From an uncultured Acidimicrobiia bacterium (lineage in GTDB: Bacteria; Actinomycetota; Acidimicrobiia; Acidimicrobiales; AC-14), in assembly GCA_963836205.1 (NCBI GenBank), contig CAWIIV010000014.1, forward strand, positions 32,001 through 96,000: a DNA stretch of 64,000 bases, given 5' to 3'. The notes under the pieces are model-generated. The model did not search any database. It was not told the DNA's origin and saw nothing but the letters and a program-made list of their open reading frames with translations. This document shows positions 1-64,000 of this stretch, piece after piece. The first letter of the stretch is position 1, and every line of letters begins with the position of its first letter. The translations under genes and the position numbers were made by a program.

Positions 1-604
1 GCTGGGTGAGCTGGAACGGCACGTCGGCCGACGTGACCCCGGGCGCCTCGGAGCCGACCTTGCCCGCCCCGGTGTAGATCTGCCGGGACACGAAATGGGG
101 CAGGATGTGGTGCACGACCTTGGCGAAGGGCACGGCCCGGTCCATGAGGTAGTTCTCGTGGGTGCCGTAGGAGTTGCCCTTGCGGTCGGAGTTGTTCTTG
201 TAGACGGCGATGGTCTGGCCGGGGGGCAGGACGTCGCACGCGTCCTCGATCGACCGGGCCAGGATGCGCTCGCCGGCCTTGTCGAAGCGCACCAGCTCCA
301 GGGCGTCGGCGCACTCGGGCGTGGAGTACTCGGGGTGGGCGTGGTCGACGTAGTAGCGGGCACCGTTGGTGAGCACGGCGTTGACCAGGTGGGTCTCCAC
401 CTCGGGTGCCGACGGCCCTTCCCGGGAGAAGCCGCGGGCGTCTCGGCCGGGCGACTCGTCCTCGAAGTCCCATGCCACCTTGCGCTGGAGGCGGGAGACG
501 TAGGAGTTGATCAGCAGCGACGACGCCGTGATGGGGTTGGACTCCCCGCCCCGCAGGATGATCCCGTACTCGGTCTCGATCCCGCAGACCTTGCGAACAG
601 CCAT
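1..604 (-). CDS. dop: Pup deamidase/depupylase Dop (5' part; runs off window start)
   Basis: Manual translation MAVRKVCGIETEYG...NGARYYVDHAHPEYSTPEC...YKNNSDRKGNSYGTHENYL gives Dop/PafA2 motifs; directly downstream of arc; TAGGGT 6 nt before ATG. Confidence 0.93.
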   Translation of the reverse strand, partial: MAVRKVCGIETEYGIILRGGESNPITASSLLINSYVSRLQRKVAWDFEDESPGRDARGFSREGPSAPEVETHLVNAVLTNGARYYVDHAHPEYSTPECADALELVRFDKAGERILARSIEDACDVLPPGQTIAVYKNNSDRKGNSYGTHENYLMDRAVPFAKVVHHILPHFVSRQIYTGAGKVGSEAPGVTSADVPFQLTQ

Positions 605-659
605 CGCGGGACCCTATCCCCCTACCAGGCCCATCGGGAACCGATGGGCCGGGAAACAG

Positions 660-2432
660 CTAGAGATACTGGCCCGTGCCAACGCGCTCGATGGCCCGGC
701 CACCGGTGGCTTCCTTGCCCTCGGACAGGAGCGTGCGCACGTAGACGATGCGCTCACCCTTCTTGCCCGAGATCTTGGCCCAGTCGTCGGGGTTGGTGGT
801 GTTGGGCAGGTCCTCGTGCTCCTTGTACTCCTGCTTGATGGATTCGAGCAGGTCGGAGGTGCGGATACCGCCCGTGCCGCCGGCGATCCGGCGCTTGATG
901 GCCAGCTTCTTGGCCCGGCGGACGATGTTCTCGATCATGGCCCCGGACGAGAAGTCCTTGAAGTAGAGGATCTCCTTGTCGCCGTTCTGGTAGGTGACCT
1001 CGAGGAACCGGTTGGCGTCGTCGTCCATGTACATCTCGGCCACGGTGCGCTCGATGATGGCAGCCACCGCCTTGGCCGGGTCGCCGCCGCCCAGGGACTC
1101 CACCTCGCCCGCGTCGAGGGGCAGGTCGGCGATGAGGTAGCGGCTGAAGATCTGGGCCGCCGCCTGCTCGTTGGGCCGCTCGATCTTGATCTTCACGTCG
1201 AGCCGCCCGGGACGGAGGATGGCGGGGTCGATGAGGTCCTCCCGGTTGGAGGCACCGATCACGATCACGTTCTTCAGCGTCTCCACGCCGTCGATCTCGG
1301 CCAGCAGCTGGGGGACGATCGTGGCTTCCATGTCGGAGCTGATGCCGGTGCCCCGGGTGCGGAACAGGGAGTCCATCTCGTCGAAGAAGACGATGACCGG
1401 CCAGCCCTCCTCCGACTTCTCCCGGGCCCGCTGGAATACGAGCCGGATCTGGCGCTCGGTCTCGCCCACGTACTTGTTGAGCAGCTCGGGACCCTTGATG
1501 TTGAGGAAGTAGCTGCGGGCGTTCTTGTCGCCCGTTACCTCGCTCACCTTGTGGGCCAGGGAGTTGGCCACCGCCTTGGCGATGAGGGTCTTGCCGCAGC
1601 CGGGGGGGCCGTAGAGGAGGATGCCCTTGGGGGCGGGGAGCTTGTACTCCTCGAACAGGGCCCGGTGGATGAAGGGCAGCTCGACGGCGTCGGTGATGGC
1701 CTCGATCTGGTCGTCGAGGCCGCCCACGTCGGCGTAGGACACGTCGGGCACCTCTTCCAGCACCAGCTCCTCCACCTCGGGACGGGGCAGGCGCTCGAGC
1801 AGCAGCCCGGTGCGGGGGTCCATGAGGATGGTGTCGCCCGCCCGCAGCTTGGTGCCGATGAGCTTGTCGGCCAGCTCGACGACCCGCTCGTCGTCGGCCC
1901 GGCCGACCACCATGGCCCGCACGCCGTCGTCGAGGAGCTCCTTGAGGGTGACGACCTCGCCGCTGACCTCGGTGCCCCGAGCCATGACCACGTTGAGGGA
2001 CTCGTTGAGGACGACCTCCTGGCCCCGGACCAGCTCGTCGTCGTCGAGCTCGGGGTGGAGGGCGACCCGGATCTTGCGGCCGGACGAGAAGACGTCGACG
2101 GTGCCGTCGTCGTTGCGGGCCAGGAACGTGCCGTAGGCCGACGGCGGCTGGGTGAGCTTCTCCACCTCCCGGCGCAGCTCGGCGATGTGCTCGCGGGACT
2201 CGCGGAGGGTGTAGGAGAGCTTCTCGTTCTGGGAGACGGCCTGAGCCAGCTGGCCCTTGGTCTCCAGCAGGCGCTCCTCGAGGGTGCGGACCCGCTTGGG
2301 GGCGTCCTGGAGCTTGCGCCGGAGCTGGACGACCTCCTCCTCCAGCACCTTGACCTGCTCGAGCAGGGTGCCGACCTGCTGCTCGTAGGAGCCCAGTCGA
2401 CGTTCGTACTCGGAGTTGCTCGAGTGGACCAC
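660..2432 (-). CDS. arc: Proteasome-associated AAA ATPase ARC/Mpa
   Basis: N-terminal coiled coil, OB domains, Walker A GPPGCGKT, Walker B FFDEMD, C-terminal GQYL (HbYX); start estimated at GTG ~2432 rather than ORF-track 2591. Confidence 0.96.
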
Positions 2433-2626
2433 CTCCTCCAGCCGGCTCCACGATGGGTCCTCGGGGCCAACATACACCGGACCCCCCGCAACGCCGACCG
2501 ATCTGACTCTGACTGGTTTTCCCGGCGATTTCCGGGTAAATTGTCTGTCAGACGACTTTCGCCACTTCAGGCGACACAGCAGGCGCCACATCGGGCGACG
2601 ACACGAGGGGCACGATCACCATGGTC

Positions 2627-2860
2627 ATGAAGGTCTGGATCGACCAGGATCTCTGCACGGGCGACGGCCTGTGCGAGGAGATCGCACCGGACGTGTTCAC
2701 CCTCAAGGACGACGGCCTGGCCTACGTGCGGGAGGGGGGCAAGACCCTCAACGGGAGCGGGACGGAGGCCCTGGCGGTCGTGCCCGCGGGCCAGGAGGAC
2801 GGCACCATCGAGTCGGCCGAGGAGTGCCCCGGGGAGTGCATCTTCATCGAGTTGTACTGA
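2627..2860 (+). CDS. Ferredoxin (single-cluster 3Fe-4S/4Fe-4S type)
   Basis: CTGDGLC...CP motif (CxxDxxC...CP); divergent from arc. Confidence 0.9.
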   Translation: MKVWIDQDLCTGDGLCEEIAPDVFTLKDDGLAYVREGGKTLNGSGTEALAVVPAGQEDGTIESAEECPGECIFIELY

Positions 2861-2899
2861 TCGAGGACCGGCCGCCGACGCCGCGCCGGGCCGGCGTCC

Positions 2900-4357
2900 T
2901 TAGCCGCAGTCCCCACGCCGTGGTTCACGGGTGGGTGCGCCACCCAGGAGCGCCTTCACCAGGTCGCCCCCTTCGACGACCAGGTCGAACAACGCCCGGT
3001 CGAGGTCCTCGTCGGTCACTCGAATCGGATCCTCGTCCGACGCGTCGGCGGCGAACAGGGCCGCCTTGCGCAGGAGCTCCTTGACGAAAGCGGCGCTCAC
3101 GCCCTCGGTTCGCTCCACCAGCCGTCTGCGATCGACGAGGTCGAGCGTCAGCCCCCGGCTGTAGAGGTCGATGAGCCTCGACCGGCAGGCGCCGTCAGGC
3201 AGCGGCACCTCGATCGCCTCGTCGACCCGGCCGGGACGGGAGGCGAGGGCCGGCTCCAGGAGCTCGGGCCGGTTGGTCGTGAGAATGAACAAGACGTCGG
3301 CGTCGTCGCCGAGTCCGTCCATCTGGTTGAGGAGCTCGAAGAGGACGGCGTTGGTACCCGTGCCCTGGCGGGTCCGCTCCTCGGCCACCAGGTCGACGTC
3401 CTCCAGGATGACGGTTGCCGGCTGCAGGAGACGGGCCATGGCGCACGAGGCCTCGATCAGGCCGAGCGTCTGCCCGGTGAGGACGAGGACCGTGCGATCG
3501 GGCATCTGCTGGGCCAGGTACATGGCGGTGAGGGTCTTGCCCGTGCCTGGTGGGCCCCACAGGAGCAGTCCCCGCTTGAGATGCCGGCCGGCCGCCAGCA
3601 GGCGTTGGCTGAGCTGGGCGAACCGGATCGTCTGCCGTTCGATGCGCTCGAGGACGCCTGCCGGTAGGACGATGGCGTCACGGTCGATCGGGGCGAGCTG
3701 GTGGAACTTCACCTCCAACGGGCCCATCTGCTGCTTGACCAGCGAGACGACCCGTCCCCGGTACACGTTGCGACGGCGTATCCGCAGCCGGAGGTCGGCG
3801 AGGAAGGCCTCGGCCGCGGCCCGGTCGCCGGCCATGACCTCGACGACGGTTCCGCTCTGTCCATAGCCCCGGGGATCGGGGCCGCGGACCAGGACAGCGA
3901 GAGGTGCCTCGCCGTCGCCACCAGGCCGGGCGCCGATCAGGTAGAGCCCGAACTGGACGCAGGCGATCTTCTCGTCCCGGCCGGCAACCAGGTTCACGTA
4001 GTCGACCGGTCCCTCCTGGGGTGTGCCCTCCGCGAACAGCCCACCCCTGCCGGCTGCGGCCAGGTCGCCGAGGCCGAGGGCCAACATCGCCCGGTGCTGG
4101 ACGGACACGCCGAGGAGCTCGAACGTCCGCCCCGTCTCGCTCAGGTAGGCGTCGAGCGCCAGCTGCAAGTTGGGGTGGTCGTGCATCGGGAACTGCTCGC
4201 TGAGGATGGGGGCGCTCGTCGGGGGCCCGCCGAAATGGGTCGCCAGCCGGGCTCGGAAGAACGGCTCGGCCGCCGTCGCCTGCGAGAGGGACTGCTCCAG
4301 GAACCCCTTGAAGGCGTGGCCGAAATCACCCGCTGACAACATCTTCCCGTCGGACAC
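2900..4357 (-). CDS. AAA+ family ATPase
   Basis: GPPGTGKT, ILEDVD, TTNRPELLEPALASRPGRVD. Confidence 0.88.
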   Translation of the reverse strand: MSDGKMLSAGDFGHAFKGFLEQSLSQATAAEPFFRARLATHFGGPPTSAPILSEQFPMHDHPNLQLALDAYLSETGRTFELLGVSVQHRAMLALGLGDLAAAGRGGLFAEGTPQEGPVDYVNLVAGRDEKIACVQFGLYLIGARPGGDGEAPLAVLVRGPDPRGYGQSGTVVEVMAGDRAAAEAFLADLRLRIRRRNVYRGRVVSLVKQQMGPLEVKFHQLAPIDRDAIVLPAGVLERIERQTIRFAQLSQRLLAAGRHLKRGLLLWGPPGTGKTLTAMYLAQQMPDRTVLVLTGQTLGLIEASCAMARLLQPATVILEDVDLVAEERTRQGTGTNAVLFELLNQMDGLGDDADVLFILTTNRPELLEPALASRPGRVDEAIEVPLPDGACRSRLIDLYSRGLTLDLVDRRRLVERTEGVSAAFVKELLRKAALFAADASDEDPIRVTDEDLDRALFDLVVEGGDLVKALLGGAPTREPRRGDCG

Positions 4358-4522
4358 GGCCGCCTCCCTCGTTCGGCCGTCATCGTCCCACGGGTGTGCT
4401 CCCGGGCGGTGTCGGGGGCTCGCGCGCTGTGACCTGGTTGTTACACGGCTGAGAATGTTTCGTTGCCTTGGGGGCCGATGGTGTCGGTGTACAACTTCGA
4501 CGCCCTCGGGAGGTCAACCGTC

Positions 4523-5074
4523 ATGTCCGTTCCCCGACGTAGCACCGGTCTGCTGGCGGCCCTGGCGATTGCCGTGGCCACCCTCGCGTTCACCACCGCT
4601 CGGGCCGACGCCGGTCCCTCTTGCGGGATCACATGGGGCAGCCTGACCAAGACGGCAGGCGATCACGGCCCGGCGCCGTTGGGGCAGGTCCGGGCCGGGA
4701 GGCACGAGTGCTTCGACCGCGTCGTCTTCGAGATCGACGGGCCTGCTCCCGGCTACCGGGTCGGCTACGTCTCCCAGGTGCGGACCCAGGGCGAAGGCGC
4801 CGTGCTGCCGCTGGCCGGGGGTGCCTACATCGACGTCGTGCTGCTCAGCAACGTCTTCGACGAGCTGGGCCACCTGCACTACCCGGGCCGGGTCGGCGAC
4901 CGGCTCGACGTCACCGGCTACCAGACGCTGCGGGACGTGAAGTTCGGCGGCTGCTTCGAGGGCGCAACCGCCTTCGGGGTCGGCGTCCGGGCCCGGCTGC
5001 CCTTCCGGGTGTTCACCCTGGCCGGGCCGGGCTCCCACAGCCGCATCGTCCTCGACGTCGCCCACCGCTGGTAG
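4523..5074 (+). CDS. Secreted AMIN-like domain protein
   Basis: Signal peptide, then RAGRHECFDRVVFE...FEG...RIVLDVAH pattern of actinobacterial AMIN-like proteins. Confidence 0.75.
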   Translation: MSVPRRSTGLLAALAIAVATLAFTTARADAGPSCGITWGSLTKTAGDHGPAPLGQVRAGRHECFDRVVFEIDGPAPGYRVGYVSQVRTQGEGAVLPLAGGAYIDVVLLSNVFDELGHLHYPGRVGDRLDVTGYQTLRDVKFGGCFEGATAFGVGVRARLPFRVFTLAGPGSHSRIVLDVAHRW

Positions 5075-5077
5075 GCC

Positions 5078-5482
5078 TCAGGACGGCGGGGTCACGTCGA
5101 GGTCGAGGGAGCAGGAGTTGATGCAGTAGCGCTGGCCGGTGGGGCCGGGGCCGTCGTCGAAGACGTGGCCCAGGTGCCCACCGCAGCGCTTGCAGACGAC
5201 CTCGGTGCGGCGCATCCCGTAGCTCTTGTCGACGTGGAGCTCGACCGCGTCGGCCACCGCCGGCTCGGTGAAGCTGGGCCAGCCCGTCCCCGATTCGAAC
5301 TTGGTGTCGGAGCTGAACAGCGGTGCTCCGCAGCCGGCACAGGTGTACATGCCGTCGTCCTTGGCGTGGACGTACTTGCCGGTGAACGGGCGCTCGGTGC
5401 CCTTGCCCCGCAGCACCTGATACTGCTCCGGCGTCAGTCGCTGGCGCCACTCCTCGTCGGTGATGGCCGCTTCATCTCCCAT
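5078..5482 (-). CDS. msrB: Peptide-methionine (R)-S-oxide reductase
   Basis: GTERPF, CxxC x2, [21 protein letters not shown]. Confidence 0.97.
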
Positions 5483-5488
5483 AGCCGC

Positions 5489-6658
5489 TCAGCCTAGGCA
5501 GGGTCCGGTGTCTACTGGATCCGCCCGGGCGACCTCCAGCAGGGGCCGTAGCTCCTCGGCGCTGAGGGCGTAGGCGGTCGTGTCCCGGTCGGGGGCGATG
5601 GCGAAGGCCACCCCGACCACGTGGCCGTCCTCGTTTACCAGTCCCGCCCCCGAGTCCCCCGGGGCCAGGTCGGCGGCGAGGATGTAGACGCTGCGGCGGA
5701 CGACGTCGGTGCCGTAGAGGTTCCGTCCCACGGCCCGGACCTGCTGGCGGACCGACGCCGGCGACACCCGGACCTCGGCCTGTCCCTCCGGATGCCCGAA
5801 GACCGCCACCGTGGTGCCCACCGCGCCGTCGGCGATGGAGAGCGGCCGCTGGCCCAGTCCCGGCACCGACAGGAGGGCCAGGTCGCGGTCGGGGTCGAAG
5901 GCGACCGGGGTCGCCGCCAGCCGGGTGCCGTCGGGGCGGACGACGAAGGAGTCGTCCACCCCCGCCACCACGTGGGCGTTGGTCATGACCAGGTCGCGGG
6001 CCACGCTGAAGCCGGACCCGTCCCGCTCCGAGCGGCAGGCGGTGCCCTCCACCTTCACCGTGCTCGCCGTCACCCGGGCGACGGTGGCCGCCGTCAACGG
6101 TGTGGAGGCGGGCGGGGGGCCGGTGTCGAGGGACGGGAGGAGGCCGCCGAAGACCTGGGGGCTGGCCGCGGGCCCGGCCAGGCGGCGGAGGGCCTGGGAC
6201 GCGTTGGGGGGGTCGGGCAGGACGGCGTCGACCACGCGGGCCACCGCCGAGTGCCGGGCCAGGCGGGCGGGCGCCCCGGTGACGTCGGACAGGGCGGGCA
6301 GGACGAGGAGCCACAGCCCGAGCAGGACCACGAACGGCGCCGCCGCCGCCCCCGCCACCCGGTCGAAGGGCAGGTAGGCGCCGAGGGGGAGCTCGGCCCG
6401 GAAGCGGGTGCCCGCCAGCCGGCCCAGGTACTGGCCCCCGTAGCCGACGCCGACGAAGAAGAAGGCGCCGATGATGAGCCGGACGGTGGGGTCGGTGCCG
6501 CCCAGGAAGGTGACCACCGGCGGCACGGCCAGTGTCGCCAGCACCAGGGCCTGGACGAGCAGCACGCAGGATGTCCCCCCCGTGACCAGCCCCAGCCGGT
6601 GGCCGCCCACCATGGAGCTGACCACGACCGCCACCACGGCGAGGTCGAGAGCGTTCAG
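5489..6658 (-). CDS. MarP-like membrane serine protease (CvpA-like TM domain + trypsin-like domain)
   Basis: xNALDL N-terminus, TM helices, TNAHV, DLA, GDSG triad; apparent CTG start overlapping trmI TGA. Confidence 0.85.
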   Translation of the reverse strand: MNALDLAVVAVVVSSMVGGHRLGLVTGGTSCVLLVQALVLATLAVPPVVTFLGGTDPTVRLIIGAFFFVGVGYGGQYLGRLAGTRFRAELPLGAYLPFDRVAGAAAAPFVVLLGLWLLVLPALSDVTGAPARLARHSAVARVVDAVLPDPPNASQALRRLAGPAASPQVFGGLLPSLDTGPPPASTPLTAATVARVTASTVKVEGTACRSERDGSGFSVARDLVMTNAHVVAGVDDSFVVRPDGTRLAATPVAFDPDRDLALLSVPGLGQRPLSIADGAVGTTVAVFGHPEGQAEVRVSPASVRQQVRAVGRNLYGTDVVRRSVYILAADLAPGDSGAGLVNEDGHVVGVAFAIAPDRDTTAYALSAEELRPLLEVARADPVDTGPCLG

Positions 6659-7572
6659 TTCTCGGGCACCGGCGGGTCGTCGCCGGGCACCGGCGGGTCG
6701 TCGTCCGGCAAAGGCTGGGCGTCGTCCGGCAAAGGCTGGGCGTCGTCGGGCACCGGTGGAATGTCGGCCATCCGGAGGGAGCTGTCGGGCACCAACAACC
6801 GGGCCGAGGTGAGGAAGCCGGTGTGGGCCACCATGCGGTGGTCGGGGCGCACCGACTGGCCGGCCACGTGCCACGACCGCTGGAGGACCTCGATCGTCTG
6901 GGCCAGGCCGAAGGCGCTCGCGTCCAGCGCCTCGTGGAGCTGGGCCACCTGGCCGATGGTGGGCAGGTAGGACACGAAGATGCCGCCCGGGTGCAGGGCG
7001 GCCTCGGCATGCTTGACGACCCGCCACGGCTCGGGGAGATCGAGGACGACCCGGTGCAGGCCTTCCCCATCGGATGCAGCATCGTCGATCCCGTCGTAGA
7101 CGTCGCGCTCCTCGATCCGGTAGTCGACGTCGGGGCCGAGGAAGGCGTGGACGTTGCGCAGGGCGACGGCGGCGAAGTCGGCCCTGATCTCATAGCCGGT
7201 GACCGAGGCGCCGGCCTGCAGCATCGCCATCGACAGCGCCCCCGACCCCACTCCCGCCTCCAGGATGCGCACGCCCACCCGAACGTCGGCCAGCATGAGG
7301 AGGGGGCCGAGGTCCTTGGGGTAGACCACCTGGGCGCCCCGAGGCATCGACAGCACGAAGTCCGACAGCGTCGGCCGCAGGGTGAGGTAGCGGGCGCCCG
7401 AGGTGGACCGCAGGGTGGTGCCCTCGAACTGGCCCACGAACGAGGCGTGGGGGATGACGCCGGCGTGGGTGTGGAACTCGCCACCCTCGCGGAGGGTCAG
7501 CAGGTAGCGCCGGTTCTTGCTGTCGACCACCAGCACCTTGTCGCCGACCGCGAACGGCTCACCCGATCTCAT
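6655..7572 (-). CDS. trmI: tRNA (adenine-58-N1)-methyltransferase
   Basis: MPRGAQVVYPKD, EAGVGSG, LDLPEPW, VRPDHRMVAHTGFL; usual arc neighbour. Confidence 0.93.
   Translation of the reverse strand: MRSGEPFAVGDKVLVVDSKNRRYLLTLREGGEFHTHAGVIPHASFVGQFEGTTLRSTSGARYLTLRPTLSDFVLSMPRGAQVVYPKDLGPLLMLADVRVGVRILEAGVGSGALSMAMLQAGASVTGYEIRADFAAVALRNVHAFLGPDVDYRIEERDVYDGIDDAASDGEGLHRVVLDLPEPWRVVKHAEAALHPGGIFVSYLPTIGQVAQLHEALDASAFGLAQTIEVLQRSWHVAGQSVRPDHRMVAHTGFLTSARLLVPDSSLRMADIPPVPDDAQPLPDDAQPLPDDDPPVPGDDPPVPEN
6662..6757. repeat. Imperfect 21-bp tandem repeat in trmI 3' end
   Basis: Encodes PPVPDD-AQPLPDD-AQPLPDD-DPPVPGD-DPPVPEN. Confidence 0.8.
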
Positions 7573-7611
7573 GTCGGGACCATCTTGGTCGCGCGGACCA
7601 GGGCCGGTGGA

Positions 7612-7806
7612 TCAGCGGTCGGGCGGCAGGTGGGAGATGACGAGGCGCTCGCCGGGCTTGAGCTTCTCGGAGAAGACGACCTTCGGCTCCTTGGTCGCGA
7701 ACCGCTTGAGCGTCTGCAGGGCCCAGGCGGTGACCCCCACCGCCAGCCAGGCATTGGACTTGCCCAGGCCGCGGGCCAGCCCCAGCCGGCGCAGGCGGGT
7801 CAGCAC
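7612..7806 (-). CDS. Small hypothetical membrane protein
   Basis: GTG start, one hydrophobic segment, KLKPGERLVI tail; last gene of a 3-gene run. Confidence 0.6.
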   Translation of the reverse strand: MLTRLRRLGLARGLGKSNAWLAVGVTAWALQTLKRFATKEPKVVFSEKLKPGERLVISHLPPDR

Positions 7807-7807
7807 T

Positions 7808-8023
7808 TCACACCCGGCGAATCTCGACGACGGTGCTCTTCTTCTTCCCCCGGCGAACCCCAAGGAGGAAGACGAAGCCGATCACGCCGGCCGCGGCCAC
7901 CCCGACGAGGGCCTTGCCCTTCTCGACCACCGCCTCGCCCGTGTCCTCGACGTCGCCCCGCAGCTCGCGGAGCTTGGCCTCGATGTCGGCCCGGGTGATG
8001 CGTCCGTTCTCGCTGGCAGTCAC
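7808..8023 (-). CDS. Small membrane-anchored protein (DUF3618-like)
   Basis: ITRADIEAKLREL...TM...GVRRGKKK; GTGA overlap with upstream gene. Confidence 0.65.
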   Translation of the reverse strand: MTASENGRITRADIEAKLRELRGDVEDTGEAVVEKGKALVGVAAAGVIGFVFLLGVRRGKKKSTVVEIRRV

Positions 8024-8394
8024 GCCTTGGCCTTCTTCCGGTCGCGGCTGCCGGCCTTGACGGCAGCGCCCGCGGCCCCACCGGCGGCCACGAGCGTGAT
8101 CAGGTAGGGGACGACCGACCAGTTGCCGTCGAAGGCGTCGACGGTCTGGAGCAGGCGCAGGAGGCCGAGGACGATCAGGACCCCGCCCAGCCCCATGGCC
8201 AGGCTTCCGAGCAGGCCGTAGGCCACGAACCGTTGCAGGCCCTTGATGGGCTCGATGGTCTCCTGCTTGAAGTAGGCCACCACCAGCTGCCACAGGTCGG
8301 AGACGTCGGACAGGAAGCCGCCGTCGGCCGGAGCCTTGGACCCCTTGGCGGCCTTCTTGTCGCCGGCCGGGCTCCGTTTCGTGCGCTTGGCCAT
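8020..8394 (-). CDS. Holin-X-like two-TM membrane protein
   Basis: Amphipathic N-terminus (YFKQET) plus 2 TM helices; precedes DUF3618-like gene as is common in actinobacteria. Confidence 0.6.
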   Translation of the reverse strand: MAKRTKRSPAGDKKAAKGSKAPADGGFLSDVSDLWQLVVAYFKQETIEPIKGLQRFVAYGLLGSLAMGLGGVLIVLGLLRLLQTVDAFDGNWSVVPYLITLVAAGGAAGAAVKAGSRDRKKAKA

Positions 8395-8402
8395 GCGCGT
8401 TC

Positions 8403-9020
8403 CTATCCCCCCGTCAACCGTTGCGCAAGCACGACCGCCTCGTCCTCCAGGAGCGAAGCGACCAGCGCCAGCCGGTCGTCGGCCGGTCCCGACTCGAGCA
8501 CCCGCTGGGCGTCGAACGGGCCGAGCGGCGCCAGGGCCGCCGCCTGCCAGGCCGCGACCGCGGGATCGGCGTCGAGGACGACCGTGGCCGGGGTGGCCGT
8601 CTCACCCAGCTCGGCCTTGAGCGCGAGCACCCGCCGCAGGAGGCGCTCGACCTGGTGGCGACGATCGGCGGCCGAGGGTCCCGCGGGCTCGCCGCCGAAG
8701 GCGCTGACCTCGGCCCGGGGGTAGGGGTCGTCGGGGAGCCAACGGTCGACCCGGATCCGCTCCACCCCGACCAGGCCCAGCACCCACCGCCCGTCCGCCA
8801 GCTCGGCCGCCTGCAGCACCCGGGCCCGGGTGCCCACGTGGCAACGGACATCGCCCCCGCCCACCTCGCTCCCCCGCTCGATGAGGACGACGCCCAGCTC
8901 CCCGTCGCCGTCGATGCAGCGCCGGGCCAGCACCCGGTAGCGCGGCTCGAACACGTGCAGGGGCAGGATCATCGACGGGAACAGCACCGTCCCCAGCGGG
9001 AACATCGGCAGCTCGCTCAT
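8403..9020 (-). CDS. LON peptidase substrate-binding domain protein
   Basis: MSELPMFPLGTVLFP...LHVFEPRY; appears fused to dacB in this sequence. Confidence 0.88.
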   Translation of the reverse strand: MSELPMFPLGTVLFPSMILPLHVFEPRYRVLARRCIDGDGELGVVLIERGSEVGGGDVRCHVGTRARVLQAAELADGRWVLGLVGVERIRVDRWLPDDPYPRAEVSAFGGEPAGPSAADRRHQVERLLRRVLALKAELGETATPATVVLDADPAVAAWQAAALAPLGPFDAQRVLESGPADDRLALVASLLEDEAVVLAQRLTGG

Positions 9021-10376
9021 CGGGGGCCGATCGACGTCCGGCGCCGGGGCCTGGGGATATTCGGCCAGGACGTTGGCCAGCTGGTCCTGGAGGCCCAGTC
9101 CGGCCGCCTCGCTGGGCAGCTCGTTGGCCAGCAGCGAGAAGCGCAGCGTCCCCCCGTCGGCCCCGGTGGCGAAGCCGGTGAGAGCAGCCACGCCCAGGAG
9201 CGACCCGGTCTTGGCCCGGACCTTGCCTGCCGCCGGCGTGCCCAGGAAGCGCTTGTACAGGGTGCCGTTGGTGCCGGCCACGGGGAGGGCCCGGTCGAGC
9301 TCGCTCCCCTCGCCGGCGGTGGCCAGGATCTGCTGGAGGAGCCGGCAGGTCAGGCGGTCGGATCGGTCGAGGCCGGACCCGTCCACCGTGGCCACGCCGT
9401 CGAGGGGCGCCCCGACGGCGGTCAGGTGGTCACGGATGACGGCCAGTCCGGCGGCGGTGGAGCCCGCCCCCCCGAAGCGGACGCCCAGCTCCTTGACCAG
9501 CATCTCCGCCCCCATGTTGTCGCTGTGCTGGAGGACGGCGCCGACCACCTCGTCGAGGGGGAGCGACTCGATCGTCGCCACCACGGGAGCGCTCTCGGGG
9601 GCCCGACCCACGCCCGTGCCCCCGACGGTGACCCCCCGTGCCCGCAGCAGGCCGGCGAGCACGTCGGCGGCCAGGTTGGCCGGCGACAGGGCGTAGGACG
9701 GGGCCGGCGGGAACGTGGCCAGGCCCTCGTTGACGGTAAGGGCGGAGATGGGACCGACGTCGAAGTTGGCGATGTACCGGGGCAGCCACGTCGGCACCAG
9801 CCGCAGGTCGTCATAACGGCTGTCGTCGCCCAGGATGCGGCCGCTGACGGTGCGGATGCCGGCGGCGACCACCCGGTCAGCCAGGTCCTCCATCGGCGTC
9901 GCCACCCGGGGCTGGCCGTCGTAGCCGCCATCGGCCGCGAAGTCCGCCGTCGCCAGGAGGGGGTCGCCGCCGCCGACCAGCCACAGATCGGCCACCGTGC
10001 CATTGGCGGGCGTGGTGGAGGCCCGCACCTCGGTCGTGAGGCGGGCGTCGCTGCCGATCTTGGCCAGCGCCACCGCTCCCGTCACCAGCTTGAGGGCCGA
10101 GGCCGGGATGAGGGGCTCGTCGGGCTGGCGGGCGTAGACGGTCCGCCCCGACCGATCCTCGACCGCCACGCACGTGTGGTCGGTGGCCTCGCCCAGCCCG
10201 CCGGCAGTGGTGATCCGGTCGAGGTCGCCGGTGAGACGGGCGTCGGCAACCGTCCGCGACACCACACCCGGAAGCCGCCGCAGGCTGAACACGGGCGTGA
10301 CCAGGGCCGCCGGTTGGGGGTCGGCGGAGGTGTCCGGCTGGGCGGCGGCGGGGGTGGCGAGCGAGGCCAGCACCAC
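9017..10376 (-). CDS. dacB: D-alanyl-D-alanine carboxypeptidase/endopeptidase (PBP4, peptidase S13)
   Basis: SALK (SxxK), SDN, DGSGL, KTG motifs; removing one base near 9033 restores stop at the ATGA overlap; start uncertain. Confidence 0.88.
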
Positions 10377-10514
10377 TGCCAGGAGAACGGCGCGGGCCCG
10401 ATGTGCGGTCAGATCCGGGCTCCCCGGTCGTGAAACGGATCGGGGAAGGGGGGCTCAGGCATCGGTGGCCAATCTATTGCCGACCGCCGAGCCCGCCCCG
10501 GCGGCCCCGTCACG

Positions 10515-10601
10515 TCGCAGCTGCCGTCCAACTGGTGACGCTTTCGGGCGCCCTGGCGACCGAAAGCGCCACCGGTTCGCAGCTGCCGTCCAACTGGTGA
10601 C
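10515..10601. repeat. 25-bp direct repeat overlapping a REP-like hairpin
   Basis: tcgcagctgccgtccaactggtgac at 10515-10539 and 10577-10601; hairpin 10530-10578. Confidence 0.85.
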
Positions 10602-10672
10602 ACTTCCGGGTCCCGGGTGCGGCAGGTCGTCCGGGAGCAGAAGCCTCCAGCCCGGCCAGGCTGGGCGGGCGC

Positions 10673-11129
10673 TCAGCAGCAGCGCGCGGCGGACTGGGGA
10701 GCCGACCCGCAGCACATGGCGTCGCCGGGGACGACGGTGCGCAGGCCGCCGCCCTCGGGTGTCTCCACGTCGGCCAGGACGGTGTAGATCTCCCACGGCT
10801 CGCCGTCGGGAGCGTCGACCCAGACCTTGTCCTGCAGGGCGAAGCAGCACGACACCTGATCCTCGGTGGCGACGGTCAGGCCCTCGGCCCGGAAGCGGGC
10901 GGCGGCGGCGGCGACCTCGTCGGTGCCCTCCACCTCCACGCCCAGGTGGTTGAGCGTGCCCGGCAGGCCGCTGCCTTCGATGAGGACCAGCTTGAGGGGC
11001 GGCTCGGCCACGGCGAAGTTGGCGTATCCGGGACGCCGCTTGGCCGGCTCCGTCGAGAAGAGCTTGGAGTAGAACGCCACCGCCGCGTCGAGGTCGGACA
11101 CGTTCAGGGCGAGCTGCACTCGGGACATC
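10673..11129 (-). CDS. ArsI/CadI family VOC metalloenzyme
   Basis: MSRVQLALNV, NHLGVEV, CCFALQDKVWV..PDGEPWEIY, C-terminal CC pairs. Confidence 0.9.
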
Positions 11130-11143
11130 ACTACCTCCGGACA

Positions 11144-11197
11144 CATTCGTCGTTGTCGATTGATGCGATCTTGGCAAATGTATCGACGAATGTCAAT
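11144..11197. promoter_or_regulatory. Probable ArsR/SmtB-type operator region
   Basis: AT-rich; inverted repeat acattcgtcg...cgacgaatgt and atcgac-N4-gtcaat palindrome directly upstream of arsI/cadI. Confidence 0.6.
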
Positions 11198-11227
11198 GCA
11201 TGACGAAGCTGCGGTACCCTACGGCGG

Positions 11228-11785
11228 CTACGCGCCGCGCCGGTGACGGCCGAGCCGAGACGGGACGATAGTGACCGCGAACGGATAGGTCGCCTGGAAA
11301 GCCTCGTCGCCGGTCACCTTCGCCTCCTCCTGGTAGCGGCCGGCAACCAGGCGCAGGACGGTGAGGCTGGGCTCGTCCGGGTCGACCAGCCAGTAGGCGG
11401 GCACGCCGGCCGCCTCGTACGCCAGCCGCTTGGTGCCGAGGTCGAGCAGGCGCGTGCTCGGCGATCCGACCTCGACGAGGAGCAACGGGGGGCAGTCGAG
11501 CCGGGCCTCACCCACGTCGGCATCGAGGGCGACCACGATGTCGGGCTGGAACGACGTGACCTCGCTGACGTAGAAGTCGAACGGTGCGGGAACGACGAGA
11601 TGCTCCTCCCCCGCCGCCGCATCGAGGGCGATCACCAGGTTCTTGACGAAGACCTGATGGTCGGCAGTGGGGGCCGGCGTCACCAGGAGCACCCCCTCCA
11701 CCAGCTCGTAGCGGCGGCCGTCGGGGGGGAAGCGCTGCAACTCGGCGTAGGTGGTGGGTGCCGACCAGGCCGGTGCGAGAGCCAT
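11228..11785 (-). CDS. Uma2 family endonuclease (copy 1)
   Basis: RYELVEG, QPDIVV, LLVEVGSPST, KRLAYEAAGVPAYWLVDP. Confidence 0.92.
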   Translation of the reverse strand: MALAPAWSAPTTYAELQRFPPDGRRYELVEGVLLVTPAPTADHQVFVKNLVIALDAAAGEEHLVVPAPFDFYVSEVTSFQPDIVVALDADVGEARLDCPPLLLVEVGSPSTRLLDLGTKRLAYEAAGVPAYWLVDPDEPSLTVLRLVAGRYQEEAKVTGDEAFQATYPFAVTIVPSRLGRHRRGA

Positions 11786-11805
11786 CGAAAGACAGTGTAA
11801 CGATG

Positions 11806-12168
11806 TCATGGCAGGATGGTGCGGTGGTCACCGAGGAGGACGTCCGGCGGGTCGCGCTGTCGCTGCCGGCCACCACCGAGAAGCCGTCCTACGGCACCCC
11901 GGGGTTCCGGGTGAAGGACCGGCTGTTCGCCCGCATCCGGGACGAGGGTGACCTGCTGGTCGTCTGGGTGGCCGACCTGGAGGAGAAGGGGGCGATGTTG
12001 GCCGCCGAACCGGGAAAGTTCACCACCACGCCCCACTACGACGGTCATCCGATGGTGCTGGTGCGGATGGGCGCGGTCGAGGTCGACGAGCTGCGCGAGC
12101 TCCTCACCGACGCCTGGCGGGTGCGGGCTCCGAAACGCCTGGTGGCCGAGCTCGACGGCGCGAAGTAG
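11806..12168 (+). CDS. MmcQ/YjbR family DNA-binding protein
   Basis: ALSLP, YGTPGFRVKDRLFAR, TTPHYDGHP, DAWRVRAPK; start approximate. Confidence 0.88.
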   Translation, partial: SWQDGAVVTEEDVRRVALSLPATTEKPSYGTPGFRVKDRLFARIRDEGDLLVVWVADLEEKGAMLAAEPGKFTTTPHYDGHPMVLVRMGAVEVDELRELLTDAWRVRAPKRLVAELDGAK

Positions 12169-12726
12169 TCAGGACGACGGGGTGCGGCGAGGGCGGCCGA
12201 GCTTCGACGGGACGATCGTGACCGGGAAGGGGTAGGTGGCGGCGAAGGGCTCGCCGCCCACCACCTTGGCCGCCTCGACGTACCGTCCGTCGACCAGGCG
12301 CAGGACGGTGAGGCTGGGCTCGTCGGGGTCGACCAGCCAGTACTCGGGCACACCCGCGGCCTCGTAGGCCAGGCGCTTGGTGCCGAGGTCGATGAGGCGG
12401 GTGCTTCGGGACCCGACCTCGACCAGGAGGAGTGGCGTGGCTTCGAGACGGTCGTCGCCGACGTAGGCATCGAGGGCCACGACGATGTCGGGCTCGAAGT
12501 ACGTGATCTCGCTCACGACGAAGTCGAACGGCGCCGGCACGACGAAGTGCTCCTCGTTCGACGCCGCCTTCAGGGCGAACATGAGGTTTGCCACGACGCT
12601 CTGATGTTCCGCGTTGGGGGCGGGCGTCACCAGGAGCACCCCCTCGACCAACTCGTACCGGTTGCCGTCGTCGGGGAAGCGCTGCACTTCCTCGTAGGTG
12701 AGAGGAGGTCGCTGCGTGAGAGCCAT
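12169..12726 (-). CDS. Uma2 family endonuclease (copy 2)
   Basis: Same 558-bp length, motifs and upstream sequence as copy 1. Confidence 0.92.
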   Translation of the reverse strand: MALTQRPPLTYEEVQRFPDDGNRYELVEGVLLVTPAPNAEHQSVVANLMFALKAASNEEHFVVPAPFDFVVSEITYFEPDIVVALDAYVGDDRLEATPLLLVEVGSRSTRLIDLGTKRLAYEAAGVPEYWLVDPDEPSLTVLRLVDGRYVEAAKVVGGEPFAATYPFPVTIVPSKLGRPRRTPSS

Positions 12727-12939
12727 CGAAAGACAGTGTAACGCAGCTAGAGCTGGACTGCTACGAGGGCGGTGAGGTGGAGGCCGACGGCGAATGGACA
12801 GCGCCGATGCGGGCGAGAGGAGGCGGGCGCCGGCCACGAGGACACGGTTGTCACGCAGGCCCGTCGGCCGGCGGTCGACCGCGCTGCAGGCGCGGAGCAG
12901 GACAAGGCCAGTGGCGGCGGCGGTCGTACACTTGGGACG

Positions 12940-15900
12940 GTGCAGTTCCGAGTGCTCGGACCCCTCGAGGTGGAGCACGACGGGCGCGCCGTCGACCTCG
13001 GCCGGCCCAAGCAGCGAGCGCTGCTGGCGATGCTCCTGGTCGACGCCAACCACCTGGTGCCGTCCGACCGGCTGGTCGAGGACCTGTGGCCGAGCGACCT
13101 GCCGGCCGACCCCGCGGCCGCCCTCCAGGTGCAGGTGTCGCGCCTGCGGCAGGTGCTGGCCGGCTGCGGATACGACCCCCAGGCCGTCCTCGAGAGCCGC
13201 AAGCCGGGCTACGTGCTGCACGTCGGCGACGACGACCTCGACGCCACCCGGTTCGAACGGCTGGTCGGCCAGGGGCGGCAGGCGATCGCCGCCGGCTCGG
13301 TGGCCGAGGGCGCACGCCTGCTGGGCGAGGCCATCCGGCTGTGGCGGGGCGACCGGGTGCTCGCCGACTTCGCCGGCGAGCCCTTCGCCCGGGAGGAGGC
13401 CACCCGCCTGGAGGAGCTGCGGGTGGCGGCGGCCGAGGACTGGGTGCAGGCCGAGTTGGCCCTCGGCAACCATGCCTCCGTCGTGGGCCAGGCGCGGCGG
13501 CTGGCCGACGCCAACCCGCTCCGGGAGGGGCTGTGGGCGCAGCTGATGCTCGCGCTGTACCGGTCCGACCGCCAGGCAGAGGCGTTGCGGGCCTTCGCCG
13601 GGCTGCGCACGAACCTGGCCGAGGAGTTGGGCATCGACCCGTCCCCCGCCCTCCAACGGCTGGAGGAGATGGTGCTCCTGCAGAAGCCGGAGCTCGACTG
13701 GCGGCCGCCGAGGGAAGCGCGAGGAGAGGACCTCCGCCCGTCGCCCCGACCGCCGTCTGCGCTCGCCGTCGACGACGACGGCTACCCCTTCGTCGGGCGC
13801 CAGGCCGAGCTCGACCGGGTGGGGGCGGCGTGGCAGGCCGCGCTGGTGGCGGGGCCAGGGCTGGTCCTGCTGGGCGGGGAGCCGGGCATCGGGAAGACCC
13901 GTCTGGCCATGGAGCACGCCCGCATCGCCCACCGGGAGGGAGCCGACGTCCTGGTGGGACGCTGCGACGAAGACCTTGCGGTCCCCTACCAACCCTTCGC
14001 CGAAGCGCTGTCCCGCGCCATCCGCCAGGTTCCGCCCGACGAGTTGCCGTCGCTGTTGGGAGGACAGGGCGGCGAGCTCGTCCGCCTCGTCCCCGACCTG
14101 GCCGACCTGGTGCCCGATCTGCCCCGGCCGGTGTCGTCCGACCCCGAGACCGACCGCTTCCGCCTGTTCGACGCCGTGGCCGGGGCCCTCGCCAGGCTCT
14201 CCCGGCGGGCCCCCCTTGTCCTCGTCCTCGACGATCTCCACTGGGCCACCGCGCCGACCCTCCTCCTCCTGCGCCACGTGGTCACCCGGTCGGAGCCCAT
14301 GGCCGTGCTCGCCATCGGCACCTACCGCCACACCGAGGTCGACGACCATCATCCGCTGGCCGAGGTGCTGGGCGAGCCCGGACGCCTACCCCACGTGACC
14401 CGGATCGTGCTCGGCGGCCTCGACGAGGACGCGGTCCACGGCTTCGTGCGGGCAGTCACCGGCCGGGACGAGAGCGCGCCCCTCGCCCGGTCGATACACA
14501 CGGGGACCGCCGGGAACCCGCTGTTCATGCGGGAGATGGTGCGCCACGTGGAGGAGTCGGGCGAGGCCACCGCCCCAACGGAGAGTTTGGACGTCCCCGA
14601 GGGGGTACGCGATGTCGTCCGCCGACGGGTGCACCGGCTGTCGGGCACCACCAACCGCCTGCTGCTGGTGGCGTCGGTGATCGGGTCCGAGTACGACCTC
14701 GCCGTCCTCCAGGGCGCGGCGGGCTTCGACGAGGAGGTCGTGCTGGCGGGCGTGGAGGAGGCGGTGGAGGCCGGGCTGGTGGTCGACATCGCCGGCCCCG
14801 GCCCCGGCCTCCGGCAGCGCTTCACCCACGCCCTGGTGCGGGCCGCCCTCTACGACGGGCTCACCGCCGCCCGGCGGGGCCAGCTCCACCGCCGGGTGGC
14901 GGAGGCGGTGGAGGGGCTCCACCCGGGACGGACCCACGAGCACCTGGCCGAGCTGGCCCACCACTTCTCACGGGCGGCGGCGATGGGCGGCGCCCCCAGG
15001 GCGGTCGCCTACTCGGCCCTGGCCGGGCAGAAGGCGCTGGGCCAGCTGGCCCACGACGACGCCGCCGCCTACTTCCGGCAGGCCCTCGACCTCCTCGACG
15101 CGGTGGAGGTCGATGACCCCGTCGGCCGCCTCCGCCAGCGGTGCGACCTCCTGCTCGCCCTGGGCGAAGCCCAGCGCCGCTGCGGCGCCCCCGCCCACCG
15201 GGCCACCCTGCTGGAGGCGGCGGCCCTGGCCCGCGACCTGGGCGACGCCGAACGGCTGGCCACCGCCGCTCTCGCCAACACCCGCAGCTTCTGGAGCGCG
15301 ACCCGTCAGGTGGACGGGGAGCGAGTCGCCGCCTTCCGGGACGCGCTGGCCGCCCTCGACCCCGGTGACAGCCCGCTGCGCGCCCGCCTCCTGGCCCGGC
15401 TGGCGGTGGAGCTGGTGTACTCGGGCGACGCCCCCGCCGTCCGCGACCTGAGCGACCAGGCCCTGGCCATGGCCCGCCGCCTGGGCGACGGTCCTACCCT
15501 GGCCCAGGTCCTCGTCCCCCGCTACAACACCATCCGGGGTGATCCCGGCACCCTCCCCGAGCGGCTGGCCGACACCGCCGAGCTCCTGGCCCTGGCCGAC
15601 CGGCTGGGTGACCCCGTCCTCCACTGCGAGGCCCACGGTTGGCGGGCGGTGGCGACCATGGAGGCGGCCGACGCCGAGGAGGCGGCGGCCTGCCTCGACG
15701 CCTTCGACCAAACCGCAGCGGCCGTCCACCAACCGACCATGCTCTGGTACGCGGCCTACATGCGGGCCAGCCGGGCGATCCTCGACGGGCGCTTCGACGA
15801 CGCCGAGCGGCTGGCCACCGAGGCCTTCCACCTGGGCCAGGCCGCGGGCCAGCCCGACGCCGACCTGTTCCTGTCGGTGCAACGGCTCCAGATCGCCTTC

Positions 15901-16536
15901 GAGCGGGGCTTGCTCGGGCGGTGGGAGCGGCCGCTGCGCATCGCCCTCACCCGCGATCCCGACTCGTGGTGGTTCCTGCGGTCGTGGCAGGCCCGGTGCG
16001 CGGTGGCGAGGGGCGACGACGCCAAGGCCCAGGCGTTCCTCGACGAGCTGGCCGCCAACCAGTTCGCCGACCTCGCCTTCGAGCCGACCTGGCTGCATAT
16101 CGTCGCCAACTGCGCGGCGGTGGCGGCCCACCTGGCCGACACCGGGCGGGCCGCCCGCCTGGCCGAGCTCATGGCCCCCTACGCCGGGCAGCTGGTGACC
16201 CTCTCGTCACTCGCCTACTGCGGGTCGGTCGACCACTACCTCGGACTGCTGGCCGCCGCCCTCGGCCGCCACCAGGACGCCGACGGGCATTTCGCGTCGG
16301 CCGCCGTCATCCACCAGCAGGTGGGGGCGCCGGCGTGGCTGGCCCGCACCCGCCTGGCGTGGGCCCGCTCGCTGATCGCCGACGGTCGCCCCGCGGGAGC
16401 GCCCCGCCTGCTGGAGGAGGCGGGGGCCACCGCCGACGCTCTCGGACTGGGGTCGGTGGCCCGGGCCGTCGCCGCCGCCCAGGCGGCCCTGGGTTCGTCC
16501 GCCTCCGGACCGGGACGGATGCTGGCCGACCGGTAA
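12940..16536 (+). CDS. AfsR/SARP-type regulator: wHTH-BTAD + AAA_16 STAND ATPase + helical/TPR region
   Basis: QFRVLGPL, PLREGLWAQLMLALYR, GEPGIGKT, LDDLHWA, GNPLF; TACACT upstream of GTG. Confidence 0.9.
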   Translation: MQFRVLGPLEVEHDGRAVDLGRPKQRALLAMLLVDANHLVPSDRLVEDLWPSDLPADPAAALQVQVSRLRQVLAGCGYDPQAVLESRKPGYVLHVGDDDLDATRFERLVGQGRQAIAAGSVAEGARLLGEAIRLWRGDRVLADFAGEPFAREEATRLEELRVAAAEDWVQAELALGNHASVVGQARRLADANPLREGLWAQLMLALYRSDRQAEALRAFAGLRTNLAEELGIDPSPALQRLEEMVLLQKPELDWRPPREARGEDLRPSPRPPSALAVDDDGYPFVGRQAELDRVGAAWQAALVAGPGLVLLGGEPGIGKTRLAMEHARIAHREGADVLVGRCDEDLAVPYQPFAEALSRAIRQVPPDELPSLLGGQGGELVRLVPDLADLVPDLPRPVSSDPETDRFRLFDAVAGALARLSRRAPLVLVLDDLHWATAPTLLLLRHVVTRSEPMAVLAIGTYRHTEVDDHHPLAEVLGEPGRLPHVTRIVLGGLDEDAVHGFVRAVTGRDESAPLARSIHTGTAGNPLFMREMVRHVEESGEATAPTESLDVPEGVRDVVRRRVHRLSGTTNRLLLVASVIGSEYDLAVLQGAAGFDEEVVLAGVEEAVEAGLVVDIAGPGPGLRQRFTHALVRAALYDGLTAARRGQLHRRVAEAVEGLHPGRTHEHLAELAHHFSRAAAMGGAPRAVAYSALAGQKALGQLAHDDAAAYFRQALDLLDAVEVDDPVGRLRQRCDLLLALGEAQRRCGAPAHRATLLEAAALARDLGDAERLATAALANTRSFWSATRQVDGERVAAFRDALAALDPGDSPLRARLLARLAVELVYSGDAPAVRDLSDQALAMARRLGDGPTLAQVLVPRYNTIRGDPGTLPERLADTAELLALADRLGDPVLHCEAHGWRAVATMEAADAEEAAACLDAFDQTAAAVHQPTMLWYAAYMRASRAILDGRFDDAERLATEAFHLGQAAGQPDADLFLSVQRLQIAFERGLLGRWERPLRIALTRDPDSWWFLRSWQARCAVARGDDAKAQAFLDELAANQFADLAFEPTWLHIVANCAAVAAHLADTGRAARLAELMAPYAGQLVTLSSLAYCGSVDHYLGLLAAALGRHQDADGHFASAAVIHQQVGAPAWLARTRLAWARSLIADGRPAGAPRLLEEAGATADALGLGSVARAVAAAQAALGSSASGPGRMLADR

Positions 16537-16596
16537 CGGCGACCCGCATCCGAGGCCTGGTGGCGTTGGCGCAGGCGGTCGATCGACGGGTCTTGC

Positions 16597-16646
16597 GAAC
16601 TGGTGACGGAAATGGTTGCTGGACGACCCATTTTCGTCACCGGTTC
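16597..16646. repeat. REP-like hairpin (family copy 2), likely bidirectional terminator
   Basis: gaactggtgacggaaatgg-loop-ccattttcgtcaccggttc between convergent genes. Confidence 0.75.
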
Positions 16647-16669
16647 CGGTTGCCGCGGTCGGTCCGAGT

Positions 16670-17812
16670 TCAGCCTTCGGTTCCGGGCCCGGGTGGATCG
16701 GCCACGCCCAGTCCTCCGAGGGGAGCGGTCCCGGCCGCCGCCTCCTCCTCCGGCGCCGGCCGGGTTTCGCGGCCCGCCCCGTTGGCCGAGCGGAAGTGAC
16801 TGCCGACGCCGACCGCGATGGCGACGAGGGGGACGGCGATGAACGCCCCCAGCAGCCCGCCCACCAACAGCCCCGCCGACACTGCCCACACCGTGACCAG
16901 GGCGTGGAGGCGGACGGCCCGCTCCAGGATGAGGGGCTGGAGGAGGTTGCCCTCGATCTGCTGCACGGCCACCGTCGCCGCCACCACCAGCAGGGCGGTG
17001 CCCAGGCCGTTGGTGACGAGGGCCACCACCGCCGCCAGCAGGCCGGCCACGCTTGCCCCCACCAGGGGGATGAAGCCGCCGAGGAAGGTGAGCACGGCCA
17101 GGGGCAGGATCAGCGGCACCCCCAGCACCCACAGGGCGACGCCGATCAGCACCGCGTCGATGAACCCGGTGGCGGCGGTGGCCACCAGGTACTGCTTCAT
17201 GATGAAGCGGGAGTGGCGGGTGATGGCCACCAGGTCGTCCCGGTTCCGGAGTGGTACACGCAGGAGGAGCCAGTCGGCCATCTTGGCCCCGTCCTTCATC
17301 ACGAAGAAGAGGGTGAACAGCAGCAGGACGATGCCGCCCAGGACCTCGCCCGCCAGCCGGGCCTGGCCCGCGGCCTGCTCCGCCACCCCGCCCGACGCCT
17401 GGCGTACGGTCTCCCGCACCTCGGATTCCAGCTCGTCGACCTTCTCCTGCGACCAGTTGAGGGGCTCGCCCTGGGCCCACTCCTTGGCGTCGTCGACTGC
17501 CCTGTCGATCTGGATCCCGAGGTCGTCGAACTGCGACGCCACACTGGCGCCGATCCACACCAGCGCGGCCAGGATCACAGCCAGGGCGCCGACGAAGACG
17601 GTGACGGCGGCCAACGAGGCCGGCCAGCGCCGCCGCCGCAGCCGGGCGGCCAGGGGCTCCAACACCGCGGCCAGGAACAGGGCCAGCACCACCGGCACGA
17701 CCACCACGTACAGCTTGATGAGGACGAGGACGGCCACCGCGACCGCGGCCACGACCACGAGGATCCGCCAACTCCACGCGGCGGCACCGTCGAGGACACG
17801 GGGCACCTTCAC
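16670..17812 (-). CDS. AI-2E family transporter
   Basis: AAAWSWR, LFFVMKDG, FIPLVGA, QQIEGNLLQP. Confidence 0.9.
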   Translation of the reverse strand: MKVPRVLDGAAAWSWRILVVVAAVAVAVLVLIKLYVVVVPVVLALFLAAVLEPLAARLRRRRWPASLAAVTVFVGALAVILAALVWIGASVASQFDDLGIQIDRAVDDAKEWAQGEPLNWSQEKVDELESEVRETVRQASGGVAEQAAGQARLAGEVLGGIVLLLFTLFFVMKDGAKMADWLLLRVPLRNRDDLVAITRHSRFIMKQYLVATAATGFIDAVLIGVALWVLGVPLILPLAVLTFLGGFIPLVGASVAGLLAAVVALVTNGLGTALLVVAATVAVQQIEGNLLQPLILERAVRLHALVTVWAVSAGLLVGGLLGAFIAVPLVAIAVGVGSHFRSANGAGRETRPAPEEEAAAGTAPLGGLGVADPPGPGTEG

Positions 17813-17872
17813 CCGCCCGCGCTGCGCGTCTAGCTCCACTGGGCGTCGACCTCCACCGGGGCCAACACTACG

Positions 17873-18349
17873 GTGGACACCGTGCCCGGGACCACGGCCG
17901 GCTATTCCGGGACCCCGCTCCCCCGCAAGCTCGGCGTCAAGGAGGGCTTCCGGGTGGCCCTGGTGGGCGCCCCCGACGGGTTCGGTCCCGAGCTCGACCC
18001 GCTGCCCGACGGCGTCCACCTGGTCCGCCGGCTGGCAGGCAAAGGCGGAGACGGGGCCGGTGGCGGAGGTGGCGCCGGCGTCGACCTGGCCCTCCTGTTC
18101 GTCACCACCCGGGGCGACCTGGCCACCCGGTTCCCCCAGGTGGCGGCCCATCTCCCACCCGCCGGTGCCCTGTGGGTGGCGTGGCCCAAGAAGTCGGCAG
18201 GCATGGCCACCGACCTCACCGAGAACGTCCTGCGCGAGGTCTGCCTGCCGCTCGGGTGGGTCGACACCAAGGTGTGCGCCGTCACCGACGTGTGGTCGGG
18301 GCTGAAGTTCGTCCTGCGCAAGGAGAACCGCCCGCAGCCCGACCGGTAA
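17873..18349 (+). CDS. DUF3052 family protein
   Basis: GYSGTPLPRKLG, WVAWPKK, VDTKVCAV..WSGLKF. Confidence 0.85.
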   Translation: MDTVPGTTAGYSGTPLPRKLGVKEGFRVALVGAPDGFGPELDPLPDGVHLVRRLAGKGGDGAGGGGGAGVDLALLFVTTRGDLATRFPQVAAHLPPAGALWVAWPKKSAGMATDLTENVLREVCLPLGWVDTKVCAVTDVWSGLKFVLRKENRPQPDR

Positions 18350-18358
18350 CCTCCGGCC

Positions 18359-18759
18359 ACGGACGACATCACCCAACAGATCCGGGTCGTGCTCGTCGAC
18401 GACCACGATCTCGTGCTCCGAGCCCTGGCCGCCGCGCTCCAGGCCGAGCCCGGGATAAACGTCGTCGGCACGGCCATGACCATCGAGGAGGCCCTGCGGG
18501 CGACGTTGGACACGATCCCCGACGTGGTGGTCATCGACTACTGGCTCCCCGACGGCGACGGGGCGAGCGGCACCCGCCAGCTGCGCCAGGCGCTCCCCGG
18601 GTTGCGGGTGGTCATGCTCACCGGGCGTGACGACGCCGCGGCCCGGGCCGAGGCCTTCGAGGCCGGCTGCTCCGGTTTCGTGGCCAAGGGGGCCCGGCTC
18701 GACGAGCTGGCCCGCGCCGTCCGCGAGGCCGCCGCCGCACCCGAGCCCCGGGGTGGGAT

Positions 18760-18763
<4 letters not shown>
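18359..18763 (+). CDS. Stand-alone response regulator receiver
   Basis: IRVVLVDD, DYWLPD, T, FVAK; convergent with hybrid kinase; start codon unclear (in-frame ACG at 18359). Confidence 0.8.
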
Positions 18764-21631
<2,868 letters not shown>

Positions 21632-21815
21632 CACCGGCGACCACCCGCCGTCCCGCCCGCCGGGGCCCAGCACGCCATCCTCGTCTCCTCGGTCTCGGCC
21701 ACTCGTGTGCGCGCCGCAGCAGCACCTTGCCCTAGCTATTGTCGGACGCTGTTGGCCGCCAAAATAGGGTCTTTCGGCCCTACTGGCGGGCACCGGCATC
21801 GGCGACCCTTCCCGG

Positions 21816-22184
21816 ATGAACCCGACCGTGACCGCTCCCGAGCCGGCCCTCGAGGGCAGGCGCACCGCCTGCTCGATGGCGTCGCACCTCACGATCGTCA
21901 TCGGCCGCAACCATGGAACCGTCGTACTGACCCTCGACGGACGGCTTGAGCGGGCCGACGCCGCCCTGCTGGCCCGGATGCTGGACGACCTCATCGACGC
22001 CCAAGGCAACCTGTCGGTGGTCGTCGACCTCATCTCGCTGTCGTTCCTCGACCGGGCGGGCGCCGACGTCCTGCGGACTGCCATGGAGGCGTCGGGGCGC
22101 CACCACGGCCGTTTTTGCCTGCGGGGCGCGTCCCCGGAGGTCGCTCAGGTCCTCGTCGGTGGCGGGCTGGCCGTGCCGGGCTAG
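21816..22184 (+). CDS. STAS domain anti-anti-sigma factor
   Basis: LDGRLE, VVDLISLSFLD; start may be later (ATG ~21875). Confidence 0.75.
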   Translation: MNPTVTAPEPALEGRRTACSMASHLTIVIGRNHGTVVLTLDGRLERADAALLARMLDDLIDAQGNLSVVVDLISLSFLDRAGADVLRTAMEASGRHHGRFCLRGASPEVAQVLVGGGLAVPG

Positions 22185-22349
22185 CCGCCGTCGCCGCCGC
22201 GAAACGCAAACGTTCCCGACGAAGCGTTGTCGGACGACCTCCGCCCGTGATGAGCGCTCGGGTCCCGTCAATCTCGGATGGGGTCGGCCACCCTCGACGC
22301 GGGAGTCGGCCAGCGTTTGGGGCGCCTGGCTTCTTCCGAGTTCGACTTA

Positions 22350-22931
22350 CTACTCGGAGGGGCGGGCTCCAGGCAGGTAGTCGCGGAATTCCTTCATCGC
22401 CTTCCACTCGGGCTCCGGTGGCTGATGGCCGGGAGCGGGAGCGAACACGGACAGCTGGTCGAGCATCATGCGGTGGATGTACCTCGGGCAATTGGGGAAC
22501 GCACGCACGACCGTGATGCGGACCACGGCCTGAGCGCCCTCCCACGTCGACAGCAGCGGGTCGGCGTCGGCCACGGACGCTGTCCCATGCACCCGCAGCC
22601 GGTCCGGCTGCTGGAAGTTCACGAACAACAGGGCCACGCGGTCATTGACCACGATGTTGCCGAGCGACCGGAACATGCCGTTGCCGTCGTAGGACGGGAA
22701 GGCGATCGTGCGGCGGTCGAGGCAGCGGACGAAGCCGGGCCGACCGCCCTTGTACGACACGTCGGGCCACCCCTCGTCGTCCGCCGTCGCCAAGAAGAAC
22801 ATGGAGCTCGCCTCGATGAAGGCGACATCCCCGTCGGACAGTTCGGCGTGCACAGTGACCTGTTCCAGCCGGTCGGCGATGCGACGACTGTCGAATCGGT
22901 CCTGAAACTCGCGGTGACCGTCGTTGTACAT
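22350..22931 (-). CDS. Pyridoxamine 5'-phosphate oxidase family FMN-binding protein
   Basis: FFLAT, SYKGGRPGFV, YDGNGMFRSLGN, NCPRYI. Confidence 0.88.
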   Translation of the reverse strand: MYNDGHREFQDRFDSRRIADRLEQVTVHAELSDGDVAFIEASSMFFLATADDEGWPDVSYKGGRPGFVRCLDRRTIAFPSYDGNGMFRSLGNIVVNDRVALLFVNFQQPDRLRVHGTASVADADPLLSTWEGAQAVVRITVVRAFPNCPRYIHRMMLDQLSVFAPAPGHQPPEPEWKAMKEFRDYLPGARPSE

Positions 22932-23762
22932 GGCGCCAACACTGCGCTGCCATCGCGCCGGGCGCAAGGTCCTGCCAGGCCGTAGGAGCGTGAGTTGTGG
23001 CGACCCCGCCATCGTGGGTGTGCGCTCCCGACCGAATCGACACGTAGCAGTCGCCTCGCCATTTCTGGACTCTCATTCGCCAAGCCGGCCGTCCCCGACC
23101 CGACATTGAGGGCGATATCACCCGCAAGCCGCGACGACGTTTTTGCGCGTGATCGGTCGAGCGCCGCGAACTCGTTCCGTGCGCCAGGCTGACCCTGGAT
23201 CCGAGGCTCCCGAGCCCAATCTGCACGGACTGATTGGCGCGAAGGAGGGGCCCAGCATGGATCGGCGGTATCGTCGGCGAGGGTTCATAATGGGTCGGTG
23301 ACCGGCACCCACGACGTCTTCCTGAGCCACAGCGCCGCGGACAAGGAAGTCGTGCGGGACCTTGCCGGGCGGCTGCGAGATCGCGGGCTGCGGGTGTGGT
23401 TTGACGACTGGGAGATCCAGCCGGGGGACTCGATCCCTTCCCGGATCGAGGCCGGACTGGATGGTTCCGCTGTCCTCGTCCTCTGCTTCTCACGGTGGGC
23501 GCTCGCCTCCGACTGGGCGGCGCTGGAAAGCGGAACGTTCCGGTTCCGTGACCCGCTCAACCGAGACCGCCGGTTCATCCCGCTGCGCCTCGACGACGTC
23601 ACCCTGCGCGGTTCGCTGGCCCAGTTCATGGCGATCGACTGGCGAACACCCAACGAGGAGGCGATCGAGCAACTGATCCGTGCCTGCCGGCCCGCCGCCG
23701 CGGCCGTGGCTGCGCCAGCTCAGGACGACGACCCGAAAGCCCCTCGTCTGGCACTCTCCCTC

Positions 23763-25489
23763 GGCCACACCGACCCGGTGTACTGCGTTACTTACCACCC
23801 CGACGGTGCCCACGCCCTCAGCGGCGGCCACGACCGCACGGTGCGGGTGTGGGACCTGGCCACCGGGGTCTGCGAGCGGGTCCTCGAAGGACACACCGGC
23901 TCGGTGAACAGCGTCGCCTACCACCCCGACGGCGCCCACGCCCTCAGCGGCGACATCGACGGCAAGGTGCGGGTGTGGGACCTGGCCACCGGGGCCGGCG
24001 AGCGGGTCCTCGAAGGCCACACCGGCTCGGTGCTCAGCGTCGCCTACCACCCCGACGGCGCCCACGCCCTCACGCGACATCGACGGCAAGGTGCGGGTGT
24101 GGGACCTGGCCACCGGGGTCTGCGAGCGGGTCCTCGAAGGCCACACCGGCCCGGTGAACAGCGTCGCCTGCCACCCCGACGGCGTCCACGCCCTCAGCGG
24201 CGACATCGACGGCACGGTGCGGGTGTGGGACCTGGCCAGCGGGGCCTGCGAGCGGGTCCTCGAAGGACACACCGGCTCGGTGAACAGCGTCGCCTACCAC
24301 CCCGACGGCGCCCACGCCCTCAGCGGCGACATCGACGGCAAGGTGCGGGTGTGGGACCTGGCCACCGGGGCCGGCGAGCGGGTCCTCGAAGGCCACACCG
24401 GCTCGGTGCTCAGCGTCGCCTACCACCCCGACGGCGGCCACGCCCTCAGCGGCGGCCACGACCGCACAGTGAGGGTCTGGGACCTGGCCAGCGGGGCCTG
24501 CGAGCGGGTCCTCGAAGGACACACCGGCCCGGTGGACAGCGTCGCCTACCACCCCGACGGTGCCCACGCCCTCAGCGGCGGCGTCGACCGCACGGTGCGG
24601 GTGTGGAACCTGGCCAGCGGCGCCTGCGAAGGGGTCCTCGAAGGACACACCGACATGGTTTTCTGCGTCGGCTACCACCCCGACGGCGGCCACGCCCTCA
24701 GCGGCGGCGGCGACCGCACGGTGAGGGTGTGGGACCTGGCCAGCGGCGCCTGTGAGCGGGTCCTCGAAGGCCACACCGGCTCGGTGCTCAGCGTCGCCTA
24801 CCACCCCGACGGTGCCCACGCCCTCAGCGGCGGCGACGATCGCACGGTGCGGGTGTGGAACCTGGCCAGCGGCGCCTGTGAGCGGGTCCTCGAAGGACAC
24901 GCCGGCTCGGTGCTCAGCGTCGCCTACCACCCCGACGGCGCACACGCCCTCAGCGGCGGCGTCGACCGCACGGTGCGGGTGTGGAACCTGGCCAGCGGCG
25001 CCTGCGAAGGGGTCCTCGAAGGACACACCGACATGGTTTTCTGCGTCGGCTACCACCCCGACGGCGGCCACGCCCTCAGCGGCGGCGGCGACAACACGGT
25101 GCGGGTGTGGGACCTGGCCAGCGGCGCCTGTGAGCGGGTCCTCGAAGGACACGCCGGCTCGGTGCTCAGCGTCGCCTACCACCCCGACGGCGCCCACGCC
25201 CTCAGCGGCGGCGTCGACCGCACGGTGCGGGTGTGGGACCTGGCGAGCGGCGCCTGTGAGCGGATCCTCGAAGGACACACCGAGTCGGTGCACAACGTCG
25301 CCTATCACCCCGACGGCGCCCGCGCCCTCAGTGGCGGCTCCGACGAAACGGTGCGGGTGTGGGACATGACTGCCGGCGCCTGCGAGCGGGTGCTCGAAGG
25401 CCACAGCGGATGGGTGCACAGCATCGCCTACCACCCAGACGGCAGCACGGTTCTCTCGGCGGCCGGCAATGGCGTTCTGCGGATCTGGC
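23763..25489 (+). repeat. 14 x 126-bp highly similar WD40 coding repeats
   Basis: Repeating ctcgaaggacacaccggc...caccccgacggc...gtgcgggtgtgggacctggcc. Confidence 0.95.
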
Positions 25490-26841
25490 CGGCTGAGCTG
25501 ATCGCTAGCTTCCAGGGCCCCTCGACCAAGTTCGTGACCTACTCAAACGCCAAGGTAGTGCTGGTCGGCGAGAGCCAGGCCGGCAAGAGCGGCCTGGCCA
25601 TGAGGCTGGCCCACGATCGCTGGGAGCACTCGGAGTCCACGGTCGGAGCGTGGGCAACCTGGCTCCCGGTGCGTTCCCCCGCCGGGCCGGGCAATCAGGA
25701 TCTGGATCGGGAGATCTGGTTGTGGGACTTCGGTGGACAGGCTGATCAGCGGCTCATCCACCAGCTGTACCTGGGGGACGCCGCGCTCGCCGTGCTCGTC
25801 TTCGACGGCCAACGCGACGACGTCGTGGCCCGCCTGTGGGACTGGAACCGTGCACTTGCGTCGAGCGGACGCGACTATCCCCGGATCCTCGTGGCGGCCC
25901 GTACCGACATCAACCCGGTGAGGCTGAGCACCGACGAGCTCGAAGAGTTTCGGGACGCAGCCGGCTTCGGCGCCTATGTGGAGACCAGCGCAAAGGACGA
26001 CGTCGGCTGCCACGAGCTTCGGGACGTTGTCCTCGCCGCTATCGACTGGTCGAGGGTCCCGTGGCGGTCGTCGCCCCAAACATTCCGGAGGCTCAAGCAG
26101 GAGATCCTCGCCCTGCGCGACAGCGGACGGGTCCTCACATCGGTCAAGGTCCTGCGCGACTGGCTGGCGGGGCGGGTCGACGACCTCCGGCCCGAGGAGC
26201 TCGACGCCGTAATCGGGCTGCTAGCCGGGCCGGGCGCAGTCATGCCGCTCGACTTCGGCGACTACGTCCTGCTCCAGCCCGAGCTGCTCAACGCCTACGC
26301 CCAGGCCGTCATCCGCAGCTTCCGCGACGACCCCCAGGAGCGGGGCTGCATCCTGGAGGAGCGGGTTCTGGCCGGTGACCTCGCCTATCCGAGCGACTTC
26401 GTCCGTCTGCCGCAGGCGGACGAAGCAATCGTGCTGCGGGCCATGCACAAGCAGCTCGTCGAACGTGCGATCTGTTTGAGGGACCAGGACCCGAAGGGGA
26501 AGCGGCCGACCACGCTCGTGTTCCCCAGCTATTTCCGCCGGGAGCGACCCGACCGTCCCACCCAGCCGATTGCTTTCATGACCTACAGCTTCGACGGATA
26601 CCTCGACGAGGTCTACGCCACGCTCGTCGTCAGGCTCCACCACACCGAGCCCTTCACCAGCGCCGAGTTGTGGCGCAACGCCGCCGACTTCACGACCCTC
26701 GGAGGGAACGAGATCGGGATACGCCTGGTGGCGAAGTCGGACGGTACGGGTGCGCTGATACACCTCCGACAGGGTCCCCCACTCGCTTGAGCAGGGGTCC
26801 CAGCGTGGAGTCGGCAACCCCGACCTCACAGGAGGATTCCG

Positions 26842-28245
26842 ATGGCCCACGTTGGAGGACAGCTTCAAGCGCAGTTCATGGCCCGTATCCGCGGGCGTGA
26901 CCCCGAGCGTTGCCTGGTGGTGCCCGTCGACGTCGGCAAGTCGTCGGCGATGGCGCTCGTCGCCGACCACTACGGCGAGATGGTCGTGGCGCCCTTCGAG
27001 TTCGTCCTCACCGAGACCGGGTTCGCGGTGCTGTCGGGAGCGATCGCCCGGGCCGAGGCGACGCGCTCGGCCGAGGTCGTGCGGGTCGGGGTGGAATCGG
27101 CCGGGCACTACCACCGCACGCTCGTGGCCCGCCTGCGGGCCGGCGGCCACGAGGTCGTCGAGCTCAACCCGGCGGCGGTGAAGGAGGCCCGGTCCCAGCA
27201 GCTGCTGCGCCGCCTCAAGAGCGACGCCCGGGACCTGGGGGCGATGGCCGAGCTGATGATCCGTGGCGCCGGCCGCCCCCCGGCGGTGCGCACCGACGCC
27301 CTGGCCACCCAGGGCGCATGGGTCGCCCACCGCCGGCGCAAGGTGTCGGCCCGGGTGGCGCTGGCCAACCAGGTCATCGGCCAGCTCGACCTGGTCTTCC
27401 CCGGCCTCGACGGCTGCTTCTCCGACCTGCTCGGCGCCCGCGCCGGGCGGGTGATCGTCACCCACATCTGCGACCCCGACCGCGTCCGGCGCCAGGGGAT
27501 CGAGGGCCTGCGTCGCTTCGTGGCCCGACGAGGCGTGACGCTGTCGGGGCCCAAGGCCACCCAGGTTGTCGAGGCGGCCCGGGTGGCGCTGCGCCTGCCA
27601 GCCGCAGAGCGGGCCGTCCTGGGCAGGGTCTTAGCCGCTGACCTGGCTCTTCTCGCCAGCCTCGAGGCCGGGATCGTCGCCGCCGAGGTGTCCCTGGCCG
27701 AGGTCCTGGCGGACACCCCGGCGCGGATACTGACCTCCCTGCCCGGGGTGGCGGTGGTGCGGGCCTCGAACTACGGCGCCGGCATCGGCGACCCGGCCCG
27801 GTTCCCGAACGCGGCCGCCGCCTACCGGGCGGCGGGCCTGGTCCCGACGCTGTACGAGTCGGCCGGGAAATCCCGGTCCCGCCAGCACATCAGCCGGGAA
27901 GGCTCCGTCGAGCTGCGCCAGGCGATCATCGAGCTCGGCCGGGGCCTGGCCCAGCACGAGGCCGACTTCCGCCACTACCGCCGCCGGATCCTCGACTCGG
28001 GCAAGCCGGCCTCGGTGGCGGCCGTCGCCGTCGGCCATCGGGCCCACCGCCTGGCCTTCGCCATGCTGCGCGACCAGTTGCCCTACGACCCGGCCCGATG
28101 GACCGAGTCGGTGGCGGCGGGCATGACCGCCATGGCGAAGACCCGACGGGCCCACCAGAACGACGTGACGTGCCCGCCGCCGGCCACCAGCGTGCCCGAA
28201 GGGGGTGAGGCCGACAACACCACCGCCAGACGCTCTCGGGGCTGA
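26842..28245 (+). CDS. IS110 DEDD recombinase/transposase
   Basis: VDVGK, VESAG, KSDARD (DEDD); SLPGVA and GLVP..YESAG..ISREGS Tnp domain; GGAGG RBS. Confidence 0.95.
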   Translation: MAHVGGQLQAQFMARIRGRDPERCLVVPVDVGKSSAMALVADHYGEMVVAPFEFVLTETGFAVLSGAIARAEATRSAEVVRVGVESAGHYHRTLVARLRAGGHEVVELNPAAVKEARSQQLLRRLKSDARDLGAMAELMIRGAGRPPAVRTDALATQGAWVAHRRRKVSARVALANQVIGQLDLVFPGLDGCFSDLLGARAGRVIVTHICDPDRVRRQGIEGLRRFVARRGVTLSGPKATQVVEAARVALRLPAAERAVLGRVLAADLALLASLEAGIVAAEVSLAEVLADTPARILTSLPGVAVVRASNYGAGIGDPARFPNAAAAYRAAGLVPTLYESAGKSRSRQHISREGSVELRQAIIELGRGLAQHEADFRHYRRRILDSGKPASVAAVAVGHRAHRLAFAMLRDQLPYDPARWTESVAAGMTAMAKTRRAHQNDVTCPPPATSVPEGGEADNTTARRSRG

Positions 28246-28257
28246 AACGCCCCGAGA

Positions 28258-28428
28258 TCGGCGGCGGGGGGCCCGGACCGATGTCGAGTGCGCTACGACG
28301 TCCTTCGGGAACGTCGCTTCTAGCATGACGCCGGGTCCCTCCCACTGAAGCGAGCGCGAACGTGGTTGCCTGACCCGCCCTCGGGCGAGGTCGCGTATGT
28401 CAGCGTGTGCCGCGAGGGAGGCCGCCGA
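28258..28428 (+). ncRNA. Putative bridge RNA in the IS110 3' end
   Basis: Closing stem tcggcggc/gccgccga; target loop gtgcgcta-[cUUCGg hairpin]-tctagc; donor loop ggttgc-[hairpin]-tcagc; guides match target and donor junctions. Confidence 0.8.
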
Positions 28429-28501
28429 ACCGGAAATCACCCCGAACCGGATCGACGCGCCCCTCGACGGACGCCTACTTCACCGCGGCTCCACAAGACT
28501 G

Positions 28502-28522
28502 TTGACAAACCAGACGGTTGCT
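28502..28522 (+). promoter_or_regulatory. -35 half of the IS circle-junction promoter
   Basis: TTGACA at 28502; after circularisation it is followed by exactly 17 nt and then TACACC (26759-26764). Confidence 0.75.
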
Positions 28523-29639
28523 AGATCTCCACTGCGACCCCTCGACCCGCGGGGCTACCAGGTGCTCTTCGCCAAGTACGTCCAGGACCACCTCGACGGC
28601 AACGCCAGACGCGTGGCGCGCCTGCGTACCTACATCTGCCCCACCTGTGGTACGCCGGTCGAGAACCGGGCGACGGCGCTCAAGCGCCTACTCGACAACA
28701 AGCCTGACATCGCTTGCCAGGATTGCGAGGCCCGCATTCCGCTGTGGGACGAGATCGAGCAGCTGCTCGCGAGCGACGACCTGCGGTCACAAGTCGCCGC
28801 CCTGCGGGCCGGGTCGAGCAGCGTCCTGGACAACGAGAGCCGCGGGCGAATGCTCGTCGGCGACGTCTACTCGACCGTCGCCCGAGCGGGGCAGATCGCC
28901 CGCGAGGTCACCATCGGCGACCACGGCATCGATGTCGAGGTCGAGTTCAAGACCGACCTCGGCCAGGCCAGCGGGAGAAAGGTCTACTTACAGCTCAAGT
29001 CGGGCGACTCTCACCTCCGGGATCGTGAGCGCGACGAACACTCGCGTTTTCCGGATCCACAAACCCCGCCACGCCGACTACTGGGCTGACCAGGCATTCC
29101 CCGTGATGCTCCTCATCGGCGACAGGTCTGGCACCATCGAGTGGATGGAGATCCGCGAGCTCCTGCGCCGACAGCGGGAAACCGGTGCTTGGCCAGCAAA
29201 AGAGATCGCCTTCGTCGGCACGCGCTTCGACGTGATGAGCGTCCGCCGGTGGCGCGACGAAGCGCTCCGAACCCCATGAAACTGCCCCACATGGATGCCG
29301 GAGCTCTCCAGGCGACCCTGACGTAGGGACCGCACAGGTGCCGATGTCGGATTGGCCCGTCCGATGCCTGACCCGTCCGGCATTCGTTACAGAGTGGGTC
29401 GCCTACCGGGGACCGATTCAACATTCCGGATCCTGACGAGGGCCCGGTTCGTGGCCCCCGGTTGGTATCGCTCGGTGGGCGACGTTCCGATCGGCTACAC
29501 CGGCAGTCCCGCCGGACCACGGCACCTTGTCGTCGCCTGAGCTGATCCATCCACCCGACCGGGACAATCGATCATGCCCCCCTGCCCAGGGGATTCTCAA
29601 GCAGAGATCTGCGAGAGCTCCTCGGCTCGCGGCGGGGCC

Positions 29640-30060
29640 TGCCGCCGGGCCATGATGCGACCGACGTTTCGGGGTCGAAGAACTCCGGGACGGGGAGGGT
29701 GCCAGCCTGCACGCTGACGAAGTCGGCGCTGGCGTCGTCATTCGTACTCACGGCCCCGAGGAGTTGCTGCATCTCGACCGGCGGCGGTTCGAGCGTCGCG
29801 AACTGACATGTCATGTCGTACATCGCCATGGCGTGCTCGTCGCGGGTCCTCTGGGTTGGAACCCATCGCGTCCTCGAAGCTCTGGCGCACGGAAAACGCC
29901 TGGTCGAGGGCGACGGTGATGCGTTCGGCGTCGACGAAGGCATCGGTCATGCCCATCCCAGTGATCGGGTGCTTGTGGTATCCGGCGTCGCCGACGAGTC
30001 CCCATCCCGCGCCGAAAGGCTGCCGGAAGTAGCCGCGCAGATCGACGGTGCCCCATTAGC
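29640..30060 (-). pseudogene. 3' fragment of an FAD-dependent oxidoreductase
   Basis: GWGLVGDAGYHKHPITGMGMTDAF...TCQFATLEPPP split over frames; no N-terminal GxGxxG. Confidence 0.7.
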
Positions 30061-30084
30061 GCGACTTCCCGGCTGCCCACGCTG

Positions 30085-30385
30085 ACCCGCCCGGCGACAC
30101 TCGTTCAGGACCGCGCCGTGGTGGAAGCTGATCATTCCGCGCCGCCCGGTACGCCCCGAGCGCATCGCGCTCCTCGCGGAAGGCCCGGTACGCCTGTTCG
30201 TACATGTCGCGGCTCTCGCGGCTGTAGTTGTCCCGCTGATGGAGGGCCGCGGCCAAAGCCTCCAACGTCGTCCCCGACGAGTCGAGCGCGACGGCGGCCG
30301 CGAAGGCAGTGAGCGCAGCTGAGGAATCACCGATCCGGAGGGCCGTCGTCCCCTCCGTCAGCAGGGCCCTGACGTCGGCATGCAC
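30085..30385 (-). pseudogene. 5' fragment of a helical/TPR (LuxR-associated type) regulator
   Basis: ALRIGD..AALTAF...YEQAYRAFREERDALGAYRAAR-MISF, then abruptly lost. Confidence 0.45.
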
Positions 30386-30550
30386 AGCGCCGATGATCGC
30401 ATCCGACGAAGGGACTTCGTGCTCGCGCCCCGCCGGTCGCCGCCATGAACACCGTACCGCGAGGGAGGGGGCTTGCCGCAAGCGACCCAATCGTGCTGAC
30501 CATTGATTCGTCAGTCTGAGCCGATCACGGCCAGAACCTTGGGAGCGCCG

Positions 30551-32022
30551 ATGCCAGAACATGCTGTAGTGATCGCGGGAGGTGGCCCGACCGGGCTCAT
30601 GTTGGGGGCCGAGTTGACGCTGGCGGGGATCGACGTCGTCATCGTCGAACGGCGTGCCAGCCAGGAGCTCGACGGCTCGCGAGCCGGGGGACTGCACGCC
30701 CGCACCATCGAGGTGCTCGATCAGCGTGGCGTCGCCGAACGATTCCTCTCGGCGGGGAAGGTCCATCCATTCGTGGGCTACGCCGGGACCTTTCTGGACA
30801 TCAGCGACTTCCCCACCCGCCACAACTACATCCTCGGCCTCTGGCAGAGCCACTTCGAGCGCATCCTGGCCGGCTGGGTCGAGGAGCTCGGGGTTCCGAT
30901 CCTTCGCCAGCTGCGAGGTGGTGGGCTTCGCCCAGGACGACACCGGCGTCGATGTCGAGCTGTCCGGCGACACGTCGCTGCGGGCGGAGTACCTCGTCGG
31001 GTGCGACGGAGGACGCAGCCTGGTCCGCAAGGCGGCCGGCATCGACTTCCCGGGGTGGGACCCGACGACCAGCTACATGATCGCCGAGGTCGAGATGGAC
31101 GAGAAGCCAGAGGTCGGTATGCGCCCCGAGGGTGGTGGCCTCGGTCCCGTCAACCCCGAAACGGGTGGAGGGCCGTACCGGGTCGTCCTGCTCGAGAAGG
31201 ATGTCGAACACACCCGCGAGCCCACCCTCCAGGACCTCAGCGAGACGCTCATCGCCGCCTACGGGACGGACTTCGGGGTGCACAGCCCCACCTGGATCTC
31301 CCGATTCACCGACATGACCCGGCAGGCGGCGTCCTACCGCGAGGGACGGGTGCTGCTCGCCGGCGACGCCGCCCACATCCATGGCCCGCAAGGTGGCCAG
31401 GGCCTCAACACGGGCGTGCAGGATGCCGTGAACCTCGGATGGAAGCTGGCCCAGGTGGTCAACCGGACGTCACCCGAAAGCCTCCTGGACACCTACCACG
31501 CCGAACGGCACCCGGTCGGGGCCCGGGTGTTGCACAACACGATGGCGCCAGGTCGCGCTCAGCCGCATCGACGAGCGCAGCCGGGCCCTCCGCGACACCA
31601 TGATGGAGCAGCTGAGCATGGACGAGCCCCGCAGGCGCATCGCGGGGATGATCTCCGGTCTCGACATCCACTACGACCTCGGAGAGGGGCACCCGCTGCT
31701 CGGGCGGCGCATGCCCGACCTCGACCTGCGCACCCCGGATGGCCCCACCCGGGTGTTCACCCTGCTGCACGACGCCCGGCCCGTGCTCCTCAACCTCGGA
31801 GAGCCCGGCGGTTTCGACATCTCTCCGTGGGCGGATCGAGTCCGTTCGGTCGACGCCAGCCACGATGGCGGGTGGGAGCTCCCGGTCCTGGGCGAGGTCG
31901 CTGCTCCACCGGCCGTGTTGATCCGACCCGACGGGTACGTCGCCTGGGCAGGGGACCTCACGGACCCAGAGCTGCCGCAAGCCCTTGTTGCCTGGTTCGG
32001 AGCGGCCGCTCCGGCTGCCTGA
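30551..32022 (+). CDS. FAD-dependent monooxygenase (PheA/TfdB/Rox-like), frameshifted ~30910 and ~31550
   Basis: GGGPTG, GCDGGRS, GDAAHIHGPQGGQGLNTG, LIRPDGYVAW across three frames. Confidence 0.88.
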
Positions 32023-32104
32023 TCCACTCCTCTTCCCAGTGTCCTGTCACATGCGGGGTGCGGGCGGTGTCTTCATGTCGATCCCATCGACAGGAGGAGG
32101 ACGC

Positions 32105-32695
32105 ATGTCCAGCACGACACGGATTCCCAAGGCGGAGATCACCGGCTTGTACGGGTACCTCTTGAAGCGATTCACCCGGAAGCTGCTCGGTGACGTCCCC
32201 GAGCCGGCCGAGGTGATGTGGCACAACCGACGGGTGCTCACCAGCCTCACCGGTCTCGGCCGCAAGGCCCAGAAGTGGGACCAGCTCGATCCCAACCTGA
32301 AGTCGTTCGCCCACATGACGGTCGCCTCGCTGGTCGGCTGCTCGTGGTGCCTCGACTTGAACTACTTCCACACCCACAACGAGGGGCTCGACGAGGCCAA
32401 GGCCAGCGAGGTGCCCCGGTGGCGCGAGTCGACGGTGTTCACGACGCTGGAGCGTGACGTCATGGAGTACGCCGAGGCGATGAGCGAGACGCCCCCGCGG
32501 GTCACCGACGAGCTGTCCGCCCGGCTGCTCGAGCAGCTCGGTGCGCCGGCCATGGTGGAGCTCACCGCCTCGGTCGCGTTTGCCAACATGTCCACGAGGT
32601 GCAACACGGCGCTGGGGATCGAGGCCCAAGGGTTCTCCAAGGCGTGCACGATGCCGTTGGCGCAACCCGCCGCGGGGTACGCGACCTCGGTATGA
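32105..32695 (+). CDS. Carboxymuconolactone decarboxylase/AhpD family protein
   Basis: GCSWC motif, WRES.VFT..ER, YAEAMS.TP; GGAGG RBS; typical ECF41 partner. Confidence 0.88.
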   Translation: MSSTTRIPKAEITGLYGYLLKRFTRKLLGDVPEPAEVMWHNRRVLTSLTGLGRKAQKWDQLDPNLKSFAHMTVASLVGCSWCLDLNYFHTHNEGLDEAKASEVPRWRESTVFTTLERDVMEYAEAMSETPPRVTDELSARLLEQLGAPAMVELTASVAFANMSTRCNTALGIEAQGFSKACTMPLAQPAAGYATSV

Positions 32696-33562
32696 GCGAG
32701 GATGCGTTCGCGCGCCACCGCAGCCTGCTGTTCACCGTCGCCTACGAGATGCTCGGCTCCGCCTCCGACGCCGAGGACGTCGTCCAGGAGACGTGGCTGC
32801 GGTGGGCCGACGTCGACTTCGCTACGGTGCGCGATCCGCGGGCCTACCTGGTCCGCATCGTCACCCGGCAGGCGCTGAACCGATTGCGGACCCTGGCCCG
32901 ACGGCGCGAGGACTACGTCGGCGAATGGCTGCCGGAGCCGCTGCTGACGGGCCCCGAGGTCACCGCCGACATCGAGCTGGCCGAGAGCCTCTCGATGGCG
33001 ATGCTCACCGTGCTCGAGACCCTCGGTCCGGCGGAGCGGGCCGTGTTCGTACTGCGCGAGGTGTTCGAGACCCCCTACGACGAGATCGCAGAGGCGGTCG
33101 GCAAGTCACCCGCCGCCGTCCGCCAGATCGCCCATCGGGCGCGCGACCACGTCGCCGCTCGGCGGCCGCGGATTCCGGTCGGCACGACGGAGCAGGCCGG
33201 AGGCCGTGGATCGGTTCCTCGCCGCCGTCCGAGACGGCGACCTGCAAGGCCTCCTCGACGTCCTCGCCCCCGACGTCGTCGCCGTGGCCGACGGCGGAGG
33301 CTTGGCCGCCGCTGCTCGTCGCCCGATCCGGGGTGCGGAACGGGTGGCCGCCTTCCTGATCGGCGCGGCCCACTCACTGGACTTCGAGGCGACGCCCGTG
33401 TGGCTCAACGGATCACCGGGCATCCTGATCGACATCGGGGGCCAGGTCGACACCGCGGTGAGCCTCGCCGTCGAGAACGGTCGGATCACACGCATCTACG
33501 CCATCCGCAACCCCCACAAGCTGGCCCGACTCGACGGGAGCGCCACGCTCACACGGACCTGA
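32692..33562 (+). CDS. ECF41/SigJ-like sigma factor with SnoaL-like C-terminus, frameshifted ~33200
   Basis: AYEMLGSASDAEDVVQE, YVGEWLPEP, DGGG, NPHKL. Confidence 0.88.
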
Positions 33563-33834
33563 CCTGAGATTCCCGTTGGTCGGTCGGAGGTCGGCGTCCC
33601 CCTACGCCGTCCAGGTTCTGGACCCTGATCAGCGGTTATGCCCGCGTGGGCGCGCCCTCGGCCCATGCCGCGGGGCCCTTGCCGCGAGGCGATCGACAAC
33701 GCGCCCAGAGCGTCGTTCCTGCTCGTGCTTCAGGACTCGGCAGGCGGTTGACATCGAAGCGCGGGACCGGCACCAGCGTTCGGCGGGCACCTGGGGAGCC
33801 CCGCGCCGACGAGCCCTCGAAGTACCCTTGGGGG

Positions 33835-34020
33835 GTGGCTGACGCGCCGAGGCTGATCACCGCAGCGGAACTCGACGAGATGTCGCCGGACGAGAGAGCG
33901 CGAATCGTGCGCGAGCACATCGTGACCAATCTCGACCATCTCCCCGACGACTTCCGTCGCCGCATCGAGGCCACCGCCGGCCGGTTGGCCGAGCAGCTCG
34001 ATCGTCCCGCCGTCGATTGA
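33835..34020 (+). CDS. Small hypothetical protein, candidate antitoxin
   Basis: TACCCT then GTG (leaderless); 61 aa, helical and acidic; TTGA overlap with next gene. Confidence 0.6.
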   Translation: MADAPRLITAAELDEMSPDERARIVREHIVTNLDHLPDDFRRRIEATAGRLAEQLDRPAVD

Positions 34021-34322
34021 GCAAACGGCGGCAGGTCCGCGTCTCGCCCTCCTTCTTCGACCGGCTCGACGAGCTACTTCCCGCTGAACGAAGTGCTTCC
34101 GGAGCACCTTCGACTGCGGACTTCCTCCTCCACGAGATCCCGCCACTCATCGACGTGCTCGCAGTGGACCATGAAGTGGCCACGCTGCAGGTCGAGGGCA
34201 TCCCTGGTGTCCGCGTGTTGATCGCCACTGGCGTTCTTGTCCGCCAACTGGCGCTCTTCACGCTCGTCGCCCCCGATGGGGCGATCGAGATCATCTATCT
34301 CGAGATCGACGACAGCACATAG
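34017..34322 (+). CDS. Small hypothetical protein, candidate RelE/ParE-like toxin
   Basis: 101 aa; beta-helix start RQVRVSPSFFDRLDEL and C-terminal beta strands DGAIEIIYLEID. Confidence 0.55.
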   Translation: MSKRRQVRVSPSFFDRLDELLPAERSASGAPSTADFLLHEIPPLIDVLAVDHEVATLQVEGIPGVRVLIATGVLVRQLALFTLVAPDGAIEIIYLEIDDST

Positions 34323-34416
34323 ACGGCCAATCCGAAGGCGGAGCGGAGTGCGACAGGCACTTCCGCTTGGCCGACGGCCGCGACGAACAACGGGCACGTC
34401 GGTGCCGGGCGTCGGG

Positions 34417-35325
34417 TCAGCCGAGATCGGTGGCCAGGCGGATGAAGGCGGGGCCGATGATGATGATGAACAGCGTCGGCATGATGCAGAACACGAGTGG
34501 GAAGATGACCTTGACGGGGAGCTTCATGGCTCGTTCCTCGGCCCGGAAGCGGCGCTTCTCCCGCTGCTCGGCGGATTGGGCCCGGAGCGTCTTCGAGATC
34601 GGGACGCCGTAGGCCTCGGCCTGGACCACGGCGTGGACGAACTGGCGGAGTTCGGGCACGTCGGTCCGGGCCAGCATGTTCGCCAACGCCTCGGTCCGGG
34701 GGACGCCGACCCGGAAGTCCTGCAGGAGCCGGCTGAGCTCGGCCGCGAGGGGGCCGCGGCCCGCTTTCGCGGAACGGGCCAGGGCCGCGTCGAAGCCCAG
34801 ACCGGCCTCCACGCAGATCGTGAGCTGGTCGAGCGTGTCGGGCAGCTCGGTGGCGATGCGGAGTTGGCGGGCGGCCGCCAGCCGGGAGATGACCACGTCG
34901 GGACCGAGGTAGCCGAAGATGCCGGCCGACACCGCGGCCAGGACGTGGGTCGCCGACGGGTCCCGCAACACCCAGACAACGCCGGCCGCCAGCAGCGGGC
35001 CGCCCAGGCCCAGCTTGATGACGAGCACCCGCTCGACGTGCCACTGCTTGCCCGCGGTCTGGATGCTCCGGTCGAGGCTGGCGACCATGCGCGACGGGCT
35101 CAGCGCCCGCGCCGGGCGGCCGACGAAGTGCATGAGCGGCCGGAGGATCCGCTCCGCCCACGACTGGGAGAGCACCATCCCTCGCAGGTCGGTCCCCGTC
35201 GCCAGGCCGGCCGTGAGGTTGCGGCTGACGGGACGGCGCGGCACCCGGTCGGCGGCGAGGACGAACCACAGGATCGGCAGCGACACAGCGAAGGCGACGA
35301 CTGCGGCGAAGACGTACAGGGGCAC
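34417..35325 (-). CDS. tadC: Tad pilus platform protein TadC (T2SSF)
   Basis: LPDTLDQLTICVEAGLGFDAAL, AEERAMKLPVK.IFP. Confidence 0.9.
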   Translation of the reverse strand: MPLYVFAAVVAFAVSLPILWFVLAADRVPRRPVSRNLTAGLATGTDLRGMVLSQSWAERILRPLMHFVGRPARALSPSRMVASLDRSIQTAGKQWHVERVLVIKLGLGGPLLAAGVVWVLRDPSATHVLAAVSAGIFGYLGPDVVISRLAAARQLRIATELPDTLDQLTICVEAGLGFDAALARSAKAGRGPLAAELSRLLQDFRVGVPRTEALANMLARTDVPELRQFVHAVVQAEAYGVPISKTLRAQSAEQREKRRFRAEERAMKLPVKVIFPLVFCIMPTLFIIIIGPAFIRLATDLG

Positions 35326-35337
35326 TGGTCGCTCCTC

Positions 35338-35435
35338 TCAGAAGACGGGCATGGTCAGAAGGCGGGCATGGTCAGAAGGCGGGCATGGTCAGAAGGCGGG
35401 CATGGTCAGAAGGCGGGCATGGTCAGAAGACGGGC
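35338..35435. repeat. 17-bp tandem repeat (5 full units + tadB 3' end)
   Basis: tcagaag(g/a)cgggcatgg at 35338, 35355, 35372, 35389, 35406. Confidence 0.97.
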
Positions 35436-36565
35436 TTGACGATCTTGCGCAGCCAGATTCCGCCCACGACCATGAGGACGGCCCCCGCCCCCACCAGGAC
35501 GTGGCCGGTTCCGGTGGTGAACAGCGGCTGCATGAAGTGCGGGTTGGTCGCCGCCACCATGCCCCCGAGGCCGAACGGCAGCACCATCAGCACCCAGGCC
35601 GATAGCCGGCCCTCGGCGCTGAGGGCCGACACCTGGCGCCGCACCCGGGTGCGGTCGCGGATGGTCTCCCGGACGGTGTCGAGGATCTCGGCCAGGTCGC
35701 CACCGACCTCCCGCTGGATCTCGATCGCCTGAACGACCCAGCTGAAGTCCTCGCTCCGGGCCCGGCCGGCGAGGGCCGAGAGCGACTCGACGAAGTCGCG
35801 GCCGAGCCGGGTCTCGATGGTGACCCGCTGGAACTCCTCCGACGTCGGCGACTCGGACTCCTTGGCCACCGTGTCGACCGCCTGGGCCAGCCCGTGGCCG
35901 GCCCGCAGGCTGCCGGCCATGAGCTCCAGGGTGTCCGCCAGCTGGGCGTCGAACTTCGACCGCCGCCGGCGGGCCAGCTGTTCGAGCACGACGCGCGCCA
36001 CCGCGGGGCTGGTGGCGGCGAGGAGGAGGCCGACGATAGCTCCCCCGAGGGCCCACCCGGCGGCCAGCAGGGCGAGGCCGCCGCTGGCCGTGGCCACGAA
36101 CAGCTCGCCGGGCCGGATGTCGAGACCGGCCGCCTCCAGTTGCGCACCGACCCGGGCATGGCCGCCACCCCGGCGCAGGACGGTCTCGCCGAACGCCTCC
36201 GCTCGCACCGCGGCACCGGACAGGTCGAGCCGGCGGCGGGCGAGGCCCCGGGCCCGGGGGGCCCAGACCGACGTGGTGGCCAGGGTGAGGGCGAAGAGGG
36301 AGATGGCGCACAGCGCCACGCCCATGACGAACGCCCACGAGCCGAGCTCCAACTGCCCGTCGTCGGCCGCGGCAGGGGGCGGGGCCGGTTGGGCGGCGGA
36401 CGCACCGGCGGCGACGACGCCCGCCGCCGACACCCGGGGGGACTCCTCGGCCGCGGCTGGGGCCGCGGCCGGTTGGGCGGCGGACGCACCGGCGGCCGCC
36501 CGCAGCGGGACGACCACCGCCACCGCGGCCAGCACGATCGCGGCCAGGCGGGCCCGGGTCCTCAC
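35423..36565 (-). CDS. tadB: Tad pilus platform protein TadB with low-complexity N-terminal extension
   Basis: [27 protein letters not shown]. Confidence 0.9.
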
Positions 36566-37971
36566 CGCCGGACCGCCCGGACGGGCTCGGGGTCGGCCAG
36601 GAGGCGGGCGGGCACCGGCAGGCCGATGTCCTTGAGGTGGTCGGCGAAGGCGGGGCGCAGGCCGGTGGGGACGATCGACGAGCGGATCAGCCCGTCCTCG
36701 CCGATGCCTTCATTCCGGATGGTGAAGATGTCCTGGATGGTGATCACGCCGGACTCCATGCCGGTGACCTCGGTGAGGTGGGTCACCCGGCGGGTTCCGT
36801 CCCGCAACCGGGTCAGGTGGACGACGAGGTGGATGGCGGAGGCGATCTGCTCCCTGATGGCCCGGGACGGCAGGTCGATCCCGGCCATGAGGACCATCGT
36901 CTCCAGCCGGGCCATGGCGTCCCTCGGGGTGTTGGCGTGGAGGGTCGACATCGACCCCTCGTGGCCGGTGTTCATCGCCTGGAGCATGTCGAGGGCCTCG
37001 GCGCCGCGGACCTCACCCACCACGATGCGGTCGGGGCGCATCCGCAGGGCGTTGCGGACCAGGTCGCGGATGGTGACCTCGCCCCGGTTCTCGAGATTGG
37101 GGGGCCGGCCCTCCAGCCGGACGAGGTGGTCCTGGTGAAGCTGGAGCTCGGCCGAGTCCTCGATGGTGACGATGCGCTCGTCCTCCGGGATGAACGACGA
37201 CAGCACGTTGAGCAGGGTGGTCTTGCCCGTCCCGGTACCACCGCTGACCAGGATGTTGAGCCGGCCCAGCACACACAGGGAGAGGAGCTCGGCCACCGGC
37301 GGGGTGAACGTCCGCAGCCGGATGAGGTCGTCGACCACGTAGGGCTCGGCCGCGAACTTGCGGATGGTGACGGTGGGGCCGTCGAGGGCGAGCGGCGGGA
37401 GCACCGCGTTGACCCGGCTTCCGTCGGGCAGCCGGGCGTCGACCATCGGTGAGGACTCGTCGACCCGCCGGCCGACCTGGCCGACGATGCGCTCGATGAC
37501 CCGCCGGAGGTGGTCGTCGAACAGGAACCGGGCCGTGGTGGCGTACAGCCGGCCCGCCCGCTCGACGTAGATCGGCCGGGTGCCGGTGACCATGATCTCG
37601 CTCACACCGGGATCGGACAGGAACTGCTCCAGGGGTCCGTAGCCGAGCACGTCCTCGGTGATCTCGTCGAGGAGGCGGGCCCGCTCGGCGGACGAGAGGG
37701 GGGCGGGGTCGGCGAGGAGCACCGACGTGAGCTCCTCCTTCACCAGGCGGTGGAGCTGGTCCTCGGTGAGGTCGGCGCGGAACAGCCGCCCCCCGAGGCG
37801 GGTGTAGAGCGCCTCCTGGGCCCGCCGCTTGATGGCGAGGAGGGGGTCGACCGCCGACCGGGGGTCGGTGCCGCCGACGCGGCTGACGGCCAGGACGGGC
37901 GGCAGCTCGTCCGGTCCGCGCTCCGGGGGGAGGATGGCGCCCACCTGCTTCAGCCGCTCGTTCAGCTTCAT
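36562..37971 (-). CDS. cpaF: Tad pilus assembly ATPase CpaF/TadA
   Basis: [37 protein letters not shown]. Confidence 0.95.
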
Positions 37972-39215
37972 CTGCGGTCCTTTCGGGCGAGGCGTCGGGC
38001 GCCGGACTCGGGCGTGGGCAGGGGGGCGAACCGCTGGCCGAGCTCGGCGAAGGCGCGCGCCGCCGCCGACCGGGAATCGGAGTCGACGACCGGCGAGCCC
38101 TGGTTGATGGAGATCTGGATCGATCGCGACGTGGGGACGGACGTGCCGATGGGCATCCCGAGGGTCGCCTCGATGTCGCGCGCCGTCAGCCCGACCCGGT
38201 CGTCGGAGTGGTTCAGGACCAGGTGCCGGCGAGGTTTGGTCATGCCCAGCAGGTCGAGGACGTCGATCGCCTTGCGAAGGCCACGGACGCTCGGGACGTC
38301 GTTCATGCACACCAACACCAGGTCGGTCGAGCGCTCGGCGGCCGAAAGGGTGAACTCGTCGAGCCCGGCGGAGGTGTCGGCCACCACGTAGTCGAACTCG
38401 GACGCCAGCAGGTCGAGGATGTGGTCGGCGGTCGTCGCCGCGATCTCGTCCGCCTCGGCCGGGAAGTGCGGTCCCACCAAGGCGTACACGCCCGAGGAGT
38501 GCCGCTCGAGGAGGACCTTGAGGTTGGTGGCATCGAGGTGGGCCCCGGCCCGGGCGGCGTCGGCGATGGTCGACTGCGGTCCGATCCCGAGGCCGGTGGC
38601 GACGTCGCCGAACTGCAAATCGAGGTCGACGAGCGCGACCTTCCCGGTACCGGCCCTCCCGGGGCCGGCCTTGCCGGGGCCGAGGGCGGCCAGGGTGACG
38701 GCCAGGTTGATCGCCACCGTCGTCTTCCCGCAACCCCCCTTGGGCGACAGCACGGTGATCACCCGGCCGCGGCGCGATCCGTCGTGGCGGACCTCGGACG
38801 GCGCCTGGGTACGGCGGCGGTCAGCGCTTCCCCTCGCCCGGCCGAGCACCTCCCGGATCTCGTCGTCGTCGGCCCCCACCGAGATGATCTCCCGGACCCC
38901 GGCCTGGAGGGCCTGGGCCCAGAGGTGGGGCGTCGGCCGGGCCACCAGGACCACGCCGATCTCGGGCCGAAGGACGGCGAACGCCTCGGCCAGGGCCAGC
39001 CCCACCACGGCTGGGACTCCCGGCCCGATCACGACCAGGTCGGGACCGCAGCGGGCGATCTCGGCGAGCGAGGTCTCCGGGTCGGCCCAGGCCAGTTGGT
39101 CGTCCCAGCACCGCTTCGCCTCGAGCTCGCCGTCGAAGGCCCGCTTGACCTGGAGTTCGAACGTGGTGTCGGGCGTGACCAGGACGGTTCCGCCCACTGA
39201 TTCACCGCCGGTCAC
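37968..39215 (-). CDS. cpaE: CpaE/TadZ (REC-like + MinD/ParA ATPase)
   Basis: SPKGGCGKTT, VDLDLQFGDVA. Confidence 0.9.
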   Translation of the reverse strand: MTGGESVGGTVLVTPDTTFELQVKRAFDGELEAKRCWDDQLAWADPETSLAEIARCGPDLVVIGPGVPAVVGLALAEAFAVLRPEIGVVLVARPTPHLWAQALQAGVREIISVGADDDEIREVLGRARGSADRRRTQAPSEVRHDGSRRGRVITVLSPKGGCGKTTVAINLAVTLAALGPGKAGPGRAGTGKVALVDLDLQFGDVATGLGIGPQSTIADAARAGAHLDATNLKVLLERHSSGVYALVGPHFPAEADEIAATTADHILDLLASEFDYVVADTSAGLDEFTLSAAERSTDLVLVCMNDVPSVRGLRKAIDVLDLLGMTKPRRHLVLNHSDDRVGLTARDIEATLGMPIGTSVPTSRSIQISINQGSPVVDSDSRSAAARAFAELGQRFAPLPTPESGARRLARKDRR

Positions 39216-39919
39216 AAGTTCACCGCCGCCTTGGTGACCACCTGGGTACCGCCCTCACCGGAGGCCACCGGCTGCCAGGCCAGCCACAGCCGGCCGTGCT
39301 CGGCTCCGAACACGACCTTCTCCACCGACGGCGCGTCGAGGGCGAGGGTGACGAAGAGGTTGCCGACGGGCGAGGCGTCGGCCGACGTGGTCTGGAGGGA
39401 GATGCCGTCGGCGTCGCGGACGTCGGACACCAGCACCTTGTGGAGGATGATGTGGGTGGTCTCCGGCTCGTCGAAGGAGACCAGGACGGCGACGGTGTCA
39501 CCCTTGCGCACCTGCCCGCCCACCGACCGGACCGTTTCCATGGTGACCGTCACCTGGAGCATGCCCTCGGGCACGCCGGCCTGCTTCACCTCGGACGGCG
39601 ACGCGAACCGGCCCCGGACGAGCTGCTCGCCGGGGAGCAGGTCGACGACCGCGACCTGGCCCGCGAGGGGACCGGTGCTGGCCAGGGCACCGTCCGCCAC
39701 CACCCTCGTCGGCATCTTCTCGACCCGGACGAGGGCCCCGATCTCCTCCGCCTTGGTGCCCATGGGGATCGTCTCCGCGACCACCAGCACGTCCGCCAGC
39801 TCCTGGCCGCTGGTGGCCCGGTCGTCGGCGCCCCGGACGTAGACCACCAGGAGGGTGGCTCCGATGGCCGCCAGCACGACCGACGTCACGATCCCGATGA
39901 GCTTCTGGCGCTTGATCAT
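39212..39919 (-). CDS. cpaB: Flp pilus assembly protein CpaB/RcpC
   Basis: TM, SAF domain (VLVVAETIP.GT), GDTVAV. Confidence 0.88.
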   Translation of the reverse strand: MIKRQKLIGIVTSVVLAAIGATLLVVYVRGADDRATSGQELADVLVVAETIPMGTKAEEIGALVRVEKMPTRVVADGALASTGPLAGQVAVVDLLPGEQLVRGRFASPSEVKQAGVPEGMLQVTVTMETVRSVGGQVRKGDTVAVLVSFDEPETTHIILHKVLVSDVRDADGISLQTTSADASPVGNLFVTLALDAPSVEKVVFGAEHGRLWLAWQPVASGEGGTQVVTKAAVNL

Positions 39920-40040
39920 GGTCTTGGGCTCCTGGTTGGCGGCGGGCGCGGGGACGAAGGAGCCCGGCCGACGCCAGCGTTCGGGCACGGGTCCGACACG
40001 GTTCGCACTGTCCGATCCTCGGAAGATCGCCCGGCCGCCC

Positions 40041-40062
40041 CATCATCAGAATTGATGAATCG
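40041..40062. promoter_or_regulatory. Palindromic motif upstream of cpaB
   Basis: catcatcagaattgatgaat; second copy at 42954. Confidence 0.65.
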
Positions 40063-40093
40063 GGGCCGGTCACGGCACACGCCCGACGACGTG

Positions 40094-41656
40094 TCAGCCG
40101 ACGAGGTGGACCGGGTCACCGACGATGTTCACCGACCAGGTGGTGCGGTCGGTGGAGGTGGATCCCACCGTGTACCGGATCTGCCACCACACCCTCCCCC
40201 CGTACCCGGCGGGGTAGGTCGCGGGCAGCTTGATGCTGAGGGTGATCTTGCGGTCGTTGTACTTCGACGTACCGATCAGGCCGCTGTAGGGCTGGGCGCC
40301 GGTGCCGCTCACGTCGAGAAAGGTGACTCCCGTGCCGGAGCAGACCGAGCCCGACGGTGGGGTGGGGGGGTTGCACAGCGTGCTCCAGTCGAAGGTGGCC
40401 GGGGCCCCGGCCGGCGTCAGCACCTCGATCCTGGACGCACCCTCGCCCGAGTCGAACAGCTGCACCCGCATCGTCTTGCCCGCGTGGACGGCGTCGACCT
40501 GGCTCAGGTAGAAGGTGGCGGTCGAGCCCGCGGCCCCGCCCAGGCTGGCGTAGATCGACATGTCGGAGACGCCGTGGATCTGGGGGCAGCTGGCGGAGTA
40601 GCCGGGACTGCCGGAGATGGTGGTGCACAGCGAGAACGAGCTGCCGACGAAGGCCCGCAGGCCGAAGCCGTTGGAGGCCCGGCTCTCCCCCGTCTGGACC
40701 GACGTCTTCACCCGCAGGTAGTAGGTGCCCGCAGCCGGGCTGGTCCACGTGTGCATGCGGACCCAGGTGTTCTTGAAGGTGGCGTTGTTGGCGGCGGTGA
40801 CCGTGGTGGTGGTCAGCAGCGGGTTGTCCCCGGAGTCGAACGGGGTGTCGTCGGTGTCGTAGACCTCGTAGACCGTGCTCACGACCTGGTTCTCGGGGGC
40901 GAGTGAGGAGGTGAGGTTGAGGTCGGGGCTCGAGCCGACGTTGTCGTAGCCGGCGTCGTAGACCTCGAGCTTGAGCGACGGCTGGGCCGAGGGGACCCGG
41001 ATGGCGTAGAGGTAGCCGTCGGGGTCGTAGTCGGCGGTCTGGGCCGAGCCGTTGTTGCACTGGACCGCGGGCCCGGTGGCGATGGTGTACGACTCGTTCC
41101 GGGCCATCACCAGGTCGCCGCTCTCGTGCCCCGCGCAATACCCGTTCACCGCGGCCCAGAAGTTCTCGTCGTCGGCGGTGCCCGGGTTCAGGTTGCCGGT
41201 GCCGAAGGTGTTCTTGGGGCTGCCCAGGGGCACCTTCGTCACGTACTCGGCGGTGGCGGAGCGGGTGAGCGTCTGGCGGCCCCGAAAGACGCCGGAGAAG
41301 TACCGTGGAGCGTTGGTGTCGGTGATCGACACAGTCAGCCGCTGGAGGTTGGTCTCGTCCTGGGACACGTTCACGGTGATGGTGGAGGTGGGCCTGACCG
41401 CGTTCTGGGCGGCCTCGGCCAGGGCGACAGTGCGGGCCTGCTGGTAGTCCGGCATCCACACCACCCCGGCCAGGGCGGCGGCGTCGGCGGTGCGTTGGAG
41501 GTGGAGGCCGCGCGCGTACCAGCCCCCGACGTCGACGGAGAGGGCGGCAAAGATGATGAGCACGGGCAGGGCCACGGCCAGGATGACGATGACCGCCCCC
41601 TGCTCACCCCGACCGCGACCGCGGGTGGCCCCGACCGTCCTCCCACCCGTCGTCAC
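40094..41656 (-). CDS. TadG-like pseudopilin/adhesin
   Basis: EQGAV prepilin motif, DVG, LQRTADAAALAG; large Cys-containing extracellular domain. Confidence 0.85.
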   Translation of the reverse strand: MTTGGRTVGATRGRGRGEQGAVIVILAVALPVLIIFAALSVDVGGWYARGLHLQRTADAAALAGVVWMPDYQQARTVALAEAAQNAVRPTSTITVNVSQDETNLQRLTVSITDTNAPRYFSGVFRGRQTLTRSATAEYVTKVPLGSPKNTFGTGNLNPGTADDENFWAAVNGYCAGHESGDLVMARNESYTIATGPAVQCNNGSAQTADYDPDGYLYAIRVPSAQPSLKLEVYDAGYDNVGSSPDLNLTSSLAPENQVVSTVYEVYDTDDTPFDSGDNPLLTTTTVTAANNATFKNTWVRMHTWTSPAAGTYYLRVKTSVQTGESRASNGFGLRAFVGSSFSLCTTISGSPGYSASCPQIHGVSDMSIYASLGGAAGSTATFYLSQVDAVHAGKTMRVQLFDSGEGASRIEVLTPAGAPATFDWSTLCNPPTPPSGSVCSGTGVTFLDVSGTGAQPYSGLIGTSKYNDRKITLSIKLPATYPAGYGGRVWWQIRYTVGSTSTDRTTWSVNIVGDPVHLVG

Positions 41657-42249
41657 GTGTCCCTCGGCTCGAGGCGCATGACGGCCCGGTCGCGAAGGGT
41701 GAGCGTCGGCCCGAAGAACCCGAACGTCTGCGGATGGGTGACCTCCATCCACAGTCCGAGCTGGTCGGTCCCCATCCGCTGGATGTCCTGACGGGTGGTC
41801 GGGCACCAGTAGCGGTCGAGGGCGGCGGCGCCGCAGCCGAACCACGATGCGGGCGCGGAGCCGTCGACGACCTGGGCCAGCTGGGCGCCGGTGTAGACGT
41901 TGCACGACCCGGTCACGCTGTGAGGCGCGGGGCTGGTGCAGGCCGAAGGCACGGCACCGTCGGTCGCCGTCGACTTGTAGACGACGGCCCAGGTGACGTT
42001 GTCCAACCCGATGGGGTTGGCCGCCGACCCCACCCCCAGGAGCAGGTTCTTGTCGGCGGTGGCGGAGGCGCCCTCGCCGCTGCCGACCCGGACCCCCGAC
42101 CGGACCGCGGTCTGCACCGTGAGCTTGTCCTGCCACGCCAAGCCGAACTCGATGACCCCGAACACGAGCACCGCGATGACGGGCAGGGTGAGGGCGAATT
42201 CGGCGATCATCGCCCCCCGCTCGCCCCGGCACCGGCACCTGCGGCTCAC
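41653..42249 (-). CDS. TadE/TadF-like minor pilin
   Basis: ERGAMIAEFALTLP, GVIEFG. Confidence 0.88.
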   Translation of the reverse strand: MSRRCRCRGERGAMIAEFALTLPVIAVLVFGVIEFGLAWQDKLTVQTAVRSGVRVGSGEGASATADKNLLLGVGSAANPIGLDNVTWAVVYKSTATDGAVPSACTSPAPHSVTGSCNVYTGAQLAQVVDGSAPASWFGCGAAALDRYWCPTTRQDIQRMGTDQLGLWMEVTHPQTFGFFGPTLTLRDRAVMRLEPRDT

Positions 42250-42875
42250 GTCTTCGACCTCGGCTCGAGGCGGATGACGCTGGTGGAGGTGAGGGTGGCG
42301 GTGTGGCCGAAGATGCCGGTGAGCTCCGCCCGCTCCACCTCGACGTAGACGCCGACGTAGTCGGGCGGGCCGCCGCTGCCGGCGAGCGCCACCTTGCGCG
42401 CGGTCGGGCACCAGGAGGTGTCGATCTTGGCCGGCGTGCCGGTGCAGCCGAACACCTCGGAGGCCTGGGCCAGGTCGGCGCCGACGTAACGGTTGCAGGT
42501 ATTGCTCACGCTGCCGGTCTTGCATCCGTCCGGAACCGGGGTGCCCGGACCGGCCGCTCGGTAGACCACGATCGTCCGGATGTCGGAGGCGGGCACCCCT
42601 CCCGAACCCCGGCTGACCGCCTGGAGGACGTGGAAGTCGGCGAGGGCGTCGTTGCCCTCGGTCGAGCCGGCGCGGGCACCGCTCAGGCTCATGTTCGACA
42701 CGCTGAGGCGGCTGTAGATGAAGTAGGCGCCGTCCATCAGGGCCAGGATGAGAAGCAGGAGCACGGGCAGGACGAAGGCGGCCTCGACCACGACCGCGCC
42801 CCGCTGGTCGCGCCGGCGCCCGGGCGAACCCCGGCCCGATCCGGACCTCCGGGGCGTCCAAATCCGAACGTGCAC
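42246..42875 (-). CDS. TadE-like minor pilin
   Basis: QRGAVVVEAAFVLP. Confidence 0.88.
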   Translation of the reverse strand: MHVRIWTPRRSGSGRGSPGRRRDQRGAVVVEAAFVLPVLLLLILALMDGAYFIYSRLSVSNMSLSGARAGSTEGNDALADFHVLQAVSRGSGGVPASDIRTIVVYRAAGPGTPVPDGCKTGSVSNTCNRYVGADLAQASEVFGCTGTPAKIDTSWCPTARKVALAGSGGPPDYVGVYVEVERAELTGIFGHTATLTSTSVIRLEPRSKT

Positions 42876-42953
42876 GATGGGTTGCTCCCTCCGGCCAGGC
42901 GTCGGGCCTGACGCGCCTTTCCCCGGGTTGATCGGACGCGGGGCGCGACCGGG

Positions 42954-42975
42954 CATCGTCAAGATTGATGATTCC
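42954..42975. promoter_or_regulatory. Palindromic motif upstream of first tadE
   Basis: catcgtcaagattgatgatt; matches the 40041 motif. Confidence 0.65.
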
Positions 42976-43005
42976 GCCACCGGAAACGGGGCCCGGTGGC
43001 GGCGC

Positions 43006-43668
43006 TTAGGGCTGGTTGGGGGGCCAGCCCGCCTGGCGGGCGAGGGCGACTGCCGCCAGCTGGGACTTCACGCCCAGCTTGAGGAGGATGGCCCGGATCT
43101 GGCTGCGCACGGTGGATACCGAGACGAAGCTGCCGGCGGCGATCGCCTCCGCCTGCTCCCCGGACACCAACCGGGCCAGGACCTCCTGCTCCCGTCCGCT
43201 CAGGGACCAGAACGGGGCCAGGCGGTGGGACTCGTCGAGCCGGCGGGCCCGCAGCGCGGCCAACAGCCCGTCACGCTCTGCCGGGTCGAGGGCCGACTCG
43301 CCCCTCGCGGCCCGGGACACGGCGGTGAGGAGGTCGGGCAGACCCACCGCCTTGGAGACCACGCCCGCTGCCCCCGCCTCGAGGCAGGCCCCCAGCCGGG
43401 CCCGGTCGGTGACCCCCGTGACCATCACCACCGTCGCCCCCGCCGCCAGCAGTGGTCCGATCAGGTCGAGCCCGCTCCCGAGTGGCGGGCCGAGGTCGAG
43501 GTCGAGCAGCACCACGGCGGGCCTCGTCCGCCGGGCGTCGTCGAGCAGCGCCTCGGGCGTAGCGGCGGTGGCGACCTCCGCCTCCAGACCCTGCTGACGC
43601 AGGGCTGACGCCAGCATGCCGGCCACCAGCTCGTGGTCGTCGACGATGAGAATGGGCCCCGACGGAAT
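43006..43668 (-). CDS. NarL/LuxR family response regulator
   Basis: ILIVDD REC; LSGREQEVL..STVRSQI..KLGV HTH; no canonical start seen (ATT at 43668). Confidence 0.85.
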   Translation of the reverse strand: MPSGPILIVDDHELVAGMLASALRQQGLEAEVATAATPEALLDDARRTRPAVVLLDLDLGPPLGSGLDLIGPLLAAGATVVMVTGVTDRARLGACLEAGAAGVVSKAVGLPDLLTAVSRAARGESALDPAERDGLLAALRARRLDESHRLAPFWSLSGREQEVLARLVSGEQAEAIAAGSFVSVSTVRSQIRAILLKLGVKSQLAAVALARQAGWPPNQP

Positions 43669-43804
43669 GATGCAAGTATCCCGTTTTCGCGACCCGACCC
43701 CCCATTCCGGAGGGGTGCGCCTCAAGGCCGGCAGCCCCGGTGCCGATTGCAGAATGTAGGCACCGGCGTCAGCAGGCGCCACCAACGGACGACAGGGAGG
43801 CGCC

Positions 43805-44212
43805 ATGAAGACCGTCCTCGTCCTCGACGACGACGCCGACATCCGCGACGTGGTGACCTGGAAGCTCGCCCACGCCGGGTACGCGACCCAGGCCGCCGGC
43901 GACGGCAGGACGGGGCTGGCCCTGGCGCTCGACGGCGACGCATCCGGGACGCTCGCCGACCTCGTTCTCATCGACTGGACGATGCCCGGCCTGACCGGCA
44001 TCGAGATCTGCCGCCGTCTCCGGGCGAACCCGGCCACGGCTCGCCTGCCCATCATCATGCTGACCGCAAGGGCCCAGGAGACCGAGGTCGAGCGGGGCTT
44101 CGCCGCCGGCGCCGACGATTACATCAAGAAGCCGTTCAGCCCCCGGGAGATGCTCAGCCGGGTCCAAGCGGTGCTCGCCCGGTCCGAGATCCGGTCCGGG
44201 GTTCCGTCGTGA
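43805..44212 (+). CDS. Single-domain response regulator (PhoB-like REC)
   Basis: LDDD, DWTMP, IMLTAR, DDYIKKPF; GGAGG RBS. Confidence 0.9.
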   Translation: MKTVLVLDDDADIRDVVTWKLAHAGYATQAAGDGRTGLALALDGDASGTLADLVLIDWTMPGLTGIEICRRLRANPATARLPIIMLTARAQETEVERGFAAGADDYIKKPFSPREMLSRVQAVLARSEIRSGVPS

Positions 44213-45243
44213 TCGGCGGCGATCTGCTCCTGGCCCTGGCCCTGGTCGTCGCGGCCGCGGTCTGCGCCCCCGCGTCGGCAGTGATGCGCCGGCGTCGGCG
44301 GCAGCAGCGCCAGGCCCGGGCCGAGACCTCAGTCCGCCCGATCCTGTTGGAGGCCATCGACCGCGGCAACATCGACGGGGCCACCATCGACGCCCTCGAC
44401 CCGCTCCAGCAGCGGGCGCTCGAGGCGATGGCCCGATCGCTGCTGCCGAAGCTCCGCGGTAGCGAGCACGACACTCTGGCCCGCCTGCTGCACCAGCGGG
44501 GCTCGCTCGACGTCGCCCGGCGCCACACGAGGAGTCGGCGGGCCTCGGTTCGGGCCCGGGCCGGCCAGTTCATCGGCGAGGCCGGGACGTCGGCGTCGGT
44601 CCCGGACCTCGTCCGGCTGCTCCACGACCCGAACCCCCAGGTCCGATGGGCGGCGGCTCGCGGCCTCGGGCGCCTCGGCCATGCCACCGCACTGAGTCCC
44701 CTCCTCGCCTGCCTGGAAGGCCCTCATGCCCTGCCGGCCGATGTGGTGGTCAGCGCCGTGTCCGGCATCAGCCAGTGCCCGATCGCCGTGCTCCGCCAGG
44801 GCTCCCGGAGCAGCTCGGTCCCGATTCGAGCGGTGACGGTGGAGCTGCTGGGCCGTTTCCAGGCGCTGGCCGCGGTCGACGAGGTGATCAAGATCCTGCG
44901 CTCCGATCCCTCGTCGGAGGTGCGGGCCCGCGCCGCCCAGTGCCTGGGCCGCCTCGGCAGCCCCCGGGCGGTGGAGCCCTTGCTGGCCTGCCTCGACACC
45001 AGCCCGACGCCGGTCCGGTTCCAGGCCCTGTGGGCGCTGGGCGAGATCGGGGCGGTGGAGGCGCTTCCCGTGCTGCGGGCGACGCTCCTCGGCCCGTCCC
45101 GCCAGATGAGCGAGGTGGCCGCCACCGGGTTGGCCGCCCTCGGGCCGTCGGGCCGGCGCGTCCTCACCCACGTCGCCGACGGCGAAGGCCAGGCGGCGGA
45201 GATCGCTGTCGCCACCCTCGCCGGCCTCAGCGTGTCGCGCTGA
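44209..45243 (+). CDS. Membrane-anchored HEAT repeat protein
   Basis: N-terminal TM; repeats VRWAAARGLG, VRARAAQCLG, VRFQALWALG; GTGA overlap. Confidence 0.82.
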   Translation: MIGGDLLLALALVVAAAVCAPASAVMRRRRRQQRQARAETSVRPILLEAIDRGNIDGATIDALDPLQQRALEAMARSLLPKLRGSEHDTLARLLHQRGSLDVARRHTRSRRASVRARAGQFIGEAGTSASVPDLVRLLHDPNPQVRWAAARGLGRLGHATALSPLLACLEGPHALPADVVVSAVSGISQCPIAVLRQGSRSSSVPIRAVTVELLGRFQALAAVDEVIKILRSDPSSEVRARAAQCLGRLGSPRAVEPLLACLDTSPTPVRFQALWALGEIGAVEALPVLRATLLGPSRQMSEVAATGLAALGPSGRRVLTHVADGEGQAAEIAVATLAGLSVSR

Positions 45244-45283
45244 CCCATCCCGCCCGGGTCCAGCCGCTTTCCGCCCGGCGAAA

Positions 45284-45967
45284 TCAGCGGTAGATCAGCA
45301 GACCCGATCGCACCGCGATGGACACCGCTTCCAGCTTGGAGTGGGCCCCCAACTTGGCCAGGATGTGCTGCACGTGGTTGCGCACGGTGTGGCTGCTGAC
45401 GAACAGCCGGGCCGCCATCGCCGCCGTGGTGAGGCCCTCGGCCATGAGCTGGAGGACTTCGAGCTCCCGCTTCGAGATCCGCGCTTCCTCGCCGCCGGAC
45501 CCGTCGGAGCCCACCTGCGACCGCAGGTGGGAGAGGGACGCCGGTGGCGGCATGACCAGCTCCCCGGCGTGGGCCAGGCGGACGGCGGTCACGACGTCGT
45601 CCGCGGCCCGGTCCTTGGTGACGTAGCCCGAGCACCCGGCGGCGATGGCGGCCGCCACCACGTTGCCGTCGTCGGTGGCGGTGAGCATGACGACCCTGGT
45701 GGAGGCGTTCTCGGCCACGATCTCCGCGGCCAGGTCGGTGCCCCGCCCGTCGGGCAGCTCGTAGTCCATGAGCACGACGTCGGGCCGGCGGGCCCGCACT
45801 GCGGCCCGGGCCTCGGCCCCGTTGGTGGCCGCGGCCACGACACTGATGCCCGGGACGCGGAACAGGAGGCTGGCCAGGCTCTCCACGAACATCTGGTGGT
45901 CGTCGACGAGCACGACGGTGATCGTCGGGCCGTCGGCTCGGTCCTGCCCCACTGCACGTCCGGTCAT
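45284..45967 (-). CDS. NarL/LuxR family response regulator
   Basis: VVLVDD, MDYELP, ISKRELEVL, HTVRNHV. Confidence 0.92.
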   Translation of the reverse strand: MTGRAVGQDRADGPTITVVLVDDHQMFVESLASLLFRVPGISVVAAATNGAEARAAVRARRPDVVLMDYELPDGRGTDLAAEIVAENASTRVVMLTATDDGNVVAAAIAAGCSGYVTKDRAADDVVTAVRLAHAGELVMPPPASLSHLRSQVGSDGSGGEEARISKRELEVLQLMAEGLTTAAMAARLFVSSHTVRNHVQHILAKLGAHSKLEAVSIAVRSGLLIYR

Positions 45968-46006
45968 CGCCGCCTCCCGACCCCGCCTGACGTCGGCCGC
46001 CGGCAG

Positions 46007-46459
46007 CTAGGTGGACACATCGTCATCAGAGATCAGTTCCGCCAGGAACAGGTCGACCCCGTGCGCGGGGAGGACCACGTCGCCCCGGTGGGCGGCGCGG
46101 ATGGCCTCGGGCAGGTCGTGGAGGAGGCGGTCCTTCAGGATGTAGCCGGCGCATCCCGCCTCCCGGGCCGCGGCGAGCGTCTGGTCGTCGGCGGACGCGG
46201 TCACCATCACCACCCGGGCGCTCTGGACGACGGCATTGATGCGGCCGGCGGCATCGGTGCCCCTGCCGTCGGGCAGCTGCTGGTCCATGAGCACCACGTC
46301 GGGCCGGTGCTCGTGGGCCTGGGCCAGGGCCTGCCTGACCGTCCCGGCCACGCCCACGACCGACATGTCGTCCTCCTGGGCGAGGACGCGCTTCACCATC
46401 TCGTGGAAAATCGGCTGATCGTCGACCACCAGCACTGTGATCCCGGAATCCGTAACCAT
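46007..46459 (-). CDS. NarL-type receiver domain without HTH
   Basis: VLVVDD, MDQQLPDG, YILKD; stops after the linker. Confidence 0.8.
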   Translation of the reverse strand: MVTDSGITVLVVDDQPIFHEMVKRVLAQEDDMSVVGVAGTVRQALAQAHEHRPDVVLMDQQLPDGRGTDAAGRINAVVQSARVVMVTASADDQTLAAAREAGCAGYILKDRLLHDLPEAIRAAHRGDVVLPAHGVDLFLAELISDDDVST

Positions 46460-46605
46460 GACCTTGACCTCGATCGGGCGGCTACGGGTCGGACATTCGT
46501 CGGTCGACGTGCCGCCGTCACCGAAGGATACGCCTGAACTCGGGCCCAGCACGGTGCCAAAGGTCACAATCGTCCGAATCCGCCGACGGCCGGTCCGCCT
46601 CGCCG

Positions 46606-47277
46606 CTACATCCCGCCGTGATAGCCCAGGTCGACGACCCGGATCAGGGCGAGCACGAGGATGCCGACGCCGACGCCCGCGGCTCCGTACCGGATGGAGC
46701 GAACGCGAAAGACGGACGCGACGCCGAACAGGAACAGGGCGACGGCCAACAGGACGGTGGCGAGCTCGAACTTGCCCCCGCGGCCGTTGAGATCGCCGGC
46801 CTTGGCAAATTCTCCGGCAGCCTTCTCGTCGAGCCGCTCGCCTTCGACATGGCCGGCGACGACGTACGCCGGGTTCTCCTCGACGAACGGCGAGGCGGCC
46901 GCTTCCTCTGTCTCCGGCTGGTCCTCCCACCAGGTGATCGCGGTCGCCAGGTTCTCGTCCATCAGGCTGTCCTTGAGGTAGCCGGCGAGATCCTCGTTGT
47001 CGTCCTGTACCGCCTTGGCATACTCGAGGAACAGCGCCCGGTCCGTGGCCTGCTGCTGCGTACCGTCGGTGAACTGCTGGCTGGCCTCGTCGCTGGTCTT
47101 GATCGACTGGTTCTGCAGCGTCTGCGCGTCGCCACCGAGGGAGCTGCTCTGGAATGCCGTCCACGCCGCGGCGATGGCCGCGATGCCGAGGACGATGGCG
47201 AGGAAGGCGTCGAACTTGCCGCCCTCTTCCAGCGCGTCAGCGCTCACGTGGTCGTTCCCCGGCTTCGGGCTTCTCAC
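46606..47277 (-). CDS. Membrane protein (DUF4337-like)
   Basis: TM-AWTAFQS, acidic periplasmic loop, 2 C-terminal TMs. Confidence 0.6.
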   Translation of the reverse strand: MRSPKPGNDHVSADALEEGGKFDAFLAIVLGIAAIAAAWTAFQSSSLGGDAQTLQNQSIKTSDEASQQFTDGTQQQATDRALFLEYAKAVQDDNEDLAGYLKDSLMDENLATAITWWEDQPETEEAAASPFVEENPAYVVAGHVEGERLDEKAAGEFAKAGDLNGRGGKFELATVLLAVALFLFGVASVFRVRSIRYGAAGVGVGILVLALIRVVDLGYHGGM

Positions 47278-47365
47278 TCATGTGTGCGTGTCCTCGCTCG
47301 TGGTCGCGACCGGTTCGAGTCGTCACGGAAGGCGCCGACCCGGAGGGGCCGCCCCGTTCCGACCA

Positions 47366-48022
47366 CTACGGCTGGAGTGCGGCCCGGAAGATGGAACGGA
47401 GGTGCTGGAGGCGGGCCTCGAGGACGTCGGGGGCGAGGGGGTCGCCCCCCAGGAGGTCCTCCAGGAAGGGAACGTCGCTGAAGTAGCTCAGCAGCGCCCC
47501 GTAGATGGTGAAGAAGAGCTGCTCGGGGTCGTGCGCCCGCAGCCGGCCGGCGGCCATCTCCCCCTCGAAGAACACCACCGCCCGGGTGAACAGGGGCCGC
47601 AGGCCGGCACCCAGCTCGGCACCGAGGCGGCCGGCGTCCTCCAGGGCCTCCCGCCGCACCAGACGAACGAAGGCGGGGTGGGCCACGAAGAACTGGAAGC
47701 CGGCGGTGAGGATCCGGTCGACCTGCTCCCACCCGTTGGCGGTGCCGTTGGCGACCGTGGCCTCCTCCACCCGCTGGTACCAGTCGGCCAGGGCCCTCTC
47801 GAACACCTCCCGGTACAGCGCCTCCTTGGACGGGAAGTGGTGCAGGAGGCTGGGCCGGCGGATGCCCACCGCGGTCGCGATCTCGTTGAGCGACGTGCCG
47901 TCGTAGCCGTGCTCGGAGAAGCAACGGAGGGCCTCGACCAGGATGGCGTCACGCGTGGTCAGGGGCGCGGAAGCCGACGATGCTCGGGCCGGAGCCAACG
48001 GGCTGGATTTGCCGTTAGACAA
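47366..48022 (-). CDS. TetR family regulator
   Basis: [35 protein letters not shown]; start approximate. Confidence 0.92.
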
Positions 48023-48107
48023 CGCGCGCACCCGCGACGTCGTCGGGCAGCATTGCGGCCACGTTACCGTGCCCCGCCGCACGCATGGCGGTTTCCCTCC
48101 GCGATGT

Positions 48108-48129
48108 GCCTACCTACCGGTAGGTAGGC
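48108..48129. promoter_or_regulatory. Perfect 22-bp palindrome, probable TetR operator
   Basis: gcctacctaccggtaggtaggc between divergent tetR and desaturase, abutting TACCGT -10. Confidence 0.8.
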
Positions 48130-48141
48130 TACCGTGAGGCA

Positions 48142-48876
48142 ATGGTCCGATCCCTTCCTCTCGCCCTGCTCATCGCGTTCGCCGTCACCCAGCTGGCCAA
48201 CGTGGTGACCACCACCTACCTCCACCGGGCCCTGGCCCACAAGGCCCTGCGCCTCTCGCCCGGGGTCACCGCCGTCTTCCGGGTCCTCACGTGGATCACC
48301 ACCGGGATCCGCCCTCGCCAGTGGGTGGCGGTGCACCGCAAGCACCACGCCCACACCGACGAGGAGGGCGACCCCCACTCCCCCGTCCTCCTCGGCTTCC
48401 TCGCGGTGCAGGTGGGCAACGTGGCGCTCTACCGCAAGGCGGCGGCCGACACGGCCATGGTCGCCCGCTACTCCCGCGACCTGCCCGCCGACCGCTGGGA
48501 CCGGGTGCTCTTCGACCACGCCCTGCTCGGGCTGGGCGTCGGCCTGGCCGTGCTGGTCGTGGTGATGGGCCCGTGGCTGGCGCTGGTGGCCGGCCTGGTC
48601 CACGCGGTGGCCTACCTGGCCCTCAGCTCGGCGGTGAACGCGGCCGGCCACACGTTCGGCCGCCGGCCGCATCCCAACCAGGCCGGGAACCTCCAGTGGC
48701 TGGCCTGGCTCACCGCCGGGGAGGGCCTCCACAACAACCACCACCACGCCCCCACCTCGGCCCGCCTGTCGGAGACGAGGGGGCAGTTCGACCCCGGCTG
48801 GTGGCTGGTGTCGGCCCTGCGCCGCGTGGGCTGGGCCACGCTGCGGGAGCGCAAAGCCGAACTGGTCTCCACCTGA
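48142..48876 (+). CDS. Membrane fatty acyl desaturase (delta-9-like)
   Basis: His boxes HRALAH, HRKHH, HNNHH. Confidence 0.92.
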   Translation: MVRSLPLALLIAFAVTQLANVVTTTYLHRALAHKALRLSPGVTAVFRVLTWITTGIRPRQWVAVHRKHHAHTDEEGDPHSPVLLGFLAVQVGNVALYRKAAADTAMVARYSRDLPADRWDRVLFDHALLGLGVGLAVLVVVMGPWLALVAGLVHAVAYLALSSAVNAAGHTFGRRPHPNQAGNLQWLAWLTAGEGLHNNHHHAPTSARLSETRGQFDPGWWLVSALRRVGWATLRERKAELVST

Positions 48877-48877
48877 T

Positions 48878-48928
48878 CGAACCGGTGACGGTTTCGGTTG
48901 CCAGAGGACCGAAAAACGTCACCGGTTC
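48878..48928. repeat. REP-like hairpin (family copy 3), likely bidirectional terminator
   Basis: cgaaccggtgacggtttcgg-loop-ccgaaaacgtcaccggttcg between convergent genes. Confidence 0.8.
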
Positions 48929-48941
48929 GTGAAGGGCGGGA

Positions 48942-50780
48942 CTATTTCAGCAGGCCGCGCACCGCGTCGGCGATGGCGGAGGCGTCGATGCCCGCTGCGG
49001 CCAGCAGCTCGTCGGGCTTGCCCGAGGTGGGCATGCCGGAGACGGCCAGGCGGACGATCGACACGGCCAGACCGGCGTCGACCAGGGCGCCGGCGACGGC
49101 CTCGCCGATGCCGCCTTCGGGCCAGTGGTCCTCGACGACGACGATCTTGCCCCCGGTGGCCTGGACCGCGGCGCAGATGCCGGCACCGTCGATGGGCTTG
49201 ACCGAGTAGGCGTCGACCACCCGCACGTTGACGCCTTCGGCGGCCAGGGCGTCGCCCGCCTTCAGCGCCTCGCCGACGGTGATGCCGCCGCCCACGATGG
49301 TGACCTGGTCGGAGTCGGACGAGCGCACCACCTTGGAGCCGCCGATCGGGAACTCTTCGTCGGGGCCGTAGATGGTGGTGGTGTTGGCCCGGGTGGTGCG
49401 CAGGTAGACGATGCCGTCGAGGTCGGCCATGGCCGCCACCAGCTTCGCCGTCTGGTTGGCGTCGCACGGGTAGAGGATCGTGCTGCCGTGGATGGCCCGC
49501 AGGGAGGCCATGTCCTCCAAAGCCATCTGCGACGGGCCGTCCTCCCCGATGGAGCAGCCCACGTGGGAGCCGACCAGGTTGATCCGGGCCCGGCTGACGG
49601 CGGCCATCCGTACGAAGTCGTAGGCCCGGGCCAGGAAGGCGCCGAAGGTGGACGCGTAGGGAATCCAACCCCGCACCTGGATGCCGATGGCGTTGGCCAC
49701 CATCTGCTGCTCGGCGATGAAGCACTCGATGTAGCGGTCGGGGTGGGCGTCGCGGAAGATCTCGGAGAATGTGGAGTTGGAGACCTCGCCGTCGAGCGCG
49801 ACCACGTCGGCCCGGGCGTGGCCCAATGCGGCCAGGGCCTCGCCGTAGACCTTGCGGGTGGCGATCGACGAACCGAGCTCGTAGACGGGGAGCTTGAGCT
49901 CGCCGGAGGTCTCGAAGACGTGGGCCTTGCCGTTCTGCGGGGGGCTGGGGACGGTGGCGGTGATGCCGCGATCGCCGCCGAGCTCCTCGATGGCGCCGGG
50001 GATGTCCTCGAGGGGCTTGCCGTGGGCGTTGAGCTGGTCCTCGACCGCCTGGACCCCTCGGCCCTTCTTGGTGCGGGCCAGGATCACGGTGGGCTTGCCG
50101 GTGACGGCGACGGCCTCGGCGAACGCGGCGTCGACAGCGTCGACGTCGTGGCCGTCGACCTCGATGGCGTGCCAGCCGAAGGCCTCGAACTGCTTCTTGT
50201 AGGGGTCGATGTCCCACCCGTAGCGGGTGGCCCGGCTCTGGCCGAGGCGGTTGACGTCGACGATGGCGGTGATGTTGTCGAGCTCCTCGTAGGCCGCGGC
50301 CGCGGCCGCCTCCCACATCGAGCCCTCGGCCATCTCCGAGTCACCGCAGATCACCCAGGTGCGGTAGGGCAGTCGGTCGAGGCGCTTGGCCGCGATGGCC
50401 ACGCCGACGGCGATGGGCAGGCCCTGGCCGAGGGAGCCGGTGGCCACGTCGACCCACGGCAGGCGGGGGGTGGGGTGGCCCTCCAACCGGCTGCCGATGT
50501 GGCGGTAGGTGTCCATCTCCTCCTGGTCGACGGCGCCCACGGCCTTGTAGATGGCGTAGATCAGGGGCGAGGCGTGGCCCTTGGAGAAGATCAGGTGGTC
50601 GGCGTTGGGGTTCTTGGGATCGTTGAAGTCGTAGTGCAGGTACTTGGTGACCAGCACGGCCATGAAGTCGGCGGCCGACATCGACGAGGTGGGGTGACCG
50701 GACTTGGCCGCACCGCTGATCTTCACTGCGTCGACCCGGAACTGCTGGCCGAGGTCACGCCACTGCTGGGACTCGCTCAT
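48942..50780 (-). CDS. tkt: Transketolase
   Basis: SGHPTSS, SKGH, TGSLGQG, GDSE..EG..WE, IAEQ, GEDGPSQ. Confidence 0.95.
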   Translation of the reverse strand: MSESQQWRDLGQQFRVDAVKISGAAKSGHPTSSMSAADFMAVLVTKYLHYDFNDPKNPNADHLIFSKGHASPLIYAIYKAVGAVDQEEMDTYRHIGSRLEGHPTPRLPWVDVATGSLGQGLPIAVGVAIAAKRLDRLPYRTWVICGDSEMAEGSMWEAAAAAAYEELDNITAIVDVNRLGQSRATRYGWDIDPYKKQFEAFGWHAIEVDGHDVDAVDAAFAEAVAVTGKPTVILARTKKGRGVQAVEDQLNAHGKPLEDIPGAIEELGGDRGITATVPSPPQNGKAHVFETSGELKLPVYELGSSIATRKVYGEALAALGHARADVVALDGEVSNSTFSEIFRDAHPDRYIECFIAEQQMVANAIGIQVRGWIPYASTFGAFLARAYDFVRMAAVSRARINLVGSHVGCSIGEDGPSQMALEDMASLRAIHGSTILYPCDANQTAKLVAAMADLDGIVYLRTTRANTTTIYGPDEEFPIGGSKVVRSSDSDQVTIVGGGITVGEALKAGDALAAEGVNVRVVDAYSVKPIDGAGICAAVQATGGKIVVVEDHWPEGGIGEAVAGALVDAGLAVSIVRLAVSGMPTSGKPDELLAAAGIDASAIADAVRGLLK

Positions 50781-50886
50781 CAAGAACTCCTTCGCTGGGC
50801 GGCGGCCGGGCCATCCCCGGGCAGGGTCGAGCCGCTCACAGAGACCCCCATCCTATGTTCACGAGCGGACGGCTACCTTCGGGGCC

Positions 50887-51276
50887 ATGGACATCGTGTC
50901 GGCCCTCTTCGTCGAGGGCATCGATATGCGGCAAGTGCCCGGTCCGGCGACCCGATTCGATCTCACCGGGGTGATGTTCTCGCTGGCCGCACCCTCGCCG
51001 CCGCCGGTCACCATCTCGCCCCACCTCATCGTCTTCATCCGCTGCCGGGCCGACGAGCCCGGGCAGGGGACGATGGAGGTGCGCTTCCTCGACGCCGCGG
51101 GCGAGGAGGTGGCCCGCAACGCCCAGCCGGTCAACGTCCAGCCGGGCAAGTTCGGGCGCCAGCTGGTGAAGGGCGACATGAAGTACGAGGACTACGGCAC
51201 CATCGAGGCCCACGTCCGCCTGGTGGGCGGCCCCACCGTGGTCGTGCCGTTGACCCTCCTGCCGGCACCGGGGTGA
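50887..51276 (+). CDS. Hypothetical beta-sandwich protein (DUF6941-like)
   Basis: Good codon pattern, TACCTT upstream, GTGA-coupled to FIST gene. Confidence 0.6.
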   Translation: MDIVSALFVEGIDMRQVPGPATRFDLTGVMFSLAAPSPPPVTISPHLIVFIRCRADEPGQGTMEVRFLDAAGEEVARNAQPVNVQPGKFGRQLVKGDMKYEDYGTIEAHVRLVGGPTVVVPLTLLPAPG

Positions 51277-52460
51277 CCGGCAGCCACCGGTTCGCGGCCG
51301 GACTGTCCCAGCACCCGTCGCCCGCGGTGGCGGTGGGAGAGGTCCTGGGCCAGGTCCTCGACGCCCTGGGGCCCGACAACCCGCCCGACCTGGCCCTTCT
51401 CTTCGTCACCCCGCCCCACGCGGGGGCGCTGGAGGACGCGGCCAAGGCCATCCGGGAGATGCTGCGGCCGGGCGCCCTCCTCGGCTGCGCCGCGGTGTCG
51501 GTGGTGGGTGGCGGCCGCGAGGTGGAGCAGTCCCCCGGGGTCTCCCTCTGGGCGGGGATGACGGGGCCGGTCACGCCCTTCCACCTCACCGTGGTCGAGA
51601 CACCCGACGGGCAGACGGTCACCGGTTGGCCGGAGGAGATCGAGGACGACCCGAGCGCCCTGTTCCTCATCCCCGACCCCTTCAGCTTCCCGACCGACTC
51701 GTTCCTCCTCCGCCACGACCAGGATCGGCCGGGCCTGCCGGTGGTGGGCGGGATGGCCTCCGCCGCCCGGGGACCGGGGGGCAACCGCCTGGTCGTCGAC
51801 GACCGGGTGGTGAGCACGGGCGCGGTGGGCGCCTTCCTGCCGTCGTCGCTGACGGTGACCACGGTGGTGTCCCAGGGGTGCCGGCCGGTGGGCACACCCT
51901 TCGCCGTCACCCGGGCCGAGGACAACGTGGTGTTCGAGCTGGGGGGCAAGCCGGCCCTGGAGCGTCTGCAGGAGGTGGCGGCGGGGGCCACCGACGCCGA
52001 CCGCCGGCTCCTGTCGCAGTTCGTCCACATCGGCCGGGTCATCGATGAGCGCAAGGTCGACTTCGATCGCGGCGACTTCCTGATCCGCAACGTCCTCGGC
52101 GCCGACCCCCGGGCGGGGGCGATCATGGTGAACGACCTGGTCGAGGTGGGGGCCACCCTCCAGTTCCAGGTGCGCGACGCGGGGTCGGCGGGCGAGGACC
52201 TCACCCAGCTCCTGGGCGCCCGCACGTCGGACGCGGCCCTGCTGTTCACCTGCAACGGGCGGGGCTCGCACATGTTCCCCACCCCCGACCACGACGCCTC
52301 GGTGGTGTCCGCCAGCCTTGGCGGGGTCCCCCTGGCCGGCATGTTCTGCGCCGGCGAGCTGGGCCCCATCGGCGGGCGCAACTTCGTCCACGGCTTCACC
52401 GCGTCCGTGGTGCTCTTCCAGGCTGACAAATCCGGGGCCCCGGGCGACTCGCCGACCTGA
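51273..52460 (+). CDS. FIST N/C domain signal transduction protein
   Basis: GGMAS, SQGCRPVG, FTCNGRG, GMFCAGELGP. Confidence 0.92.
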   Translation: MTGSHRFAAGLSQHPSPAVAVGEVLGQVLDALGPDNPPDLALLFVTPPHAGALEDAAKAIREMLRPGALLGCAAVSVVGGGREVEQSPGVSLWAGMTGPVTPFHLTVVETPDGQTVTGWPEEIEDDPSALFLIPDPFSFPTDSFLLRHDQDRPGLPVVGGMASAARGPGGNRLVVDDRVVSTGAVGAFLPSSLTVTTVVSQGCRPVGTPFAVTRAEDNVVFELGGKPALERLQEVAAGATDADRRLLSQFVHIGRVIDERKVDFDRGDFLIRNVLGADPRAGAIMVNDLVEVGATLQFQVRDAGSAGEDLTQLLGARTSDAALLFTCNGRGSHMFPTPDHDASVVSASLGGVPLAGMFCAGELGPIGGRNFVHGFTASVVLFQADKSGAPGDSPT

Positions 52461-52480
52461 CCGCCCCCCTCAGGGGGGCG
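52461..52480 (+). terminator. GC hairpin after FIST gene
   Basis: ccgccccct-ca-ggggggcgg. Confidence 0.45.
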
Positions 52481-52549
52481 GTCCACTGCCGGCGGGGTCC
52501 CGCGGACAAACCCCATGTCCAGGTCGGGACCGGGGCTTACACTCGGAAT

Positions 52550-55500
52550 GTGGGAGAACGGCGCTCGGCGGCCATGGCCGCCGTGGTCATCACCGACCTG
52601 GTGGGGTCCACCGACCTCATGGCCACCCTCGGGCGGAGCGATTTCCGGGACTTCCTGCGGGACCACTTCACCCGCCTCCGTGAGGTCGTCGACCAGCACC
52701 GGGGCACCGAGATCAAGACCCTCGGCGACGGGATCCTGGCCACCTTCCCGTCGGCGACCGACGCCGTGGCCTGCGCGGTGGCCATGCAGCAGAGCGTCGA
52801 CCGCCAGGTCCGCCAGGGCGGGGCGCCGGTGGCCATGCGCGTCGGGCTCGCCCTGGGCGAGGTGAGCTTCGACGACGGCGACGTGGTGGGCACGCCGGTG
52901 GTGGAGGCGGCCCGGCTGGTGGCGGCGGCCGGCGGCGGCCAGATCGTGGCATCCGACGTGGTCCGCATCGTCGCCGACGACCCCGACCGGACGCGGTTCG
53001 TGGAGCTGGGGAGCTTCCGCCTCAAGGGACTGCCGACGCCGGTGGACGCGTTCGAGGTCGTCTGGAAGCCGCTCCCGGTGTCGTCGGTGCCACTGCCCGC
53101 CCTCCTCACCGACATCAGCCCCATCTTCGTGGGCCGCGACACCGAGCTCGACCGCTTCCAGGCCGTCTGGGACGACGACGCGTCGGGCGAGCTGCGACTG
53201 GTCCTGCTGGCCGGCGAGCCGGGGGTCGGCAAGACCCGGTTGGCGGCGGAGATGGCGAGCCGGGCCCACCAGGCGGGGTCCACCGTGCTCGCCGGCCGGT
53301 GCGACGAGGACCTGCCCGTCCCCCACCAGCCCTTCGTGGAGGCGCTCCGGCACTTCGTCGACCACTCCCCCGACCTCGCCCTCGACGATTCCCTCGGTCG
53401 CTACGGCGGGGAGCTGGTGCGGCTGGTCCCCGAGCTGACGGCCCGGGTACCGGGCCTGCCCGCGCCCATCCGGTCGGATCCCGAGACCGAGCAGTACCGC
53501 CTGTTCGACGCGGTGGCGGCGTGGCTGGGGCGGGCGTCCGACGACCGCCAGCTGCTCCTCGTCCTCGACGACCTCCAGTGGGCGGCCAGGCCCAGCCTCC
53601 TCCTCCTGCGCCACCTCCTCCGCTCCAGCGGCCTGGGCCGGATCGTCGTCGTCGGCACCTACCGCGACACCGAGCTCACCCACGACCACCCCCTGGTGGG
53701 GATGCTGAGCGACCTCCGCCGCCACCCCCGGGTGAGCCGGCTGTCACTCGACGGGCTGGTCGAGGCCGAGGTCATGGATTTCGTGGAGCAGGCGGCCGGC
53801 CACCAGCTGGCCGACGAGAGCGAGGCCCTGGCCCGGGCCATCCACGCCGAGACCCAGGGCAACCCCTTCTTCCTCCGCGAGGTCCTCCGCCACCTGGTGG
53901 AGACGGGGGCGGTCGTGGTCGACGGGGGGCATTGGGGTGTCGCCCGACCCATCGAGGAGCTGGGCATCCCCGAGGGGGTGCGCGACGTCGTCGGGCGCCG
54001 CCTGGCCCGGCTGTCGGACCAGGCCAACACGGTGATGCGGCTGGCCGCGGTGCAGGGCACCGACTTCGAGCTGGCGGTGCTCCAGGCGGCGGGCGAGTTC
54101 GACGAGGAGGGGGTGCTGTCGGCCCTGGAGGAGGCGCTCGACGCCCGGCTGCTGCTGGAGCCGTCGGGACCGGCCGCCCGCTACCGCTTCTCCCACGCCC
54201 TCGTCCGCCAGACGGTGTACGGCGAGCTCTCCGCCGCCCGCCGGGTGGTGCTTCATCGCAAGATCGGCGAGGCCATCGAGCACATCCACGGGGGACGCAT
54301 CGAGGAGTACCTTCCGGCCCTGGCCCACCACTACGCCCAGGCCTCGATGCCCACCGCCACCACCGGCAAGGCGCTCGACTACGCGGTGCGGGCCGGCGAC
54401 CGGGCGGTGGAGCAGATGGCCAACGACCAGGCCGCGTCGTACTACCTGCGGGCGCTGGAGCTGCTGGAGGTCGGCGGCCAGGCCCACGACGACGCCCGTC
54501 GCCTCGACCTGCTCATGCGCCTCGGCCGGGCCCAGCGGCTGGCGGGCGATCCCGCCCACCGGGAGACGCTGCTGGCCGCGGGCCGGCTGGCCCGCCAACT
54601 GGGCGATGCCGACGCCCTGGCCCAGTCGGCCCTGGCCAACCACCGCGGCCTGTGGGCGACGGTGGGCGGCGTCGACGACGACCGAGTGGCGATGCTCGAG
54701 TCCGCGCTCGACGCCCAGGAGCCGGTCGACAGCCCGGTGCGGGCCCGGCTCATGGCCCGGCTGGCGGTGGAGGTCGTCTACGGGCAGGATCCCAACCGGG
54801 GGCGCGTCGTGAGCGCGGAGGCCCTGGCCATGACCCGCCGCCTGGGCGACCGGGCCACGCTGGCCGAGGTCCTCCTCGCCCGGGTGGTGGCCATCTGGGC
54901 GCCGACGACCGTCGCCGAGCGCCTGGCGCTCACCCGCGAGCTGCTGGAGGTGGCCGGCGAGCTGGGCGACTCAGTGCTGGTGTGCGCGGGATCGTGGCAC
55001 CGCTTCGCGGCGGCAATCGAGGCCGGCGACGTGGCCGAGGCCGACCGCTGCCTCGACGCCGCCGAGGGGCTGGCGGCCGAGCTGGGCCAGCCCACTGCCC
55101 GCTGGTTCACCATGATCCTGCGGGCCAACCGGCTCCTGCTGGCGGGGGAGGTGGAGCGCAGCGAGGCCGTCTCCGACCAGGCCCTGGAGCTGGGCCTGGC
55201 CACCGGCCACCCCGATGCGGTGCTCCTCCACGCGGTCCACGTGTTCAACGTCTGTTTCGAGCGGGGGACGCTCGACCTCGTCGCCGACGGCGTGGCCCGG
55301 GTGACGGCGGCCAACCCCGGCGTCACGTCGCTGCAGGCCACCCTGGCCCTCCTCCACGCCGAGCTGGGCGAGCTCGAGCAGGCCCGAGCCTCCTACGAAC
55401 GGCTTCTCGGCCAGCTCACCGACCTGCGCCAGGAGCCCTACTGGCTGCGGACGGTGACCCAGGCCGCCTACGTCTGCCACCTGCTGGAGGACCGGGTGGG

Positions 55501-55852
55501 GGCGGGCGTCCTGCTCGCGCTGCTGGAGCCGTTCGCCGACCAGGCGGTCTGCACCGGCCTCAGCTCGGGCGGCTCGGTGTCGTACTACATGGGCCTGCTG
55601 GCCGCGACCCTCGGCCGCCTGGAGGACGCCGACGCCAGCCTGGCCCGGGCCGAGCGGGCCCACGCCGCCATCCCCGCCCCCGCCTGGCTGGCCCGCACCC
55701 ACCTGGCCCGGGCCGGCGTCCTCCTCCAACGCGACCTCCCCACCGACGCCCACCAGGCCCGGTCGCTCGTCCGCCAGGCCCTCACCACGTCGCGTGCCCT
55801 GGGGCTGACCCCACTCGAACGCCAGGCGACGAAGGTCCTGAGCACTCGCTGA
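52550..55852 (+). CDS. Class III nucleotidyl cyclase + AAA_16 STAND ATPase + helical/TPR protein
   Basis: TDLVGST, KTLGDG, MRVG, GTPVVEAARL; GEPGVGKT, LDDLQWA, GNPFF. Confidence 0.9.
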   Translation: MGERRSAAMAAVVITDLVGSTDLMATLGRSDFRDFLRDHFTRLREVVDQHRGTEIKTLGDGILATFPSATDAVACAVAMQQSVDRQVRQGGAPVAMRVGLALGEVSFDDGDVVGTPVVEAARLVAAAGGGQIVASDVVRIVADDPDRTRFVELGSFRLKGLPTPVDAFEVVWKPLPVSSVPLPALLTDISPIFVGRDTELDRFQAVWDDDASGELRLVLLAGEPGVGKTRLAAEMASRAHQAGSTVLAGRCDEDLPVPHQPFVEALRHFVDHSPDLALDDSLGRYGGELVRLVPELTARVPGLPAPIRSDPETEQYRLFDAVAAWLGRASDDRQLLLVLDDLQWAARPSLLLLRHLLRSSGLGRIVVVGTYRDTELTHDHPLVGMLSDLRRHPRVSRLSLDGLVEAEVMDFVEQAAGHQLADESEALARAIHAETQGNPFFLREVLRHLVETGAVVVDGGHWGVARPIEELGIPEGVRDVVGRRLARLSDQANTVMRLAAVQGTDFELAVLQAAGEFDEEGVLSALEEALDARLLLEPSGPAARYRFSHALVRQTVYGELSAARRVVLHRKIGEAIEHIHGGRIEEYLPALAHHYAQASMPTATTGKALDYAVRAGDRAVEQMANDQAASYYLRALELLEVGGQAHDDARRLDLLMRLGRAQRLAGDPAHRETLLAAGRLARQLGDADALAQSALANHRGLWATVGGVDDDRVAMLESALDAQEPVDSPVRARLMARLAVEVVYGQDPNRGRVVSAEALAMTRRLGDRATLAEVLLARVVAIWAPTTVAERLALTRELLEVAGELGDSVLVCAGSWHRFAAAIEAGDVAEADRCLDAAEGLAAELGQPTARWFTMILRANRLLLAGEVERSEAVSDQALELGLATGHPDAVLLHAVHVFNVCFERGTLDLVADGVARVTAANPGVTSLQATLALLHAELGELEQARASYERLLGQLTDLRQEPYWLRTVTQAAYVCHLLEDRVGAGVLLALLEPFADQAVCTGLSSGGSVSYYMGLLAATLGRLEDADASLARAERAHAAIPAPAWLARTHLARAGVLLQRDLPTDAHQARSLVRQALTTSRALGLTPLERQATKVLSTR

Positions 55853-55859
55853 CAACGAG

Positions 55860-55899
55860 AACCGGGGCGGCCGCCCCGCCGCAGGCGGTCGCCCCGGTT
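55860..55899. terminator. Strong hairpin between convergent genes
   Basis: aaccggggcggccgcc-loop-ggcggtcgccccggtt. Confidence 0.65.
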
Positions 55900-55980
55900 G
55901 ACCCGACCCCCGCCGGCCCGCCAAGCCGGCTCCGCCGCCGGGGGAGGGTTCGGGAGGGGCCCCGCCCCCCCTCCCGAGAC

Positions 55981-57504
55981 TTAGCCGTTGACGCTCGCCT
56001 CCAGCTTCTCGGGGGACACCCGCCAGTAGGCGTGCTCCTCCTTCCGGATCTTGGCCTCGAGCTCCTCCAGGTCGGCCCGGAAGGCGTCGAAGGCGGCCCT
56101 GCCGGCCTGGTCGACGGCCAGGTAGCCGAAGTCGTGCAGGATCGGCGTCCGCTGGACGTTGAGCATGAGGTTGACGTTCACCAACCGCTGGTAGACGTCG
56201 ACAGGGACGCGGCGGCCGTCCCGTCGCACCCGGACGGGCTGGACGTGGGGCCACACCTGGTAGTTCCAGAGCCCGGAACCCATGATGTCGTGCTCCACCG
56301 TCCCGACGAACATCAGGATGGCGGCCAGCCGGGCCACCTCGTCCACCGTCATCTGCGCACTCACCACGCCCCCGACGCCCCCGGGGAGCCGACGGTTGAG
56401 GTCGGCGATCCAGGCCACCACCGCCGGGTCGGCCCGAAGGGCGGCGTCGGACGGGTAGGCGACGTGCAGGTAGCGCTGGGCGTGGCGGTACATGACGTCG
56501 AAGTGGGCCCGACGATTCTCGAGCGAGGGCTGGTCGAAGGGCGCCATCGAAAGACCCCGCCGGTCGGCGTCGGCATCGGGATCGAAGGCGGCGATGTCGT
56601 GGTCGCCGTAGGTGTCGGACAGCAGGTGACACAGCCCATCGTGGGTGAAGCTGAACACGCTCTCGTAGTCGCCGCCCTTCATGAGCAGGATCTCGGTGAC
56701 CAGCTCGTTGGAGTACTGGGTGCCCCACTGGTGGGGCCACAGGAGACGGTTGAGTCGGTGGCCTGCCGGAAGCCAGTTGCGGCTGGCCACCGAGCTCTGG
56801 GCCACCGCCGCCAGGTGGACCCAGTTGAAGTGGCGAACCAGGGTCAGGTGGTTGGTGGCCGCGGCCAGCGCCAGGCGCTGGGCCTGCTCCCACAACGGGT
56901 GGCTGGGGGTGACCACACCCAGCTCGCAGTCGATCTCGACCGCAGAAAGGCCCCGCTGGTCGTCGTCGACCTCGAACCGCACCCGCACACCGAGCGAGCG
57001 CAGGCCCTGGTGGTGCTCGTACCGGCCCAGGTCCCGGAAGTCCCACTCGTACGAGGTGAGGGGATCGCTCGCGTCGACCGCCTGCAGGTAGTAGGAGTAC
57101 GGGCCGGCGACGGCGAGCTGCCCGAGGTTGATCTGGCCCCGGTACTCCTCCGGCAGCGCCGGCACCGGGAACTTCGACTTCCGGTGCGTCCGGCCGTAGG
57201 CGGAGGCCATGGCGAGCGAAGGGTCGGAGCTGATCGAGGGAAGCCCCGGCTGTCCGGGAGGAAAGACCCGGTACAGGAAGGCCTGGACCCGGCAGAAGCC
57301 GAGCCGGAACCGGTTGTACTCGTCATCCGGCACGTGGTTGGCGACGAGGATGTTGTCGATCGGGATCCCCGGGTAGCGCACCCGCATCGGGATCGTGCGC
57401 AGCTTCCGCGCGCTCTCGGTCGGCAGCGGTGCGTACTGCTCCTCGTTGGCCCGGAACTTTTTCACCGTCAGCCAATTCCAGAATGCCCTGCGAATCTTCC
57501 ACAT
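55981..57504 (-). CDS. Lipoxygenase family protein (divergent)
   Basis: W..A........NHLTLVRHFNWVHL, RNWLPAGHRLNRLLWPH, D..VVAW, TVEH, C-terminal LEASVNG. Confidence 0.8.
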   Translation of the reverse strand: MWKIRRAFWNWLTVKKFRANEEQYAPLPTESARKLRTIPMRVRYPGIPIDNILVANHVPDDEYNRFRLGFCRVQAFLYRVFPPGQPGLPSISSDPSLAMASAYGRTHRKSKFPVPALPEEYRGQINLGQLAVAGPYSYYLQAVDASDPLTSYEWDFRDLGRYEHHQGLRSLGVRVRFEVDDDQRGLSAVEIDCELGVVTPSHPLWEQAQRLALAAATNHLTLVRHFNWVHLAAVAQSSVASRNWLPAGHRLNRLLWPHQWGTQYSNELVTEILLMKGGDYESVFSFTHDGLCHLLSDTYGDHDIAAFDPDADADRRGLSMAPFDQPSLENRRAHFDVMYRHAQRYLHVAYPSDAALRADPAVVAWIADLNRRLPGGVGGVVSAQMTVDEVARLAAILMFVGTVEHDIMGSGLWNYQVWPHVQPVRVRRDGRRVPVDVYQRLVNVNLMLNVQRTPILHDFGYLAVDQAGRAAFDAFRADLEELEAKIRKEEHAYWRVSPEKLEASVNG

Positions 57505-57836
57505 CTCGCCCTGCCCCCAGTCTCAGAATCCGCCGGTCCTACCGTCCACCGCGGCACGACTCCTTCCTTAGAGCGCCGACGCGGCCCGCTGATACGCGGT
57601 TGCTACCTGTCACTACGGCGCTCCGCCGCCCTGGCCACGTTCGCCCTCGTGGGGTGAGTCGAGGATGGGTATTCGCTCCGCATAGCTCCTGCTCCAGTCC
57701 CGGCCGTCGTTGCCGACCGTCGTCACCAGCCTGGTCAGCGACGCCGTCGGCGACGATGCCGACCATCACCTTCCGGGTGTGACGGCGGACACACTCGCCC
57801 GGGCCGGCGGGCCTGCCCCGGTAGGGTCGGGCGCAC

Positions 57837-58475
57837 GTGGAATGGCGCTTGCTGCGGGACGTCCCCGACGACAAGGTGCGACGGGTCCTCTCGGCCGCCC
57901 GGCGGCGCCGGTTCGCGAGAGGGTCGGTGCTCTTCCACGAGGGCGACCCCGCCACCACGCTGCACCTGCTCGCCAAGGGACGGGTCGCGGTGCGGGTCAC
58001 CACGCCCCGGGGCGACGTGCTCACGGTCGACCTCCTCGGCGCCGGCGACGTGGTGGGCGAGCTCGCCTTCCTGGCCACCGACGCCCGGCGCACGGCCACC
58101 GTCGTCGCCTTGGAGGCGACCGAGACGCTGGTCCTCGACCGGGCCGTGTTCGACGAGCTGAGCAGCCACGACCCGTCGGTCTCGGAAGTCCTCCTGCACG
58201 TGCTGGCCGAGCGCATCCGCCGCCTCGACGCCCGGCTGCTGGAGGCCCTCTTCGTGCCCGCCGACACCCGGATCCTGCGCCGCCTGGAGGAGCTGGCGGC
58301 GACCTATGGCGGCGTCATCCCCCTCACCCAGGAGGACCTGGCCGGCCTGGCCGGCACCACCCGGGCCACCGTCAACCGGGTCCTGCGCCGGGAGCTCCAG
58401 TCGGGCACGATCACCGCCAGCCGGGGCCGGATCACCGTGGTCGACGGCGAGGCCCTGGCCCGACGGGCGCGCTGA
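57837..58475 (+). CDS. Crp/Fnr family regulator
   Basis: [36 protein letters not shown]. Confidence 0.93.
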
Positions 58476-58569
58476 CCACGTCGCCGCCGCCGCCCGTGGG
58501 CGCGACCGGGAAGACGGCTTCGGGGCGCTTTTGTCGTTAGCATCCGTCCCTGCGGGAAAGGGGGGAACC

Positions 58570-61323
58570 GTGGGGGTCGACTACCGGCGAATCCGGAATG
58601 CGCTGCCTGAGGGGCGGACGCTGCCGGAGGACCTCTGGTCCCGCCGCCATCGCGGCATCCTCGTCCTCCTGTGGGCCCACGCCGCCCTGATCCCTTTGTT
58701 CGCCATCGGCAGGGGATTCCGACTCACCCACGTGCTCATGGAGGGGGCCGTCGTCCCCCTCACCGCGCTGCTGGCGACGACGCCGAGACTCAACCGCCGT
58801 CAGCGCAGCGCGGCCGCCTCGATCGGCCTGCTGTCGTGTTCCGCGGTGCTGGTGCACCTGTCGGGCGGCGTCATCGAGATGCACTTCCACTTCTTCGTCA
58901 TGGTCGCGGTGGTGGCTCTGTACCAGGACTGGGTCTGCTTCCTCGCCGCCATCGGCTACGTGCTCGTGCACCACGGGATCCTCGGGGCGCTCGATCCGGA
59001 GTCGGTCTTCAACCACTACGCAGCCCTCAACCACCCCTGGAAGTGGGCGGCCATCCACGCCTTCTTCATCACCGGCATCAGCGTGGCGTGCCTCGTGACC
59101 TGGCGGCTGGACGAGAACCTGCTCGACCGGGAGCGTGAGGCCGAGGAACGCCTGCGGGAGGAAACCCGCATCGTGGAGACGCTCAACGACGTCGGGCGGA
59201 CGGTCGCCGCCGAGCTCGACCTGCGGGCGGTGGTGCAGACGGTCACCGACGCCGCCACCGAAGTCACCGCGGCTGCCTCCGGGGCGTTCTTCTACAACGT
59301 CGTCGATGCCCGCGGCGAGTCGTACATGCTCTCCACGCTCTCCGGCGTGCCCACCGAGGCGTTCACCGGTTTCCCCATGCCGAGGGACACGGCCGTGTTC
59401 GGCCCGAACTTCGCCGGCGAGGGCACCGTGCGCCTCGACGACGTCACCCGCGACCCCCGCTACGGCCACACCCCGCCCCACTTCGGCCTGCCCAACGGCC
59501 ACCCGCCGGTCCGCAGCTACCTGGCGGTGCCCGTACGGTCGGCGCGGGGGGAGGTGCTCGGGGGGTTGTTCCTCTGGCATCCGGAGCCGGCTCGTTTCTC
59601 CGACGTCGACGAACGCCTGGTCGAGGGGATCGCGGCCCACGCCGCCGTCGCCATCGACAACGCCCGCCTCTACGAGGCCGAGCGCAAGTCCCGCGAGCTG
59701 GCGGAACGGGCCCAGGGCCGGCTGGCGGTGCTCGCCGACGCCAGCCGGGCGCTGGCCTCGTCGCTCGACGCCGACCGCATCCTCGACGAAATGGCCGGCA
59801 TCGTCGTGCCCGCCCTGGCCGACCGCTGCGACGTGTTCCTCGCCGGCGACGACGGCCTCCTCCGTCCCGTCGTGGCCGCCGGGGGCGATCCCGGGGCGGA
59901 CCGGTCGCCGGTCGCCGCCACCGGTGCCGCCGCCGGTGCCGACGAGCCGGTCGCCCGTTGCTTCGGCACCGGCCGGAGCATCGTGCTCGGTGCCGACTCG
60001 GACGGGCCGGCCGCGGCGGGGGTCGCGGTGGCATCGGCGATCGTGGTGCCGCTGGTCGGTCCCCACGGTCCCCTCGGAGTCCTCTCGCTGAGCACGTCCG
60101 CCGAGTCGGGCCGCGTCCTCGACCACGACGACGTGTCGCTGGCCGAGGAGGTGGGCCGGCGGGCGGCGGTGGCGGTCGAGCACGCCCGCCTCTACGCCGG
60201 CCAACGCACCGCGGCCGAGACCCTCCAGCACAGCCTGCTGCCGGAGGTCCTGCCCGAGCTACCGGGGATCGCCATCGCCAGCCGCTACCTCGCCGGTGGG
60301 CCCGACGTCGACGTCGGCGGCGACTGGTACGACGTGCTGGCCCTGCCCGACGGCCGCCTGGCCCTGGCCATGGGCGACGTCGTCGGGCGGGGCGTGCCGG
60401 CGGCGTCGCTGATGGGCCAGCTGCGCAACGGGCTGCGGGCCTACGTGGTCGAGGGCCGCTCACCGGCCCAGGTCCTGTCCCTGCTCAACCGGCTCCTGCG
60501 CGACGTCGGTGCGCCCCACCAGATGGCCACGGTGGTCGTGATGGTGCTCGACCCCGAGACCGGCGAGGTCTGCTACTCCAACGCCGGGCACCCCCCGCCG
60601 CTGGTGGGGACGGGCGACGGCGGCACCCATTTTCTGGAGGATGCGGTCTGCGTGCCCCTGGGCGCCATCGGCCACGCCGAGTACACCGAGGCCAAGTTGG
60701 TCCTCACCCCCGGCTCGACCCTGATCCTCTACACCGACGGCCTGGTGGAGGACCGCACCATGGCGCTCGACGTCGGGCTCGACCGGCTGCGATCCGACCT
60801 GCTCACCGGCCCCGACGACGTCAACGCGCTGTGCGAGCACCTCACCGCCCACCTGCGGGAGGCGGGACCGGCCCAGGACGACATGGCCATCCTGGCCGTG
60901 CGGTGGCTGGCGCTGGGGCCGACGCTCGAGTTCCAGCTGCCCAGCCAGGCCCGGGTCCTGCGCCCCCTGCGGGCCACCCTGCGCCGGTGGCTGGCGGCGG
61001 GGGGCGTCACCGACCACGAGGCGTTCGAGATCCTGGTGGCGACCTCGGAAGCGTGCGCCAACGCCATCCGCCACGGGGCCTCGAGCGCCACCCATTTCGA
61101 CCTCCGGGCCGAGCTCAACGGCGACGTCTCCATCGTGGTGCGCAGCTCCGGCGGGTGGCGCGAGCGGCGGCCGTCGGCGCCCGGGGGGCGGGGGCTCGAC
61201 ATCATGCGCCAGTTCATGGACGACACCGAGGTCGAAGGCGGGCTGGACGCCACCGAGATCCGGATGCGCCGCCGGCTGGTCAACAGCTGCCTGGGTGCGG
61301 AACCGGTTGTCGATGCGACTTGA
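58570..61323 (+). CDS. Membrane sensor with 2 GAF + SpoIIE/PP2C phosphatase + HATPase_c
   Basis: EMHFHFF TM region, GAFs, [39 protein letters not shown]. Confidence 0.9.
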
Positions 61324-61678
61324 CCTGGGCGACGACGGCGACGACTGGGGCGTCGACGGGGGCGTCGTCGTGGCCCGCATCGAGGGCGACATCGACTTCG
61401 GCTCGGCCGGCGACCTCGGCGCCGACATCCTCCGGGCTCTGCCCGACACCGCCATCGGCCTGGTGCTCGATCTCACCGAGGTGCGCTACGTCGACAGCGG
61501 GGGCGTGCGGGTCTTCTTCGAGCTGGCCGCCCACCTCGCCGGCTCCGGTCGCCGGGTGGCGCTGGCGGTGCCCGAGACCTCGCCCATCCGCCGGTTGATC
61601 AAGATCACCCGCCTGGAGGAGGCCGTCCTCCTCTGCACCGCCGCCCCCGAATGCGCGGAGATGCTCCGAACCACATAG
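61313..61678 (+). CDS. STAS domain anti-anti-sigma factor
   Basis: [17 protein letters not shown] with phospho-Ser. Confidence 0.88.
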
Positions 61679-61684
61679 CCCCGG

Positions 61685-61710
61685 GGAACCGGCGGCGGCC
61701 GTCGTGCGTC
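61685..61710 (+). promoter_or_regulatory. ECF-type promoter, probably autoregulatory
   Basis: GGAACC-N16-CGTC just upstream of the ECF sigma gene. Confidence 0.6.
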
Positions 61711-61719
61711 TGTGCGAGG

Positions 61720-62256
61720 GTGAGGAGCGAGGTGGCGGCCGCAGACGAGAAGACGGCAGACGAGGAGCGGGAGAGTGACGACGCGCCGGTCGTCGTGCTC
61801 GCTCCGCCCGCCTCCCTGGCCGACCTCTACCGGGAGCGATACGTACCCATGGTGAGACTGGCGTACCTGATGGTCGGCTCGACCACCGTGGCCGAGGACC
61901 TGGTGCAGGACGCCTTCGCCCGCATGCACCGACACTGGGACAACGCCGAGCACCCCCGGGCCTACCTGCGCACGGCGGTGGTCAACGCCTGCCGGTCGCA
62001 CCTGCGCCGGCTGGCCCTGGAACGGGCCTACCGCCGCCACCCGTCGGCCGTGGGCGAGGGCATGGTGGCCCAACCCGACGAGTTGTTCGACGCGCTGGCC
62101 GCCCTGCCGCCCCGGCAACGGGCGGCCCTGGTGCTGCGCTTCTACGAGGACCTGTCCGAGGCCGACATCGCGGTCGCCCTCGGCTGCCGCCCGGGCACGG
62201 TGAAGTCCCTGCTGCACCGGGGCCTGGCCGAGCTGCGCAAGGTGGTGGAGCAGTGA
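61720..62256 (+). CDS. ECF sigma factor (SigE-like)
   Basis: AEDLVQDAF, AYLRTAVVN, LPPRQRAALVLRFYEDLSE, GTVKS; start approximate. Confidence 0.92.
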   Translation: MRSEVAAADEKTADEERESDDAPVVVLAPPASLADLYRERYVPMVRLAYLMVGSTTVAEDLVQDAFARMHRHWDNAEHPRAYLRTAVVNACRSHLRRLALERAYRRHPSAVGEGMVAQPDELFDALAALPPRQRAALVLRFYEDLSEADIAVALGCRPGTVKSLLHRGLAELRKVVEQ

Positions 62257-63689
62257 TGGTGGAGGACGAGCTTCGGGACACGCTGCAGCGCCGGGCGGAC
62301 GTGGTGGAGCCGTCGTTCGACGCCTGGCCGTCGATCACCCGCCGCATCGACCGCCGGCAACGGCGGACCCGCACCGCCACCATGTCCCTGGTCGCCGGCT
62401 TCTCGTTGGCGGCGGTGGCGGTGGCCGTCGCGATGGTCACCCTGGCCGTCCCCGACGCCGGTGACCAGAACGTGGCCGCCACCGGCGGTCCACCCCGCCT
62501 CACGGGCACCACGACGAGCCTCCCGTTCTCGTCGGCCAGCCCGTCCACGGTCGGGCCGATCGAAGCCATACCGGGACAGGTCGGAAGCGGCGGACCGGGC
62601 GGCAGCGTGGTGCCGCAGGGGCCGGCCCCGACCACGGCCGGCAGCGGCAGCGGCCCGACGGAGACGGGGATGCTGTCGTCCGGCTTCCACTCGGGCACGA
62701 TCTACCCGGAGACGGCGGCCGAGCTGGAGACGATTCAGGCCCAGGTCGACGACGGCCACCAGCCCTGGTGGACAGACCCGGTGATGGTGGCGGCGTCGTA
62801 CCTCGGCAACCGGGGCCTCACCATCGACGACGACGGGTTGCCGGCATGGGTCGGCAACGCCGGTGCGATGCGCTACACCGCCGGCGGCGTCGGCGGCTGG
62901 GTGAGCCTGGCCCAGCTCATCAACGGCGGCTCGATCCACTACGTGACGGGGTCCCGCACCGACCGGGTCGTCAAGCTCCGGCTCATCCGCGAGGGCAGCC
63001 GGGTGACGGTCGAGGTCATCGCCACCGAGTCGGGCAAGGTCGTCGTGCGCAGCAAGCGGCCCGGCGCGGACTGGAACCCGAGCACCACCGAGGCGGTGGT
63101 GGCGGGGAGGTTGCACTCACTCACGGTCCAGGGCGCGGAGTCGACCGACCTCATCGTCCAGGTCCGCCACGAGGGCGACGACGGCCGGGTAGGCCTGACC
63201 GAGGAGCTCCTGGGCGCGGTGCAGCCCGAGCTGGAGTACGTGGGCCTCCACGACGCATCGGTGCTCGCTCCCGGCCAGCTGGGACCGATCGGCCTGGACT
63301 TCACCTTCGCCGAGGTGCAGCGGTACAGCGGCATCGCCACCGTCATCGACCAGGGCGAGTCGTGCGCCAGCGTCTCGCCCGCCGGTCGCCCGGCCGGGGT
63401 GGCCTTCGTGTCGACCGACGGCGACGACCGCGTCGACGTGATCACCGTCGCCGCGCCGAGCGTGCGCACCGCAGCCGGCATCGGGGTCGGAAGCACGCTG
63501 GCCGAGGTCCGTCAGGCCCACCCGGGGATCGAGGAGCGGCTCACCGACGGTGAGGGCAGGCTCGTCCATTCCCCCGACGACCCCATGCAGGAGGGGTTCG
63601 AGATGATCTTCGGGATCCAGGACGGAAAGGTGTCCGTGATCTGGTCCGGCCACGAAGGCCTCTCCGACACCGACGAGATCTGCGCTTAA
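62253..63689 (+). CDS. Membrane-anchored putative anti-sigma factor with extracellular domains
   Basis: EDELRDTL N-terminus, single TM, Pro/Gly linker, GHQPWWTDP motif; coupled to sigma gene. Confidence 0.65.
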   Translation: MMVEDELRDTLQRRADVVEPSFDAWPSITRRIDRRQRRTRTATMSLVAGFSLAAVAVAVAMVTLAVPDAGDQNVAATGGPPRLTGTTTSLPFSSASPSTVGPIEAIPGQVGSGGPGGSVVPQGPAPTTAGSGSGPTETGMLSSGFHSGTIYPETAAELETIQAQVDDGHQPWWTDPVMVAASYLGNRGLTIDDDGLPAWVGNAGAMRYTAGGVGGWVSLAQLINGGSIHYVTGSRTDRVVKLRLIREGSRVTVEVIATESGKVVVRSKRPGADWNPSTTEAVVAGRLHSLTVQGAESTDLIVQVRHEGDDGRVGLTEELLGAVQPELEYVGLHDASVLAPGQLGPIGLDFTFAEVQRYSGIATVIDQGESCASVSPAGRPAGVAFVSTDGDDRVDVITVAAPSVRTAAGIGVGSTLAEVRQAHPGIEERLTDGEGRLVHSPDDPMQEGFEMIFGIQDGKVSVIWSGHEGLSDTDEICA

Positions 63690-63791
63690 CCGACCAGCGC
63701 GGCCGCCAGGCCGAACGCTGGTCGGAACGGGAAACAGTCCGCCGAAGGCGGCCCGAGCCCTAGACATCCAGGGCGCCGTAGCATTGGCGGC

Positions 63792-64000
63792 GTGAGCTCG
63801 GACAACCCGTTGGCCGAGAAGACGGCGGACCGCGTCGCGCCCCCTGCCGTCCTCGTCATCTTCGGCGCGTCGGGCGACCTCACCAGCCGCAAGCTCATGC
63901 CGGCCGTCGAGCGGCTGGCCCTCCGGCGGCTGCTGCCGGCGTCGTTCTCGATCGTGGGCGTGGCCCGCACCGAGATGGACGACGAGGAGTTCCTCCAGCG
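63792..64000 (+). CDS. zwf: Glucose-6-phosphate dehydrogenase (5' part)
   Basis: [29 protein letters not shown] upstream. Confidence 0.93.

Follow-up and report, generated by a model that had tools for sequence, protein, structure and literature searches.

Prokaryotic proteins built on an AP-GTPase (Roc) and a COR domain have been predicted to act as counter-invader proteins (Kaur, Iyer, Burroughs and Aravind, eLife 2021, PMC8195603), and in the parts of that work devoted to their layout, Roc is strictly followed by COR, rapidly evolving repeats lie on the N-terminal side, and a single polypeptide with a predicted immune role results, as is also the case for the gene presented here. The same parts give a variable C-terminal effector of at least 24 domains, including TIR, and here this position is taken by a DREN nuclease and is variable in relatives. 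Their sensor is described as LRR, whereas here a 14-blade WD40 array precedes Roc, so that the N-terminal LRR of the published layout is absent; moreover, the present gene has an extra TIR domain at its extreme N-terminus, and its C-terminal output is a zinc ribbon followed by DREN.

A figure legend in Prostova et al. 2023 (10.1101/2023.06.08.544223) shows WP_012162657.1 as a fusion of DREN with TIR, a P-loop NTPase and WD40, drawn there as an example and not as an object of study, and this protein is the Acaryochloris marina homologue of our gene. In the sections of that source on SPARDA, DREN was experimentally shown to be an indiscriminate nuclease, and the D41A/Q60A/K62A mutant was dead. 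SPARDA DREN (PDB 9qcc, 9jsb, 9vx6) and the domain described here are of the same family by Pfam, profile and fold, and share the D..D/E..QxK residues. However, SPARDA joins DREN-APAZ to a short Argonaute and is activated by guide and target, whereas neither partner occurs here, and activation would proceed through the GTPase and the propeller. Membership in SPARDA was rejected, since the protein ends after DREN and none of its neighbours is conserved across 47 loci.

Roco proteins (Chlorobium tepidum Roco, Methanosarcina barkeri Roco2, human LRRK1/LRRK2) share the Roc-COR tandem fold with the predicted model of a homologue of this gene (Foldseek E 2.9e-19 for 6hlu, 1.5e-18 for 3dpu and 6e-19 for 8e05), and LRRK2 likewise pairs Roc-COR with WD40 and an enzymatic output. 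In contrast, identity to known Roco proteins is 14-20%, the outputs here are TIR and nuclease and not kinase, and WD40 stands N-terminal to Roc, unlike its C-terminal place in LRRK2. Human LRRK2 ties the Roc-COR switch to disease and immunity, and to our knowledge no function has been defined for any bacterial Roco GTPase; a bacterial family coupling Roc-COR to two known killing domains would be a tractable model for GTPase control of an effector. Furthermore, STAND receptors (Avs, bNACHT) and plant TIR-NLRs resemble the present gene in combining an effector, a nucleotide switch and a repeat sensor within a single chain, and in them TIR or nuclease effectors are activated by assembly. Their switch is a STAND AAA+ ATPase, whereas here it is a small Ras-like GTPase with COR. 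Assignment to the STAND NLR-like group (Avs/bNACHT) was rejected, given that Roc is the sole NTPase and that PADLOC Avs/NLR models match nothing beyond the TIR.

An earlier note on this DNA had regarded the system as uncharacterised, which stands on the experimental side, where our literature search found no experimental study of any family member, but not for the kind of protein and its exact architecture, both already in print in the passages cited above. The copy described here is a broken new member.

Domain content and putative mechanism

The window, i.e. the whole stretch of 64,000 nucleotides analysed, carries on its forward strand a gene remnant (23298-29279) whose domain order is colinear with intact homologues of 1386-1458 aa: from N- to C-terminus, TIR, 14 WD40 repeats, Roc GTPase, COR, a CxxC..CxxC zinc ribbon and a DUF4365 (DREN) PD-(D/E)xK nuclease. 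Read from its sequence, the locus is a broken copy, a pseudogene, of a catalogued family with a single-polypeptide, NLR-like immune-receptor build. The features are as follows.

23286-23291, + strand: -10-like hexamer CATAAT, 6 nt upstream of the GTG start at 23298 (read in the DNA)
23298-23690, + strand: TIR domain, AbTIR/PdTIR-like, with putative catalytic Glu77 in SDWAALE (Pfam TIR_2)
23757-25518, + strand: 14 WD40 units of 126 bp (repeat analysis; Pfam WD40, E 8e-129)
24072-24077, + strand: frame break 1, a 2-nt loss in WD40 unit 3 ('acgcgac' against 'agcggcgac' in sister units)
25552-26035, + strand: Roc GTPase with G1 GESQAGKS, G3 WDFGGQ, G4 RTD and G5 ETSAK (Pfam PF08477)
26036-26752, + strand: COR domain (COR-A and most of COR-B), truncated near its end by the insertion sequence (structural match of a homologue model)
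26753-28525, + strand: IS110-family insertion sequence, 1773 bp (identical genomic copies with unrelated flanks)
26842-28245, + strand: IS110 transposase gene, 467 aa (Pfam DEDD_Tnp_IS110, E 8.9e-24; Transposase_20, E 4.1e-14)
28526-28556, + strand: resumption of the gene at the last COR-B strand, LHCDPSTRG, with frame break 2 (DNA against homologues)
28637-28726, + strand: zinc ribbon CPTC...CQDC (translation; weak NCBIfam zinc-binding matches)
28874-29276, + strand: DUF4365/DREN PD-(D/E)xK nuclease, DHGIDVEVEF ... LQLK, split by frame break 3 (Pfam DUF4365)

The order TIR-WD40-Roco-nuclease proposed earlier was borne out, each domain being recovered at the stated positions, whether by Pfam, by the structure of a homologue or in the translation. 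The TIR_2 match covers aa 7-127 of the ORF starting at 23298 (Pfam, E 3.2e-27), and phmmer matches in the PDB were 7uxr, 3h16, 7uwg, 8g83 and 4lzp. Glu77 aligned with the Glu of PdTIR (3h16), of AbTIR (7uwg and 8g83) and of 7uxr, in the four printed PDB alignments that extend to this residue; the active site of 3h16 is given as E94 in the relevant part of PMC11297309. By sequence, its closest counterparts are AbTIR and PdTIR, bacterial TIRs of the NADase type, and since both the fold and the conserved catalytic Glu are present, the domain is assigned to that group with a putative NADase activity. Among 119 homologues examined, 82 had a TIR match, and the Glu was retained in 80 of these, being replaced by V in P0025 and by Q in P0029. 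The PADLOC TIR-NLR model gave a match confined to the TIR part (E 0.0013).

The 14 WD40 units could make up two seven-bladed propellers. Within the array, units 2-12 share 84-100% identity at the DNA level, and their variation clusters at positions 6, 7, 9, 10, 24, 25, 27 and 28, which correspond to the loop after GH and to the SGxxDxT turn. Strong internal repeat identity was also observed in other members (e.g., 0.85 in Acaryochloris).

Regarding the GTPase module, Roc matched PF08477 with E 1.6e-16 and Ras with E 4.4e-14 (Pfam), its G4 motif being RTD/GRVD rather than NKxD; across 99 aligned sequences there is no variation in the P-loop GxxxxGK[ST], DFGGQ, the G4 Asp or TSA. Pfam COR models and a PDB sequence search gave no match C-terminal to the GTPase. 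Nevertheless, the AF2 model of the homologue P0012 (70% identical, pLDDT 90.1) displayed a Roc-COR tandem fold over about 500 columns in Foldseek, with E 3e-19 to 1e-13 against 6hlu, 3dpu, 8e05 and LRRK2; the alignments to 3dpu and 6hlu spanned 504-510 columns (TM 0.63 normalised on 3dpu), and the best 29 rows were all CtRoco, MbRoco2, LRRK1 or LRRK2. Consequently, what had been called a COR-like region is, on the strength of this model, a true COR domain following Roc, and the protein is placed among Roco GTPases with Roc and G1-G5 present and COR directly C-terminal to it, present by structure and absent by sequence models.

At the C-terminal end, three of the four zinc-ribbon Cys (C445, C448 and C471 of P0012) are conserved in at least 90% of 99 sequences. 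The N-terminal half of DREN matched DUF4365 in Pfam with E 2.5e-9; the C-terminal half, in another frame, gave E 0.009, below the Pfam cut-off. A DREN profile retrieved 9qbq_A (E 1.2e-4) and the DREN-APAZ chain 9jsb_D (E 0.037) from the PDB. For the homologue DREN model, the best 12 Foldseek rows were SPARDA chains (E 6e-7), followed by Hjc as structural match, with Z 9.9 in VIA-align, in agreement with the nuclease fold previously suggested for this part. The residues D, G, D, E and E are invariant, and QxK is at least 90% conserved (99 sequences). The profile, the Hjc-like fold and the DxGxD...QxK motif of DUF4365/DREN nucleases are all present, the domain being split by a frameshift in the window. 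All three enzymatic domains (TIR, Roc and DREN) show conservation of their catalytic residues among homologues.

As a whole, the locus is probably, and with moderate confidence on our part, best explained as a dead copy of an NLR-like receptor in which a Roco (Roc-COR) GTPase replaces the STAND ATPase, with an abortive-infection mechanism in intact members. Judging from sequence, intact members would most likely be self-contained GTPase-switched sensors causing abortive infection. The double WD40 propeller, whose blades would be held near-identical by recombination save at top-face loop positions, may bind an invader-derived ligand, and binding would shift Roc-COR to another nucleotide state and another dimeric or oligomeric form; this assembly would gather the N-terminal TIRs (NAD+ cleavage) and the C-terminal DREN nucleases (indiscriminate DNA cutting), and the infected cell would die or arrest. 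We infer the ligand sensing by WD40, the GTP-controlled assembly, the NADase and DNase activities and the immune role, as well as a mechanism that joins NAD depletion to DNA cleavage.

It is doubtful, though conceivable, that only one of the two domains is an effector, with the TIR serving as scaffold or as maker of a cyclic ADP-ribose-type signal, or else the zinc ribbon and DREN forming a nucleic-acid sensor with the TIR as sole killer. The TIR is nearest to AbTIR-type enzymes, which make cADPR isomers; its Glu is lost in two members; the zinc ribbon precedes DREN, and nuclease folds can act as DNA binders; and certain relatives that keep the N-terminal TIR have gained a second TIR at the C-terminus. 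Against this, the D and E of DREN are invariant and its QxK is nearly so, the TIR Glu persists in almost every member with a TIR match, and a conserved downstream receptor gene for a TIR-made signal is lacking.

Interruption of the gene

The insertion sequence and frameshifts reported earlier to interrupt the gene were seen in the DNA of the window. The element belongs to the IS110 family, with a DEDD transposase, Transposase_20 and three identical 1773-bp copies present; NCBIfam transpos_IS110 scored 145.6 bits against a cut-off of 140. The two further copies, 100% identical, are found on contigs C15 and C6, with identity ending exactly at 26753 and 28525, and no target duplication was seen at the ends. 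Through the insertion, the zinc ribbon and nuclease are cut off from the rest of the gene.

Besides the insertion, the reading frame is broken by small indels in three or more places (near 24072, 28550 and 29040). At the first, the repeat spacing drops from 126 to 124 bp and tblastn segments switch frame; at the second, a G run near 28547-28552 is one nucleotide short; and the third is one extra base near 29038-29043, inside the DREN domain. Indeed, the intact homologue P0018 (1401 aa) aligned to the locus by tblastn in four frame segments (aa 1-256, 260-1160, 1157-1327 and 1325-1395). Joining 26752 to 28526 gives a third frame, and exact excision of the element leaves the homologue-like frame unrestored; because of this, one further small indel probably lies at the junction, as far as the sequence indicates. 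The earlier note had described a switch triggering two effectors; the window copy is a pseudogene, and it therefore triggers nothing.

Sequencing errors could account for the small frameshifts. We consider it unlikely, however, that the insertion alone is real and that the remaining breaks arose from faulty sequencing or assembly of a highly repetitive gene rich in G+C, which would therefore have been intact until a very recent IS110 hop. Three fully identical copies of the element point to recent activity, one break lies in a G run and another within near-identical 126-bp repeats, a FAD monooxygenase gene 1.3 kb downstream is likewise split over two frames, the copy in the closest relative (G016) has its own single +1 shift within the WD40 array, and the genome is a 25-contig draft with 88.6% completeness. 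On the other hand, two of the three breaks fall outside homopolymers, rpoB is one open frame of 1233 aa, and precise removal of the element does not repair the frame.

Distribution, neighbourhood and possible role of the family

The family comprises 834 clusters at E ≤ 1e-30, with 50-55% identity across Acidobacteriota, Actinomycetota, Cyanobacteria, Proteobacteria, Verrucomicrobiota and Planctomycetota, and unicellular lineages (such as Bradyrhizobium and Undibacterium) among its members. Its occurrence is patchy, a homologue being found in 2 of 60 related genomes and in none of the seven of the same genus. Viral contigs yielded no relative, a result that has no bearing on phage targeting. 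The window copy mainly documents the gain, the spread between lineages and the discarding of such genes, and this pattern, together with the hit by an active IS110 here, fits a costly conflict gene.

The expected defence-island setting was not recovered in the window, where the surroundings consist of a hybrid histidine kinase, STAS, PNPOx and the FAD monooxygenase, with no defence genes. Among 47 homologous loci no conserved partner gene was found, the largest neighbour cluster reaching 4 of 47, in loci with the same neighbouring genes, which accords with the single-gene protein proposed before; the family may represent a new class of anti-phage system encoded by a single gene. Moreover, the 148 proteins encoded nearest to 37 homologous loci matched 175 Pfam families, each in at most two proteins, and many were ordinary-looking metabolic or housekeeping genes (RecA, LGT, PPK2, FtsX/MacB), with scattered defence-type matches (Abi_alpha, one PtuA/PtuB and PDC-S71) in this set, which has no baseline and in which any link to defence islands is weak.

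Fungal incompatibility NLRs carry WD40 repeats with high internal conservation and few hypervariable positions. It is quite improbable that the family is not antiviral but rather a self/non-self or developmental cell-death or signalling protein, like those that have been suggested for repeat-rich NTPases of social or multicellular bacteria, HET-E/NWD-like as in fungi, or a general stress-signalling Roco: the WD40 arrays resemble those of the fungal proteins, neighbours are mostly ordinary-looking, class III cyclase is a signalling output in some relatives, and the consulted part of Kaur et al. (2021) ties such systems to a multicellular habit, but TIR and an indiscriminate nuclease are killing and not signalling outputs, the distribution is very patchy and crosses phyla, and the unicellular genera above have the gene.

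More tentatively, and only as a possible extension of the immune-receptor reading, intact members may be GTPase-switched innate immune receptors whose 126-bp WD40 units recombine into new recognition surfaces (HET-E/NWD-like) and whose Roc-COR assembly, driven by the bound ligand, fires the TIR NADase and the DREN DNase at once, the independent WD40-array frameshifts here and in the closest relative being by-products or on/off switches of this shuffling, and the LRRK2-type Roc-COR-WD40 being of immune origin. If true, this would give Roco proteins their first defined biological role in prokaryotes.

The output position varies in a modular way: among relatives sharing the Roc-COR-zinc-ribbon core, it is occupied by TIR, by a class III cyclase, by a cyclase together with TIR, or by DREN with AAA_21, and in some the N-terminal TIR is kept and a second one is added at the C-terminus. 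With regard to transcription, a two-hexamer sigma-70 promoter scan of 22900-23500 returned 0 sites, and a leaderless transcript from the CATAAT hexamer at 23286-23291 is possible from its sequence.

The disrupted gene and its IS110 insertion

The gene at 23298-29279 (+), in a window of about 70% G+C, is a pseudogene; it belongs to a widespread and already catalogued family of Roco-switched proteins of predicted dual-effector, immune type. Four open pieces in differing frames line up in order with intact homologues 1386-1458 aa long, as located below.

Pieces of the gene matched by tblastn with an intact 1401-aa homologue (P0018) as query
23298-24074, + strand, P0018 residues 1-256
24082-26781, + strand, P0018 residues 260-1160
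28538-29050, + strand, P0018 residues 1157-1327
29043-29255, + strand, P0018 residues 1325-1395

Pfam detected TIR_2 (E 3.2e-27), WD40 (E 8e-129), Roc (E 1.6e-16) and the N-terminal half of DUF4365 (E 2.5e-9) in this gene, while the C-terminal half of DUF4365, which lies in a different frame, was matched with an E of 0.009, below Pfam's cut-off. The mid-gene IS110 transposase was recognized by both Pfam and a second profile library. Moreover, each of the motifs listed in the earlier note (SDWAALE, GESQAGKS, WDFGGQ, RTD, ETSAK, CPTC..CQDC and GID..E..QLK) was found in the translations, and the architecture described there is confirmed.

The insertion sequence (IS) spans exactly 26753-28525 (1773 bp). 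Two further copies in the source genome, 100% identical over precisely this span, have unrelated flanks, from which it follows that the IS110 element has been recently active.

Further copies of the IS in the source genome, 100% identical to the window copy
contig C15, 102889-104665
contig C6, 609034-610806

On contig C6, the pieces 611108-611482 and 607649-607806 are fragments of a related element, 86-87% identical, adjoining the full copy. Comparison of the three copies and their flanks revealed no target duplication at the IS ends. In public soil-metagenome reads, one contig stopped at 28525 and continued into the flank of the C15 copy, consistent with the IS boundary. The IS alone is sufficient to inactivate the gene.

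Three small frame breaks, which may be real mutations or sequencing errors, were further identified: the loss of 2 bases in WD40 unit 3, near 24072-24077, where the unit spacing is 124 bp against 126; the loss of 1 base within a G run near 28547-28552; and the gain of 1 base near 29038-29043. Joining 26752 to 28526 leads into yet another frame, the homologue-like LHCDP reading beginning at 28527, so that one further small indel is probably located at the junction. As a comparison for indel errors, rpoB is a single 1233-aa frame. Public sequencing data contained small shares of the region in six soil-metagenome runs, and among these no contig crossed any frameshift site. Downstream by 1.3 kb, a FAD-binding monooxygenase gene (about 30563-31538, +) is also split near 30900, Pfam positions 3-120 and 112-348 being read in two different frames; either this gene too is a pseudogene, or the split points to indel errors in the assembly.

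Roc-COR core, nuclease and exchangeable outputs

For the stretch between Roc and the zinc ribbon, neither the Pfam COR models nor a PDB sequence search gave a match, so that COR is detectable only by structure. In this context, a homologue 70% identical to the window gene (P0012) was modelled with AlphaFold2 from Roc to the C-terminus on a 99-sequence alignment (pLDDT 90.1, pTM 0.85). Foldseek matched this model to CtRoco (6hlu, E 2.9e-19 over 510 columns; 3dpu, E 1.5e-18, TM 0.63 on the target), with LRRK1 (8e05), many LRRK2 entries and MbRoco2 (4wnr) among the best matches. On the strength of these matches, Roc and the region that follows it are, as modelled, a true Roc-COR tandem.

The C-terminal 274 aa of a second homologue (locus L027) were modelled with a pLDDT of 84.5, and the best 12 Foldseek rows were all DREN-APAZ chains of SPARDA short-Argonaute systems (E 5.9e-7 to 4.8e-4), while residues 129-274 aligned with Hjc resolvases at Z 9.9-8.7 (VIA-align). 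A profile of the same region matched the PDB chains 9qbq_A, a "DUF4365 domain-containing protein" (E 1.2e-4), and 9jsb_D, a DREN-APAZ chain (E 0.037). The earlier note had proposed a two-effector defence protein with a WD40 sensor and a GTPase switch, a reading that is partly supported: its architecture and its C-terminal nuclease fold hold, the latter through the SPARDA and Hjc matches, and the copy in the window is a pseudogene. DUF4365 (DREN) has been demonstrated by experiment to be an indiscriminate nuclease (Prostova et al., 10.1101/2023.06.08.544223). A two-copy complex prediction for the DREN domain (A2, residues 120-274) scored 0.04 against a mark of 0.42, which speaks neither for nor against dimerisation.

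Conservation extends to the residues expected at the active sites. Glu77 of the window TIR aligned with the Glu of PdTIR (3h16), AbTIR (7uwg and 8g83) and 7uxr, and the active site of 3h16 has been placed at E94 (PMC11297309). This Glu is present in 80 of the 82 homologues with a TIR match (119 examined), being replaced by V in P0025 and by Q in P0029; most of the remaining 37 are gene calls cut short at the N-terminus. Furthermore, the P-loop GK, DFGGQ, the G4 Asp, TSA and the D, G, D, E and E of DREN are invariant in the 99-sequence alignment, and conservation reaches 90% or more at QLK and at three of the zinc ribbon's four Cys positions.

C-terminal outputs were inspected in 146 representatives taken from the matches of an exhaustive search; TIR and the full zinc ribbon plus DREN were found in 55, and others match the profile via the zinc ribbon alone. 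Five relatives (P0248, P0254, P0256, P0266 and P0131) share the Roc-COR-zinc-ribbon core with swapped outputs, their C-terminal parts being assigned by Pfam to TIR in two cases and, in one case each, to a class III cyclase, to a cyclase together with TIR, and to DREN with an AAA_21/AAA_15 ATPase behind it. These differing domains indicate that the slot after COR and the zinc ribbon is an exchangeable output slot, which supports DREN as an effector.

The WD40 repeat array

The array consists of 14 units of 126 bp each at 23757-25518, and within units 2-12 DNA identity is 84-100%, with no difference between units 2 and 5 and 98% identity between units 8 and 11. The variable amino acids cluster at unit positions 6, 7, 9 and 10, directly after GH, and again at positions 24, 25, 27 and 28, in the SGxxDxT turn. 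In the general WD40 structure, these are the D-A and B-C loops, which make up the propeller's top face. Equally high internal conservation was observed in other family members, the mean pairwise unit identity being 0.85 for the Acaryochloris protein and 0.73 for P0041, another homologue. Read from sequence, the repeat pattern would fit a recognition surface diversified through repeat recombination.

In the closest copy (79% identical; locus L102, genome G016, contig C9), one surplus G occurs within the WD40 array at about 6400-6415, in 'cagcgcggtcctc'. This +1 change, independent of the window's own breaks, places the TIR-WD40 part and the Roc-to-DREN part in different frames.

Family distribution, prior descriptions and genomic context

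In a word-indexed search with the Roc-COR query, 2279 of the 8000 candidates scored had E<=1e-3. The exhaustive search, run over 1.84 billion representatives, returned 4906 proteins at that threshold, of which 1590 reached E<=1e-10 and 834 reached E<=1e-30. Full-length forms fall into two size classes, a 7-blade one of about 1120-1155 aa and a 14-blade one of about 1370-1460 aa. Database forms of 640-750 aa were rejected as natural Roc-COR-DREN proteins, since nearly all begin within a WD40 repeat or within Roc and are fragment gene calls.

Among species-representative genomes, 138 stretches with relatives were detected and 80 loci kept, 78 of them at 49-60% identity and two nearer (76% and 66%). 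Their hosts are mostly Acidobacteriota, with Actinomycetota, Verrucomicrobiota, Planctomycetota, Bacteroidota, Proteobacteria (Bradyrhizobium, Magnetospirillum, Undibacterium), Cyanobacteria (Acaryochloris marina) and others. The gene is rare in the kin of the window's source (2 of 60 related genomes; 2 of the 36 from its family and none of the seven from its genus). Three peptide patterns searched in viral contigs gave 10 pattern matches and no relatives. Among 47 loci whose flanks were complete, a crude ORF caller gave an ORF of 1095 aa or more in 35, and in 12 either a shorter ORF or none that spans the locus. A Thermoanaerobaculaceae chromosome (OY970330.1) carries two copies (L037 and L068) about 2.6 Mb apart, one of which yields just a 907-aa ORF call.

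Prokaryotic counter-invader proteins based on an AP-GTPase plus COR have been predicted, with LRRs at the N-terminus and one of at least 24 alternative domains, TIR among them, at the C-terminus (Kaur et al., 2021, PMC8195603), and AP-GTPase with COR was also named in ternary systems (Kaur et al., 2020, PMC7159879). Moreover, a figure legend presents WP_012162657.1 as an example of DREN fused to TIR, a P-loop NTPase and WD40 (Prostova et al., 10.1101/2023.06.08.544223); by exact accession look-up, this is the 1409-aa Acaryochloris marina homologue of the window gene. The family is already catalogued in print, widespread and of predicted function. A search of full-text literature found no experimental study of the TIR-WD40-Roc-COR-DUF4365 architecture. 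We lean towards intact members acting as abortive-infection sensors.

No conserved neighbour was found among 375 flanking ORFs of the 47 loci, the largest cluster being four loci sharing neighbouring genes. A census of the two nearest ORFs per side, after dropping five neighbour-sharing loci and ORFs >1000 aa, comprised 148 ORFs from 37 loci; their matches spread over 175 Pfam families, each seen in two proteins at most. PADLOC matches were scattered (one PtuA/PtuB, PDC-S71, PDC-M37B, DolB and a few others, plus Abi_alpha via Pfam). This census, which covers the homologous loci alone, speaks neither for nor against a defence association. In the window, the neighbours encode a hybrid histidine kinase, a response regulator, STAS, PNPOx, FAD monooxygenase and CMD proteins. 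The adjoining PNPOx-like gene (22353-23012, -) is kept in six of seven same-genus genomes at 78-93% protein identity. When three same-genus regions were compared with the window, this gene alone aligned and no empty site or island boundary was definable; with no flanks alignable there, the broken gene sits in a variable region. Further upstream, a stop-to-stop frame at 12751-16533 (+) encodes a 1261-aa large regulator with Trans_reg_C, BTAD and AAA_16, a SARP/AfsR-like architecture, followed at 18763-21507 (-) by a hybrid histidine kinase that contains one Hpt and two receiver domains.

What the first reader, a model, noticed from the sequence alone, without database searches (positions are those of the whole stretch)
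28258..28428. Readable bridge-RNA-like guide in the 3' end of an IS110 element, matching its own target and donor
Seen: removing the IS gives target ...acgggtgcgCTagatctc and donor (circle junction) ...cagacggttgCTgatacac. The 3' non-coding end folds within a closing stem (tcggcggc 28258 / gccgccga 28421) into two internal loops. Loop 1 is closed by ggggcccgg/ccgggtccc. It carries gtgcgcta (28288-28295, identical to the target top strand through the core), a cUUCGg hairpin (28296-28316), then tctagc (28319-28324, reverse complement of target gCTaga). Loop 2 carries ggttgc (28364-28369, donor left), a hairpin gacccgccc-tc-gggcgaggtc, then tcagc (28400-28404, reverse complement of donor gCTga). 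Known: this is the LTG/RTG + LDG/RDG geometry of IS110 bridge RNAs such as IS621, which also uses a CT core. Inference: an RNA-programmable recombinase from a high-GC actinobacterium.
Basis: partly seen in the sequence, partly recalled or inferred. Interest (0 to 1): 0.93.

Follow-up and report, generated by a model that had tools for sequence, protein, structure and literature searches.

The report
Bridge RNA in IS110 element's tail
This is a real mobile element whose own small RNA spells out both the site it inserts into and its own ends, but it belongs to the bridge-RNA class described in 2024, so it is a well-supported new example rather than a new kind of system.

Summary
Window 26757-28522 is a 1766-bp IS110-family element with a CT core and a 467-aa DEDD/Tnp recombinase. 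Its 3' non-coding end (about 28258-28428) folds into two internal loops.

On this one sequence the guide matches are only weakly better than chance. The comparative evidence is strong:
- Three copies in the genome all sit at CGCT|AGA, a word with only 36 free sites in 4.05 Mb.
- A covariance model finds the same RNA just after the recombinase gene in 66 of 91 related sources.
- 33 of 45 base pairs show compensatory changes.
- Over 48 flank-distinct insertions, loop-1 guides track their own flanks (0 of 10,000 permutations reach the observed score).
- Loop-2 guides track the element ends.
- The IS621 hallmarks are present: bottom-strand guide 5' of top-strand guide, a 9-nt right donor guide on 7 donor bases, and handshake nucleotides that follow the non-cognate DNA.

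Differences from IS621 are the location 3' of the gene, a closing helix, and a longer recombinase. It also lacks IS1111 traits: no subterminal inverted repeats, and the opposite guide order.

RNA expression, protein binding and reprogramming are untested. Verdict: new member of a known kind, of moderate interest.

The parts
26750..26756 (+). Left target: gtgcg plus core CT (26755-26756)
   Evidence: Identical to the left target guide at 28288-28294. It is contiguous with the right flank in the empty-site homologue.
26757..28522 (+). IS110-family insertion sequence, 1766 bp
   Evidence: Three copies in the genome; the other two differ from the window copy by one base. The empty site is colinear.
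26757..26763 (+). Right donor half (gatacac) at the left end. After circularisation it would supply the -10-like tacacc.
   Evidence: Conserved in relatives. It pairs with the right donor guide, with a 2-nt bulge in the RNA. The junction hexamer was computed.
26842..28245 (+). Recombinase gene, 467 aa. Putative catalytic residues D30, E85, D128, D131, S340.
   Evidence: PF01548 and PF02371. NF033542 at 145.6 bits against a cut-off of 140. IS621 chain 8wt6_A at E 5e-10, with residues aligned. The residues are invariant in A2.
28234..28257 (+). 9-bp hairpin with the stop codon in its loop, directly 5' of the bridge RNA
   Evidence: Read from the sequence. Similar hairpins are visible in some relatives. 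Not tested for covariation.
28258..28428 (+). Bridge RNA (covariance-model match 28252-28434)
   Evidence: Model R1 scores 185.6 bits. The structure is 96% paired in A1 and 94.5% in A3, and 33 of 45 pairs show compensatory change.
28260..28265 (+). Closing helix P1, 5' strand (pairs with 28420-28426)
   Evidence: All 6 pairs show two-sided changes in A3.
28267..28276 (+). Helix P2, 5' strand, closing the target arm (pairs with 28331-28340). The inner helix is 28282-28285 with 28327-28330.
   Evidence: All 10 pairs show two-sided changes in A3.
28288..28295 (+). Left target guide (gtgcgCTa). It is identical to the target top strand through the core, so it would pair with the bottom strand.
   Evidence: It covaries with left flanks.
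28296..28316 (+). Hairpin inside the target-binding loop, with a UUCG loop
   Evidence: 7 of 9 pairs show two-sided changes.
28319..28323 (+). Right target guide (tctag), complementary to the top strand CTaga
   Evidence: It matches all three copies' right flanks. It covaries with right flanks.
28324..28325 (+). Handshake nucleotides of the target loop (ca), complementary to donor positions -2,-1 (tg)
   Evidence: Where donor and target differ at -1, this nucleotide follows the donor in 19 of 20 insertions and the target in 0. At -2 it follows the donor in 30 of 37 and the target in 7.
28350..28357 (+). Helix closing the donor arm, 5' strand (pairs with 28407-28413)
   Evidence: 4 of 7 pairs show two-sided changes.
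28364..28369 (+). Left donor guide (ggttgc), identical to the right end up to the first core base
   Evidence: It changes with the right end across six end types.
28371..28393 (+). Hairpin inside the donor-binding loop
28395..28403 (+). Right donor guide (gta-tg-tcag): nine nucleotides against seven donor bases CTgatac, with a 2-nt bulge
   Evidence: The same 9-on-7 pattern is stated for IS621 in PMC11208160.
28404..28405 (+). Handshake nucleotides of the donor loop (cg), complementary to target positions -2,-1 (cg)
   Evidence: Where donor and target differ at -1, this nucleotide follows the target in 15 of 20 insertions and the donor in 1. At -2 it follows the target in 13 of 37 and the donor in 0.
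28502..28507 (+). TTGACA -35-like box, 15 nt from the right end. It would be half of a circle-junction promoter.
   Evidence: A TTGAC box sits at a nearly fixed distance from the end in most relatives. A 17-nt spacer reaches tacacc of the left end. Function is inferred.
28514..28522 (+). Left donor half (acggttg) plus core CT at the right end
28523..28525 (+). Right target (aga), shared by all three copies

Best explanation
Window 26757-28522 is an intact IS110-family insertion sequence. Its 3' untranslated tail encodes an IS621-type bridge RNA on the same strand as the recombinase gene.

Proposed anatomy:
- The RNA has a closing helix and two arms, each with an internal loop.
- Loop 1 binds the target. 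[quoted passage not shown] - Loop 2 binds the element's own joined ends in the same way (28364-28369 and 28395-28403).
- Two nucleotides 3' of each top-strand guide are handshake guides. They match the other DNA and would favour strand exchange.

Proposed cycle:
- The DEDD/Ser recombinase (D30, E85, D128, D131, S340) loaded with this RNA would recombine the circularised element with CGCT|AGA-type sites at the CT core.
- Transcription is most likely from a junction promoter formed on the circle (TTGACA in the right end, 17 nt, tacacc in the left end). It would run through the gene into the RNA, which is then processed or used as a 3' tail.

Shown here: anatomy, conservation, structural covariation, guide-to-DNA covariation, and site specificity of three copies.
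Inferred: that the RNA is made, that it binds the protein, and that it directs recombination.
For: 1. Protein. PF01548 at 8.9e-24 and PF02371 at 4.1e-14. NF033542 'IS110 family RNA-guided transposase' at 145.6 bits against a cut-off of 140. IS621 chain 8wt6_A at E 5e-10, with the catalytic Ser region aligned.

2. Activity and specificity.
- There are 3 copies; the other two differ from the window copy by one base.
- All 3 sit at CGCT|AGA. That word has 36 unoccupied sites in 4.05 Mb, against 761 for the reversed control.

3. RNA conservation. Model R1 gives 68 matches in 66 of 91 sources, including 55 of 80 metagenome loci. All matches except a decayed remnant are on the recombinase strand. 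For the 61 hits whose right end could be placed, the RNA ends 82-102 nt before the element's end.

4. Structure.
- A1: 96% of cells paired. 13 pairs show two-sided changes against 6.3 in shuffles (0 of 500 reach it) and 0-3 in slid controls.
- A3 (55 distinct rows): 94.5% paired. 33 of 45 pairs show two-sided changes against 18.1 (0 of 500) and 7-10 slid.
- By my tally of the pair-type column, about 36 of 354 cells in A1 are G-U. These would be mismatches on the other strand.

5. Target guides. On 48 flank-distinct insertions the own longest matches average 6.7 nt (left) and 6.1 nt (right). Other elements of the same end type average 4.5 and 4.7. The total is 617 against 469 +/- 13 when permuted, reached in 0 of 10,000 permutations.

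6. Donor guides and core. The donor guides change with six different end types. The core agrees among left flank, right end and both top-strand guides in 46 of 49 insertions. A TT-core subgroup switches all of them together.

7. IS621 hallmarks. The 9-on-7 right donor guide and the handshake pattern are both present. They are described for IS621 in PMC11208160 and PMC11208158 (passages read).
Against: - No RNA evidence: no RNA run holds the sequence, and there is no Rfam match.
- The consensus scan finds no promoter or terminator in the integrated element. The junction -10 (tacacc) matches TATAAT at only 3 of 6 positions and lacks the final T.
- On this sequence alone the matches are not significant, and neither is the fold energy (z -0.97).
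- Insertions and elements are related, and some are probably orthologous. L013 and L041 are one locus counted twice. Counts therefore overstate independence.
- Element ends in relatives were set by motif rules I chose per end type, not by empty sites. Only the window copy has an empty-site check.
- The A3 alignment is fitted to the model, which favours its structure.
- The left donor guide carries C where the second core base T would need A.
- The donor-loop handshake fits only 13 of 37 insertions at position -2.
- The window copy has K343 where the other copies and the relatives have R, three residues after S340. Its effect is unknown.
Confidence: 0.9

Rival explanations
1. It is an IS1111-group element with a seekRNA of the ISEc11/ISPa11/ISKpn4 type, not an IS621-type bridge RNA that happens to lie at the 3' end.
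For: - The long non-coding region and the RNA lie downstream of the gene. This is typical of IS1111 (PMC11208160; PMC11187229; PMC12288879).
- Durrant et al. state that RNA location closely predicts the phylogenetic split between the two groups.
Against: - There are no subterminal inverted repeats: the best inverted match between the two 45-nt ends is 5 of 6 bases. IS1111 has 7-17 bp.
- The recombinase is 467 aa, against 330-350 aa for IS1111.
- The bottom-strand match lies 5' of the top-strand match. That is the IS110 order; IS1111 seekRNAs have the reverse.
- The loops are simple internal loops, with the 9-on-7 right donor guide of IS621.
- Among the rows shown from two plasmid searches (40 of 115 records and 60 of 108), no IS4321, IS5075 or IS1111 label appears. 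The named relatives are ISBth13 and ISSgr1.
- No tree with reference transposases was built, so clade membership is untested.
Confidence: 0.06
2. The conserved 3' structure is a regulatory or stabilising mRNA element (3' UTR structure, attenuator or processing signal). Its resemblance to target and donor is coincidental, or a by-product of the ends being conserved.
For: - The single-sequence statistics are weak.
- There is no expression or binding data.
- A hairpin over the stop codon (28234-28257) suggests some translational or processing role nearby.
Against: - Loop-1 strands are the most variable part of an otherwise conserved RNA, and they follow each element's own flanks.
- Loop-2 strands follow the ends across six end types.
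- The handshake nucleotides follow the non-cognate DNA.
- A regulatory element would not need any of these relations.
Confidence: 0.03
3. The RNA-guided system is real in the family, but this particular window copy is no longer active. It would be a fossil copy carrying K343 next to the catalytic serine.
For: - K343 is unique to the window copy. The two other copies and the relatives in A2 have R.
- The interrupted host gene has also acquired a 1-nt frameshift just downstream of the insertion. That suggests the insertion is not very recent.
Against: - The copy differs from the other two by that single base only. It keeps an open 467-aa frame, all five catalytic residues and intact ends and guides.
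- K and R are both basic.
- The RNA and the ends could also be used in trans by the other copies' protein.
Confidence: 0.1

Closest known systems
IS621 bridge RNA and recombinase (IS110 group; Durrant et al. 2024, PMC11208160; Hiraizumi et al. 2024, PMC11208158)
   Same: - The recombinase has the DEDD RuvC-like domain plus the Tnp domain with a catalytic Ser.
- The core is CT.
- The target loop comes first and the donor loop second.
- The 5' strand of each loop pairs with the bottom strand and the 3' strand pairs with the top strand, both through the core.
- A nine-nucleotide right donor guide lies on seven donor bases.
- Handshake nucleotides match the non-cognate DNA.
- The right end carries a -35 box, as expected for a circle-junction promoter.
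   Different: - The RNA lies 3' of the gene in the right end, not in the left end directly behind the junction promoter.
- The two arms are enclosed by a covarying closing helix.
- The recombinase has 467 aa. The IS621 chain in the PDB has 328 residues.
- Sequence similarity is confined mostly to the C-terminal domain (E 5e-10).
- The host is a high-GC actinobacterium.
IS1111-group seekRNAs (ISEc11, ISPa11, ISKpn4; Siddiquee et al. 2024, PMC11187229)
   Same: - The guide RNA is encoded downstream of the transposase gene.
- Two short segments match the two strands of the target around the insertion point.
- A circle-junction promoter is reported for that group.
   Different: - The order of top-strand and bottom-strand matches is reversed here.
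- There are no 7-17 bp subterminal inverted repeats here.
- The transposase is more than 100 aa longer here.
ISEc21 (IS110 family; inserts in a conserved site of IS3-family transposase genes, PMC11187229)
   Same: - The guide order is bottom strand, then top strand.
- One subgroup of the present family (ends ACAGCT|CATAGT) likewise inserts in a conserved site of another transposase gene. The target is a Mutator/IS256-type gene, at about Pfam profile position 208-213.
   Different: - ISEc21 has its RNA upstream of the gene.
- It targets a different transposase family.

Membership tests
IS110-family bridge recombinase | N-terminal DEDD RuvC-like domain (PF01548) followed by the Transposase_20 domain (PF02371) | tested here: met
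   E 8.9e-24 and 4.1e-14, both above the curated cut-offs. NF033542 at 145.6 bits against a cut-off of 140.
IS110-family bridge recombinase | Catalytic D, E, D, D and Ser residues (IS621 D11, E60, D102, D105, S241) | tested here: met
   D30, E85, D128, D131 and S340 are invariant in A2. They align to the IS621 chain. Mapping of chain numbering to the published residue numbers is my own count.
IS621-type bridge RNA | Structured non-coding RNA in a non-coding end, with two internal loops supported by covariation | tested here: met
   33 of 45 pairs show two-sided changes, and 0 of 500 shuffles reach that number.
IS621-type bridge RNA | [quoted passage not shown] Both covary with the flanks. | tested here: met
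   total 617 against 469 +/- 13 when permuted, reached in 0 of 10,000 permutations. The definition was read in PMC11208160.
IS621-type bridge RNA | Second loop pairs in the same way with the joined right and left ends (the donor) | tested here: met
   the left and right donor guides change with six end types. The second core base is not matched by the left donor guide.
IS621-type bridge RNA | Right donor guide of nine nucleotides pairing discontiguously with seven donor bases | tested here: met
   (gta-tg-tcag against CTgatac, with the same layout in the other end types). The statement for IS621 was read.
IS621-type bridge RNA | Handshake guides complementary to the non-cognate DNA at positions -1 and -2 | tested here: met
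   At -1 (20 informative insertions): the target loop follows the donor in 19 and the target in 0; the donor loop follows the target in 15 and the donor in 1. At -2 the pattern is weaker for the donor loop (13 of 37). The definition was read.
IS621-type bridge RNA | RNA encoded in the left end, upstream of the recombinase gene and directly behind the junction promoter | tested here: not met
   The RNA lies at 28258-28428, after the stop codon at 28243-28245. The left non-coding end is only 85 nt.
IS621-type bridge RNA | The RNA is expressed, binds the recombinase and is required for recombination | not testable with these tools
   No RNA run holds the sequence.
IS1111 group / seekRNA | Long non-coding region and guide RNA downstream of the transposase gene | tested here: met
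   The 3' non-coding end is 277 nt and the 5' end is 85 nt.
IS1111 group / seekRNA | Subterminal inverted repeats of 7-17 bp | tested here: not met
   The best inverted match between the first and last 45 nt is 5 of 6 bases.
IS1111 group / seekRNA | The segment complementary to the top strand lies 5' of the segment complementary to the bottom strand | tested here: not met
   Here the bottom-strand-pairing segment (28288-28295) is 5' of the top-strand-pairing one (28319-28323). The definition was read.
IS1111 group / seekRNA | Transposase of about 330-350 aa that clusters with IS1111 | tested here: inconclusive
   The length is 467 aa, outside the range given. No reference tree was built.

The most novel reading that the evidence does not exclude
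These elements form a distinct, mainly actinobacterial clade in which a complete IS621-type bridge RNA sits in the 3' tail of the recombinase mRNA.
- The RNA has the same guide order, the 9-on-7 right donor guide and the handshake guides.
- If so, the RNA has moved between element ends more than once in the family, independently of the IS1111 lineage.
- The recombinase could then be loaded with a guide carried on, or cut from, the very transcript that encodes it.
- The clade also shows natural reprogramming of every guide, including a concerted CT-to-TT core switch.
- It has members in cultivable Streptomyces, which would give a GC-adapted programmable recombinase.
Probability: 0.45. Interest if true: 0.5.

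Novelty: new member of a known kind. Interest (0 to 1): 0.35.

Why it matters
It adds a well-documented natural series to the bridge-recombinase class.
- There are 51 distinct target-guide pairs, six donor end types and a core switch, all in one alignable RNA scaffold from high-GC Actinomycetota.
- The series shows by comparison alone that the IS621 rules hold in a distant, longer recombinase. Those rules are dual-strand guides, a discontiguous right donor guide and handshake nucleotides.
- They hold even though the RNA lies at the other end of the element.
- That bears on how RNA position and promoter logic evolved in IS110/IS1111.
- It also offers GC-adapted candidates, including a Streptomyces plasmid copy, for genome engineering in actinobacteria.

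It does not open a new class of mechanism.

Tried and rejected
- Rfam: no family matched above E about 1. All 7 weak rows are chance-level, and none covers the RNA itself (one, sR40, ends at 28262).
- Single-sequence folding and the shuffle test of guide matches: not significant on their own. I do not use them as support.
- Promoter/terminator scan of the integrated element: 0 sites.
- Sequencing runs: no RNA holder listed. Holders carry only small shares (0.19 or less).
- Model R1 against sampled genomes: 1 of 150 other genomes of the order matched, and 2 of 150 of the phylum. One of those two, G310, is an unpublished genome, and only this count rests on it. The first-look filter scored only 17 candidates per genome, so these are lower bounds and I draw no distribution claim from them.
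- The order-level hit L023 (42.7 bits) has no recombinase next to it. It was left as an aside.
- Placement relative to the IS1111 group was attempted through two plasmid protein searches. Only generic 'IS110 family' labels plus ISBth13 and ISSgr1 were seen among the rows shown. No tree was built, because no labelled IS1111 reference protein was available to me from a tool.
- Subterminal inverted repeats: rejected.
- Opposite-strand RNA: rejected. All model hits lie on the gene strand, and by my tally about 36 of 354 paired cells in A1 are G-U.
- Supplements of the papers (ISfinder-wide tables of RNA location, covariance models) are closed. They may already list this clade.

Full report
**What is there**

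Window 26757-28522 is a 1766-bp element bounded by a CT dinucleotide on each side, at 26755-26756 and at 28521-28522. It carries one long gene, 26842-28245, of 467 aa.
- The protein has the DEDD_Tnp_IS110 and Transposase_20 domains.
- It passes NCBIfam NF033542 'IS110 family RNA-guided transposase', 145.6 bits against a cut-off of 140.
- In the PDB it matches the IS621 and ISCro4 transposases, at E 5e-10 and 1.5e-9, mainly over the C-terminal domain.
- D30, E85, D128, D131 and S340 align with the IS621 catalytic residues and are invariant in four relatives.
- The left non-coding end is 85 nt and the right one is 277 nt.

**Boundaries and activity**

The genome holds three copies. The other two differ from the window copy by a single base, which makes K343 in the window copy and R343 in the others.
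- Their flanks are gtgcgCT|agatc, gggcgCT|agacg and gaacgCT|agacc. All three therefore share CGCT|AGA.
- That 7-mer has only 36 unoccupied occurrences in the 4.05-Mb assembly, against 761 for the reversed control word. Insertion is therefore site-specific.
- A 78%-identical uninterrupted homologue of the disrupted gene, in another genus of the same family, is colinear with left flank plus right flank to the base (L107 1487-1500). The element is a simple insertion with one CT shared between target and element.

The stems appear in the minimum-free-energy fold.

On this sequence alone the case is weak:
- The fold z-score is -0.97.
- In 5000 dinucleotide shuffles of the 3' end, 544 give an equal or larger sum of matches to target and donor. 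131 give both target matches as long.

**Relatives**

A protein-pattern scan found 10 relatives in MAG contigs, mostly Acidimicrobiales/Acidimicrobiia. A scan of metagenome contigs with an alignment found 80 more.
- The 3' ends align well.
- The stems and the second loop are conserved, while both strands of the first loop vary.
- A covariance model built from 8 sequences (R1) gives 68 matches in 66 of 91 sources searched, including 55 of 80 metagenome loci.
- 67 of the 68 matches are on the gene strand.
- 65 of the 68 lie just after the recombinase gene, and the 61 whose right end could be placed end 82-102 nt before it.
- The three exceptions are the decayed remnant in L003 and two partial hits that lie before the gene (L017:804-972 and L048:172-285).
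- A Streptomyces plasmid copy also carries the RNA, at 62 bits.

**Structure**

The consensus has a closing helix, a target arm and a donor arm.
- The target arm has two helices, an internal loop and an inner hairpin.
- The donor arm has a helix, an internal loop and an inner hairpin.
- In the 8-sequence MAFFT alignment, 96% of cells pair. 13 pairs show two-sided changes, against 6.3 in shuffles (0 of 500 reach it) and 0-3 in slid controls.
- In the 55 distinct rows of the model-fitted alignment, 94.5% of cells pair. 33 of 45 pairs show two-sided changes, against 18.1 +/- 2.0 (0 of 500) and 7-10 in slid controls.
- That alignment leans towards the model, and the sequences are kin.
- Frequent G-U pairs and the strand of all hits put the RNA on the gene strand.

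**Target guides**

I set element ends in relatives by end motifs that do not involve loop 1: a TTGAC box plus an end word on the right, and an end word on the left. I then compared the loop-1 strands with the flanks.
- 55 of 67 same-strand hits had both flanks, and 48 of those were flank-distinct.
- One pair, L013 and L041, is the same locus counted twice. Some others are probably orthologous.
- Own longest matches average 6.7 nt for the 5' strand and 6.1 nt for the 3' strand. With flanks of other elements of the same end type they average 4.5 and 4.7.
- The total is 617, against 469 +/- 13 in within-group permutations. None of 10,000 permutations reaches it.

**Donor guides and core**

Six end types occur:
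- GGTTGCT|GATACAC
- GGTTGTT|GATACAC
- GTTACT|GATACCACC
- ACAGCT|CATAGT
- GACTTCT|GGTAC
- CGCGCT|GATACAA

In each type the 5' strand of loop 2 repeats the right end up to the first core base. The 3' strand is complementary to the core plus the left end, with two unpaired RNA bases in the middle. Durrant et al. describe exactly this for IS621: nine RNA nucleotides on seven donor bases.

The core agrees among left flank, right end and both top-strand guides in 46 of 49 insertions. In the TT-core subgroup the corresponding base changes in all four guides.

**Handshake**

Hiraizumi et al. show that the two nucleotides next to the core-pairing part of each top-strand guide match the other DNA, and must not match their own. 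The same holds here.
- At position -1, 20 insertions have donor and target different. The target-loop nucleotide follows the donor in 19 and the target in 0. The donor-loop nucleotide follows the target in 15 and the donor in 1.
- At position -2, 37 insertions are informative. The target loop follows the donor in 30 and the target in 7. The donor loop follows the target in 13 and the donor in 0.
In the window copy target and donor both have G at -1, so the two readings cannot be told apart there.

**Which subgroup**

The literature places bridge RNAs upstream of the gene in the IS110 group and downstream in the IS1111 group, with some exceptions noted. This element has the downstream location but none of the other IS1111 traits I could test.
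- There are no subterminal inverted repeats.
- The protein is more than 100 aa longer than the 330-350 aa range.
- The IS110 order holds: bottom-strand match first, then top-strand match.
- The IS621-specific details above are also present.
- I could not build a tree with labelled references, so clade membership stays open.

**Expression**

- A TTGACA box (28502-28507) lies 15 nt from the right end and is conserved in most relatives.
- On a circle, a 17-nt spacer would reach tacacc in the left end. That is a poor -10.
- No promoter-like or terminator-like site is found inside the integrated element, and no RNA data exist.
- The most likely route is transcription from the junction, or from outside, through the gene into the RNA, followed by processing. 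This is inference.

**Comparison and verdict**

The mechanism proposed is that of IS621, and the family is the IS110 family. The differences are the RNA's position, its closing helix, the protein's length and the host.

The class has been known since 2024. The 2026 preprint read reports 32,190 predicted bridge RNAs from 86 models, and its tables, which I could not see, may include this scaffold.

I therefore rate it a new member of a known kind. It is real and unusually well supported by natural variation, and of moderate interest.

Noticed in passing
window 24091-26756 and 28523-29089: The element interrupts a gene for a WD40-repeat protein (11 repeats) whose continuation carries DUF4365. Compared with the uninterrupted homologue, the window also lacks one base within about 45 nt downstream of the insertion, so the two halves are out of frame.
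   Followed up: partly
own genome C6:607652-607806 and C6:611108-611478 (L003 115-269 and 3571-3941): The C6 copy lies between two fragments of an 86-87% related element in the opposite orientation. One fragment is a right end with only the donor loop. The other is a left end with a frameshifted 5' gene part.
   Followed up: partly
L035, L036, L037, L070: This subgroup has core TT instead of CT. The same base changes together in the left target guide, right target guide, left donor guide, right donor guide, flank and right end.
   Followed up: partly
L072-L080, L090; L104 (Streptomyces sp. NBC_01320 plasmid NZ_CP108391.1): The subgroup with ends ACAGCT|CATAGT carries near-identical target guides. 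In L079 (Pfam) and in L072 and L090 (flank translations) it sits at one conserved site of a Mutator/IS256-type transposase gene, about Pfam profile position 208-213. L104 carries the same guide type, but its flanks were not checked.
   Followed up: partly
L017 738-2500; L017:804-972; L048:172-285: In L017 the left end lies 1.77 kb upstream of the recombinase gene. A weak second match to the target arm only (31 bits) follows that left end. L048 has a similar partial match (39 bits) before its gene. This could be cargo, a nested remnant or a second RNA.
   Followed up: no
L091:3906-4029: This copy has intact ends and gene, but its RNA lacks the whole donor arm.
   Followed up: no
L023 1501-1673 (G019:C225:16082-16254, minus strand): A weak bridge-RNA-like match (42.7 bits) with no recombinase gene beside it. 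By my recognition of the N-terminal sequence it lies downstream of a DisA-like gene.
   Followed up: no
window 28234-28257: A perfect 9-bp hairpin whose 6-nt loop holds the recombinase stop codon, immediately 5' of the RNA's closing helix. It may be a counterpart of the IS621 5' stem-loop or a processing site.
   Followed up: no
window 27869: The window copy has A where the two other copies have G. This gives K343 instead of R343, three residues after the putative catalytic S340. The relatives in A2 have R.
   Followed up: partly
whole genome G000: CGCTAGA occurs 36 times, against 761 for the reversed word. This shows strong avoidance of CTAG-containing words in this genome.
   Followed up: no
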